Assembly: GCA_035221665.1 (NCBI GenBank)
Contig: CM069158.1
Span: 38,502,001-38,566,000, forward strand
Source: Okamejei kenojei
Taxonomy: Eukaryota
Length of the DNA stretch: 64,000 nucleotides
Direction of reading: 5' to 3'
This document shows positions 1 through 64,000 of this stretch, in pieces. The notes under the pieces were generated by a model. The model did no database searches and was not told where the DNA came from. It worked only from the letters and a program-made list of their open reading frames with translations. Both the position numbers and the translations under genes were made by a program. Numbering within the stretch: position 1 is the stretch's first letter; every line of letters starts with the position of its first letter.

Positions 1-158
1 CTTTACTTTGCACTAATCGTTATTCCATTATCATGTATCTAAACATTGTAAATGGGTCGATTGTAATCATGTGTTGTCTTTCGTCTGACTGGATAGCACA
101 CAACAAAAGCTTTTCACTGTACCTCGGTACATGTGACAATAAACTAAACTGTAAACTT
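1..158 (+). mobile_element. 3' end of a non-LTR retroelement (Rex1/L2-like 3' UTR with AAACT tail)
   Basis: Reads aaaagcttttcactgtacctcggtacatgtgacaataaactaaactgtaaact. Reverse-complement relatives occur at ~11670-12025 and ~58135-58560. Confidence 0.5.
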
Positions 159-424
159 TATAAAGAAGCACCAGAGGTCGGGATTGGACTGTGGCTGTCA
201 CAGCTGCCTGCAATGACTCCACTGCTGCACCTCTATCCACACTCGGGAAAAGATTCCTGTCCAGTCTCATCATGGAATTCAACTTTGGTAAAACCAAAGA
301 TGGTTTCACCTTTGTTTTTTGTCCAAGGACTACATTTCATTCCTATCAGTGGTTGCTGGATGTGCGGTTCACACAACAGTAGGACCACAGGTGGGCTTTG
401 TGATGGACGGCAGGTGGCCCAGAA

Positions 425-753
425 TGACAGTAACATTGCCAGTAACAATGACAGCCGAGTAAGATTCCCAGTAACAATGAGAGCTGAGTAACAATCCCAG
501 TAACAATGACAGCTGAGTAAGATTCCCAGTAACAATGGCAGCTGAGTAACATTACCAGTAACAATGACAGCTGAGTAACATTGCCAGTAACAATGGCAGC
601 TGAGTAAGATTCCCAGTAACAATGGCAGCTGAGTAACATTGCCAGTAACAATGGCAGCTGAGTAAGATTCCCTGTAACAATGGCAGCTGAGTAATATTGC
701 CAGTAACAATGGCAGCTGAGTAAGATTCCCAGTAACAATGGCAGCTGAGTAAG
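425..753. repeat. 29-bp minisatellite, left part (GCTGAGTAAGATTCCCAGTAACAATGGCA), interrupted by a DIRS insertion
   Basis: About 11 tandem copies, mostly alternating AAGATTCCC/AACATTGCC variants. The ORF-track translations repeat with a 29-aa period. Confidence 0.95.
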
Positions 754-2315
754 ATTTTACTTCGGAGTCACGTGAGTGACTACGTGAATAGAAGCCCGTA
801 CAGCCGTTGGTGCGTCATGACGTCAGACGCTGGTGCAGTCGGCCGGTTGGAGCAGCAGCGCTCCTCCGAGCGGTAAGTTTAAACGGAGGTAAGGTTTTTA
901 AATTTTTTTTACCACAGGTCATTTTCTGCGACAGTTTGGAGTTCTGGTAGATATGTTGCAGAAAGTGAAGAAGGTGTCGGCGAGGCGCTCCGGGGGTAGA
1001 AAGGAAAAGTGGCCAGGAGTTTTGTCAACTCTTTATTTCGACCAAAAATTAAGTTACAGTGTGATTAATTCAGCCAGAAGTGCTCTGTCTTCTTATTTAC
1101 CTATGAATGCAAAATTGCATACAGTAGGGACACATCCGTTAGTTTCACGATTCATGAAGGGAGTTTTTCAATTCTAATCCTAAACCCAGGTATGCCGGTA
1201 TTTGGAATGTGAGTGAGGTTCTTATGGTTCTTCGCCAGTGGGCTCCGGTTACAAGCCTATCTATAGCCAAATTAACTATGAAGGTGGTCATGCTTATGGC
1301 GTTGGTTTCAGCTCAACGTGTACAAACGTTGCAAAAGCTACGGCTAGATAGAATGCATGTGTCGGCAGATGCCATTATATTTTATGTCTATGATTTGCTT
1401 AAACATAATAGAAGAGGCAAGACAGGATGTAAGATTGTGTTTTCAGCATACCCCGCAGATGATCGCTTGTGTGTAGTCTCACATTTATCTCGTTACATTG
1501 AGATTACTAAACCTCTGAGAGGAACAGAGTTGGCTTTGTTTATTAGTCACAAAAAAACACACAGTAAGGTGTCGGTGCAAACGATTTCAAGGTGGCTAAA
1601 GCAGGTCCTGGCAAGTGCTGGAATTGATACTGATAAATTCAAATCTCATTCCACCAGGGCGGCATCAACTTCCGCGGCAAGGGCGATGGACTTGCCAATA
1701 GACCATATCCTCGCGGCCGCAGGATGATCCAGTGAGCTAACTTTTTAGAGGTTTTATCACAAGCCGATTTCAAGGCTCGTGACGTTTGCTGATTCTGGTG
1801 TCAGTACTGTTACACTTTCCCCCTGAGTTAGAGGGGTTTGTTATGATTTGTTTGTAAATAAACTGTTATTCATTTTAACAAATGTATTACTGATGCATGA
1901 TTGATTGTTAACGACTTTTGAGTCAATCCAGGCAGTGTGAACGTCAGATTTCGGTCTGCGGCGTGAAATCACAGTGCTTTGAAGTCTTCACGTAGTCACT
2001 CACGTGACTCCGAAGTAAAATAGTAAGATTAAACGAGAACTTACCAGTTTGAAGTTTGATCTTTATTTTATGAGGAGTCGAGTTGAGGGACTACGTACCC
2101 TCCGCTCCCACCCTCATAGATCTCATCTGGTAGTTCTAGTTTTATCATCTTACCATTATACTTCAGTCATTGTTAGCTGAGAATTCATTCCGCTGCTTTG
2201 AAGATTGACGCACCAACGGCTGTACGGGCTTCTATTCACGTAGTCCCTCAACTCGACTCCTCATAAAATAAAGATCAAACTTCAAACTGGTAAGTTCTCA
2301 TTTAATCTTACTATT
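754..2315 (+). mobile_element. Internally deleted, non-autonomous DIRS1-type retrotransposon
   Basis: Inverted terminal repeats at 778-817 and 2206-2245. The internal complementary region 1987-2096 is the reverse complement of the left end (755-788) joined to the right end (2238-2313). Contains a tyrosine-recombinase remnant and has ATT at both junctions. Confidence 0.93.
953..1826 (+). pseudogene. DIRS tyrosine recombinase remnant fused to a basic gag-like N-terminus
   Basis: Motifs LSYSVINSARSALSSYL, HPLVSRFMKGVF, ALVSAQRVQTL, FKSHSTRAASTS and RFYHK, with frameshifts and stops (ORFs 953-1177 and 1209-1727). Confidence 0.88.
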
Positions 2316-2368
2316 CCCAGTAACAATGGCAGCTGAGTAACATTGCCAGTAACAATGACAGCTGAGTA
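2316..2368. repeat. 29-bp minisatellite, right part
   Basis: The repeat resumes in register (cccagtaacaatggcagctgagtaac...) immediately after the DIRS end. Confidence 0.93.
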
Positions 2369-4675
2369 TTCCTGCTCACCACCCAGATACATCACACTCT
2401 TGTCTTCATTGTAGTCACAGACTTGGGTCCAATCATGCACAGTTAGGTGGTATTTTGGTTTCACTGGAGAACCTGTATCTGTCTTGCACCAATTCTGTCC
2501 ACTTATTTTCCATAAACCATCTCATTGTTCCAATCATTTTTGCTGAGCATCACATTCCCTTCTGTCATTTAATGTCTAAATTAATAATTGCCTGAAAAAG
2601 AAGAGTATCGGGAGACTGGAGTTGGGAGCACGAGTAGATTTAGACAAGATCAAACTAACCCGAGGAGCTAATTGGCCCATTTCTGCACAATAAGATCAAT
2701 GATAGTGAACAACCACAAACGCTGTGAATTGCGGTGTATCGGGGCCATGTTTATCTTTCAACTTATCTAACCACAGTCAACTTTCTATGCCTAAATTCTT
2801 ATTCATTAAAATGTTTAGTTAGTAATGCCGTGATTTCAGAAGCAGTTTCGCCTCAGTACCGGACTGCTCCTTTGCCCAGACGCCAAGATATATTTTCTCA
2901 GTAATCAATCCCAACAAAGCAGATGTGTGTCCGGAGGCAAGTTCTTATTTCATTCCCTTTCACTGAGATTTCTGTGTTAACCAGCATTTATGATTTAGCC
3001 ATGCGATGCTTTGTTGGCCCATTATACCACATTGGCCAAGAAACTCACTGGCTCGAGACCAGAGCAATAGCCAATGTAGGAGGAGGAGATGGTAGAGAGA
3101 GAGAGAGGGGGGGGGGGGGGGGGCAGGCCAGATGTTAACCCAGCCAGCACTGCACTGAATGTATATTGGGGTGATGGGTTCACCAAACATGGTCCAATCA
3201 CCTAAGGACATTGTCCACAACCGTATCCTAACATTAGTCACGTATAACACACCAGAGGTTTTGTGATATTGAAAGGCAGCAGAGGTAATTGTAAAGAAAC
3301 TATGGATGTGTGTATTTCTACATTGGATAGTTTACTTTGAAATCAGAATGTTTTAGATGTCATCTCTTGTAACGAGGAGCCAATGTCAGGAATGTCTCCT
3401 TCGCTGAGTCCAGTGTAGAGGATTGAGGAGTGGTTTGATATAGTTTCATCATTTCTTAAATGTGGTCACACTTCAGATACTGCAAATGTACAGAATGACA
3501 TTGTCTCCCTCAGTGTGTCTCCAACAATAGAACAGTATGATCATAAGCATTTCAGATAAATATCTTGCTTGCCATTGTTAATGTAGATTGCTCTGTGAAG
3601 CTAAGATGCGACCATAATCCAGCATTCAAACCGTGACTGTTTGGCGTTTCTGTGTGGAAGCTAATGGTTTCAGTACTCAGATCACTATTAACTTATTTCA
3701 AGGTTAAGACTGAACGTGAACACATTGTCATTACTTGCTCTTCCCGACACACTCAGCAATGAAAGGCACAGTAAAAGACTGCCAGACCTTTGAACAAACT
3801 TCTCATACGCAAAGGATAAATTCCTTCCCTTCCAATCTACCTGGTTACAGTCCTTGCACTTTTTTTAAAGTTGTCCTTTCTCTGCAACTACATCTTTATA
3901 TTCTGCATGCTGTTGATTTTCTCTTCAGCATTACCTGATATACCTGTACATGGTATGATATACCTAGATACACGCCAAACACACTCACTTTACACAAGTG
4001 ACCGTAACAATCTGTACCAATGTCAATACCAACAATTTAGCACACACAGGTTCTCATGCAGAAACGAATAACTGTAGATGCTGGTTTATACCAAAGATTG
4101 ACACAAAGTGCTGGATTAACTTACTGAAGCAGGGTAAACAGTCTGGTGAAGGAACCCGACCCGTAACATCACTTATCCATGTTCTCCAGAGATGCTGCCT
4201 GACCCGCAGAGTTACTCCAGCACCCTGTCAGGTTCCCCTGCCTCAGTATAAAGTGTTTAGGCTTTGTAGTTCTTTGAGTTCATGCTTGGGTGCCGGCCAT
4301 CTTTCAGTTCTATCCCATTACACCATCCTTGATAGTTGAAGCCATGAGAGGAGTGTCACAGTTTAAACTGACCCCACCCCTAGCGACATCTGAACTTGCG
4401 CATTCAATGGAAGCTGCTGAATAGTGATGAGTAAGACATTCATTGGATATTCTCGTCTTTAGCTCAAAGTCACTTTGAATGGACACAACAGAGGGTGAGA
4501 CTTCAACAAGCCGTTTACGGGCCATGGTTCTGTCCTAATCTGCCGTAGTCAACAACAGCTGCTGTTTAGCCAACAGGACTGGGAACAATAAATCATCACT
4601 AGTTCTGGCATGGGTGGAAATGGGACAAAGCAGGAAAAATTTGCAATTAAATATCAATCACCTTTAATACACTGA

Positions 4676-6780
4676 TGGCCCTGTCCCACGGTACGAGTTC
4701 ATTCCAAGAGATTTCCCATATAACCATATAACCATATAACCATATAACCATATAACCATATAACAGGCCCTCTCGGCCCTTCCAGTCCGTGCCGACCATT
4801 TGTTTTCCCCTAGTCCCATCTACCTGCTCCATTCCCTCCATACCCCTCCATTCCCTTCACGTCCATATACCTATCCACTTTACTTTTAAATGTTAAAATC
4901 GATCCTGCCTCCACCTCTTCTGCTGGAAGCTCATTCCACACAGCCACCACCCTCTGAGTAAAGAAGTTTCCCCTCACGTTACCCGAAACCTCTGTCCCTT
5001 AATTCTCATGTCATGCCCTCTTGTTTGAATCTTCCCTACCCTCAATGGGAAAAAACGTATCCACGTCAACTCTGTCTATCCCTTTCATCATTTTTAAAGA
5101 CCTCAATCAAGTCCCCCCTTAACCTTCTGCGCTCCAAAGAATAAAGACCTAACTTGTTCAACCTTTCTCTGTAACAGAGTTGCTGGAACCCTGGCAACAT
5201 TCTAGTAAATCTCCTCTGTACTCTCTCTATTTTGTTGACATCCTTCCTATAACTAGGCGACCAAAATTGTACACCATACTCCAGAATTGGTCTTACCAAT
5301 GCCTACAATTTTAACATTACTTCCCTACTCCTATATTCAATGCTCTGATTTATAAAGGCCAGCACACCAAAGGCTTTCTTTACCACCCTATCTACATGCG
5401 ATTCCACCTTCAGGGAACTATGCACAGTTATTCCTAGATCCCTCTGTTCCACAGCATTCCTCAATTCCCTACCATTTACCATGTACGTTCCTATTTTGAT
5501 TTGTCCTGCCAAGATGTAGCACTTCACACTTAACAGCATTAAACTCCATCTGCCATCTTTCAGCCCACTTTTCCAAATGGCCCAAATCTCTCTGTAGACT
5601 TTGAAAATCTACTTCATTATCCACAACACCACCTATCTTAGTATCACCTGCATACTTACTTATCCAATTTTCCACCCCATCATCCAGATCATTGATGTAC
5701 ATGACAAACAACAGTGGACCCAACACAGATCCCTGAGGCACCCCACTGGTCACCGGCTTCCAACCTGACAAACAGCCATCCACCATTACTCTCTGACATC
5801 TCCCATTCAGCCACTGTTGAATCCATCTTGCTACTCCGCCATTAACACCCAAAGATTGAACCTTCTTAACCAACCTTCCATGGGGAACCTTGTCAAAGGC
5901 CTTACTGAAATCCATATAGACAACATCCACTGCTTTACCCTCATCAATTTCCCTAGTTACCGCTTCAAAAAATTCAAGAGGGTTTGTCAAACATGACCTT
6001 CCAGGCACAAATCCATGTTGACTGTTCCTGATCAGACCCTGTTTATCCAGATGCTTATATATATTATCTCTAAGTATCCTTTCCATTAATTTGCCCACCA
6101 CTGACGTCAAACTAATTGGTCTATAATTGCTAGGTTTATTCTTTGAACCCTTTTTAAACAATGGAACAACATGCGCAGTACGCCAATCCTCCGGCACTAT
6201 TCCCGTTTCTAATGACATTTGAAATATTTCTGTCATAGCTCCTGCTATTTCTACACTAACTTCCCTCAATGTCCTAGGGAATGTCCTGTCAGGACCTGGA
6301 GACTTATCCACTTTTATATTTTTCAAAAGTGTCAGTACTTCCTCCTCTTTGAATCTCATAGTTTCCATAGCTACTCTACTTTTTCCCCTTAACTCACAGA
6401 GTTCAATATCCTTCTCCTTGGTGAATACCGAAGAAAATAAATTGTTCAATATCTCCCCCATCTCTTTTGGCTCTGCAGATAGCTTTCCATTCTGGTTCTC
6501 TAATGTTCCTGAGTTTCCCGAGTTTAAAAAAAATCAAACTCGTGGTAAGCACGGAGAATGAACATAGCGGGTACGCCGGAGCTCGGGGACGTCTCTTACC
6601 GGCTCGTAACACTAACGGCAGGTAAGCACGGGAAGACGCGTGAAGATTTTTCAACATGTTGAAAAATGTCCTCGAGAGCCCCGAGTACCGACGAACTGCC
6701 ATTACCGTAAATCTCCGAGTTCGAATCGGGGCAAACTCGGGAGAGCTCTTGGAATTAACTCGTACCGTGGGACAGAGCCA
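4676..6780. mobile_element. MITE/non-autonomous DNA transposon (PIF/Harbinger-like ends) carrying a nested CR1
   Basis: About 35-bp TIRs: TGGCCCTGTCCCACGGTACGAGTTCATTCCAAGAG (4676-4710) and CTCTTGGAATTAACTCGTACCGTGGGACAGAGCCA (6746-6780). Confidence 0.8.
4717..6505 (-). mobile_element. 5'-truncated CR1 LINE (ORF2 RT region and 3' UTR)
   Basis: ORF 5469-6461 has NYRPISLTS, QHGF, DFSKAFDKVPH, GVPQGSVLGP and YAGD(YADD), and continues in ORFs 5303-5539 and 5066-5299. The 3' tail is (GTTATATG)n at 4717-4763. Confidence 0.95.
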
Positions 6781-8656
6781 AGAAGCATCTCAAGGTCCAA
6801 GTAATTACCAAATAAAGTCAACTCCTGAACTAAAGACCCCCTTCTCAAAATACTGAAGCAAAACCATGCGGTGCAGAGTGAAGTCGGCATCATAGACATA
6901 ACACACAACTGGAGATACAACACTGACAATCCAGCACGACTTTTGTTCTCATTAAAATGCGGTTTGGGGGGAAACAGGGTGAGAAACAATTGGTTGGTCT
7001 GTGTGTAAGCAGAATTATCTTTCAGATTATAGACACAAAATGCTGGAGTAACTCAGGGGGACAGGCAGCATCTGTGGAGAGAAGGAATGGGTGACGTTTC
7101 GGGTCGAGAAACTTCAGGATGATGTCAGAGGAGAGGGAAATACATAGATAAGGAAGTGTAAGGTGTGAAAACGGATGCATATTCACCTCATCACTCACTA
7201 TATTGTCAGGCCAGGGTTTACAGGAACCAGTGGGCACTGTGAGACCTTCTCTAAGAAGGAACAATTATTCCCAGGTAGCTTGACCAAGATGGTCCTGGCT
7301 AAAACCTTGGTCTCCTCAGCTCCACCATTCAGTTACCCTCTCTCCTCTTGCTGTGTGCTTTGCTCAAGGAGATCAGGATGTTGATCTTAACGTCAGTGCA
7401 GGCTGCCCTTGGTACCTGCCCCCTCACTGCTGCATTAGTGAGTCCATGCCCGAGGGGAGGAGACCTGCTTGCCTTTCTGTCCACAGGAGAAGGCAGGATC
7501 AGCATGGATACTTCCTCCCATGGCAGCCTTCCCCAAAATATGGACCCCACACAGACAGCAGGCAAGATCGGAATTGAATCCATGTTGCCAGGGCCATGAA
7601 GCAGCAGCTCTGCAAACTGTGCCACAGTGCTGCTGTTTCTCAGCAGGATTTAGATTGGAGGATGTTAGAGAGAGTGCAAGTTCAGAAACCAGGCTTGGAT
7701 ATGAATAGTTGTTTAATTATTGAACAAAGGGTGTTGGCCGAGAGTGGAATAACAACAGCAATGTATTGGCTGTTAAATCCTCCAGGCAGCGGGTAATAAA
7801 ACAAGGCTGGCATTTCCTAATTAGCAGCAATCTTACACTTTTTTTATAATGAATACATGTTTTTTTCAGCAAATTGCAAAAACAGTCCTTGAAAGTTACA
7901 ATGAATGTAATTCAGGGTCTTACAGTGTGAACAGTAAAGGCCATACTCATCATCAACATTTCCCAGTTTCAGAGAGAGAACATTTAATGAGGTGTTACAG
8001 GAACCGCTGCTGATAAAAGAACATTGCCAAGATCAGAAATAACAGCCAGAGAGCCTAGACGTCAACAACAGTCAGACAATTCAATAAAGTTGTTCACTGG
8101 TTGATGGATTTTCAATGTTCCCTGTGTTTCCATCGTTGCCCTCAGTCTGGCTGCACTGGTTACACTTGCTCCTTTTCTCCTTTTTCCAATTAGCTCCTTG
8201 CTAGGCCACCGCGTCAGATGTGCTGGGCACCAGGTAACCACAATCAGCTGGTGACCCTCTGCAGATTGAGCCCTGGCTACACAGTAGCTGCACGTGCAAT
8301 TTTACCATCGGGGTTGCCAAATAACTATCTGCATCCAAATCTCCACCAGAGGAATGCTGAAATAACTGGTGCGATGTCTAAAGCATCGGAACAAACCCAG
8401 TCCAATCTGGATCAGAATGTGAATGGGAGAAGGAATAGTCCCCATAGTCTCTGAAGGCAGTTCCACCATTCAATGACTCATTCCTGAAGAAGGCTCTCGA
8501 CCCAAAACGTCACCTATTCCTTCTCTCCAAAGATGCTGTCTGACCCGCTGAGTTACTCCACCTAAGGGCAGGCCTAAACTTGACCTCAACTCCGTGTTCC
8601 TGCCTGTTTTCATTACCTCCGATTCTCCCACTGACCATAATTCCATCTCAGTCATA

Positions 8657-8870
8657 AGGGGCGGAACGGTGGTGCAGCGGGTAGAGCTGCTGCCTCACAG
8701 CGCCAGAGATCCGGGTTTGATCCTGACTTCGGGAGATGACTGTGTGGAGTTTGCACGTTCTCCGCGTGGGTTTCCTCTTGGTGCTCCGGTTTCCTCCCAC
8801 ATCCCAAGTACGTGCAGAATTGCAGGTTAATTTGCCCTCTGTAAATTGCCACTAGTGTGTAGGCAGTGGG
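8657..8870 (+). mobile_element. tRNA-derived V-SINE (HE1-like)
   Basis: A-box-like ggtggtgcagcgggt, B-box-like gggtttgatcc, and V-domain tgtgtggagtttgcacgttctc...ctccggtttcctcccacatccc. Confidence 0.85.
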
Positions 8871-9114
8871 TACAGCCACCGGGAGTGGCCCTGGATCAAC
8901 CTAGTGAACCTCGACGCTCTCTGCAGGGAAATTACATCCTTCTTGCAATGAAGAGGCACCACAAGTTGCCGTCACCACAAAGCACAAGTGGCCATTGCCC
9001 CGTCAGTCTGGTTAGGCTTCACCTGAAGACCATCTCATTTGCATTTACCCAAAGAACGTGGGAGAGACTGAGGCATCAAGTTGCTTGGTTTTGAATCTGG
9101 CTTGGTCTGGGTAT

Positions 9115-9330
9115 GGACACAAAATGCTGGAGTAACTCAGCGGGACTGGCAGCATCTTCGGAGAGAAGGTATGGGTGGCGTTTCGAGTCGAGGTCCTTCA
9201 GACGAGAAAGGTCTTGACCCGAAACGTCATCACTCCTTCTGTCCAAAGATGCTGCCTGTCCCGTTGAGTTACTCCAGCATTTAATGTCTATTTTTGGTGT
9301 AAACCAGCATCTGCAGTTCCTTCCTACACA
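9115..9330. mobile_element. Inverted pair of Penelope-derived hammerhead short repeats
   Basis: gacacaaaatgctggagtaactcagc... is followed by its reverse complement ...gagttactccagcattt. Confidence 0.8.
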
Positions 9331-9895
9331 ATGATCCAGGTATGAACATGTTAACCCATAATACCATGTAGGAATGTCATTGTTCTATCTGGGACACATG
9401 ATGATAAAGCACCCTTGACCCTTGAGCTTTCCTTACAACATGTCCAAGACTGGTGTTGAAGCATTGATACTGAACACTCTTTCCACTCCAGCTTAATTTG
9501 CTCATCAGAATCGATCAATTAGAACAATCAGTTACAGCAATTGATACTTTTATTTGCTGACTGTTGTAACTCACTAAGCAATTCATTGGTCCTGAAGTCT
9601 TCAATACTTCACCTAACTATGTTTCCACGTTTGATCTACTCTTTGTCAGCAGCATTTGGCTGCATTTACTCATTATATGCCATTACTCCGGATGGTCTTG
9701 CTGCCACACTAAAGCATCGATCCATCATGTAGAGGCATCACCAGTCACCTCCCAGAGACGTCCTGACCTCAAGTTTGCAGTTTGTTCAGAGTTGCCTTTC
9801 CCTGAGCAGGGCAGCAGGCCAGATGCTGGCGATAGAAACTAAAAGCTGGAGTAACTCAGCGGGACAGGCAGCATCTCTGGAGGGAAGGAATGGGT

Positions 9896-9923
9896 GACGT
9901 TTCGGGTCGAGACCCTTCTTCAG
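9896..9923 (-). ncRNA. Minimal type I hammerhead ribozyme core (intact) in a Penelope-derived repeat
   Basis: Minus strand reads CTGAAGA-agggtctcgaccc-GAAA-CG-TC. Confidence 0.72.
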
Positions 9924-10169
9924 ACTAGTTAGGGTTAAGGGAGAAGAAAGATATAGACAGTGATGTGGAGAGATAAAGAACAATGAATGAAAGATCTGCA
10001 AAAAAATAACGATGATAAAGGAAACAGGAAAATTGGCCACTGTGTCCTCGAGACGGGGGGGGGGGGGGGGGGGGGGGTGGTGGAGAGATTCCAGCCCTGC
10101 TCCCTCTCCCCATGGCTACGCACTGACCCCTGCTGGAAAGTGTGAATGGTGACAAGGTTACAGAGGATA

Positions 10170-10326
10170 NNNNNNNNNNNNNNNNNNNNNNNNNNNNNNN
10201 NNNNNNNNNNNNNNNNNNNNNNNNNNNNNNNNNNNNNNNNNNNNNNNNNNNNNNNNNNNNNNNNNNNNNNNNNNNNNNNNNNNNNNNNNNNNNNNNNNNN
10301 NNNNNNNNNNNNNNNNNNNNNNNNNN
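10170..10326. other. Assembly gap (N run)
   Basis: Run of N. Confidence 1.
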
Positions 10327-10438
10327 CTGCCATCTCTGTGCTACTAAAACTCATATGCCAGTACATTGACACAAAAAGCTGGAGCAACTCAGCGGGACCG
10401 GCAGCATCTCTGGAGAGAAGGAATCTCTGACTCTCAGT

Positions 10439-10466
10439 CTGAAGAAAGGTCCTGACCCGAAACGTC
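10439..10466 (+). ncRNA. Minimal hammerhead ribozyme core in a Penelope-derived repeat
   Basis: Reads CTGAAGA-aaggtcctgaccc-GAAA-CG-TC. Confidence 0.65.
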
Positions 10467-11669
10467 ACCCATTCCTCTCTCCAGAGATGCTGCCGATTCT
10501 GCTAAGTTGCTCCAGCTTTTTGTGTCTATCTTTTTTTTTAATCAGAATCTTTTTTTTAAATTTAGTTTTCAGGACATAACAAAATGCAAAGTTGTCCATT
10601 TGTTACAGACAGAGTGTACAAAAAGAGTAAATAAAAAACAGCTGACACCAGTGCCGTTCTCTAACTTCGACAACCTGGTGAACAGTAGGCACATTTCTGC
10701 CTCACACCTACTGTACATGACGAGGTTTATGCATTCATGCAGGAGTAATGTGTGGATATTTGAGACGAATCTTTACCCTGACTGATCAGGAGGGAAACCC
10801 ACAGGATCAAACATGATGCTGGTATGGTCACCACCGCCTATGGCTTCCACATGCATTCTGCAGTAGCACACGGAACCAAAACCATCGGACATATCCAAGC
10901 CAAATCAGCCATGATCACATTGAATGGAGGTGCTGGCTCAAAGGGCCGAATGGCCTACTCCTGCACCTATTGTCTATTGTCTAATGTCTATTGCCAAACT
11001 ATTATTGAACATATTCCAACCAAGTGTCAGACTTCAGGAGAGGAACACTGCAATTTAGGGGACATATGGGGAAACATGGTGTCTACATAATAGAAAACAT
11101 CAAGGATTAACTGATAGAGAAATGGCGCACAGAACAGGTCCTTCAGCCCACTGTGTCCATGTTCACCATCAACACCCATTTACACTAATCCTGCACAAAT
11201 TTCATTTTATTCTCAGCAGTCGTATTCAGATTTTACCACTCACCAACACGCTAGAGGCAACCATCTAACTTGCTCAATTTGGGGGCTCTTGGGGTGAAAC
11301 AGGGGCCATGCGGCGGAAACCTACACAAAAGCACGTAGACTCCACATAGGTAGCACTGGAGGTGAGGATCGAACCTGGGTTGCTGGAGTTGGGAGATAGT
11401 TGTGCCCATGTGTCAGTGACTCGGCAGCTGAGAGGTGAGGAAGGTGTTACAACGGAATAACCGCACCTTGTTAACCGTGTCCTGCTGCTCCTGTGGATCA
11501 CATTAGAGTCCGTGGCCGACGGTGACATTGGTGCCAGAGGTGGCTGGAAATGTCAAGGGGTCTCGTTAGCTTTCAAACCTGATGGTCTCACAACTCAGAC
11601 GGAATTCATGTCATTATGTTTCATCGTTCAATCCATTTGCAACCCAGTTTATTTGGCTCCCCCTGTAAT

Positions 11670-12025
11670 CTCTGTTCAGTTCAGTTTACTGTCACGTGTA
11701 CCGAGGTTCAGCAAAAAGCTTCTGTTCCGTGCTAACCAGTCAGTGGAAAGACAACACAGGATTACAATCCAGCCATTTACCATGTATGGATACATGATAA
11801 AGGAATAACATGAATAACGTTTAGTGCAAAATAAAGCCAGCAAAGTCCGATCAAGGATAGTCCGAGGATCACCAATGAGGTAAATAGTAGTTCAGCACTG
11901 CTCTCTGGTTGTGGTAGGATGGTTCAGTTGCCTGATAACATCTGGGAAGAAACTGTCCCTGAATCTGGAGGTGTGCGTTTTCACACTTCTGTACCTCTGG
12001 CCCGATGGGAGAGGGGAGAAGAGGG
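11670..12025 (-). mobile_element. 3' fragment of a Rex1/L2-like non-LTR element
   Basis: Reverse complement of the tail seen at 1-158. It ends in gggaagaaactgtccctgaatctggaggtg...cccgatgggagagggg, which resembles the Rex1 C-terminal region at 53100-53180. Confidence 0.55.
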
Positions 12026-13127
12026 CCCCAAATCCTGCGAATTTATGGAATAAACCAAGTGCAAGTGACCCTGAACCAGAGTGGAGTTAACGTGTCTGAG
12101 CCAGGCCTAGTGTTGCAAGGGCTCAAATAAAGAAAGTGTTTGAACTTCTTCATGATGATTATTAAAATATATCACAGCTTGCACAAGGATTGCGAGCAAT
12201 AAACCTATAATAACATTGTATTATTAAACCTATTCAAACACCAGCACAACTCAGTTACTGGAATAACTTCTTTAAATATTTAAAAATATCAACTTTTACC
12301 TGCTGTTCTCTTCCATTCCCTTTCTGCTTGTGTTTTTATGAAATCTCATCCTTCTAATTCTGGACTTTTCCCTGAAATTCTTCTCTATCATTTTCCATGA
12401 AGAACACTTCTACTTTGACACTAATTTACCTAGATCTATACCCGCATCTATAACCTGAGAAACAGGAGGTCCCCAGTTACCACAGGAGTCCATTCCTGAT
12501 GAATGTTTGTAACCTGATAGTTGCAGGTTGGTGGGTGGGACAGAGAAGGTTCATGTTCAAAAGAATTAGGCCATTCGGCCCATCAAGTCTACTCCGCCGT
12601 TCAATCATGGCTGATCTACCTCTCCCTTCTAACCCCATTCTCCTGCCTTCTCCCCGTAGCCCCTGACACGCACACTAATCAAGAACCTATCAATCTCTGC
12701 TTTAAAAATACCTAATGACTTGACATCCACCGCAATGAATTCCACAGATTCACCACCATCCGGCTAAGGAAATTCTTCCTCATCTCCTTCCAAAAGGCAT
12801 ATCCTTTCTACCCTGTTCCCACCAGCAGAAGATGACTACAGTCCTGCCGCAGCTGGCAAATCTATCCCTTCTATTCCAGCGGTGTCCTCGGTAACTTGCA
12901 TAAAGTACAGAACATGTTTGAAGATGCTGCTGGTCACGACTAGTGCCCTGTTGTGCTATATAATCAACAAGCACTCCTCAATCTGATGGGGTACAATAGG
13001 TGACGTTTCACAGAGTGCTGGAGTAACTCAGCATCTCTGGAGAACATGGATAGGTGACGTTTCACAGAGTGCTAGAATAACTCAGCGAGTCAGGCAGCAT
13101 CTGTGGAGAACATGGATAGGTGACGTT

Positions 13128-14410
13128 TCTCATCTCAGTTTTAACTGGCCTCCCCTTTATTCTTAGACTGTGGCTCCGGGTTCTGGACTCGCCCAACATT
13201 GGGAACATTTTTCCTGCATCTAGCTTGTCCAGTCTTTTTATAATTTTACACGTTTCTATAAGATCCCCTCTCATCCTTCTATATTCCAGTGAATACAAGT
13301 CCAGTCTTTCCAATCTTTCCTCATATGACAGTTGTAAACCTACGCTGCACTCCTTCAATAGCAAAGATATCCTTCCTCAAATTAGGAGACCAAAACTGTA
13401 CACAACACTCCAGATGTGGTCTCACCAGGGCCCTGTACAACTGCAGAAGGACCTCTTTACTCCTATACTCAAATCCTCTCGTTATGAACACCAACATGAT
13501 GCCATTAGCTTTCTTCACTGCCTGCTGCACCTGCATGTGGCACCCAGGTCTCGTTGCACTTCCCTTTCTCCTAATCTATCACCATTGAGATAATAATCTG
13601 CCCCCTTGTTTTTGCTGCCAAAGTGGATAACCTCACATTTATCTGCATTATACTACATCTGCCATGCATCTATCCAAATCACCCTGCAACCTCATAGCAT
13701 CCTCTTCACAGTTCACACTGCCACTCAGCTTTGTGTCATCTGCAAATGTTCTAGTGTTACTTTTAATTCCATCATCTAAATCATTAATATATATTGTAAA
13801 TAGTTGCGGCCCCAGCACCGAGCCTTGCGGTACTCCACTCGCCACTGCCTGCCATTCTGACAGCGACCCGTTTATTCCTACTCTTTGTCTCCTGTCTGCC
13901 AACCAATTCTCTATCCACACCAATTCCATGTGCTCTAATTTTACATAGAAACAGAAACAAAGAAAATAGGTGCAGGAGTAGGCCATTCGGCCCTTCGAGC
14001 CTGCACCGCCATTCAATATGATCATGGCTGATCATCCAACTCAGTATCCTGTACCTGCCTTCTCTCTATACCCCCTGATCCCCTTAGCCACAAGGGCCAC
14101 ATCTAACTCCCTCTTAAATATAGCCAATGAACTGGCCACAACTACCTTCTGTGGCAGAGAATTCCAGAGATTCACCACTCTCTGTGTGAAAAATGTTTTT
14201 CTCATCTCGGTCCTAAAAGACTTCCCTCTTATCCTTAGACTGTGACACCTTGTTCTGGACTTCCCCAACATCGGGAATAATCTTCCTGCATCTAGCCTGT
14301 CCAACCCCTTTTGCCCACTATTCTCCTGTGTGGGACCTTATCAAAGGTTTTCTGAAACTCCAGATACACCACATCCACTGGCTCTCCTGCATCCATTTCG
14401 CTTGTCACGT
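13128..14410 (-). mobile_element. Cluster of nested CR1 LINE fragments
   Basis: ORF pieces GVPQGSVLGPQLFTIYINDLD...FADDTKL, LVRPHLECCVQFWSP, RRMRGDLIET and FFTQRVVNLWNSLP, plus a CR1 3' UTR. Confidence 0.9.
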
Positions 14411-15079
14411 TTCAGGTTGGGATGCTTCTTCCGTGATGGTCTTATCTTTGGCCCAGACGTGTGCCGTGTGGATCTATGTTCTGTGTTCTAAGCTACAATG
14501 AGATGATAGCTAATATAATGGTCGCAGTGCAAGGATGTTAAAAATACCAGCCTTTCCAGAGGAACAGCTATATAGATATTTGATGGCGGTCGATGGATGG
14601 GAAGAGGAGTTTAATAGAAAATGAGCTATTGATTAAGTGAATAATGTTGGAGAGGACCCTTCTACGTGAAAGGCAGCAGAGAAGATAAGAAATAAAGAGA
14701 GAGCGAGCGGTGATGACCTACCCTGAGATCTGCATCTTGTTCCAAGGTCATCAAGATCATCAGCGATAGTTCAAAACTTAATTTTAAAAACATCTAAGCA
14801 GATGTTTATGAAGACATAATATTGATAGTGCATATTGTTTCAATTTAGTCAGGTGCCAGGGAGTAATGCTATCTGACATTGAGAAGACTATAGTAAATCA
14901 CTTACGCATTGATCTCCTGCTTTATTACCGTATCTCAACCTCCCTTCATTAGATTACTGCCGTGTAATCATTGCCAGCTACACCGTTTCCTTTCAGTAAC
15001 TCATTTAAAGATAATTGTGGTTTGTAAGAACAAATTCTTCTCGTCACCAACCTGCCAATCAAATCGCTGGATTCATATA

Positions 15080-15405
15080 AACATAGAAACGTACAAAATA
15101 GGTGCAGGAGTAGGCCATCCGGCCCTTCAAGCCAGCACTGCCATTCGGCTCATCATGGCTGATCATCCAAAATCAGTGCCCCGTTCCTGCCTTCTCCCCA
15201 TATCCCATGACTCCTTTAGCCCTAAGAGCTAAATCTAACTCTCTCTTGAACACATCCAGTGAATCGGCCTCCACTGCCTTCTGTGGCAGAGAATTCCACA
15301 GATTCACAACTCTCTGAGTGAAAACGTTTTTCTTCATCTCAGTCGTAAATGACCTCCCCCTTATTCCTAAACTGCGACCTCTGGTTCTGGACTCCCCCAA
15401 CATTG
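15080..15405 (-). mobile_element. CR1 LINE 3' fragment
   Basis: Encodes FTQRVVNLWNSLPQKAVEA...FKRELD, followed by a CR1 3' UTR. Confidence 0.85.
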
Positions 15406-15567
15406 AAAGAGAGCTCAGTGTTGTTTGCGGAGAGAGGATGAATTCCACCAGTGGCTCATGGTCTAAGTTGCACAGCTGAGACCCAGCTGGGATGATGCAT
15501 CTTTGCACCAGATCACCAGTCACGTTGTAAGTTGCTGGGCATCAAAAGAGAGGTCAGTGTTGTCATA

Positions 15568-15762
15568 TGACCCCCCCATTGACCCCCCCCTATTGACCCC
15601 CCACTGACCCACCCCCTCACTGACCTGCCCCCACTGACCCCCCACTTATCCACTGACCCCCCACTGACCCACTGACTCACCCCCCACTGACCCACTGACC
15701 CACCCCCCCACTGACCCACTGACCCACCCCCCATTGGCCCACTGACACGCTGACCCACTGAA
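15568..15762. repeat. C-rich degenerate tandem repeat (CCACTGACC)n
   Basis: Repeated ccactgaccc units. Confidence 0.85.
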
Positions 15763-18091
15763 CTCACAGCAACCATCGACCCATTTACACAAATCCTATT
15801 GTATTCCGACATTCCTATGTGTCTTCACAGATTCCAACATTATCATAACATTCACTCACACAACAACCTCACAATTCACTTGATCAGTGCGGGTGTCGGG
15901 TGTTATGGGGAGAATGGGGTTAGGAGGGAGAGATAGATCAGCCATGATTGAATGGCGGAGTAAACTTGATGGGCCGAATGGCCTAATTCTGGCCCTAGAA
16001 CTTATGAAGTAATTAATTTACTGTGGCCAATAAACCTGGCAACCTGCACAAGGTGTGAGGGCCGTGCAGACCACACAGACAGTGTGAGAGGGCAGGACTG
16101 CTGCCAGGTTGCTGGAGGTTTCACCCAGCAACTCACACACTGTCTTCTCACGCAGCAACTCACACACTGTCTTAACTATTTTTGATAGACACTCATGTTA
16201 ACCGAAGAAAAACGCACGACAAACGGACGCAAAAATTAAAATCAACAAACCCCCAAGAATGTATACTTAAATGCTGTTTAGGTTTATAGTAATCATACCT
16301 GCAGGAATGTAACAAATAACATTTCTACTTGGTGGAGTATAATTGAAATGTCTATTTATTTCATTTTCCAGGCCTCCCCCTCTCATATCCCACCTCCCCC
16401 CCCCCCCGATTCATTGCCAGAGTCACACTATTCCAGCGACTCTCGTCACCTCTCCAGCTATTATTATTCCTGCAGCAACTGTAGCTGCGTTCATTGGCGG
16501 GCATGCCTGTGGCAGGTTTCCAGCCAAGCTTGATCTTTCTTTATTTGAGAGCCAACCATGCACCTGTGGAAAGTATAATCGAGTTCCAATTGCTGATGGA
16601 GTTTTAGCAAAGTTTACCCTTCCTCATTTAAGGACGACTATTCCCAACTGTTTAAAAGTTGAAAAGCAGGATGGCAAAGTTTGATAAGTTTCCTTCCGAC
16701 AGATGTTCAGCACTAGTGTAACAAACGTTTTGTTACAAACCTCTTTCTCACAACTTGGCAGCATAACCTGACATTTGGCACCTCAACGGCAAGCAATCAC
16801 ACCACAGGAATAGTAATTATGCTGCATTGGACAGGGATAAAGTTGAATCACTTCCAAATAATTTATTCCACACAGTGAAAGGGCTTCACCGCTATCCTTG
16901 GTGCCAATTGCAAGTGGAACAACTGACCTGCATTAAAATGACATTTAAACAGCAGCTCTAATGTTCCAGATGTACTCATTTAACAGCGTGACTCTAACTA
17001 TGGAGATCATTTCCTCTAGCCTTGCAGAGATTTCATAGTTGATTGCACAATCTCGATACAAGGGTTTTGTCAGGTATCTTTGTATGCATAGCCTAGCTTC
17101 TCCAGAGATGTTGCTTGTCCCGCTGAGTTACTCCAGCTTTTTGTATCTATCTTCGGTGTAAATGAAGTATCTGCAGTTCCTTCCTACACATCTTTGTATG
17201 CATCGTGGAGTCTTCTCTGCAAAGTTGTCAGTGGTTTTGTCCACATGGGGCTGTGTGGAAACTTTGACTTCAGGAGATCGCGCTCCGTCAGGTTCAATTT
17301 ACAGAATTCCACTTTCTTTTTAACTCTAAGGGAGTGTAAATAAGCGGAACATTAAACCAGTGCACACCAAATAAGACAGAAGTCTAATAACGTGAGCCCT
17401 GGGATCAGATCACAAGATGCGGACGTACACATGCTTAATATAAGGCTCTGAGTGAAATTCTTCTCTCTGCTGTTTAACAAATGAACCAAAAGATCCGTAA
17501 AACTCCGGGGGAGCTGGGATGCACTGAGCATCTTCAGCATTGATCCACTGGAATCTCTGTGGCAGTTTCATCCATTGGTTGTGTCCCTACAGTCCATTCC
17601 ATTTCATACTTCTGTTCAGCAATACTATTTATTTGGCTATGAAGGCCAGATAAAGCCTGCATATAACTGCTGGATGCTCTGGCCTTACACATAGCTTCTG
17701 TCTTCTGGATCCTGCCACCATCTCCAGACTCCCACTTAGCGTGCATAACATTCAATAATGTATGATCTGAAGTTTTTCCAGCTAAATATACTTTGATATA
17801 TTTTCTATTGTAGTCATTTTAGATTAATATACATAGGTTCATATTATTCCATTTGGAAAATTCATACAATCAAGCAAAATGATTTGTTAACTATAAACCT
17901 CTATTGGTAATTATAATCTGTTCACAAAGCAATCACCATTATTCTGTGTGTCCCTATGTATCGTTTATTGGCAGCTTTAACGGATCATAATCACCATGTT
18001 CTGCAGCCTCTGTATAAATGTAGAGGTTTCTATGCTTGGGAAGTGATGTCTGTATATTCCAGTCTTCTTCCTCAGTTGGTCGACCCAAATG

Positions 18092-19060
18092 CCAACCACA
18101 ATCCCAATCCCAACCCCAATCCCAACCCCAACCCCAATCCCAACCCCAATCCCAACCCCAACCCCAATCCCAACCCCAATCCCAACCCCAACCCAACCCC
18201 AATCCCAACCCCAATCCCAACCCCAACCCCAACCCCAATCCCAACCCCCAACCCCAATCCCAATCCCAACCCCAATCCCAACCCCAATCCCAACCCCAAT
18301 CCCAACCCCCCCCAACCCCAACCCCAATCCCAATCCCAACCCCAATNNNNNNNNNNNNNNNNNNNNNNNNNNNNNNNNNNNNNNNNNNNNNNNNNNNNNN
18401 NNNNNNNNNNNNNNNNNNNNNNNNNNNNNNNNNNNNNNNNNNNNNNNNNNNNNNNNNNNNNNNNNNNNNNNNNNNNNNNNNNNNNNNNNNNNNNNNNNNN
18501 CCAACCCCAACCCCAATCCCAACCCCAACCCAACCCCAATCCCAATCCCAACCCCCCAACCCCAATCCCAACCCCAATCCCCAATCCCAACCCCAACCCC
18601 AATCCCAACCCCAATCCCAATCCCAACCCCAACCCCCCCAATCCCAATCCCAATCCCAACCCCAACCCCAACCCCAATCCCAATCCCAACCCCAATCCCC
18701 AACCCCAATCCCAACCCCAATCCCAACCCCAATCCCAACCCAAATCCCAACCCCCCAACCCCAATCCCAATCCCAACCCAACCCCAATCCCAACCCAATC
18801 CAAATCCCAACCCAAATCCCAAACCCAACCCAAATCCCAACCCCCAAATCCCAAACCCAAATCCCAACCCAAATCCCAACCCAATCCCAACCCCAATCCC
18901 AATCCCAACCCAAATCCCAACCCTAATCCCAACCCCAATCCCAATCCCAACCCAAATCCCAACCCCAATCGCAACCCAACCTCAATCCCAATCCCAATCC
19001 CAATCCTAACCCTAACCCCAATCCCAACCCCAATCCCAATCCCAACCCCCACCCCAATGC
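18092..19060. repeat. Telomere-like hexamer satellite (CCCAAT/CCCAAC)n spanning an assembly gap (N 18347-18500)
   Basis: About 800 bp of CCCAAY units, with rare CCCTAA units near 18920-19016. Confidence 0.95.
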
Positions 19061-20004
19061 CAACGTTAGCCACAGGTCACTGGACGATTGACCTTCCCCA
19101 TTGCCCCGCGGTTTGCTGTGCCTCTACACGGTCTCATCTACAGATGTCATGTTGTAAATCCCACCCAGCAGGTTCAGTGCTGTCCATATCCTACATGGAG
19201 AATGCACATTCCATACTGGCTGGGTACAAAGCTCAGTATAGAGGAGTTCACTTTCTATACTGAATGCGTACGGAATTCAGTATTTTATACAGTTTGGTTT
19301 TCTCATTAAATTGTTCAGCAGATTTCATGCAGTTTTGAGAGATCGCTTGTACTTTCCTGATAGTTCCTGCAAATGGTTGAATAAAATGAACAAAGATTGT
19401 CAGCGGTGCAGCAGTGCTTGTACATCAATAATAACTTCATCTCCTATTAATCTTTGGCTTTAATGTTCAGAATAACATGGAGAAACAAGGAACTGCAGAT
19501 GCTGGATTGCAAACAATGACACAAAGTACTGGAGTAACTCAGCAGGTCAGGCAGCATCTCTGGAGAAGATGGATAGATGATGTTTCACAGAGTGCTGGAG
19601 TAACTCAGCGGCTCAGGCAGCATCACATTTCAGGTTCTTTAGACACAAGCAGGATTCTGACCTGAAACGTCACCTATCCGTGTTCTCCAGAGATGCTCTG
19701 TGATTTTGTTTTACATGAATTGGGTTCTGCATCTCTCTGGGATTTGTTTCCAAAATAAACGTTTGCTTTTTGTCCCTGCACTTTGCAGTTTCGTGTTGTA
19801 CTGGAGCCAGGGTTTTGTAGTTTGACCTTCCTTTGTTTTACGTCCTTGTATGAACATACCCTCACACGATTCTTTCTCCGGGTACTCTCCTCCCTGTGCG
19901 TTCTATCACATGCTAGATAGTGATCGAACATCATTCCACTGATAAGTGCATTTACTTATTTCACTCAGCATATGTGTGCATCCACAGTTGGTAAATATAG
20001 TCGC

Positions 20005-21065
20005 AGAGTCATAGATCATGGATGCAGGCCCTTCAACCCAACTTGCCCCCGCCAAACAACATGCCCCATCTACACTTGTCCCTCCTGCCTGCACTTGGCC
20101 GATATACCTCTAAACCTGTCCTCTCCATGTACCTGTCCAAATGTCTCTTAAACTTTGTTGTTGTACCAGCCTCAACTACCTCTTCATTCCATAAACCCAC
20201 CACCCTCTGTGTAAAAACGTCCCTTAGGTTCCTATTAAATCTTGCCCCCTTCACGTTAAACCTATATCCTCAATTCCCCTACTCTGGGCAAGAGACTGTA
20301 GGAAAGAACTGCAGATGCTGGTTTAAATCGAAAGTAGACACAAACTGCTGGAGTAACTCAGTGGGACAGGCAGCATCTCTGGAGAGAAGGAATGGGTGAC
20401 GTTTCAGGTCGAGACCCTTCTTCAGGGCAAGAGGCTCTGTGCATCTGTCGGCGTTAGAACTTCCACCGCTAGCCAACTTGCTCGCCACAGAAAAATATAT
20501 ATTTCCCTGGGGCACGAAAATCTCAAAGAAATGTGACTGATCAGTGAGATTAAAGATAGTATTAAATCAAAAGAATACACTTGTAAATTTGCCACAAACA
20601 GCAACGGACTCGAGGGTGGAAAGCATTTTGATGACCATGAGTGTGTAAGAAGGAACTGCAGATGCTGGTTTAAACCGAAGATAAACACAAAATGCTGGAG
20701 TAACTCAGTGGGACAGGCAGCATCTCTGGAGAGAAGGAATGGGTGGCGTTTCAGGTCGAGACCCTTCTTCAGGGCAAGAGGCTCTGTGCATCTACCCGAT
20801 ATATTCCTCTCATGATTTTATACACCTCTATAAGATTATTCTTCATCTTCCTGCACTCCAAGGAATAAAGTCCCAGCCTACTTAACCTCTCCCTATAGCT
20901 CACACCCTCGAGTCCTGGCAACATCCTCATAAATCTTTTCTGCACCTTTGCCAGCTTGACAACATCTTTTCTATAACCACGGTGACCAAAACTGTACACA
21001 ATACTCAAAATGTGGCCTCACCAACGTCTTATACAACTGCAACATGACCTCCCAACTTCTTTACT
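20005..21065 (-). mobile_element. CR1 LINE 3' part interrupted by Penelope-derived repeats
   Basis: Encodes FTQRVVGLWNE...FKRHLDRYM (20033-20254) and YRKDVVKL...RMLPGLEG (20769-21008). Hammerhead repeats sit at ~20296-20425 and ~20643-20772. Confidence 0.85.
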
Positions 21066-23693
21066 CAAAATGGTGAATGGTGGTAAACAGTTCTGTCCTT
21101 GGTCAATCCTCTGCTTGATACTGTTTCCAGCAGGGAATTGTTGGTGAGCAATAAGATTTGGGAATCTTTACTCCTTCTTGCACTCTCCTTTCTCACACGG
21201 TAAGCCCTGCTGTGGTTGACATACAGTAGTTGCAGCAATGAACAACACACACCAACCCTGACATTTGAAGCTTCAGTATCCAAGGCTTTCAATTCATTTT
21301 GAATCCCTGTAGTCAAGGCAAATCCCACATTGCAGAAGTGAAGATGGAATAAATTAAGCACTGATTAAATCTGTGGAGCTCAATTCTTTTGTAGGAAGGG
21401 CCAGATTAACAAAACAAATCATTTCTGAGCACCTCTCTTGTGAAATATTTTATTTTAATGACACTCGACCTGAACCTGTATTTGCAGTCACGTGCATGAA
21501 GACATGATTTATTACAGGGTGGTAATCATTCAGAAAGCTGACAGGCGAGACACACCAATAGTGCAGCGAACTATGAACCTTGTATGTGTTTGAAATCATT
21601 TATAAAACCTGAGCAGTTCAGTAGATTCAGCAGCAACAAGTGATTATGATCCTACGACAACTCACCATGGATTTTAAAATCCCCTGCTTATAAATTAACC
21701 ATAATTTCAAATTATGCTTACTTGGTTAGCAATGTCTATTTTTAATTTCTTTAAACCTTTCTTTCATTTTCCTTCTTAACTCTTTTCCAAACTGTCTGGT
21801 AATTTGAGCCACTATATTCTCTTTGCAAAGTAATCATCCCCCTCTTCATGTAAAATGGAATTACTTTCAATTCTTGGAAGCCTGTGCCGTGCGTTTGTGA
21901 TTATAAATAGGAAAATCATTCTGATATTCTCCAGTGTGTGTGGAGCCACTGAAAAAATCTCATTTATTGCAGTCTGTGTACAATTTATATTTAGCAAAAG
22001 GGTTTATGAAGCAAAGAGTTTGCAATTTAATGTGAATTATGTTTCATGATCTTGCAGAAGCATACAGAAAGGTTGTGCTCAAAAAAAAGTTAACTTATTT
22101 TATTTATTTTTAGCATTTGAGTGTCTGACCAGCTAGTGCCCTTAATCCCCTTTAAACAAAATGCAGACAAACCATGCCAGTGGAAAAAGAGAATTGGAAA
22201 ACAATTCCTCTCTGCCTGATATGATTGGTACGTGCTCTCCACAATCCCAGGTCCGCTGGACAAAACCAGATCATAACTGTGCTGTAAATCTGTCGTAAGA
22301 ATTGCTGCCGAATTGAAAGAGTGTTTTCAATGTGGAGAGAGGAACAGAATTAATGTTTCAGCTCAATGCTTTCTATCAATATCTCATTTAACTCAACGGA
22401 CACACCCTGACCTGCTGAGTGTTTCCAGTGTTGACTTTGTTCCAAACAGTGAACTTTTCTGGAGGATATTCACTGAGTTGACCCAAAGGTTGCCAGGAGA
22501 CCCCTGTAAAGGGGACCCCTGTAAATTCCTGCTGGAGTTTAACAAACTAAAGCAATGGTGTCTTCTCCAACGGGACCAGAGTAAGCCTCTGATGGACAGA
22601 ACACCAACCTGCCCAGATCTGCCTGTCATTCCCAATGTTCTAGGAAAGGCAACAATGGATCATTGAGTAGATAAAATGTTGTGCTTTAATTTAAGAAAAA
22701 AATTGTCAGGGGATAGGTCAGAAAGGTTAAATGTCCATTGTATTCAAATCAAAATTATATTCAAATTGAATGAATATTGGTATTGCAGAAAGTGCAGAGT
22801 CTGGTCTGAGCTGGCAGGAGATAACCAAGAGAATGTGCAGGATAGCACGCTGGCAACTCAGGAGCCATGAGTGTATAATGTTTGATATGGTCAGTGGATG
22901 CAGGCGCATTAACTACAGAGAAAGCAGTAGAATTCCCAGCGTGAGGGTTGGTCCCCTGACACCGTGCCTGTGGCATCATGAACCTCATATGTCTAATGGA
23001 GGGCTTGTTGTAACTCGGAACCCAGTCATTATCCCAAACTACCACAGCCTTTATCCCAGCCTTTATCCCAAGCGACCACTCAGCTGAATGATATCAGACC
23101 AAGAGCTTCCTGGAAAACTGGGTCTGTATCTGTTCTGACGCTTAAATAAAATGGACAAGCAACAACTCATGGTCTCTTTGAAGAGTAGTTGTGAATCTTG
23201 ACACCAAAAGCCCACGGCTGATTAGATACCTTCAACAAGACATGTTGTCAGACGAGTCAAACGACATAATGTTTGTTAATGCCTGTCATTGAAAATGAAC
23301 CGCTATTTTAAATATATTTGTTTTGAAATACAGTAAAGTGAGCCGTTTGTTTCTCATATCTTTAGCCCTGAAGAACTTCAGTCGTATATTAAATATGATG
23401 AGAACGGATTAACACAGGAAATCAGGAAGCAGATAGCATTTGAAGATGTTGGTATTGGCTGAGCTATTTCTCCCTGGCTGCCTTTCATATCACTTCACTT
23501 TATTGTATATTATTATAGGCTTAAATCTTGATCTTAATCTTAACAGGCATTAAAACTTTTGAAGACAGATAAAATATAATCTTTTCTTTGGTGAGTAAAG
23601 ACTGGTTTTAGAAAAGCAAGGCAGATGCCTTCCAATAGAACATCAACATATATATTGAAAGCACAAAGAAATAAAACCACTGTGTTCACAAAA

Positions 23694-23895
23694 TGTGTAA
23701 GAAGGAACTGCAAATGCTGTTTAAATCGAAGATAGACACAAAATGCTGGAGTAACAGTGGGACAGGCAGCATCGCTGGAGAGAAGGAATGGGTGATGTTT
23801 CGCATCTGAAGAAGGGTCTCGACCCGAAATGTCACCCATTCCTTCTCCCCAGAGATGCTGCCTGTCCCGCTGAGTTATTCCAGCTTTTGGTGTCT
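23694..23895. mobile_element. Inverted pair of Penelope-derived hammerhead repeats
   Basis: Two head-to-head copies with a central ctgaagaagggtctcgacccgaaatgtc. Confidence 0.8.
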
Positions 23896-25584
23896 ATAAG
23901 CAGTAACCAGTGGTTTGTGTAAAAGATTGAGGGGCATTAAGTACAAAATTCTTCAGATGACAACTGTCAATCTTCACATATAGCTCGCAGTCCTTGGTCT
24001 CTGGAGTCTCCCGGACATAGATGATGCTGCCTTCCCAACCACTCCATCCCTCGTCTACCACACCACGTGTAACTCTAGGTGACCTTGTATTCCATGTGCT
24101 GAGCTTCAATGCTCAAAACTCCAATATGAAGAATGTCCTGACCCAAACCGTCACCTATTCATGTCTCCAGAGATGCTGCCTGACCCATTGAGTTACTCCA
24201 GCACATTGTGTGTGTTTTCTTATAAACTAGCATCTGCACTACCTTGTTTCACCAATCATTACCCCATCTGGCCTTTGATCTTGATTTCACTGAAGAACAC
24301 TTGCCCCTCGTCATCTTCTCATGGTCTTTCTCATTATTTACCATTACCTCCCTCGCACAGATCATTCACAACCAGTCAGGGTGCAGGTAGGTCGGCATAA
24401 TTAAGTTGTGTATTTTAGTCAGAAGTACAGTTGAGGGTTGGAATGGTTTGTCAGCAATTGAGAGGTCCCCAGGTTGTGTGGTATATCATTGGGTAACATG
24501 GTCGTCCACTGAGGGTTTTGAGCTTGGGATCGTGATTGAGATAGACTGATGAAGTACTCAAGGCAAAGCTGAGCATAAGTTAGTTAAATGGTGCATGCTT
24601 GTTGAGAGAGAACTCTCGTCGCAGAGAGGATAACTTCTTCATAGTAGGATACCTTGAGGAGATTTCACAGTGGAGCAGACAAAATGTGTAGGAAGGAACC
24701 AGCATCTCCTGCTCCTGCAGAAATGACATCTGCTCCACTGCAAAATCTCCTCAAGATCTCCCTACTTTGAAGGAGTTCTCCTCCTCTCTCCGATGAGAGT
24801 CTTCAACATCCTCTCTCGCTGCTGAGTCCGAAGAAGGATCTCGACCTGAAACGTCACTCATTCCTTCTCTGCATAGATGCTGCTTGTCCCACTGAGTTAC
24901 TCCAGCACTCTGTGTCTATCCTGGCTGTTGAGTCGCATCAACAGCTTGGAACTTGTACAGGAAGGTTCTCTTTAAATCACTTTGAAGCAGTCACCTTAAT
25001 GTCTGTGAAAGCTCTGCTCTGTCTGAAAGCCACTGAGCTGCCACCGAACCTTACAGGTGCCAGCTGAACGCCGCCTGATATTGGTCACCCAGAGTCCCTG
25101 TGCCTTAATCCATTGAGAATCGGGGAGATTGCAGCAAATCCCTGACTTTGTTGTGTTGCTTATTTCATTAAAATCAGATTGCAGTGTTCTTCTGTTCCAA
25201 TTTCCAGCTTATATTTGGATATGATTATTTATATAATGAGCAGTGAGATTGACTATAAAAAACCTTCTGTCATTCTATGAAAAGCAGCCCAGAATTGAAA
25301 GGAGATTCTGAATGGGAAGAGAAGAGCTGTTTGGAATAGAATATTTAACGTGTGATCCTCCACCCACTCACTGCATGGCCAACCTGGGACAGGAACGGGG
25401 TTTGAAGTATGTTGCTGCCTCCTGTCCACAGGTGAAGTTGTAACTTGCGATGAGAGTGGGAGATTGCAGTGGTCACGGAAAGATGTATTCAAGGTCAAGG
25501 CTATTCTTCTCTGAGCCTGGATTCATGGACACCCTTACATCGGAATAGTCCTTTCATGTTCCAGACCCAGAGCTCTAACAAAGG

Positions 25585-25935
25585 AAGACACAGAGTGCTG
25601 GAGTAACTCAGCAGGTCAGGCAGCATCCCTGGGACCATTCTTCAGACTCACTGACTGCCTGACCCGCTGAGTTACTCCAGCGCTTTGTGACTTTTTTCAT
25701 GAGCCAGCATCTATAGTTCCTTAGGTAGACACAAAATGCTGGAGTAACTCAGCAGGACAGACAGCATCTCCGGAGAGAAGGAATGGGTGACGTTTCGGGT
25801 CGAGACCCTTCTTCAGACCGCTCAACCCGAAACGTCACCCATTCCTTCTCTCCAGAGATGCTGCCTGTCCCACTGAGTTACTCCAGTATTTTGCGTCTAC
25901 CGATTTAAACCAACACCTGTAGTTCTTTCCTACAC
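25585..25935. mobile_element. Nested inverted pairs of Penelope-derived repeats, with an intact hammerhead core at 25789-25816 (minus)
   Basis: Contains gacgtttcgggtcgagacccttcttcag, with mirror arms tgctggagtaactcag/ctgagttactccag. Confidence 0.8.
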
Positions 25936-26387
25936 ACTCTATAGTTCCTTATTTCTTTGTTCTAACAAAGGAAAGAGGTTTAAATATTGCAGTGAGCAGC
26001 TATAAGTGATCTTAGCTCATGTGTCTAATGCAACAACACTCTATCCTCCCCCAGCTTGCTTATAAATGACAGTCATACTACACCAGGTCTAATTAGTGGC
26101 AATGAAACACAGGTTGTGCAAATGATTAGGTTCATCAGCAGCATTCTCTTCACCTGTGTTGTGTCCAATTCACCAGCATTTGAACATATTATCATTATTT
26201 ATTTGGGCTGAATAGTTACTCTCACTGTCTTCTCTACTCCATTCAATCAGGGATGAATCCACCACTAAAGACCTGAAATGACTGGAAGTCAAGCAGATAG
26301 TAAACCTAATGACACGTTGATCTCACTAAGGCCACACACCCATCCTTCCAGGAGCTGATTAATTTGGCAGCGACACAGATACCCTGT

Positions 26388-27005
26388 ATCTGGCCTTCAT
26401 CAGTCAGAGTATTGAGAATGGAAATTGAGAGGTCATGTTGCAGTTGTATAAGACATTGGTGAGGCCACATTTAGAGTATTGTGTTTAGTTTTTGTCACCA
26501 TGTTATAGGAAAGATATTACCAATCTTGAAAGGGTGCAGAAAAGATTTACAAGGATGTTGCCAGGACTTGATGGACTGAGCTACAGGGAGAGGTTTTGCA
26601 GGCTGGGTCTCTATTCCTTGGAGCGCAGGAGGATGAGGGGTGATCTTATAGAGGTGTACAAAATCATGAGAGGAATAGATCGGGTAACGCACAGAGTCTT
26701 GTGCCCAGAGTAGGGGAATCAAGAACCAGGTCTAAGGTGAGGTGGGAGAGATTTAATGGGACCTGAAGGGTTAACTTTGTTTACACAAGGGGTAATGGGT
26801 GTATGGAATGAGCTGCCACAGGAGGTAGTTGAGGCAGGGACTATCGCAATGTTTAAGAAACATTAGGCAGGTACATGGATAGGAGAGGTTTAAAGAGATA
26901 TGGGCCAAATGCAGGCAGGTGGGACTAGTGTGGATGGGGCATGTTGGTCGGTGTGGGCAAGTTGGGGTGAAGAGCCTGTTTCCATGCTGTGTGACTCTAA
27001 TTACT
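26388..27005 (+). mobile_element. CR1 LINE 3' fragment
   Basis: Encodes SPCYRKDITNLERVQKRFTRMLPGL...RRRMRGDLIEVYKIM, followed by a 3' UTR. Confidence 0.9.
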
Positions 27006-27099
27006 CTATATAATTGAGTTGATGAATCTACACATGATTATAATTTCAACCTCTACTAGTGAAGTCGACTCAATGCAGGACACAACCTGCTGGAATTAA

Positions 27100-27756
27100 G
27101 GGCCAGTCGCACTTGGCCGTCATTTGCGCCACATTTATGTGTCATATGTAACATAGGTCGACTAGTAATGACGCGCGACGTCGCGCGCAAATCACGCGTC
27201 ATCATGTGTAATTATGCTTCAGCACAGCCGTCTGGTGCGCGTGACGTCATTAGAATCCCCTGCTTCCCTATTCTGCATCATGACCATCATGGAAGATCTA
27301 CAGATTTTATTGCTACAGCAACAACAGAGACTTCTGTTAGCAGCAGCCCTCATACTTACAGATCAGCCTGGCAGGAGTACAACTAGAAAGGCTAGCAAGA
27401 AACCCAGGAAGAGATCTGTGTGGGCGAGGTTAGAGGTTACATGACGCGTAAAAGGCGGGCCGACTGCATATGGGTGGTGTGTGGCGTCACATGTTTACGG
27501 ACGTTGATGCACGGTGATGTAACCATGCGTCGCCAGGCGATGCAGCGTGCGTAGCCAATGCGTCAGCGTGCATAAGCGATACGTCACACCGGTGGCGCAC
27601 AACGAATTCCTGGAACGCCGTGCGATACCACGTGCCACTGCATGCGATTCCATGCCTCACCATGCGCAATGAGTGCGTCACCCTCACGCCCCCCCCCCAC
27701 CCCACGCGTCACGACGCGTAAATGAGGCGCAAATGACGGCCAAGTGGGACAGGCCC
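27100..27756. mobile_element. CpG-rich MITE flanked by TTAA (PIF/Harbinger- or Kolobok-like)
   Basis: TIRs GGGCCAGTCGCACTTGGCCGTCATTTGCGCC and GGCGCAAATGACGGCCAAGTGGGACAGGCCC. TTAA at 27096-27099 and 27757-27760. It splits a tgctgga...ctcagcgggtcaggca repeat. Confidence 0.85.
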
Positions 27757-28591
27757 TTAACTCAGCGGGTCAGGCAAGCAGTAAAGCAACAACTGCAATC
27801 GCTTGTTCCTACTGCTCAAAGCTGGGAACACTCAGAAAATGAAAAGAGGTGAAGTAATATATTACTGCTTGCTCACTAGCATTTTTAACTTGTTTTCACT
27901 GCAAAAATGTCACAAAATGTTGCACACATTCTTGTTATGCCACTAAATATAATCTTAGATTTCTGCGGAAAATGTAGAATGTCCCTATTGTAGTTGTTGG
28001 AATGAGGCACCGTTTGCACACAGGTCAATGTGGAGCTCATAGCAAGCACATCCTGACAGCTATTTCAACAATTGCTGTAATTTTAGCAATCGCCAATTTT
28101 AAGCTCTCAATAAAGTCAACAGTTATAAGTGGTCTCTGTTCCATTTTGATAGTCAAATGTGTAAAGAGATCAAAAGAAATAGACTTGTTCTGGGGTAATC
28201 TCTGCTCTGTATTTCCTGCATTCTGTCAGGCCATTATAGTAACAATGTTTTATTCATACAAACTATGACTGAAATTCAAGCAGTCAGCAACTCTTCTCAA
28301 TTTCCTTTGAAGGATAAAATTACAATATTTTATGATGTACAAAAAGCTGTTCAATTGGTCTGTTGCTTGAACATTGTGCAAATATTGGCATTTTCAGTGT
28401 GTGACGTGCAGTAATTGTAGTGTGAAGTCCACCACCTCTCCATCAGCCATCCCTCTAAGGCTGGCATTGCCGGAGGCAAGCCTTGGTGTTAATAGTCCTA
28501 TCTAATACGGATGCTCCTTCAGTCAGATTGTATCTCAATTTGGGGTAATGAAGCCTGGAAATGAAAAGTTGCCTCGTCTTCCAGAACCTAT

Positions 28592-28708
28592 CTTTAGTTT
28601 AATTTAGAGATGCATTACGGAAACAGGCCCTTCGGCCCACCGAGTCCGCACCAACCAGCGATCCCCGCACACTAACATATTCCTTCACACGCTAAGGACA
28701 ATTTACCT
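28592..28708 (-). mobile_element. HE1-type SINE 3' tail fragment
   Basis: Reads tttagtttaatttagaga...aaacaggcccttcggcccaccgagtccgcacc. The same tail occurs in tandem on + at 56680-56843. Confidence 0.6.
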
Positions 28709-30543
28709 TAAGGATCAGTTCCTACACAGTGAAACACATGATCCCATACCTTCAAAGAAGTTAATTGGGTTAGATTGACTGAAATAGCTTAACCTGTCCT
28801 CATAAATTGGGAAGGTGCTTTAAAAACAGCTTTAAAATAATGAATAAAAAAAGAGACCCTTCTTCACAGTACAGGAGTCAGAGCACCATGTTATAGATGT
28901 ACAAGACATTGATAAGGCCATCCACTTGTGTTGGCACTTTCATGGAGTCACAGAGTCATGTAATTATGTACGTTCACCCCTCAATCTCTCGGTTCCACAC
29001 CACTCCCCCGGCCTGACCATTTGCTGTGCAGGTCCAGTCCTGCATTGTCCTATCAAAATGCTGCTCCTTGCGTCGATCTGAATAAACCGTTTACCGTTCC
29101 TCGGCCCATTGGAGGCTCATCTTTCTCCCTCTGCTTCCTCACGGCCTTGCACCAGGCTCCCACTCTGATGCACATCTTCTTCTGCTCTTACTCTAGAAGT
29201 CACCAAATCATCTCCACTGACTTTCATTTTCTGGACCAACTCCCAAATGTTCAACGTTGACACGACTGTTCTCAGTCTTTCTGCAGTTCACTGGCGAGGC
29301 TGTATTAGGCTGTCGTTCATCTACGGACAGAGAGAGGAGAATTGGGTTGCAAAAATGGGCTGCAGCAAAGTAATCAAACAATGACTTTCTGTCAAACACA
29401 CGGAACCTGCCAAATATATTAAACAATCAAGGTTCAGTAAATATGAACAAACTAGTATTACTCACAAATACACCAAAAATGTGCAAGCTTCAACACTGAT
29501 AAGGAGCCGATGAACGACACCGCAGATTTCTGAAAGATGTGATTTTAGATATAGTGGATTATCTGTTTATCGTCTTCTGAATATTTATATATTCAGGAAT
29601 TGTTTGTGTAACAAATGTGATTCAACTATCTATGAACAGAGGAAAGGAGTTGTTGGGGAAGAACTGATCCGTTATCCTCATGACAGTGAGCGGGAGAATG
29701 CTGGAGTCTGTAATGAAGTGCAAATAAATGATACAGTTGTGCAAAGTCAACACACATTAATAAAGTGAAGGGAAAGGCAGGAGAGGGTGAAGAATTGGTC
29801 AGTGATAGGCGGATACAGACAAGGAGGGAAATTTGCAGATGGATAGAGATGGTAGCCAAAACTGGAGGTGAAATAGAAATAAAGGGGTGCAGATGTGCAA
29901 TCTGATCAGGAGATCGGGAGTGAACTGCAGAACCTGAGGGAGGATTGGTCGGAGGAAGGGGATAGGAGTGGGAATGGGAGGAAACTGGGGAGGGAAGGTG
30001 ACAGAGTAGGGAGGGATGTGAGATGAATGGATGGAGGAAGGAACTGAGTGATGGGGTGGTGGGTGGAAACAGGGTTGCGCCCTGGGCAGGCAGGGTATGA
30101 GGAGATTGGATAAATGAGAAGGAGAGGTGGGTTACCGAGACCATACGTGGACTGGCACACTGGAGGGATAGATGTCTGCAGATTCAGTTTCACCCAAGTA
30201 CGGATGTGTTTACCACAGAGGGAGAATAGTGAGGATGTGTGGGGTATTTCCAGAGATGTTTAAAATGGTCAACAAATGTGAGAACGTGTCATTGAAACTT
30301 ACTGAATTGTTCAAAGTCTTTGACAGAGTAGATGCAGGGAGAATGGGTCCTTCCCCGAAACACACAGCCTAGGACTATGGTGCCCAGTCTCAGAACGAGG
30401 AGCTGTTTATTTAGGACTAAGATGAGGAGCAATGTCTTCACTCGGGGCTGGTGAGTCTTGGACTTTCTCAGCGCCAGTGGGCTGTGGCGGTTCAATGTGG
30501 GAATTCAAAGCGGACAGACAGATTTCTCCACATTAAGAGAGTT

Positions 30544-30694
30544 CTTCTTCTTCTTCTTCGTCTTCTTTCGTGTGGCGTGCACGGCCTAAAGTTGTCGGAC
30601 AACTTGTTCTATTTGATCTTCCGTTTGTGCACGTCGAGTTGATTGCATTAGTCGAAACAAGACGGACCACGTGAAGGTTGCAATCTTCCACCCC
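30544..30694 (-). mobile_element. Short non-autonomous non-LTR element (Ingi/Vingi- or RTE-like) with a 5' HDV-like ribozyme and a (GAA)n tail, copy 1
   Basis: 12-bp TSD attaagagagtt (30532-30543) / attatgagagtt (30695-30706), a GAA tail, and homology to 43368-43496. Confidence 0.85.
30641..30694 (-). ncRNA. Minimal HDV/CPEB3-like self-cleaving ribozyme (predicted)
   Basis: GGGGTGG(P1)-AA-GATTGCA(P2)-ACC(P3)-TTCACGT(L3)-GGT(P3')-CCGTCTT(P1')-GTTTCGA-CTAA(J4/2)-TGCAATC(P2'). Confidence 0.78.
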
Positions 30695-31194
30695 ATTATG
30701 AGAGTTGAGGGATATGGTAAAAGTGTGGGAAATTGTGCCGTTATCAGGTGGAGCAGACGTGCAGTGCTGTTTGGTCATCCTGCCCCTATCATGACAAATG
30801 GAGGCTTTGGAAATACTACTGCAAATCTTCTGCTGCATAATCTTGTCGTGATCATGATGTGATACTTGCTACATTTGCTGACCGGGGACAATATCTTTAT
30901 GTGGCCAGACTTCACCCGATAAAGTGAATCCATAATTCTCAACGTTCATAGAGTTGCACAGGCCCATCAGCCCAACTTGCCCATACTGACCTATCCATGT
31001 ACCCAGTCTAAATGTCACTTCAACATTGTGAAAGCATATCTCATATATCTCTGATTGAATATCCTTTGTTAATATTATTTATTCTCACCTCAAACCCACA
31101 TCTGGTACTACTCACTGTTTAGCCAGACCACACCATCTTTGGTTCAAAATGAAAGGATTTCCTTTGGTTTTCTTTGAATTATACATGTGCATGC

Positions 31195-32158
31195 TTGAGA
31201 TGAGGAAGAACCTTTTCACCCAGAGAGTTGTGAATTTGAGGAATTCTCTGCCTCAGAAGGCGGTGGAGTCCGATTCACTGGTTGCATTCAAAAGAAAGTT
31301 CAGATAGAGCTCTTAGGGCTAGCAAAATCAAGGGATATGGGGAGAAGGCAGGAACAGCGTACCAATTGTGGATGATCAGCCATGATTACATTGAATGGCG
31401 ATGCTGGCTCAAAGGGCCGAATGGCCTACTCCTGCACCTATATTCTATGTTTCTATGCTTCAGCCAAAGCATAAGTGAGATCATGTGATAGGAGTAGAAT
31501 TAGGCCATTCGGCCCATCAAGCCTTCTCCGCCATTCACTCATGGCTGATCTATCTTTCCCTCCTAACCCCATTCTCCTGCCTTTTCACTTTGCCTCCACA
31601 GCCTCCATGGCAAAGAATTCCACAGATTCACCACCCTCTGACTAAATGAATTTCTCCTCATCTCCTTCCTAAAAGATTGTCCTTTAATTCTGAGGCTGTG
31701 ACTCTATCCAGGCCTTTCACTATTCTGTACATTTCAATGAGGTCCCCCTCATTCTTCCAGCGAGTACAGGCCCAGTGCCGACAAACGCTCATCACAGGTT
31801 AACCCACTCATTCCTGGGATCATTCTTGTAAACCATTGACTTACTTCTCAAGAAGGAATAATTGTAACTGCTTGGCTTCACTCTCCACACTCCCCCTCAT
31901 GCTGAAAGAGGCATACAACATGGAAACAGATCCTTCAGCCCAACTTGCCCATGACGACCAAGATGTCTGATCTACACTAGCCCCACCTGCGTGTGTTTGG
32001 CCCATATCCATCTAACCCTTCCCTGTCCATGTACCTGTCCAAATGTTGTTATAGTACGTGCCTCAACTACCTCATGGGGCAACTCATTCCATACACCCAA
32101 CACCCTCTGTGACAATGTTACCCCTCAGGTTCCTATTAAATCTTTCCCCCTTCACTTT
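31195..32158. mobile_element. CR1 3' fragments in both orientations; the last one is the DIRS target
   Basis: CR1 3' UTR and FTQRVV-type sequence. The fragment resumes at 37380 (cctatgtcct). Confidence 0.8.
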
Positions 32159-32612
32159 AATAGTAAGATCAAACAAGAACTTACCAGTTTGAAGTTTGAT
32201 CTTTATTTTATGAGGAGTTGCGATGAGGGATTTCGTGAAGACCCTGCCAGCACGCATGCGCGACATTCTTCAAAGCAGCGGTGTGGAATCACAGATAACA
32301 ACAATGACTGAAGATAGTAAAATTAAAGAGACTCGAATATACCAGTTGACCTTATGATAGAGGGTTGGGAGCAGAGGGCACGAAATCCCTCATTGTAAAT
32401 CTTACTATTTTACTTCGGAGTCACGTGAGTGACTTCGTGAAGATTTCAAAGCTCTGTGATTTCATGCCCTGGACGACGTCCATGTTCTCACACTGCCGCA
32501 ATACTGATGGAGGAAGTATGTTACTGCATTCCAGACTTGAACAAGCTGAAAAAGTAATGAGTATTTATTAATACAAATAATAACAAAACCCCTAACTCGG
32601 GGATAAATTATA

Positions 32613-33573
32613 CTATGGAACGGCACTCAGCACAGCTTCCGCAAACGTTGCGGGGGCAGCCACCGGCTTATTGTAGAAGCGTTGAAAAGTGGTCTCACTG
32701 GCCCAGCCCGTGGTAGCGAGGACATGATCCATGCGAACCTCCATGGTCCTTGCCGCTGATGTGGATGCAGCCCTGGTAGAATGAGATTTAAAAATATTAG
32801 TGTCTATACCTGCTGCACCCAACACCACCCTGAGCCACCTGGCGATAGTCTGCACAGTCACCCAGTGATGTGGGTTCTTGTGGCTGATGAGTAGTCCCTG
32901 CTCCATCTTCCGGATGGTGCGTGTGATCTTGATGTAATACCGGAGATGGGTGGCTATGCAGAGGGTGGCATCAGTGGGGTATGTCGGAATTCCAGCTGCA
33001 GCCCTGTAGATCCTGGTCTATGCTGCTTTAGTAACTCTTCTATGAAGAAGGTTACCTTCTCAGGGGTCGAGACCATCTGTCCAGTTGCAGTTTCTGCAAG
33101 GTCTGAACCCGCTGTGCTTCGGTCAGTGCCATCAACATCACCACTTTAAAGGTGAGTTTATCGAGCGGTAACCCTGTCATGGGGGACCAGCTCCTTAGTA
33201 GGGTCAACGCCACCCCTACATCCCAGGTGATGTTGTATCTGGGTCATGGAAGGTTGGTATTAAATACACCCCTCATAAATTTGGACACCAATTGGTGTGA
33301 GCCCACACCAATGTTGAGGTATGAGGAGAGCGCACTCCTGGCGCTATTGATGGCACTGTAGCTGAGACCCTCATCATAATGAAGGCCCGCGAGGAATTCC
33401 AGTACGCCAGGGATCGTGGCAGAGTTGTAAGTTGCATTTGTTCATGTGCAGTAGGCTTTCCACTTCCTGATTTGGGTAAGGTATTGCTTCCTGGTAGATG
33501 CCCTGCACGATGCTGTGATGAGGTCCATGGCCCTGGATGATATGCCGGACTGCAGTAGTGGCCTCCTCAGAAC
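32613..33573 (-). pseudogene. DIRS tyrosine recombinase (stops/frameshifts)
   Basis: Motifs GISSRAMDLITAS.RASTRKQY...W, PGVLEFL...LSYSAINSARSALSSYL, FKSHSTRAASTS and GWASETTFQRFYNK. Confidence 0.9.
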
Positions 33574-35470
33574 CTGCAAGCCAACAGGTTTAGGTGATCA
33601 TGGCACGGGTGAATTTCCCCAGTAATGGGATTAGTGACCAAATTGGGGCTTTTAGCAATTTGTAGCCATGGAATTTTTAGCATATGGAGGACCACCGGGA
33701 ACCATGGTTGTGTAGGCCAGTCAGTTATGATCAGTATGCCTGATGCAGAATCCAGTTCAATTTTCTGCAATACCTGACTGATGAGGCAGAATGGGGGAAA
33801 TGCATAGCAGAACCATTTCCCCCAATGGAGAGAAAATGCATCCATTGCTACTGCCCCAGGGTCTGGTTCCCAAGACACATATGTTGGTATCTGATGGTTC
33901 AACCTAGACGCAAAAAGGTCGATATCTGGTGTACCAAATTTAGCTATAATTTTAGCAAATATTTGGGGATTCAACATCCACTCGATGTTATCATTGAATA
34001 CTCGTGACCTGGTGTCCGCCACTGTATTGAGCTTCCCTGGAAGGTAGTTTGCTGATATCCAAATATTTCTTTCAATACACCAGAGCCAAATTGTGTTTAC
34101 CAATTCGTCACAAGATACTGACCTGATACCACCCATATGATTTATATAAGCCACCCACAGTGGTATTATGTATTTGAAGACGGACATGCGTATGATGTAA
34201 ATTTGTGCAGTATGCCCGCAGCCCATGAAAAGCTCCTAGCATTTCCAAATAGTTTATACCTTGTGACTGAAGAAGAGTGGACTTGTGAGAATCCCATCTG
34301 CTCCCCAGCCTTGGGTGCTTGATTCGATTTGTAACATCACTGATGGGTTGCAGAGAATGATGGGTTTGCAACACTCACTAATATTGTTAACCCACCATTG
34401 TAGCTCAATTTTAGCCTTGATCGGCAGCTGCATAGGTCTGTCAAAGTGTCCAGCATTTGCTTTTAATGCTGAAATTTTTGCTCTTTGCAAATTTTGATAA
34501 TATAATGGGCCAAATTGTGCAGCTGAAAATGTAGCTACGAGTTTCCCAATCACCTTAGCAGCATGCCTGATGGTTGGCACCCTGGCGCAAGCAAGGCTGT
34601 TACATGCATCTTTTATGGCTATTGCTTTGCCGGCTGGGATAGTGGCAATCATTTGATTGGTGTTAATAGTGAATCCCAGGTAGTCCATGACTTGAGACGG
34701 GGTGAATTTAGATTTGTCTGGATGGATGACAAATCCTAGCGTCTCGAATAATAATTTGGTAGCTGTAACTGCCAGCTCAGTTAATTCAAGGGTTTCCCCC
34801 ACTATTAATATATCGTCTAAGTATGCCATGATGATATAATTTTGTTGTCTAAGGGACGCCAAAATAGGTTTGATAATTTTCGTAAATAGCCTAGGGGCTG
34901 TTGTAATTCCATTGGGCAAGGCTTTATATTGCCATAATTGACCCCTCCAGACAAATTTTAAGAATTTCCTATGATGCTCTATAATAGGCACTGTATAGTA
35001 TGCATCTTTTAAATCGATGCAGGCCATAAAGTACCCTTTAGAAATCAGCTGTTTAGCTGTTTCAAATGTCTCCATTTTGAAATGGGTATATTGTACAAAA
35101 GTATTCAAATGGGTTAGATCTATAATAATGCGACATCCACCATCTTTTTTAGTTTTTGTAAAGATGTTGGACACAAACTCATGAGGTTCATGTGCCATTT
35201 TTTCTATCACCCCTTTGGCTGACAGCCTTAAGATTTCTACATGTCCTTCCTCTATCTCTTTTTGAGAGAGCGCAAACATGCGATGAGGTACAAGTTGCAT
35301 AGGGGGGAAGTTTCCCATTAATAAACTATTTCATAACCCTGAATACTTTGTAGAATAAAGGGATCTGAAGTTATCGTACCCCATGCACCCCAAAATGCCC
35401 GCAACCGTCCTCCTACTTGTGAGGTTACAATTGCTACTTTTTTTAAAGAACCAGACCCCCTTACCTCCAT
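33567..35470 (-). pseudogene. DIRS pol: reverse transcriptase, RNase H and Dam-like adenine methyltransferase domains (frameshifted)
   Basis: N-terminus VGGRLRAFW...DPFILQSIQGY. RT motifs IDLKDAY, LPNGITTAP and YLDD. RNase H INYLEMLGAF. Methyltransferase DIDLFASRLN...YAFPPF. Confidence 0.93.
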
Positions 35471-35570
35471 AGTTATCGGCGGGGCCTGGTGTGTTGTGCT
35501 TTCGCCGGCCGTTGTGTTGCTGGGTAGGGCTGTTGCCGCATCTTCTATGCGGACTTCTGCTGGCCCTGCC

Positions 35571-37180
35571 CTATAAAAGGCTTCTGCTGTTGGGGAGCGG
35601 GTGGCGGATAAGCTCTTGGTGCCCTATCCGGCTGACCCCGAGGCTTGGAGTTGGGTAAGGTTGGGGTCTTCGGTATGCCTGTGTCCTGGTTGTTGATGGA
35701 GGTTTCATTAGCCCCACGGTTTTGGCCTCCTCATCCAGTTCTTTGACCTGCTGAGGCAGGTCCTCCCCAAACAGCTGTCTTGGTGGTGGTGTGGTGGAGG
35801 TACGACACAACCCAGCAAATTTTGGGTTGAGGGTGGGCCGGATGGAGCTTTTCCGAAAGCAGTTGATCTCAAACAGGGTATTGCACAACAGGGCGAGAGC
35901 ATCCTGCTGTTCTCCAGTTACGTTGGCCCCATCGAGGGTCCTGGCAAACGCCGTGATGCCCAACGTCAACAGCTTCTGGATTTTTTGAATTTTGAGCTCC
36001 TGGGCCCTGATACTGGGACTGATGTTCCCCCAGATAGGTAGGTTGACGGTTGGAAGGTTCAGGGTAACACAATTCTCTGGAGCCTTGTATTTTTCCATGG
36101 CCTCTGTGAGTTCCTGTTCTTGGAGCTGGTGTGTGGCCAGAAAATTGATACTCGCCGCCAGTTTTGGGTGCAGCGGTTTCCCTGAACGCACAGGCTTAGC
36201 AAACTTCGAAACTACGTCCAACAGATCTTCTTCTGGTTCTCCCGAAGCAGTGGGCCCTTCTACCGTGGCCTCTTCATCAAAGTCGGCCATCTGCTGCCTT
36301 CTGGCACTGCCGGCGGATGAGGGAGAAATACTAGGTGGCGGCATAATCTGGCACCTAGACCGCTGGGCCCCACGCTCGTGTCGATCCAGGACTCGTTGGA
36401 GTAGTTGCTCCACCATAAGCTCCATCCTAGCCATGCGCCCGCTCCTGCGGGGCCGTACAACTCCCGCGCGGACATGCCGCTAGTCCGCCGTCGTTCGGAC
36501 TGTAGCGGCCCCCCTGCCTGATAGGAAGGCAGTGGTGATGAGTCGGTGCCGGCTCCCGCAGCCGGGCTCCCCGACGTCCGCGCGGGCTTACCGCTACTTC
36601 TGACCACATGGGTCTGTGACGGCGCATGGTCGTCGCTTACTGCCTCAGCGGGGCCGCACGACCAAAATCCGCTGCCACCGGCCTGCACTCTGGCAGCCTG
36701 ACCCGGTGGTGTGCCGGTACCTCCTGCTCCTGCAGGGCACCCCGACTCTCCAGCAGAACTCCCACCGGCCTGCAACCTAGCAGGTTTCCCGGCAGTATGT
36801 CGATGCCTGCCGCAGCTGCGGGGCTCGACTTCGACGCAGCTCTCCCCCGGGTCTACCCTCTGGGGACCTGTAAAAGAGGGGAAGTAGAACGCGCCGCTGT
36901 GCGAGGCACGTTAGGACGTACCTGCTTACTACCTGACTTTGGGCGATGGCAGTGTGAAGTCAGGGTCTGTAATACCCTTCTCCTCTGCGGAGCTCCATCC
37001 AGTCTATTGTGGAGGAGAATCAGGCCCTACTAACTCCGTAGGGTTCCCCAACTGCCGCACCTTTTTACCCGGCCGTGATACGGGTGCTGCCGGTGTTGCG
37101 GGCAGCTCCGAGGATGTTGGCCGCTGACTTCCTGGAGTCCCGCGGCCCTTCGAAAGTTTAGATTTTCCTTTTCCTTCCAT
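35571..37180 (-). pseudogene. DIRS gag-like ORF1 (interrupted)
   Basis: ORF 35571-36434 (KYKAPENCVTL..P.VN..IW...RQLFGEDL) lies upstream of pol. A basic N-terminus MEGKGKSK starts at 37180. Confidence 0.8.
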
Positions 37181-37409
37181 CGATGCTGTAGATAGAAACA
37201 CACTATCTACAGAAACCAGCTGAAGGTTAGTATTACTTACCTTAAGCGTCTTTTTGAGAGGAGCTGTTGGGGAGCGCACTCCCCCCCCAGCTGTCGACAG
37301 CAAATGCGAGTGACAATATGTCGTGCATGCGTGCTGATGGGGTCTTCACGAAGTCACTCACGTGACTCTGAAGTAAAATCCTATGTCCTAAACCTCTACA
37401 TGCTGCACT

Positions 37410-37690
37410 CTGATGCTGGTGTGCAGTTCTGGTCGTTCCATTGCAGGAAGATGTAGAGGCTGTGGAGAGGGTGCAGAGAGTTAACCAGAATGCTGCCGGA
37501 GATAGAGGATATTCACTAGGAGAGGTTGGACAATTTGGATTGTTTTCTCTGGAGTGCCAGAGGTTGAAGGAGAATTGCTAAGTTTATAAAATGATGCCAG
37601 GCGTAGATAGACTGTCTGAACCTTCTCTCTCTAGTGGAAATATCAAAGAGTAGAGGGCACGGCTTTAAGGTCAGAGGACAAAGGTTAACG
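37410..37690 (+). mobile_element. Degenerate CR1 fragment
   Basis: gtgcagttctggtc...gagagggtgcagag...ttttctctggag matches the CR1 ORF2 C-terminus. Confidence 0.7.
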
Positions 37691-37904
37691 GAGTATGTAA
37701 TGAACTAATTTACCCTGGAGATTATTTCCACTTGTTCCCACACGAGGTGAATGACTGAGTCCATTGTATCATTCGTGTTGCCGAACATATCCCAGATGTT
37801 CAATATCTGTCAAGATCACTGTTCTACTTATGAAACCTTTTCTCCTTTTTCCTCACACTGAATCATCATCCTTATACCCCTCCAAGTAACAATGTTCTAT
37901 CCTT

Positions 37905-38087
37905 GCGTAGGAAGGAATTGCAGATGCTTGCTTAAACAGAAGATAGACACAAAATGCTGGAGTAACTCAGCGAGACAGGCAGCATCTCTGGAGAGAAGGA
38001 ATGGGTCTCAACCCAAAACGTCACCCATTCCTTCTCTCCAGGGATGCTGCCTGTCTCGCTGAGTTACTCCAGCATTTTGTGTCTATT
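37905..38087. mobile_element. Near-perfect inverted pair of Penelope-derived repeats
   Basis: Arms atagacacaaaatgctggagtaactcagcgagacaggcagcatc...gaaggaatgggt and acccattccttc...gatgctgcctgtctcgctgagttactccagcattttgtgtctat. Confidence 0.85.
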
Positions 38088-38835
38088 TAATCTTCCTTCC
38101 TTGTTGCCAGTCATAGTGGTATTGGTGGGATCTATTGCTGCCCACATTGTAAATAAACTCAGTATAAACGGTAACACTGTCTATTCAAAGTAGTGGCCTA
38201 GCTTTGGGCACCAGGTAACACTGCAGGTTCCAAACTCCACGACATGTCTGTAGGGATCATTCACTACAGAATAGATTGTATTTTCATATGTGACCGGGCC
38301 CCATAGCATTACTTATGGTAAAGTAGTTCATTTGATTTTTATACCAATTGTCGAATGTGTGGGAGTGGGGATGGTATAATAGTCTATAAAAGATAGAAAA
38401 TACAGGCTTTACAAAAGACTTCAGCTGTTATCTATGCGTACGCATCACTGCAATAAATGGAATGCTGACCTGAACTGGAAGAAATTATTTGAAAAATATA
38501 TAAGATATTATCTGCCTAAGATTCATCCTCTGATTGCACAGAGATGGTGTGAAGACTGCATCACCCTTCCATCTGCAATCAACCTTCAGCTGTTAATACA
38601 GCAGAGGGAGACAGCAAACCCACTGCTTATTTACAGTGGTTTATTTTCCACCATGGAATTGATTTCTGTGTCACATGGATGCAGTATAGGTTAGTTACAA
38701 GAAACTCTGTGGGTAATTGACTTTCTGTTTCCCTGCTTCCAATGAAGTATGGTGTTGAGCTATGACCGATTCTCTGAGCGTTAACGTGAACCGTTTCTCA
38801 TTCTTGTACAACCTGACACTGGTGATCTGTTCCAG

Positions 38836-38926
38836 ATGGACAGACTGGAAGCTCTCGGACCAAGTATCAGCGGGATGGCCCGTTGTCCTTACGATCCCAA
38901 ACAGGCCAACGTTGCTCTCTACGCTG
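38836..38926 (+). CDS. SEMA6B: Semaphorin-6 Sema-domain exon (91 bp): [30 protein letters not shown]
   Basis: Boundaries ccag|...|gtaaga, motif SGMARCPYD, and phase 0 to 1, which joins the next exon. Confidence 0.93.
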
Positions 38927-39938
38927 GTAAGACTTATTATCCCAACTGCTATTTGCTTTACCTGCATTCAATTTATTAGCCAATTGCAAAAAAAATCATA
39001 TTTAATTACCTATTTTAACTGTATCAGATTGCACAGGATATGAAACACCGTTGTACTCTCACTTTTCTTCTGTTAACTGTGATATGAATAACATATCCTC
39101 CTTCCACTTACCTCATTTGGATCCAGAACTGTCCGTTATAGGAGGAGGTGAGACACTGTGCAGGTGCTGGGTTAAACCAAAGCTTATCCTGATAGAGAGT
39201 CATAAAGTGACACAACGTGGAAACAAGCCCTTCACCTCAACTGTCCCACACCAACCAACATGTCCTGGCTACACTAGTCCCACTAAAACATGGTCCCTAA
39301 CGTTCGGGTCAAGCAGCATCTGTGGAGAACACGTTTCACAGAGTGCTGGAGTAACTCAGCGGGTCAGGCAGCATCTGTAGGGAACATGGATAGGTGATGT
39401 TTCACAAAGTGATGGAGTAACTCAGCGGGTCAGGCAGCATCTGTGGAGAACATGGATAGGTGACGTTCAGGTCGGGACCCTTCTTCAGACTTGACAGATT
39501 GCGATCACCAGTAGATGAGTGGCAGAGCCATGGCTGAATCAATGGTAACCACCGAGTGTCAGATTGCACAGGAGTGGAAGTTTCATCTCCATTCCCCCTG
39601 GACCTCCACCCTCACAGAAACCAGTCTTCAGCCAATTGTAACATCAAGGAACGACGAGGAACATTGTGTGCACCAGATAGATGGGAGCAGGCATCTAGCT
39701 GCCGCTGTGCTGCACAGTGATGGGCGAGGGCAACAGTGCGTGGTTGCCCAATTTTACCCTCTTCACTCCGATGGCAAATTTTAATATTACGGTAATCTGG
39801 TAAAAAGATCATGGCCATGTTGGGTCAAATGGTCACTTTCTGGTGTTTTACTGTTCTTTGAGTTTATGATAACCTGATGTCAACCTCTGGTGGTATTGAC
39901 TGTTGGAGGTTGGTCGGTGAAGTTTGGACAAAAGGTGA

Positions 39939-40130
<192 letters not shown>

Positions 40131-41589
40131 TAACACTTCAACTTCTGAATTTATCGCAGACTTTGACTTGATATTCAAACAAAGTGTTTGCTTTTATATA
40201 AATAAAGCGGAATGTAGCAATGCAGGCCTCCAGTAATGCATTGCAGACGCTCTCTTGAAACTTATTATCTTCAGTAAAATTCCACCTGGACCTTTTGATC
40301 AAAAAGAATATCCAACCCATAAGAAGGAGAGAATATTATTTTGCAAGTTGCAAATTTTTCAAACTAAGTAAGGCTTTGACGAGGTGGTCAATGTTGATGA
40401 ATGTTGTTGATGGAGGGAGTCAGCGAGAGCCACATGTCCTCTGCATCCATGTGATGCACCCTCTGTAGACTCAACCAGAGTCCAGGTCTTCAGATGAGGT
40501 GAGAGGAAAAACAAGTGTTGCTTAGGGAATAACAAGAACTCCGAAGTTGAAAATAACATGTAAAATATTAAGTCATTTTGTGGATGACCTGATTATTTCT
40601 CTCTGTTGAAATCATTCCCAGGAACTATTCATCTCAATATTGTGTGTACCATTGGAAATTTAAATCTAATATCTCAGAATCAAAGAACATTGAAATTCAT
40701 GAAGCTTATTAAAATTCACAGCACCATTCCTGGGCATTTTAAAGGAGGCTGTATTTCAAAAAAATTCAGCAGAAAGAATTGTGTGTCATGAAATGGAAAA
40801 AAACATTGCAGGGAAGAGCTGATTGATGTGGAGTCAATTATTTTTATCAAAAACAATAGGAAAGATGGGAGTGGGTGCAATTACTGATGGGTATTTGATC
40901 AAAAGGACAGCAATAACCAAGCGTACCTGCTGGAAAAACAAGTCACAGTGAACTCCAATAATCCACTATCTGATTGGTTGTAAATGCCAATGACACCAAT
41001 GTTCTACAGAACACAGAGGTCCCAGTCACCACGTTCACTTTAACAAGCCTGGGCCCTGTTCATTCCCTCCCATTCACACAACGTATAGGAAAGAATTGCA
41101 GATGCTGGTTTAAATCATAGATAGAGTCCTCTCATTGACAAACCTGGCCCCAGGCCCCAGTAACACACCAGGACCGAGCTTGACACAAAAAGCTAGAGCA
41201 ACTCAGCAGGACAGGCAGCATCTCTGGAGAGAAGGAATGGGTGACATTTCGGGTCGAGAACTTTCCTCAGACTCAAGAAGGGTCTCGACCCAAAACATCA
41301 CTCATTCCTTCTCTCCAGAGATGCTGCCTGTCCCGTTGAGTTGCTCCAGCTTTTCGTGTCTATCTTTGGTTTAAACGAGCACCTGCAGTTCCTTTCTACC
41401 CAGGGCTGAGGTTTGTCCAAAGCCATTAAACTGAGGGCAGGCCTGGTCAAACTCACTGGGGTCTTTGTGGCACACTCCCTCGAACCACTGGTCATTACTC
41501 TGTGAGATCTAAACACAGCTAAAGTGGAATGTGCTATTATTGTAAGTGGCAGAACCTTTAAAAACTTAGAACACTCCAGCACACGAACG

Positions 41590-42028
41590 GCTGGGCTTGT
41601 ACACTCTGGTGTTTAGAAGGATGAGAGGGAATCTTATTGAAACATATAAGATTATTAAGTGTTTGGACATGCTAGAGGCAGGAAGTGTTCCCGATGTTGG
41701 GAGACTCCAGAACCAGGGGCCACAGTTTAAGAATAAGGGGTAAGGCATTTAGAACGGAGAAGAGGAAACACTTTTTCACACAGAGATTTGTGAGTGTGGA
41801 ATTCTCTGCCTCAGAAGGCAGTGGAGGCCGGTTCTCTGGATACTTTCAAGAGGGAGCTTGATAGGGCTCTTAAAGATAGCGGAGTCAGGGGATATGGGCA
41901 GAAGGCAGAAACGGGGTACTGATTGTGGATGATCAGCCATGATCACATTGAATGGCGATGCTGGCTCAAAGGGCCGAATGGCCTACTCCTGCACCTATTG
42001 TCTATTGTCTATTGTCTATTGTCTATTG
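41590..42028 (+). mobile_element. CR1 LINE 3' end with (CTATTGT)n tail
   Basis: CR1 C-terminus, 3' UTR and a heptamer tail at 41995-42028. Confidence 0.88.
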
Positions 42029-42552
42029 AACCCTGTTAATTATTGACATGAGTTTCGAGTATAGGTTTGTATTATTTCTTCCTCTGGGAACAGAGCTTTT
42101 TTTAAATAAATGGACCTGATAATGTATTTGATAACTTCTTACTTTTTTCTAGTTCCTATGATCCGCAGAATCGTAATATTTTTCTGTGAAGCCTTTTTTT
42201 CCCGTCAACTGGTCATTTCTTTCTTCAACATCTATATTTCCCATTTAATAGTCTCGTACTTATTAAAAAACTGATATCCACTGTGCTGTGTAACAATAAT
42301 TAATACAAACTGATACATTAATGTAGCTTCTCTTCACTGCACCTAATTATGTTTGTGCAATTTGTGATGATTAAAGATTATAATGAAAACTGATTCAATA
42401 CATTGCAATAAAATGTTCATTACATTGAAAGGTGTTAAACCAATTTACAATTACATCATTTTTTCTCTGTAATGGGTTAATATGTGATTAGTAGAATGTC
42501 ATCCTTAATGTTGGTGGTGGCAGTGAGCTAAGCTGCATTGTCTGTCTTTCAG

Positions 42553-42641
42553 AGCCGTATTTTATTCATGCCGTGGAATATGGTCGGCATGTTTTCTTCT
42601 TTTTCCGAGAAATTGCTATGGAATTTAACTACCTGGAAAAG
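42553..42641 (+). CDS. SEMA6B: Semaphorin-6 exon (89 bp): [30 protein letters not shown]
   Basis: Boundaries ttcag|...|gtaact. [11 protein letters not shown] matches SEMA6B. Confidence 0.95.
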
Positions 42642-42890
42642 GTAACTGGAACACCGGATATGTGTCATGACGGAATAATGTGGGCAGTGAATTCTGTTAA
42701 TATATGCGTAAAACGGGAAAAAAACTAGCAACATTTGTCCCCACAGTCTTGGAAATAAAAGACTTCTTTATCATTTATAGAATTTCTTCCCTTTGCTCCC
42801 CATTCAATAAACAGCTTGGATTTAGAACGTGACGCACAAGAAAATAGAGGGTGGCACAAGGCATGCATGACGTTGGATGCATTTCCTGCC

Positions 42891-43153
42891 ATGACCCATA
42901 GATGACCATTGATGACCCATAGATGACCCATAGATGACCCATAGATGACCCATAGATGACCCATTAATGACCCATAGATGACCCATAGATGACCCATAAA
43001 TGACCCATAGATGACCCACTAATGACCCATAGATGACCCATAGATGACCCATAGATGACCCATTAATGACCCATAGATCACCCATAGATCACCCATAGAT
43101 CACCCATAAATGGCCCATAGATGACCCATAGATCACTTATAGACCACCTATAG
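42891..43153. repeat. 11-bp minisatellite (GATGACCCATA)n
   Basis: About 23 tandem copies, starting ~250 bp downstream of an exon. Confidence 0.95.
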
Positions 43154-43367
43154 ATTTGTGGTGTTTTTACCACTGAGCTGTGATGAAGACTGATGTAAGT
43201 TAATATATTGAGATAGAACAAGTACACTTGTAGCCTAACAGTGGACAACAGAAGCATTTAGTATTTCTATTTCCAGTTGTTTAACTGAATAATCAATGAA
43301 GAAGGAGAGTTCCCACAACAGCTCACAGATTAGTCCATTTAATTCTCCAATATATCCATCCTAAACT

Positions 43368-43496
43368 TCTTCTTCATCTTGCGTATGGCGTGCACAGCCT
43401 AACGTTGTACACCTACATCTATTTGTTTATGTACACCGGGTTGAATGCATTAGTCAAAACAGGGTGGACCACGTGACGGCTGCAATCTCCTACCCC
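43368..43496 (-). mobile_element. Short non-autonomous element with a 5' HDV-like ribozyme and a (GAA)n tail, copy 2
   Basis: TSD catcctaaact (43357-43367) / tatcctaaact (43497-43507), and homology to 30544-30694. Confidence 0.82.
43443..43496 (-). ncRNA. Minimal HDV-like ribozyme, degenerate copy (predicted)
   Basis: GGGGTAG-GA-GATTGCA-GCC-GTCACGT-GGT-CCACCCT-GTTTTGA-CTAA-TGCATTC, with single mismatches in P1 and P2. Confidence 0.65.
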
Positions 43497-44174
43497 TATC
43501 CTAAACTGATCACAAGAGAGCAGCACTAATGGTCTGTCCTTCTCGTAGTTCGATGGAAGCATGTTCTGTTTCCAGCCTCTGGGTCTATCACTGTTGGATT
43601 CTGAGTCGGGACCATTGCCGAACGTTTGGTGGGACCCTAAGGAACACACACAACTGAGACCTTGAACATGTTCAGTCACTTTCCCGTTGATATGAGAACA
43701 TTGCATAAAGAGAGGCCAGTCAAGCAAGTCACTAGCGAACAACAAATCATATTCTTCAAGGGAACATTCGTATGAATTAAATCCACACAATAACTATTAA
43801 CATGATCATATTGGCTGTGAACAGTGAAGTTATTGATTCAACTGGATAAAAAGTGTGAAGATATTTCACAAGGTTCCAACATGTGATGGCAGTAAGGTGT
43901 AAAGTTGGTCTCGTTCTCTGGGGCAATGGAAGATTTATTTTATAAATCTAGTCATCACCAGCTCCTAATTCATGATTCCCACTTGGAAAGTGAAGACAGA
44001 ACCAGGGTTGCCAGTGAATGATTATCCAGTCATTAGCATGCATTACAGTGGCCCCTTACTACTGCCAATCCCTGTGGATCCCTAGACAAGGGGAACGACT
44101 GCTGTCAGGAGAAAAGGGGAGAAACATTGGCGCCAACAGTGGGTCGTCACCAATGTACTCTCTCTCAACAACAG

Positions 44175-44392
44175 GTGGTTCTCTCTCGTGTGGCTCGTGT
44201 CTGCAAGAATGATATGGGTGGGTCCCAGCGAGTGCTGGAGAAGCAGTGGACATCCTTCCTGAAGGCTCGCTTGAACTGTTCCGTACCGGGAGACTCGCAC
44301 TTTTACTTCAATGTCCTTCAGGCGGTGACTGACACCATCCGGATTAATGGGCACACGATCGTACTCGCCATATTCTCCACTCCCTCCAACAG
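44175..44392 (+). CDS. SEMA6B: Semaphorin-6 exon (218 bp): [72 protein letters not shown]
   Basis: Boundaries acag|...|gtaata and the hallmark Sema motif [12 protein letters not shown]. Confidence 0.97.
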
Positions 44393-45951
44393 GTAATAAA
44401 CTTCCCAATAATTACGTTCCATCCATTGACTCTGCGGTTATGTGATTTACTGTTCGCTTCCCACAGTAAAGTGCATCAGTTTAAATGTACAAAGCACTGT
44501 TCATCTGGAGATCTGTGTCCAGGTCTAAATGTGGATATCACTGTCCTTGAAGGACTGCAAAGAACAAGTAAGATGATCACCAGCGTAAGGAGGGGAACGG
44601 GGAAGAATAAAGACATTGGGCTTTTTACGGTGATCAGGAGATGACAGGAAAGAAAACCTAATTGATTTTAACGACAGCTGTCAGAACTGATGCAAATAGT
44701 GAGGGCCGCCCTCAACAGATCATCACAGAGATGGGAGAGTAGAAATTGAAAAGATTTGTAGTACAAGTTCCCAAGAAATATTATAGCAAAATGCAGTATA
44801 AAGACATTGTGAATTTGCAAACATAGTGGATGTTAGGCTGAGAAAGGATTGAATGATATAGTAAAAAGCAGCCAAGTGGGGAAAAGATCATCTGGGGAAA
44901 GATATTTGGATTCAGCCGAACAATGATGCTGTAAATATTGTTGGATGTATTAAAAATATTGTATTTCATTGCTGTCAATTTTGCTTTCAGAAAATGCCTT
45001 GGTTTTAAGAAATAATTTGAGCATTTTGTTTTACTAAATGTGGTGTTTATTGAGATGAGGGGCATAATTGGAGCAACAGATACAGTTCCAATTTGATGCA
45101 CATGGATCCCAAGAGTGGAAACTACATGCCTAGGGGGCAGTGGTGTCGATCAGTAATGTAGTTAACCTCTATCACAGGGTACCCTACGGTCTGGGTGCTT
45201 TTAACTCACAGATTGCACCTGAATGTCGCAGGTCAACTGGGCAGCTTGAACAGTAGCATGTGGACCTCAGTGTAGCAGGCTATCAAGCACGAACAAAACC
45301 TCCAGTCAATGGCAGCACTGTGGTGGAGATGGGCTGGAAATGGCTGGTGAGGGATTAGAGGATGCAAGGTGAGGTGACCCTGAAGTAGGAGAGACCTGGA
45401 TGTATCTTTGATGTCCAGAAGACTGTATCTCACCCTCTCCTGATGTCCTTCCATGTTTGTTACCTGATCAAAGCCTGCAGCAGATGTGTCCCCCTTGTAA
45501 AGGACCCAAGTGACACATCAGCCTCTGATCATTGCAACAGAAGAACTCATAAGGTCATAAGGAATAGTAGAATTAGGCCATTTGGCCCATTGTCTATTCC
45601 GCCATTCAATCATGGCTGATCTACCAATCCCTCCTAACCCCATTCTCCTGCCTTCTCCCCATAACCTCAGACACACTCTGCATAACCTCTGCCAATGTCT
45701 TTCCTCCAACTTAGAAGAGCGGTCAAAATGTAGAAACAAGGATCTGCAGATGCTGATCTTCAAAGAAGGACACAAAGTGCTGGAGAACATGGATAGGTGA
45801 CTTCTTCATCACCAGGACCCTTCTTCAGAATATTTGGCCAATCAGTCTTTAGAAGGGTCCTGGGCCAAAACATCATCTATCCATGTTCTCCAGAGATGCT
45901 GCCAGACTCCAGCACTCTGTGAAACGTCATCTATCCATGTTCTCCAGAGAT

Positions 45952-47369
45952 AGACAAAAGTGCTGGAGAAACTCAGCGGGTGCAGCAGCATCTATGGAGC
46001 GAAGGAAATAGGCAACGTTTCGGGCCAAAACCCTTCTTCAGACTGATGGAGGGTGGGGGGAGGGGGGGGGCGTGGAGATGAAAGGAAAAAGGAGGAGGAG
46101 GAGCCTGGGGGCTGAGGGAGAGCTAGGAAGGAGAGGAGACAGCAAGGGCTAACGGAATTGGGAGAATTCAATGTTCAGGCCACCGGGATGCAGACTGGCC
46201 ATATGAGGTGCTGTTCCTCCAATTTACAGTGTTGCTCACTCTGGCCATGGAGGAGGCCCAGGACAGAGCGGTCGGATACGGAATGGGAGGGGGTGTTGAA
46301 ATGCTGAGCCACCGGGAGGTCAGGTTGGTTAATGCAGACCGAGCGCTGGTGTTCGGTGAAACGATCGGCAACCTACGCTTGGTCTCACCGATGTAGATCA
46401 GCTGACATCTAGAGCAGTGGATGCAATAGATGAGGTTGGAGGAGGTGCAGGTGAACCTCTGTCGCACCTGGAACGATTGCTTGGGTCCTTGAATGGAGTC
46501 GAGGGGGGAGGTAAAGCGACAAGTGTAGCATCTCTTGCGGTTGCAAGGGAAAGTGCTCGGGGAGGGGGTGGTGCGGGAGGGAAGGGAAGAATTGACAAGG
46601 GAGTTACGGAGGGAGCAGTCTTTGCGGAAAGCAGACGGGGGGAGATGAGAAGATGTGGCGAGTGGTGGGGTCACGTTGGAGGTGGCGAAACTGACGGAGG
46701 ACTTGATTTGTTGTATGTGACGGCTAGTGGGGTGAAAGGTGAGGACTAGGGAGACTCTGCCCTTGTTACGAGTGGGGGGATGGGGAGACAGAGCAGTGTT
46801 ACGGGGTATGGAAGAGACCCTGGTGCGAGCCTCATCTATAGTAGGGGTGGGGAACCCCTGTTCCTGAAGAATGAGGACATTTCCAATACCCTGGTGTGGA
46901 ACACCTCATCCTGGGAGCAGATGCGGCGTGGGCGGAGGAATTGGGAATAGGGGATGGAGTCCTTACAGGAAGCAGGGTGGGAAGAAGAGTAGTCAAGATA
47001 GCCATGGGAGTCAATGGGTTTATAGTGGATGTCGATCAGAAGTCTATCACCTGCGATGGAGATAGTGAGGTCAAGAAATGGTAGGGAAGTGTCGGAAATG
47101 GTCCAGGTGTATGTGAGTGCCGGATGGAAGTTAGTGGTGAAACGGATGAAGTCAGTCAGTTGTGTGTGGGTGCAGGAGGTGACACCAAAGCAGTCGTCGA
47201 TGTAGCGGAGGTAGAGGTCGGGGATGGGGCCCTGGTACGCCGAGAACAAGGATTGTTCAACGTACCCGACAAAGAGGCAGGCGTAGCTGGGGCCCATGCG
47301 CGTGCTCATAACTACACCGTGTAGTCGGGGATGGGGCCCTGGTACGCCTCGAACAAGGATTATGCCTAC
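45952..47369 (-). mobile_element. 5'-truncated Penelope-like element (RT and GIY-YIG) with a hammerhead in its 3' pLTR
   Basis: RT MGPSYACLFVG...YLRYIDD...FLDL...YKP and GIY-YIG NLIYCIHC..CQLIYIGETKRRL. Hammerhead ctgaagaagggttttggcccgaaacgtt at ~46014-46041. TSD ttctccagagat at 45940-45951 and 47370-47381. Confidence 0.93.
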
Positions 47370-47600
47370 TTCTCCAGAGATGCTGCCTGACTCGCTGAGT
47401 TACTCCAGCACTCTGTGTCCTGCTTACAAGAGCGGGTCGGTATAGAGGATTGCAGAATCAATTAGCAATAGTACCAGGATTATTTTTTCAATGAAAGGTT
47501 CGAGCAAATGTTGACAAGAAGGTTTGTCAGGTGGCTGGACTGGACTGCCCACTATTGCCATTGGCCATTAAACTGATTTAGATGCTTCTGACATTCAAAC

Positions 47601-48245
47601 TAGCAGTGTTTTTCCTGCCGACTGTGGGTTAAATTCACCGCAAACCACAATGTTCCAATCCACCGCGTTCCACTAAAACCCACTGGCAAGTTGATTTAAA
47701 TGGCCATTAATTTACGGGAATTAAACACTAAATTCCTTCCATTTGGCCTATAAATTCATGAAAATGAGATTTAAAAATCATGTTATGTTGTGAATTATTG
47801 TGTGAATGTTATTTGGACACTTAGGCAATGTAAAAATGTTTATCTTTTCTTAAGAAATTGATAGATCTAGTAATTGAATTTTGTAATTAGCTACAATTAG
47901 GTTAACTAATTATATGCTTTAATTCCAGGTCATCCAAGTAAGATTGTTTCATATTTGTTTCAGAATTGTTCAATCTATAATAACTGAAAATTTCATTGAG
48001 TTCTCTTAATTTTTAAGAAAGCTATGGACTTTTGACTGTCCTAGATCACAGCTTTTGAGTTAAGTCAATGGAAAGGCAATGGGGAACAAGATGCTAATTT
48101 CTGAGTATGAAAATGGCCATAACCTTTTTAATACTGAAGATATGAAAGTGAATTAGGTGTCAAATTAAACTTCTTTTTATGCTTTATCTGATGGGATAAA
48201 TTGCAGACTTGATTTTTAACATCTCAAAATTTTGTAACATTGCTA
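47601..48245. mobile_element. Possible AT-rich non-autonomous DNA transposon (hAT-like ends)
   Basis: Short imperfect TIR TAGCAGTGTT...AACATTGCTA. No matching 8-bp TSD. Confidence 0.3.
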
Positions 48246-49277
48246 CCCAGTTCACCTGCTCCATTGTTCTTCGTAAAGTGGGGAACGGGAGTTGGACACG
48301 GTTTTGCAGTAGACAGAGATGTGTGGAATCTGCTGCATTTGCTGCTTGGACCATCAGCACCGAGTGACTGATTAATCAGCCTCTTTAAAGAATGGCATTA
48401 AAATGTAATCAAACATTTTATTTTCCTGCAAGAATGTAACATTTCTGGGTCAAGTCAATGAATGTCAACAATCAATATGCTCAGCGTTCAAAACTAGACG
48501 AGCTGACCTCAAGAAATAATGACTGAATAATGACTGCCAAGGTCTGCAAATTGTTTATCAGCCATTTGCAAGTCCAAATAATTCTTTATTTCTCTAGAAG
48601 CCCATTTTGAAAATGGATTTGAAAGTGCAATGAACAATATGTTTTAATGAAGCATGAATGCAAGTCAGCAGGCCTTTGCTTTTGCAGATAGCTTTTATAC
48701 AATTTATTCTTCTGTCAACATACTAAACCTGGACCTTCACATCTCTGTAGCCTAGAAAGACATGTCCACCAAGTGTCAGTGTGTAACACTGTTACTCAGA
48801 CATGATTGTTATTTAAGAATATGTCATTCAATATCAAAATCTGCAAGTAATGAGAACCAGTGATGGGTGCAGGAAGCATTTAACCACACAGGGGAAGAAA
48901 GCAAGAATCAATATACAAGAAGGAACTTGGAAAATACTAGAGATTTAAGTGAAAATGTAGATTAATGTGAGGTTAATGCATTTGGTAAAAAAAGTAAAAA
49001 CATCAGACAAATCTTAGAAAATTAAAAGTAACCAAAATGAAATAGGGAGCAAGGTGATCTAGGGATAAGAATAAGGGACATACAAATGCCATCACCCTCA
49101 ATCACTTAATTATTCAATTGTCAGATGTAGACACCGCAGACAAGGTCCACAATTAGGGCACCATTCTACTTAACCTGAGACAGTAGTGCAGAGTATTCTG
49201 TAGGGATGTCTTGATGTCACGCTCCATCAAGGATAGCAGCTCTCACCTTACATCCCAAATTCAGCTTTTTATAGACT

Positions 49278-49460
49278 ATAGCTGTGATGAGGTATGGAGG
49301 ATTGAGGTGTATGGAGATATAGTGGTGTATGGAGGTGTGTGGAGGTATAAAGTGTATGGGGCATTGAGGTGTATGGAGGTATAGTGGTGTATGGAGGTGT
49401 GTGGAATTATGAGGTGTATGGGGCATTGAGATATATGGAGCTGTGATGAGGTATGTAGCT
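49278..49460. repeat. Degenerate GGTGTATGGA-type tandem repeat
   Basis: Repeated gaggtgtatgg units. Confidence 0.7.
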
Positions 49461-49774
49461 GAGATGTATTGGTACTGGTTTGTTATTGTCATGTATACCG
49501 AGATGTAGTGAGAAGTTGTGTTTGTCTTTCTGGAACTCTGACTGAACTAATGCTATTAACGTGGTAAGATTGCCAAGCACACCTGCCACCACTCCACTGG
49601 TAGATGTCGGTGCTGCAGCCGTACTGGTGCAGAGTGGCAGGAAGGAGGACATTGAGTTCTAGAGTACAAATCTTCAGCACCATTGCCGAGCTTTGGTTGG
49701 GACACTAAGGCAGTGTCCTGTCCAGCGTACTTGACTGTTTCTTGATATCTGTGGAAGGAATCAAATAGTGTTCA

Positions 49775-50205
49775 TTATGAGCTATAGGGAGAGGTTGAGC
49801 AGGCTAGGAATCTTCTTCTTGGAGCAGAGGACAATGAAGATCTTATAGGAGTGTACAAAACCATGAGAGGAATAGATCGGGTAAACATGTCTCTTGCCCA
49901 GAGTGAAGGAATCGAGAACCAGAGGACAAAGGGCTAAGGTGAAGGGGAGAAAGATTTAGGAACCAGAGCGGTAACCTTCTCACACAAAGGGTGGTGGGTC
50001 TATGGAACGAGCAGCCGGTGCAGGTAGGTGAGGCTGGGATTATTGCAATGTTTAAGAAACAGTTAGATAGGTACATGGATAGGACAGATCTAGAGGGATA
50101 TGGGCCAAATGCAGGCAGATGGGACTAGTGTAGCTGGGACATGTTGGGCGGTGTGGGCAAGTTGGGATGATGGGCCTGTTTCCATGCTCTGTGACTGTAT
50201 GACTA
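49775..50205 (+). mobile_element. CR1 LINE 3' fragment
   Basis: CR1 C-terminus and 3' UTR ending in the tail gtgactgtatgactatg. Confidence 0.85.
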
Positions 50206-51479
50206 TGCAGAGGCCACGAGATGAACCCAGGCGAGATCATCAATTCCACACGTTTGGCTAAAGGCAGTTCCAAGTAATTCATCAAATCCAGTCAATTTTC
50301 TTGTGGTCTAATACTAATACTAATAACGGCTCCTTTTTTCAAATCCCAGATTATTTAATTTAATAAATTCAATATATCAGCTGCCGTGTAGAATTTTGAA
50401 TTGAAATCAAAGTTCTAATTTAAGGAGTATTGAATTCACTAGCAGCAAGTTTATATTAAACTGGTATTGGACCTTAAACAGGATGCACTAAGTTTAATGC
50501 GTAGCTCTGTTCCATTTACTGCAAGACCTCTGGCAAAAATCCCAGTGAAAATCATGGGAAATGTTGCTGACAGTGTTATCTGGAGCAGATAACTTCGCCG
50601 CAGACCCCATGGCAGCCCACAATGTAACAAAAGAGCCAGCCCGATTGATGTCACAGCATCATCTGAGTGTGTTGACATCAACAGCTCATATAGACACGGT
50701 GGTGAACATTTCATGGTTTGTCAGAATGATGTAAAATATTTCCAAACATGTTAACAGTGAAAACAAACTACAAATATCAGGTGGGACTTTAAATGATCCA
50801 GATCGATGTATAGTATAACATTGTGGTTGTGGACAGAATGTTTTCATTTGTAACAGAACCAAAAGCAGGAGGCATAAGATTTCAAAAAAATTACTAATAA
50901 ATCTAATTAGGAAATAAGGAAAGAATGGACACAAAATGCTGGTGTAACTCAGGGGGACAGGCAGCATCTCTGGAGAGAAGGAATGGGTGATGTTTTGGGT
51001 CGAGACCCTTCGTCAGACTCAAGAATCATCAGTCTCCCATTCCTTCTCTCCAGTGGTGCTGTGACTTTCAGGAAGAAGTTGGGTGAGGTTCACAAATCTG
51101 CCCGCTCTTTTGGGAGTGTGGGTTTGTGTGAACCAGTCTGGGCCAATAAACAACTCCTCAGCCCAACATGCAGAATAACAATTGCTCTTTGATTCCTTTG
51201 GGTTCAATAATGTAAACACGGTAGTCTTTAGATGTCCAAAGGTTGTTTCTCTCTGGCACACAACACAGGTCAGAACCTCCCCTCTTTATTCACTAGAGTG
51301 ACTACCCCACGGAGGATCAGCACATTCCCAGGAGTTGGAGAGATGTGTCCCAATAGTTATGGGATTGTGCTGGTCACTATTGGTGAGAATAGTTTCAAAT
51401 ATAACATTCATCATTGTTCATTGAAGATCCTTCCTTTCCAGCTTTGGTTTTGGTTCCCAACATTAAAAGGAACACTCTT

Positions 51480-51740
51480 AGGGGAAAGATTTAATAGGAA
51501 TCTGAGGGTAACTTTTCCACACAAAGGCGGTTGGTGTATGAAACGAGCTGCCAGAGGAGGTACTTGAGGCTGGGACTATCCCAATGTTCAAACAAGTTAG
51601 ACACAGGTACGTGAATAGGACAAGTTTGGAAGATATGGGCCAAACGCAGACGGGTGGGACTAGTGTAGATGGGACATGTTGGCCAGTGTGGGCAAGTTGG
51701 GCCGAAGGGCCTGTTTCTACACTGTAAGGCTCTATGACTT
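51480..51740 (+). mobile_element. CR1 LINE 3' fragment
   Basis: Reads ggggaaagatttaataggaa...gggccgaagggcctgtttc. Confidence 0.8.
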
Positions 51741-52922
51741 TTCTCAATTATACATTTATTTCAGCACCATGTTTGCTGACCTTCAAAATGTTGCAAGAAC
51801 CTTGGGCCAAGGAGCAGTAACCAACTTGGATTCAGATCTCGAATGTACCTCTGAAGTGATCTGAGGACTTCTTGCAATCTGTCAGTGGATGTTGGCTGAT
51901 CTGTGGCATTGTTCTGTGTGGGTGGTGACATGATGGGCAAGCACGAGGGTCAGTCACGTGGTATTTGGCCAATGGGTCCAGTGTGGTGGAGAACCAGCCG
52001 GAGGGTGGACCATCATTTCCATCAGGGTCTGACAGAACCAAGGGCTTTGATGAGTAGTGTGCAGTCTACAGTCAGAGGCCCTTTCAACCCCGCATTGCTA
52101 TTGTCGTGGTTTAGAGACTCAAAATTGGATAAAATGACACAGACACAGAGAATTTTTCAAGAAGAAGAAAGCCTTTATTTGCAAAAATCGGCTGGTACTT
52201 TCAGAGATGACACCACCTGTCCGTTCTCTAATTGCGCTCCAATGCACAGAAACAGGCAGCTTTTTATTACAGTTTTTCAGCCCTATCTCTTCCATCTTAT
52301 CTTGCATACTGTACTCCTCTCGCATCAATCTAACTTCGATTCTAATATTCTCTGTCTCGCCACCATTAACTTCTGACCTTACATTTCCCCTCATATCGCT
52401 TCTTCATTTGTCACCCTTAAATTCCAAACTGTTACTCTAATCTCGCAGCTATGTCTACTTTGCCACCATTATGTTTTAGCTAAAGCCAAGGTTACACACA
52501 CCATATTATACTGTTACATATTAGTTTATGTTTAATACAAAGATATAAATGTATTTATTAAGAATACAAAGATGCAAAAGTAGAAATAAGTAACTTGTTT
52601 AGTGTCTTGATTACTAGATAAATGATTTAATTAAGTGCTGCTAAATGGCTAACAATCACGTGAGGCTAAATAAAATAAACTGATGTCTGATTATGTAAAA
52701 TGGCTGACATCTGCTGGCCATGATAAATGTTTTAATTAAGTGTTCTTCTAAATAACTTCCATACTATCATCCTAAGATAACTCAGCGAGACAGGCAGCAT
52801 CTCTGAAGATAAGGAATGGGTGACGTTTTGGGTCGAGATCCTTCTTTAGACACTCCAGTCTCGACTCGAAATGTCACCTATTCCTTCTCTCCAGAGATGC
52901 TGCCTGTCCTGCTGAGTTACTC

Positions 52923-54564
52923 AATTCAATTCAACTTTATTGTCATTGCACAGATACAAGTATGGGTACAACGAAATGCAGTTTAGCGTCAGTTCGTAGT
53001 AATAGCAATATAGAAATAAATACAGAATGCAGACAATGTGGACAGAGAGACTGGAGAAATCTATCGGCGGGACTCCGGGTTCAGCAGTGTGATGTTGTTG
53101 TAATAGAAGCTGTTCCTCATCCTGCTGGTGCGGGACCTGAGGCTCCTGTACCGCCTCCCCGATGGTAGGAGGGCAAACGGTCCATGGTTAGGGTGGGAGG
53201 GGTCTTTGATGATCTTCCCGGCCCGTCTCAGACACCGTTTTCGGTGGAGGGCATCCAAGGCAGGGAGCGGGGCACCGATGATGTGCTGGGCGGTTTTCAC
53301 CACCCGTTGTAGTGCCTTCCTGTCTGCAACGGTGCAACTGCTGTACCAGACCGTAAAGCAGGTGGTCAGGATGCTTTCAATGGTACATCGGTAAAAGTTG
53401 GTCAGGATCTGGGGGAACAGGTGGGCTTTTTTGAGCCTCCTCAGGAAGTAAAGGCGCTGCTGCGCCTTTTTGATCAGCTTGGAGGTGTTGAGGGACCAGG
53501 ACAGATCCTCTGAGAAGTGTACCCCGAGGAATTTGTAGTTGGAGACCCGCTCCACCTCAGACCCGTTTATATGGATGGGGGTGTGTCTGCCCCCTCTGTT
53601 CTTTCTAAAGTCAACAATGATTTCCTTCGACTTCTGGGAGTTGAGGACGAGATTATTATTGGCACACCAGGTTGTCAGGTGCTGGACCTCCTCCCTGTAG
53701 GCTGACTCGTCGTTATCGCTGATCAGTCCCACCACCGTGGTGTCGTCGGCAAATTTTATGATGGCGTTGGAGCCATACTTAGGGATGCAGTCATGGGTGA
53801 AGAGGGAGTAGAGGAGAGGACTGAGCACACAGCCCTGTGGCACGCCGGTGTTCAGTGTTATAGTGGAGGAGGTGAGGTTGTTGATCCTAACAGACTGTGG
53901 TCTGTTAGTGAGGAAATCCAGTGTCCAATTGCAGAGGGAAGTGGAGATGCCAAGACCGCTGAGTTTGGTGATCAAGCTAGCGGGTATGACAGTGTTAAAG
54001 GCGGAGCTGAAGTCAATGAACAGCAACCTGATGTAGGTGTTATTGCTGTCCAGGTGGGTCAGGGCAGAGTGTAGGGCCGCCGATATGGCGTCCTCTGTAG
54101 ACCTGTTGGTCCGGTAGGCAAACTGATGGGGGTCCAGTGTGGGGGGAAGGCTGGCTTTGAGGTGAGCCAAGATCAACCGCTCGAAGCACTTGGCTATGAC
54201 AGGGGTGAGTGCCACTGGCCGGAAATCGTTGAGACTCCCTGTCACTGATTGTTTGGGCACTGGCACAATGGTAGAAGTCTTGAGGCAAGTGGGGACGACA
54301 CCCTGGGCCAGTGACAGATTGAAAATGTCAGTGAGGACCAGGGATAGTTGTCCAGCACATGCCCTGAGCACCCGCCCGGGGATGCCATCGGGGCCGGCAG
54401 CTCTGTGCTCATTCGCCTTGCTCAGTGCATCTTGTACAGCAGAGGTGGAGAGACTGAGGGGTTGTTCATGCAGGGGTGGAGCAACTTTGATGGTTGGAGT
54501 TTTGTTGTCCCGGTCAAAGCGGGCGTAGAAATGGTTTAGCTCGTCAGGAAGGGAGGCATTGTCT

Positions 54565-54618
<54 letters not shown>

Positions 54619-55482
54619 GACTTTATGGTAATTGGCAATGGATTTGATTCCTTGCCACATGCGCCTGGAGTCAGAGTTATTTCGGAAATGCTCCTCGATC
54701 CGCCGTTAGTTGTTTGCTGATAGCAGCTTGCAGCTCTTCCATTGCTAGCCTGGCATTAACGTCCGGGGGTACATAGACTGCAGTGATAACAATCGATGTA
54801 AATTCCCTGGGCAGATAGAAGGGCCTGCACTTTATCATCAGGTATTCCAGGTCAGCAGAGCAGTGACTACCAATCCTGACAGCATCTGTACACCTTGAGT
54901 TGTTCACATAAATGCACAGTCTGCCGCCCTTGGTCTTACCGGAGTCCTCCGCTGTTCTATCGGCCCTGAAGACAGTGCGCCCCTCCAGCTCGATGGTGTT
55001 GTCCGGGATGTTGTCGGTGAGCCATGTTTCGGTGAAGACCACGGCATTGCAGTCGGCGATCCGGTTGTGTGTGGTGATCCATAGCCGTAGTTCGTCGATT
55101 TTACTCACCAGGGACCGGACATTTGCGAGGAAAATGCTGGGCAGAGCTGGCTAGTGCGGGTTTGATCTCAGCCTAGCTCGACAGCCTCCGCGCTTCCCAC
55201 GTCTTTGTTTGCGGTTCCTGCACCGCCTCCGGGCACTTCCTGTCGGGGGAGCTGGCCCGCTAGACCACGGTGTCCTGATGATATCCGGCGGCAGTTGAAA
55301 GTCGCTACTGGGGCTCGTTACGTGGAGACGGCCGAGCTCCAGTAGCTCCTGACGGCGTACAGAGTCTTCGCTCGAGCGCTCCGGGCGAGAACTAAGGTAA
55401 TTATTAACAGGAAGAAAACTAAATTGCTAAAACTACGGAGACGCAGAGCCTCGCGTTGTGCACGCAACGCCATCTTGAATTC
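52923..55482 (-). mobile_element. Rex1 (Rex-Babar) non-LTR retrotransposon with both ends intact and an internal deletion
   Basis: APE endonuclease (IFLANVRSL, VFTETWL, YLPREF) and RT ORF 53061-54638 ([30 protein letters not shown]). (TTGAA)n 3' tail, CAAGATGGCG at the 5' end, and ACTC duplicated at 52919-52922 and 55483-55486. Confidence 0.93.
54565..54617. repeat. ~53-nt poly-G homopolymer inside Rex1
   Basis: Seen directly in the sequence. Confidence 0.9.
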
Positions 55483-58400
55483 ACTCCGGCATTTTGTGTC
55501 TATCTTCGGTTTAAACCAGCATCTGTTCCTTCCTACACATTTGTTCTGCTTTTATCCTGCTCAACTGTACTTTATGTTAACTCCATAGTCTCTGTGCTAG
55601 GAAGCTAGTTTGCCAGAATCACTCGGAAAGTGCAGCATTGTTGCAGGTGCCAGCTGCTAGCTTGAGGATCTGAATACATGCTGGCGGAAGCTATAATGTC
55701 ACTATATCAAGGAGACCATTTCCAATTTAATTTTACTACCTTTCTGTTCCCATTCCAGGCTGATTCGTACCTGTGGAACACAGAGTTTAATTCAAGTTTC
55801 TGTACATAAAAGGCAGACACAATATGCTGGAGTAACTCAGCATCTCTTCCTTCTCTCCAGAGATGCTGCCTGTCCCACGGAGTTACTCCAGCATCTTGGT
55901 ATAAACCAGCATCTGCAGTTCCTTCCTACACATTTCTCTATATAAAAACTGATGCAACAACTCACCTGAATTTAAAAACCCTTGTCCACTCTTTAATCAT
56001 TCTGTACAATGGTATTCACTCAAATTCGACTCGTTACACTCAGTGGTATAATTTTATTTGCTCCCATTGGGACTATATTTCCATAACCTGGAATCCATTA
56101 GCACATTTATATTTGTGAGCAGGTGAGTGGAAAATTACTCTTTTTGTAAGTTTACACTTTCCATCATCCACCAATGACTTAATTTGGTGTTTATATGATA
56201 ATAGTCTAAGGGGGCAAATTAAATCCTTGAAAATAGTTCATAATCCTTCATTTACTGAGAGAAATTAACATTGTCTATTAATAAAACTCCACAAGCTCCA
56301 CTTGTATTGTACTCAATTTTAATTAACATGAACTGACTGCATATCCTCGAGCAGCAGGGAAATCTAAAGAGAGAACTTCTCGCTGAACCTTCTCCTCAAA
56401 TTTCTGGTTAAAGAGGCATATTGCTTACCTTTCTTAAAGTTTTACCTTCCAAGTTTTTGAAGGTAAAAGGCATGTAAAAGGAGTCTGATTTAAGTGGGTG
56501 AAATTGTACAGCATCAGTGATGAGTGACAGGTTTTTCAATTCCACGTGAGGTGCTGTGCTGGGATTTATATTGAGAAACTTCAACCTTTAATTTCGGGCC
56601 AGGCTTGCTGCCAGCACAGTTCCACAGCATCTTATTTGACATTTTGATTTGCCCCTTGGAAACACAACACAGTAAATGTGCCGTGATCGCTGGTCAATGC
56701 GGACTTGGAGGGCCGAAGGTCCTGCTTCTGCACTGTATCTCTAAACTAAACTAGTGTGTGAACGGGCGATCGCTGGTTGGTGCAGACCCAGTGGGCTGAA
56801 GGGCCTGTTTCTGCTCTGCATCTCTAAACTAAACTAAACTAAAGCAGGAATTGGTGCCGTGATTCACTGTGGAGGCTGCAGAAGATATTCACAAGAATAA
56901 TGCTAGAGTTTGCAGCGATGTGGAAAGATTGGATTGGTTGAAGCTTTGAAATAGAAAGGGGCAAATGGATAGTTAATTGGTCTAAATATGATAAATAGGA
57001 AAACAATAAGATAAACAAGGAGCTGTGCCTGGAATACACAATCTCTCTCCCAGACCAGTGCTGTTGATTTTACTTCGAGCTGTGCCAACATCAAAGAGTT
57101 TTCAGTGGGAAGGCCCAACTCTCACTTCCCAAGCATGACATTTTAAATCGGCCTCGGATCAAAGCTTCATGTTGTGAATTTTGTTTAACTACCTGGGTGA
57201 TCCTGATAAAGCATATCCTTGCCTGAAACCATAGCGGTTGAAGAAATGCATTACGATACAATGGATAAAGGCACTGCACGCTGCAGGACTAAACTGCAGA
57301 CATCAATAGGTTGAAGGTTTAATCCTAGTTGTGTTGCCTAGTTACGTAATCTCAGGCAGCACGTGATTCAGGAATTGGCTTTATTGCTGCTGAGCTTCAG
57401 AGAGAAAGATCATCCAGAGTTTCCACTGTCAGTGCGGACAACATGTCTTTGAAAACAGCAGGTGTTGACAGCTTCAACCGTCATGTTATTAATCTGTCCA
57501 GCGATATATGACAAGTGTTCGCCAGGCACAGTCTTGATTCCCTGTAAAAACAAGCAAGCAATAATGGGCGGATGCCTTCTGATTGCCCTGGATGTGATTA
57601 CACTGCAGAGAATGCAAGGGATAGATGTCTGGGACTGGAAAATTATAGCTATGCGGAAAGATTGAATGAGATTGAGTTAGTTATTCCTTGGAACAGAGGT
57701 GGCCATGAGATTGACGTGTGTAAAATTAGGAGTCCAAAGTAGAAAAATTGTAAACATTTCTGATAAGCAAGGGGATGAAAATTAATCTTATGTCAGAGTT
57801 GGTCTACCCCAGATCTCTACTCTTCTTCTGTCCCAATTCCCCATTACCCTCAACCAATGACCCTTCAAAAATCCATCCACCTCCACTTTAAATACTTGTA
57901 ATAAGTCGGCTCCACAACTCTCTGGGATAAAGATTTCCAGAAACTCAGTACTCTCTGCGAGAAGAAATGTCTCTGTGTCTCAGTTTTAAATGACCTATTA
58001 CTTAAAAGCAAGTACCCTCGATCAAGACTCTCCCACCGGTGGCAACATCTCAACGTCTACCCTGTCACCTTCTTGTTTATCTCAATAAGATGATAACTCA
58101 TTGGACTCTTTGATCAAAAGACGATTTGATTTGTATCTTTTAGGTTTAAGTTTATTATTGTCATGTACCGAGGTACAGTGGAAAGTTGTCTGTTGCAAAC
58201 TATCCAACCAGATCAGACTCGCCAACACCTGCAGTTCCTTCCTACACCAATCAGATATACCGTACTTAAATACAATCAAGTCAAACTTAAATACGACAGA
58301 GCCCATATGCCTCCCTGCTCGCCGAGTTCGAAGATGCCGAGTGCAGAATCTCAGCATTGTAGCGCATCAGTTCCACAGACAAAGTCCAATGTCCACAATG

Positions 58401-58710
58401 GGGTAGAGGTGACTCAGACGTCCAGAAGCCTGACAAAAGAGGGGAAGAAGCTGTTCCTAAGTCTGGAGGTGCACACACCCATGTTTCTGTACCTTCTGTC
58501 TAATGGGAGCAGGGAGAAGGAATAACTGAGTTGGGACAGATCTTTGATGTTGTCACTGGTGGTAAATCTGGTGTGAGTGATGGACTGGGCCACATCGCAT
58601 GTAGGACCATGATCATGTATAGCTGATGAAGGCAACAACGTAAAAATGGTTACAAAATTGTACAGTGACCTTGTACCCTTTTACTTTACTGTGCAACGTG
58701 GTCATGCTAC

Positions 58711-61199
58711 TTTGGGTAGTCGAGTCGATTGAGTAAAGTAAGATTCTTTATTTTGAACAACAATAAAGCGATTTGGCTGTTTAGAACAGCAAAAATACAA
58801 AGCTCCTTCCAACAGGGCGGAGTTTGAATGAATGCTCTGCAAAAGCCCACGAAAACACCCCGCGCCAGCCAATATCGAGGGTTTGTTATATTAGGCGCCG
58901 CTACAGGACCCCCCCCCCCCCCCAGATCCAGAGGTACAGAACCGAGCGGGGGGCCGGCCACGGCGACCGGACCGAGTGGAAACAAGGGACAGGACGGGCG
59001 ATACAAGTGGGAGCCAGGAAACGGTAACGGTGCAGGGGAGACAGGCACAACAGGTGCCACCGGGACGATCAGCGGACGGCCCCTATTCCGGGTTGCGCCA
59101 CCTCCACCGAGCTTGCGGTGAGCGATCAAGGCGATCTCCTCTTTGCCCCCAACATCCAACCGGAAAGTCGCGACGCTGGGGCGCAAGACCCGGTAGGGAC
59201 TCGCTCCTCATAAATCCGCCGCTGCGGTGACCGGTGCGAGTCCCTGCGGAGCAATACAAACAGGCAGTTCTTGAGGTCCAGCGGCACATACACTGGGGCT
59301 GTCCCATGCCGCAAGGTGGGAACAGGAGCCAGGCTGCACACTTTCTCCCGGAGACTTGCCCGAACGGCCGAGGTGGGCTCCACTTGCCCCCGAGCTGCAG
59401 GAAGAAAATCTCCGGGAACCCGCAATGGAGAGCCGGACACCAGCTCAGTGGACGACGTGTCCAGGTCCACTTTACGGGCCGTACTAATGCCTAACAGCAC
59501 CCAAGGCAACTGGTCGATGCAGTCCGGAACAGTGAGCCGCGCCTTCAGGGTGAACGGGAATCTGGTGGTAGCCGCGGACCAGGTCCACCTTGGAAAAAAA
59601 GGTGGCGCCCTCCAGGTGGGCCGTGACATCTTAAATATGTGGCACCGAGTAGCGGTCTGAGGTCATAACAGCATTCAAGCACCGATAATCCCCGCATGGT
59701 CTCCACCCCCCAGATGCTTTAGGGGCCATGTGCAATGGGGATGCCCACGGGCTATCCGAGCGGCGTACGATTCCCATGTCCTCCATCTGTCTGAACTCTT
59801 TAGCAATCCGCAGCTTGTCGGGCGGGAGCCTGCGCGCCCGTGTATGCAGTGGGGGGCCCGCGGTGGGAATATGGTGCACCACCCCGGGAACTCGGCGAGC
59901 AGGGAGGCATACGGGCCATTTCCATCAGCTACGGCGCTCAGCTGCGGGAGCAGGGTCGCGGACCCGGGGCACACTGTTGGAACAAGGCACCTGCTCCGTA
60001 CGTCCACTAGTAGCGAAAAGTCCCGGAGGAAATCGACGTCCAGCAACAGCTGGGCCACGTCCGCGACGGTAAATGGCCAGGAATATGGGCCGGAGTCAGA
60101 GACGAGGGGCATCTCAGCATGCCACACGTGCGGATGGTGCTGCTGTTGACGGCGGTCAGGACAGAGCCTCGCTTACCGGCACAGGCGTCCAGTCCAGTCG
60201 GGGGGGTGATGCTCTTGACGACCCCGGAGTCCACGAGGTCCCGAACGTAGAGGCGGTGATTCTGGCTGATCACGATAGCCTCTACTGACGATCGGCCGTG
60301 ACATTTCCTGCAAACGAGCAGAGGGTGCGGCATCGTCGGGCCTCAGCACCCCAGTGTTGGTGGTAGTAGCACCACTGCGCTTACCCCGGTCTCCAGCGGG
60401 CGGCTGCGGTGCGGCGACGGCAGCAGAGGGTTGGACGTTTCTGCGAGGCTGCTGGTGCACAGGTGCGACACCCGATTGCTGGACCCGCTGTCCTGCCGCT
60501 TGGCGAGCCACGGTTTGTCGGCCCGTTCAGCGAGCTGCAGGGGGTCGGCATAGTCCGATCCAGCGAAGAGCAGGCAGATGTCATCATGCATCTGCTCCAG
60601 GAGGGCCTGCTCAAACAGCAGGCAGGGTCGGTGGCCGTCCATCAGAGCGAGCTTCCGATCTCCGAGGCCGTCTATGTGGAGCAGGCAGGCGGCGCGATCG
60701 CGGCTGCTGAGCCCAAAAGTGCGGAGCAGCAGGGCCTTGAGGACCTCGTACTTGCCGATTGCTGGAGGATCCTGCAGGCAGGGCAGCAACCGTGTGGTCA
60801 TCTCTTGGCTAAGCGACCCGACCACGTAGAAATATCAGGTGGCGTCCGCGACGATCATTTCCAAGTTGGAACTGGGCCTGAATGCGGGCGAACCACACTT
60901 GAGGCTGCTCCGCCCACACAACGGGCAGTTTCAGGCCCATGGCATCTTGCTGGGGGAGCTGGGCCTCGGGGTTAGCGGCGTCTTGCATGTCGAAGTCCGA
61001 ATAAACGATCGGACTGACGGGGTCACCACTTTGGCGAGTCGAGTCGATTGAGTAAAATAAGATTCTTTATTTTGAACGACAATAAAGCGATTTACTCAAA
61101 CGCGTTCAGAACAGCCAAAAATACGAAGCTCCTTCTAACAGTGGCGCGCCAGCCAAGAGCCAGGGTTTGTGCCCCAAGCCACCACTAGGAGCGGCTACA
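58711..61199 (-). mobile_element. Internally deleted Ty3/Gypsy LTR retrotransposon
   Basis: LTRs at 58711-58905 and 61030-61199, TSD CTAC (58707-58710 / 61200-61203), PBS TGGTGACCCCG, and G-run PPT at ~58906-58923. Remnants of gag (LKALLLRTFGLS), protease (LVDSG), RT (SPWASPLHM...RPCGDYR.LN) and integrase (LPWVLLGI). Confidence 0.92.
61018..61028 (-). promoter_or_regulatory. Primer-binding site complementary to the tRNA-Trp 3' end
   Basis: TGGTGACCCCG lies one nt from the 5' LTR. Vertebrate tRNA-Trp ends ...CGGGGTCA-CCA. Confidence 0.75.
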
Positions 61200-62204
61200 C
61201 TACATTACTTGAATCAATATTACTTGAATCTTCAGAGGCTGAAGTAAGTGCAAACACACTCTCAGTGAGAAGTTCACCCTTATGTAAATTCTGATCAGTT
61301 TGTGTTGATAGTATTCAGTGCAGACTATGCACCAAGCCCTGGGCCTCTTCATCCTGAAACAATAAATGCCAAACATAATATAATTCTCCTTCGTCTGCAA
61401 TGATGCCAGGGCACTATGAACATTCAAATAGTTGTCAGGTTCAGACTGGGAGAGAGAAGGTCTCTGCTGAGCAGTTTGTTCAGCGATGTTAGATAAAGAG
61501 ATCTTGTCAACATGGACCTTGACATCTACATCTGCCGCTGATCCCAGTTATTTTTGACGCACGGTAGGGGAGCCTGAATTCTAAGTTTAGCGTTTCCAAT
61601 GCATGCCGCTATTACTCATCTATGTAACCATCTGTCAGCAAGGATTGAGAAAATCGGTCTCCAGTTACTCACTGCGTTTCTGAGAGAGCTGTGACTATTC
61701 TATGATGATGGAGAAGCACAGGTTGTCTACCAGGCTCTCTCCAGAGATGCTGCCTGTCCCACTGAGTTCCTCCAGCATTTTATGTCTATCTTTGATTTAA
61801 ACCAGCATCTGCAGTTCTTTCCTGCACATTTAGTCTACCCAGGCTGCTTTTCTCCACACAAGTGGGCAGGCGGCCACTATTTATGTCCAGGGTCCATACC
61901 TTAGACACAGTTCGTTCTTACTTTCGCCGGCTGCAGTCCGTCAGCTCTGTAATTTACAGGGGATGTCACAGTTTTGGTTTCTCAGACTCACCGTGTCACG
62001 GACATGGATGGGCATTGTTCAGCATGTCACCCAACGTCTGGGGCAAGTGTCTGAAGAGAGTTGTTCCTCTCGGTCCCAGTCGCTGGAGAACCCCAACCAC
62101 AGTACAAAATATCTTATTTATTGATTGCAAACTGGATGACGACTTCAACAAATCAAACTGAATTTTGAACCAATAACTAGATAATTAAGATAAATGAATG
62201 AACA

Positions 62205-62982
62205 GTTTACCATGGCAAGGTGTTGCATTTTGGGATGTCGAACAAGGGCAGGACCTACACAGTACATGGTAGGCCTCTGGGTAGGGAAGAGGGATCTAGG
62301 AGTACAGGTGCATGGTTCCTTGAAAGTCGAGTCGCAGGTGGTCAAAAAGGTTTTTGTCACATTGGCCTTCATCGGTCAGAGTATTGAGTATAGAAGTTGG
62401 GAAGTCATGTTGCATTTGTAGAAGACATTGGTGAGACTGCATTTATAGTATTGTGTTCAGTTCTGGGCACCATGTTCTAGGAAAGATATTGTCAAACTTG
62501 AAACGGTTCAGAAAAGATTTACAAGGATGTTGCCAGGACTAGAGGGTGTGAGCTATATGGAGAGGTTGAGTAGGCTGGGTCTCTATTCCATTAAGCGTTG
62601 GAGGATGAAGGGAGATCTTAGCAAGGTATACAAAACCATGAGGAGAATAGATCGGGTCGATGCACAGTCTTTTGCCCAGAGTAGGGGAGTTGAGGACCAG
62701 AGGACATAGGTTCAATGTGAAGAGGGAACGATTTATCACGATTTTCACACAAAGGTTGGAGGGTGTATGGAACGAGCTGCCAGTGTAGGTAGTTGAGGCT
62801 GGGACTATCCCATCGTTTAAAAAACGGCTAGACAGGTACATGGATAGGACATGTTTGGAGGGATATGGACCAAGGGCAGGCAAGTGGGACTAGTGTAGCT
62901 GGGACATTGTTGACTGGTATGGGCAAGTTGGACCAAAGGGCCTGTTTCCACGCCGTATCACTCTATGACTCTCTGACTCTCT
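62205..62982 (+). mobile_element. CR1 LINE 3' fragment
   Basis: Encodes RDLGVQVHGSLKVESQV and RMLPGLEGVSY...MKGDL, followed by a 3' UTR. Confidence 0.9.
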
Positions 62983-64000
62983 CCAAGATAAATATCAAAG
63001 GCAAACCTTTGGAATTTGTGGGAGGTTATGCATACAGGAGATGATCGGAAGACAAAAATTTACATTAATTCATCACACACATGCCACCCAATCAGGATTT
63101 AGAGTACGATTATGAAACGTGCAGACATTGTAAGTTATAGGAACAGAATTAGGCCATTCGGCCCATCAATGTATGCATTCCAATTGGAGTAGGCAGATGG
63201 TGCGTTACTGAGCAACAACTTGGTGTAAAATACCAATGGTTCTCAGCAGCATACGGAGAGCTGGAGCTGTCCACTGTTGGGCTGGGAACATTCTCGTGAA
63301 TGGGCACGAGGTTAAGCCCAGCGCAGGATAATGAGCCCAGTCATTTGTATGGAGTGTAATGGTTGCAGGGACAGGGTAAATGTAAGGTTGTTGACATCCT
63401 TTTGAATTAATTATTGTTTCATGTTTTGGATTGTGTTTTCATGTAAACTAAGTGTATTATTACCAGAGTAATTAAAAAAAAAATATATATATATATATAT
63501 TACTTAGATTTTGAGAGGTTTTGACATAATTCTCAATGTCAGGAACAGTCAGATCTTTTTCCAACTGGTTTAATCCAACCTAAACAGCATGACTCTGTGA
63601 TGCTGAACAATCTAATCTCTTCCCAGTGGTAACACAGGAGACTGCAGATGCTGGATTAACTCAGTGGGTCAAGCTGCATCTTTGAAGGGAATGGACAGGC
63701 GATGTTTCGGATCGAGATCCTTCTTCACTTTGTCAAGGTGATAGAAACTGTCAGCGCAGGGCTGGGGAACTATAAGGTTATAGGCTGTGCAGTGGAGATT
63801 GCCAGAATCTAGAAGGGTCCTGGTGAATAGAACAGTCTACAGCACAGACAATCATGGTCAGGTTCAACAGATTGTTCTGAATGGATGGTCCTTGTGGCTG
63901 GGGGCTGGCAAAATAATACACATTCACAAGATGAAGATCAGCAAAATGATGAAGATGTTCTCTCCATACAGACTGTGAATCTTTATAATTCACAGTTCAT

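What the first reader, a model, noticed from the sequence alone, without database searches (positions are those of the whole stretch)
30544..30694. Mini-retroelement whose 5' end is a 54-nt minimal HDV/CPEB3-like ribozyme
Seen: on the minus strand the first 54 nt form the HDV nested pseudoknot. P1 is GGGGTGG/CCGTCTT with a G-U pair at position 1, P2 is GATTGCA/TGCAATC, P3 is ACC/GGT, L3 is TTCACGT and J4/2 is CTAA with the catalytic-position C. P4 is reduced to about 5 nt. G1, the predicted cleavage product end, lies exactly against a 12-bp TSD, and the other end is a (GAA)n tail. Known: L3 UUCACGU is the CPEB3 ribozyme loop, and HDV-like ribozymes generate the 5' ends of R2, RTE and Ingi/L1Tc-type elements. 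Inference: this is a SINE-like family with no Pol III boxes that cuts itself out of host transcripts and borrows an Ingi/Vingi- or RTE-type LINE. I do not know whether it has been described in chondrichthyans.
Basis: partly seen in the sequence, partly recalled or inferred. Interest (0 to 1): 0.88.

Follow-up and report, generated by a model that had tools for sequence, protein, structure and literature searches.

The report
Ribozyme-headed miniature Vingi retrotransposon
This is one slightly damaged copy of a 135-base jumping element, present in thousands of copies, that likely borrows its copying enzyme from Vingi retrotransposons and starts with a tiny RNA predicted to cut itself; sister elements in the same genome start with near copies of the mammalian CPEB3 ribozyme, which suggests that ribozyme is a tamed transposon end.

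Summary
Confirmed, with one correction. 30544-30694(-) is a copy of a non-autonomous retroelement family: 4,058 exact hits to a 29-nt internal pattern, 9-16-bp TSDs, a (GAA)n tail, and 5' ends that pile up at G1. Its first 54 nt fit the HDV double pseudoknot without P4; my descriptor hit once in the window and 0 times in 60 shuffles. A sister family (S2) has the same 54-nt geometry with 10 of 18 pairs swapped on both sides. This copy has two substitutions that leave four G-U pairs in P1 (-4.0 vs -12.4 kcal/mol), so it is probably weak. The genome holds at least six Vingi-type LINE families with (GAA)n ends; S2's 3' half is the 3' end of one of them. This family's own parent was not found; its Vingi origin is inferred. 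Heads of related elements pass the Rfam CPEB3 cut-off (30 hits, best 66.8 bits); this family's head does not. Cleavage is untested. It is a new variant of a known kind (NARTc/SIDER, R2 SIDEs).

The parts
30544..30694 (-). Whole element (family S1, young subfamily), 151 bp with tail
30695..30706 (-). 5' copy of the 12-bp target-site duplication
   Evidence: one mismatch to the 3' copy
30641..30694 (-). 54-nt predicted HDV-like ribozyme head lacking P4; G1 = 30694
30688..30694 (-). P1 5' strand
30679..30685 (-). P2 5' strand (after a 2-nt J1/2)
30666..30678 (-). P3 with L3; L3 heptamer identical to the Rfam CPEB3 consensus; U20, C22 and G25 present
30659..30665 (-). P1 3' strand; two C>T changes against the family majority weaken P1
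30652..30658 (-). G37/U38 (P1.1 partners) plus a 5-nt link in place of P4
30648..30651 (-). J4/2; C44 (30651) sits at the catalytic-cytosine position; CGAA in another subfamily
30641..30647 (-). P2 3' strand
30569..30640 (-). 3' body: nested stem-loops; in the old subfamily it reads as a Vingi-type ORF end (W-x-x-x-L-stop) plus a short 3' UTR
30544..30568 (-). (GAA)n tail
30532..30543 (-). 3' copy of the target-site duplication
43368..43496 (-). Second, older copy of the same family in the window (77% identical), 10-bp TSD, Watson-Crick U-A at P1 pair 5

Best explanation
The element is a non-autonomous retrotransposon copied in thousands of places, likely made of the 5' and 3' ends of a Vingi LINE, whose 54-nt head is predicted to self-cleave just before G1 and so free a unit-length RNA from any longer transcript. 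Vingi endonuclease/reverse transcriptase supplied in trans would then bind the 3' stem-loop and (GAA)n tail and insert the copy by target-primed reverse transcription, leaving a 9-16-bp TSD. Shown: family, TSDs, tail, G1 boundary, cross-family covariation, Vingi-type LINEs with like ends. Inferred: cleavage, transcription from host read-through, the Vingi parent of this family, trans-mobilisation. This copy is probably a weakened passenger.
For: 4,058 exact hits, 0 for the reversed pattern. In 40 of 40 copies taken in list order and chosen on positions 22-50 only, the top-base share is 0.28-0.38 at -10..-2, 0.55 (T) at -1 and 0.88-1.0 at positions 1-7; a TSD of 9 bp or more was found in 34 of 40, and 33 of these end within -2..+4 of G1. 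A second set chosen on positions 46-76 has G1 in 29 of 30. Contigs of 8 public runs stop matching at G1 with mixed flanks. S1 versus S2 (8 + 8 copies picked for full length): 95.5% of cells paired, 10 of 18 pairs changed on both sides, covariation 0.583 against 0.03-0.16 for slid controls. The HDV core positions G1-U36, U20/G25, C22-G37 and C44 are present (definitions: PMC4836649, PMC6326823, passages). LINEs with CPEB3-type heads continue into EN+RT remnants; their full-length relatives are ~990-aa EN+RT proteins with no RNase H hit. S2 nt 94 to the end match the 3' end of LINE family V6 at 82-92% in 28 of 30 loci. One V6 copy (L365) also carries the S2 head. V4 copy L279 has a 13-bp TSD against G1 and the same P3 as S1. 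The old S1 subfamily reads ..DVVFWCLQL-stop, the W-x3-4-stop pattern that ends these ORFs. The head of V2 copy L195 matches 35 of the first 40 nt printed for Vingi-2_Gav in the supplement of PMC5786205 (compared by eye).
Against: No LINE with S1's own ends was found in five aimed searches (loci fetched: 30 of 35, 8 of 8, 31 of 109, 69 of 85, 30 of 435). Of 69 old-tail copies, 63 carry the head, 5 are 5'-truncated, 1 has an inverted head, and none joins a Vingi ORF. Rfam does not recognise the S1 head or the V4 head; the V4 fold was parsed by eye, needs a bulge in P2 and is missed by my descriptor. The S1/S2 covariation is one comparison of two families: for pairs changed on both sides, 210 of 500 shuffles reach the observed number. 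The main subfamily has CUAA, which fails the C-R-R-A descriptor of PMC6326823. L365 is a single decayed copy lacking the P2 3' strand and the EN region, so a chimera is not excluded. The name Vingi rests on architecture and one printed 5' end; no RTE or Ingi reference protein was in hand. A pile-up at G1 is also what an internal promoter would give.
Confidence: 0.76

Rival explanations
1. The 5' end is set by an internal Pol II promoter in the head (as Pr77 does in L1Tc); the fold is secondary, or serves to protect the RNA end.
For: Pr77 of L1Tc is both promoter and ribozyme (PMC3383444, start of abstract). A fixed start site also gives a G1 pile-up. Many S2 copies lack G1.
Against: Paired positions differ freely between S1 and S2 while pairing and the catalytic-core bases are kept, which a DNA promoter would not need; the boundary falls exactly at the HDV cleavage position in S1, S2, V1 and V4.
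Confidence: 0.12
2. The head is an inherited, now inactive ribozyme relic: loss of P4 killed it and copies spread by another route.
For: No cleavage data; CUAA in the main subfamily; in a 135-nt fold the MFE lacks P1 (pseudoknots not modelled).
Against: Two families with different stems share the same P4-less 54-nt geometry; P4-less HDV-like ribozymes from phages cleave in vitro (PMC10879173, passages); 27 of 40 copies pass a strict descriptor; P1+P3 is within 0.2 kcal/mol of the 54-nt MFE in an intact copy.
Confidence: 0.07
3. The driver is not Vingi but another LINE with a (GAA)n end, such as the young Nimb/I-type family or an RTE.
For: A Nimb-type element with an open 1,276-aa ORF2 also ends in (GAA)n; S1's parent was not found; RTEs are known to make bipartite derivatives and carry ribozymes (PMC5786205).
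Against: The Nimb 3' end shares nothing with S1 beyond the GAA run; S1's last bases resemble the Vingi-type ends (..ACACGA + GAA run in V3, V5, V7); the sister family is traced to a Vingi-type LINE.
Confidence: 0.05

Closest known systems
NARTc, RIME and SIDER elements of the trypanosomatid L1Tc/ingi clade (PMC4035085, passages)
   Same: Short non-autonomous derivatives of a LINE that keep an HDV-like ribozyme at the very 5' end; Ingi is the sister clade of Vingi.
   Different: Their head is the 77-nt Pr77 with P4; here it is 54 nt without P4, has a CPEB3-type L3 and a one-pair P1.1, and lies in a vertebrate genome.
Bipartite non-autonomous LINEs of Vingi and RTE (Vingi-1_EE derivatives, RTE-N; Kojima 2018, PMC5786205, parts 1-4 of 5 read)
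   Same: Only the 5' and 3' ends of a LINE, no Pol III head.
   Different: [quoted passage not shown]
R2 SIDEs of Drosophila (PMC3414825, search listing and start of abstract only)
   Same: Internally deleted LINE derivative with a 5' HDV-like ribozyme.
   Different: rDNA-specific and with a long ribozyme; S1 is dispersed with variable TSDs.
Minimal HDV-like ribozymes: drz-Mtgn-1 and theta ribozymes (PMC10879173, passages)
   Same: HDV core without P4.
   Different: Reported as nearly 99% confined to tailed phages and often next to tRNAs; here the head of a vertebrate retroelement.
Mammalian CPEB3 ribozyme (Rfam RF00622)
   Same: Identical L3 heptamer, GU after P1, G-rich P1. Sister heads are far closer: S2 matches the consensus from P3 through the GU after P1, and V1 heads reach 66.8 bits.
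   Different: S1 has other P2/P3 sequences, no P4, and is not hit by the model; CPEB3 is a single conserved intronic locus.

Membership tests
HDV-like ribozyme | P1 (7 bp, G1-Y), P2, P3 nested double-pseudoknot order | tested here: met
   met weakly in this copy (4 G-U in P1)
HDV-like ribozyme | U20/G25 in L3, P1.1 C-G pair, cytosine opening J4/2 | tested here: met
   T20, C22, G25, G37, C44 invariant in 16 of 16; one-pair P1.1 as in CPEB3 (PMC4836649)
HDV-like ribozyme | J4/2 = C-R-R-A (descriptor of PMC6326823) | tested here: inconclusive
   CUAA in this copy and the main subfamily; CGAA in 23 of 30 of another subfamily; CCAA/CCGA in S2
HDV-like ribozyme | Mg2+-dependent self-cleavage 5' of G1, lost with C-to-U | not testable with these tools
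   needs a bench assay
Rfam CPEB3_ribozyme RF00622 | Score of 35 bits or more | tested here: not met
   no hit for the window copy, L038 or L300; met by 30 other loci
Non-LTR retroposon (TPRT) | Dispersed copies, variable TSD, simple-repeat 3' tail | tested here: met
Pol III SINE (tRNA/5S/7SL head) | Small-RNA-derived head with A/B boxes | tested here: not met
Bipartite non-autonomous LINE derivative | Both ends shared with an autonomous LINE | tested here: inconclusive
   S1 parent not found; ORF-end pattern in the old subfamily; met for sister S2 at the 3' end and in one copy at the 5' end
Vingi clade (for the LINEs found) | Single ORF with APE endonuclease and RT, no RNase H, about 3 kb | tested here: met
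   definition from PMC13708176 passages; RTE shares this plan
Vingi clade (for the LINEs found) | RT phylogeny places it beside Ingi | tested here: inconclusive
   no labelled Ingi/Vingi/RTE proteins in hand; best outside scores are to Nimb (100-111 bits) over CR1-group (64-97)

The most novel reading that the evidence does not exclude
Vingi is an unrecognised ribozyme-headed LINE clade; its miniature derivatives have spread P4-less 54-nt HDV-like ribozymes, so far reported almost only from phages, to thousands of sites in a vertebrate genome; and the mammalian CPEB3 ribozyme is a domesticated Vingi 5' end.
Probability: 0.5. Interest if true: 0.85.

Novelty: new variant of a known kind. Interest (0 to 1): 0.64.

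Why it matters
If active, this is a minimal natural HDV-like ribozyme present at thousands of sites in a vertebrate genome, each able to cut any same-strand transcript that crosses it. It would add Vingi, a clade being developed for gene insertion (PMC13708176), to the ribozyme-bearing LINEs and explain how its RNA gets a defined 5' end. The near identity of sister heads to the Rfam CPEB3 consensus makes the origin of that ribozyme directly testable. The general design (ribozyme-headed deletion derivative of a LINE) is already known from trypanosomes and flies.

Tried and rejected
Rfam scans of the window and of the element: no ribozyme hit. Non-pseudoknot folding: uninformative. Five pattern searches for S1's parent LINE gave only S1 variants, deletions and truncations. 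A rare ~160-nt variant has only 2 copies. PF14529 search returned Nimb, CR1-group and L1 elements, none with an S1 end or descriptor hit; Nimb was rejected as parent. Expression: no RNA holder listed; all runs laid are contigs, which cannot show RNA ends. PDB has no Vingi protein; best hit L1 ORF2p. One search used wrong coordinates and was redone. No tree was built, as none of the available outgroups could separate Vingi from RTE. The window's ORFs of 200 aa or more are repeats or transposon remnants, so whether this copy lies in a transcription unit is unknown. Look-ups of earlier findings by place, by sequence and by one word set were empty. Ruminski 2011, Kojima 2011 and Webb 2009 were not held and not read.

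Full report
Observation. On the minus strand, 30694-30641 reads as P1, a 2-nt J1/2, P2, P3 with L3 TTCACGT, P1 3', a 7-nt link, J4/2 CTAA and P2 3'. A 3' body, a (GAA)n tail and a 12-bp TSD with one mismatch follow. An HDV descriptor written here hits once on both strands of the window and never in 60 dinucleotide shuffles. Rfam gives no ribozyme hit. P1 of this copy has four G-U pairs: C33T and C35T depart from the family majority, and P1+P3 is worth -4.0 kcal/mol against -12.4 in an intact copy. This copy is probably weak.

Family. A DNA search gave 1,298 candidates. A 29-nt internal pattern has 4,058 exact hits and 0 when reversed. This is a floor: 7 copies turned up in 633 kb fetched for other reasons and none matched that pattern, which suggests a count of the order of 10^4 (rough; those loci overlap and are repeat-rich). 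In the first 40 listed copies, chosen without regard to the 5' end, the top-base share rises from 0.28-0.38 upstream (0.55 T at -1) to 0.88-1.0 at positions 1-7. TSDs of 9-16 bp were found in 34 of 40, 33 ending within -2..+4 of G1; median identity to the majority is 97.3%; 27 of 40 pass a strict descriptor. A second set, selected on positions 46-76, has G1 in 29 of 30 and J4/2 CGAA in 23 of 30. Subfamilies differ at P1 pair 5 (U-G, U-A, C-G in single copies). Near-identical sequence stands in runs under eight coded organism labels; in the 8 runs laid, contigs stop matching at G1 with mixed flanks. No tRNA or A/B box was found. A second, older copy lies at 43368-43496.

Sister elements. The Rfam CPEB3 model, run on the genome, gave 30 hits over its cut-off (best 66.8 bits; 0 over cut-off in 14 prokaryote controls; only 59 of 141,138 candidates were scored). 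They are 5' ends of repeats. Families V1 and V3 have P4 and, in L198 and L218, continue into endonuclease and RT remnants ending in a Cys/His motif and a GAA run. Family S2 (26 copies seen) is a second short element with TSDs and exactly S1's 54-nt geometry. On 8 S1 and 8 S2 heads picked for full length, 95.5% of cells pair and 10 of 18 pairs change on both sides (3 in P1, 5 in P2, 2 in P3), while L3, C22-G37 and C44 stay; slid controls give 38-50% paired. This is one comparison of two families, and 210 of 500 shuffles reach the same count of changed pairs, so it shows a kept fold, not a probability. Many S2 copies lack G1.

The LINEs. A 200-aa piece of L223 finds 2,956 candidates in the genome and ~990-aa EN+RT relatives with no RNase H hit. 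Fetched copies fall into at least six families by their 3' ends, most ending W-x3-4-stop, a short UTR and (GAA)n. The young family V4 (about 92-97% pairwise) has a full-length but frameshifted copy, L279, with a 13-bp TSD against G1, a perfect P1 and P3 ACC/GGT as in S1; its P2 needs a bulge, and neither my descriptor nor Rfam detects it. S2 from nt 94 matches the end of family V6 at 82-92% in 28 of 30 loci; one decayed V6 copy also begins with the S2 head. The old S1 subfamily reads DVVFWCLQL-stop before its last 25 nt. No LINE with S1's own ends was found (69 of 85 old-tail copies read, none joined to a Vingi ORF). The label Vingi rests on this architecture (PMC13708176, passages), on best outside RT scores to Nimb, and on 35 of 40 identity by eye between L195 and the Vingi-2_Gav 5' end printed in the supplement of PMC5786205. 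RTE has the same gene plan and was not excluded by phylogeny. A young Nimb-type LINE also ends in (GAA)n but shares nothing else.

Mechanism. Most likely a transcript crossing a copy folds the head and cleaves before G1 (inferred); Vingi protein binds the 3' end and inserts the RNA by target-primed reverse transcription (inferred from TSD, tail and established non-LTR biology). Confidence 0.76. Rivals: internal promoter 0.12, dead relic 0.07, other driver 0.05.

Literature. Kojima 2018 (PMC5786205; parts 1-4 of 5 and one supplement search) describes bipartite derivatives of RTE, Ingi, Vingi and R2 and lists six ribozyme-bearing clades without Vingi. [quoted passage not shown] Searches: HDV+ribozyme+Vingi 2 papers, Vingi+ribozyme 6, CPEB3+Vingi 0, HDV-like+ribozyme+shark 2; in those I read, Vingi is not linked to a ribozyme. 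Ruminski 2011, Kojima 2011, Webb 2009 and Riccitelli 2014 were not read; Repbase, Dfam, patents, subscription journals and bioRxiv supplements were not searchable and may already hold this. The names Nimb, CR1 and Rex1 for other LINEs are my recall from their protein features. Eight earlier notes of this scan reach the same reading; they are unchecked AI notes, seen after my analysis, and no support.

Verdict. Real; a new variant of a known kind; interest 0.64. The boldest open reading, that the CPEB3 ribozyme is a domesticated Vingi head and that Vingi derivatives spread minimal ribozymes through a vertebrate genome, has probability 0.5 and interest 0.85.

Noticed in passing
L193, L196, L198 (G000 C14, C27); one search list: Vingi-type LINE heads score up to 66.8 bits on the mammalian CPEB3 ribozyme model; 30 loci over the cut-off.
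   Followed up: yes
L214-L217, L219, L221, L327-L346: Second P4-less ribozyme-headed short element (S2, ~165 nt) derived at its 3' end from LINE family V6; many copies lack G1 and some lack one C of P1.
   Followed up: yes
L101, L102, L103, L106, L107, L412: Copies whose inner ~31 nt are inverted exactly between the two P2 arms, a perfect 7-bp inverted repeat; likely independent micro-inversions.
   Followed up: no
L279, L289, L259: Young Vingi-type family V4 with a long-P4 HDV-like head that Rfam misses; a candidate for the recent enzyme source.
   Followed up: partly
L188 (G000:C2:28224500-28231500): Young Nimb/I-type LINE with open 401-aa ORF1 and 1,276-aa ORF2 and a (GAA)n tail.
   Followed up: partly
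L105:1474-1635, L190: Rare longer S1 variant (~160 nt) with about 25-30 extra internal bases; 2 copies found.
   Followed up: partly
L031-L070 position -1: T precedes G1 in 22 of 40 copies (13 of 30 in the second set), a possible insertion-site bias.
   Followed up: no
window 33567-36479 (-): Three ORF remnants with RT motifs that look like a DIRS-type retrotransposon (label recalled).
   Followed up: no
window, families D5-D8: Another abundant ~90-160-nt dispersed repeat (18 or more copies) occurring in both orientations, often as inverted pairs.
   Followed up: no
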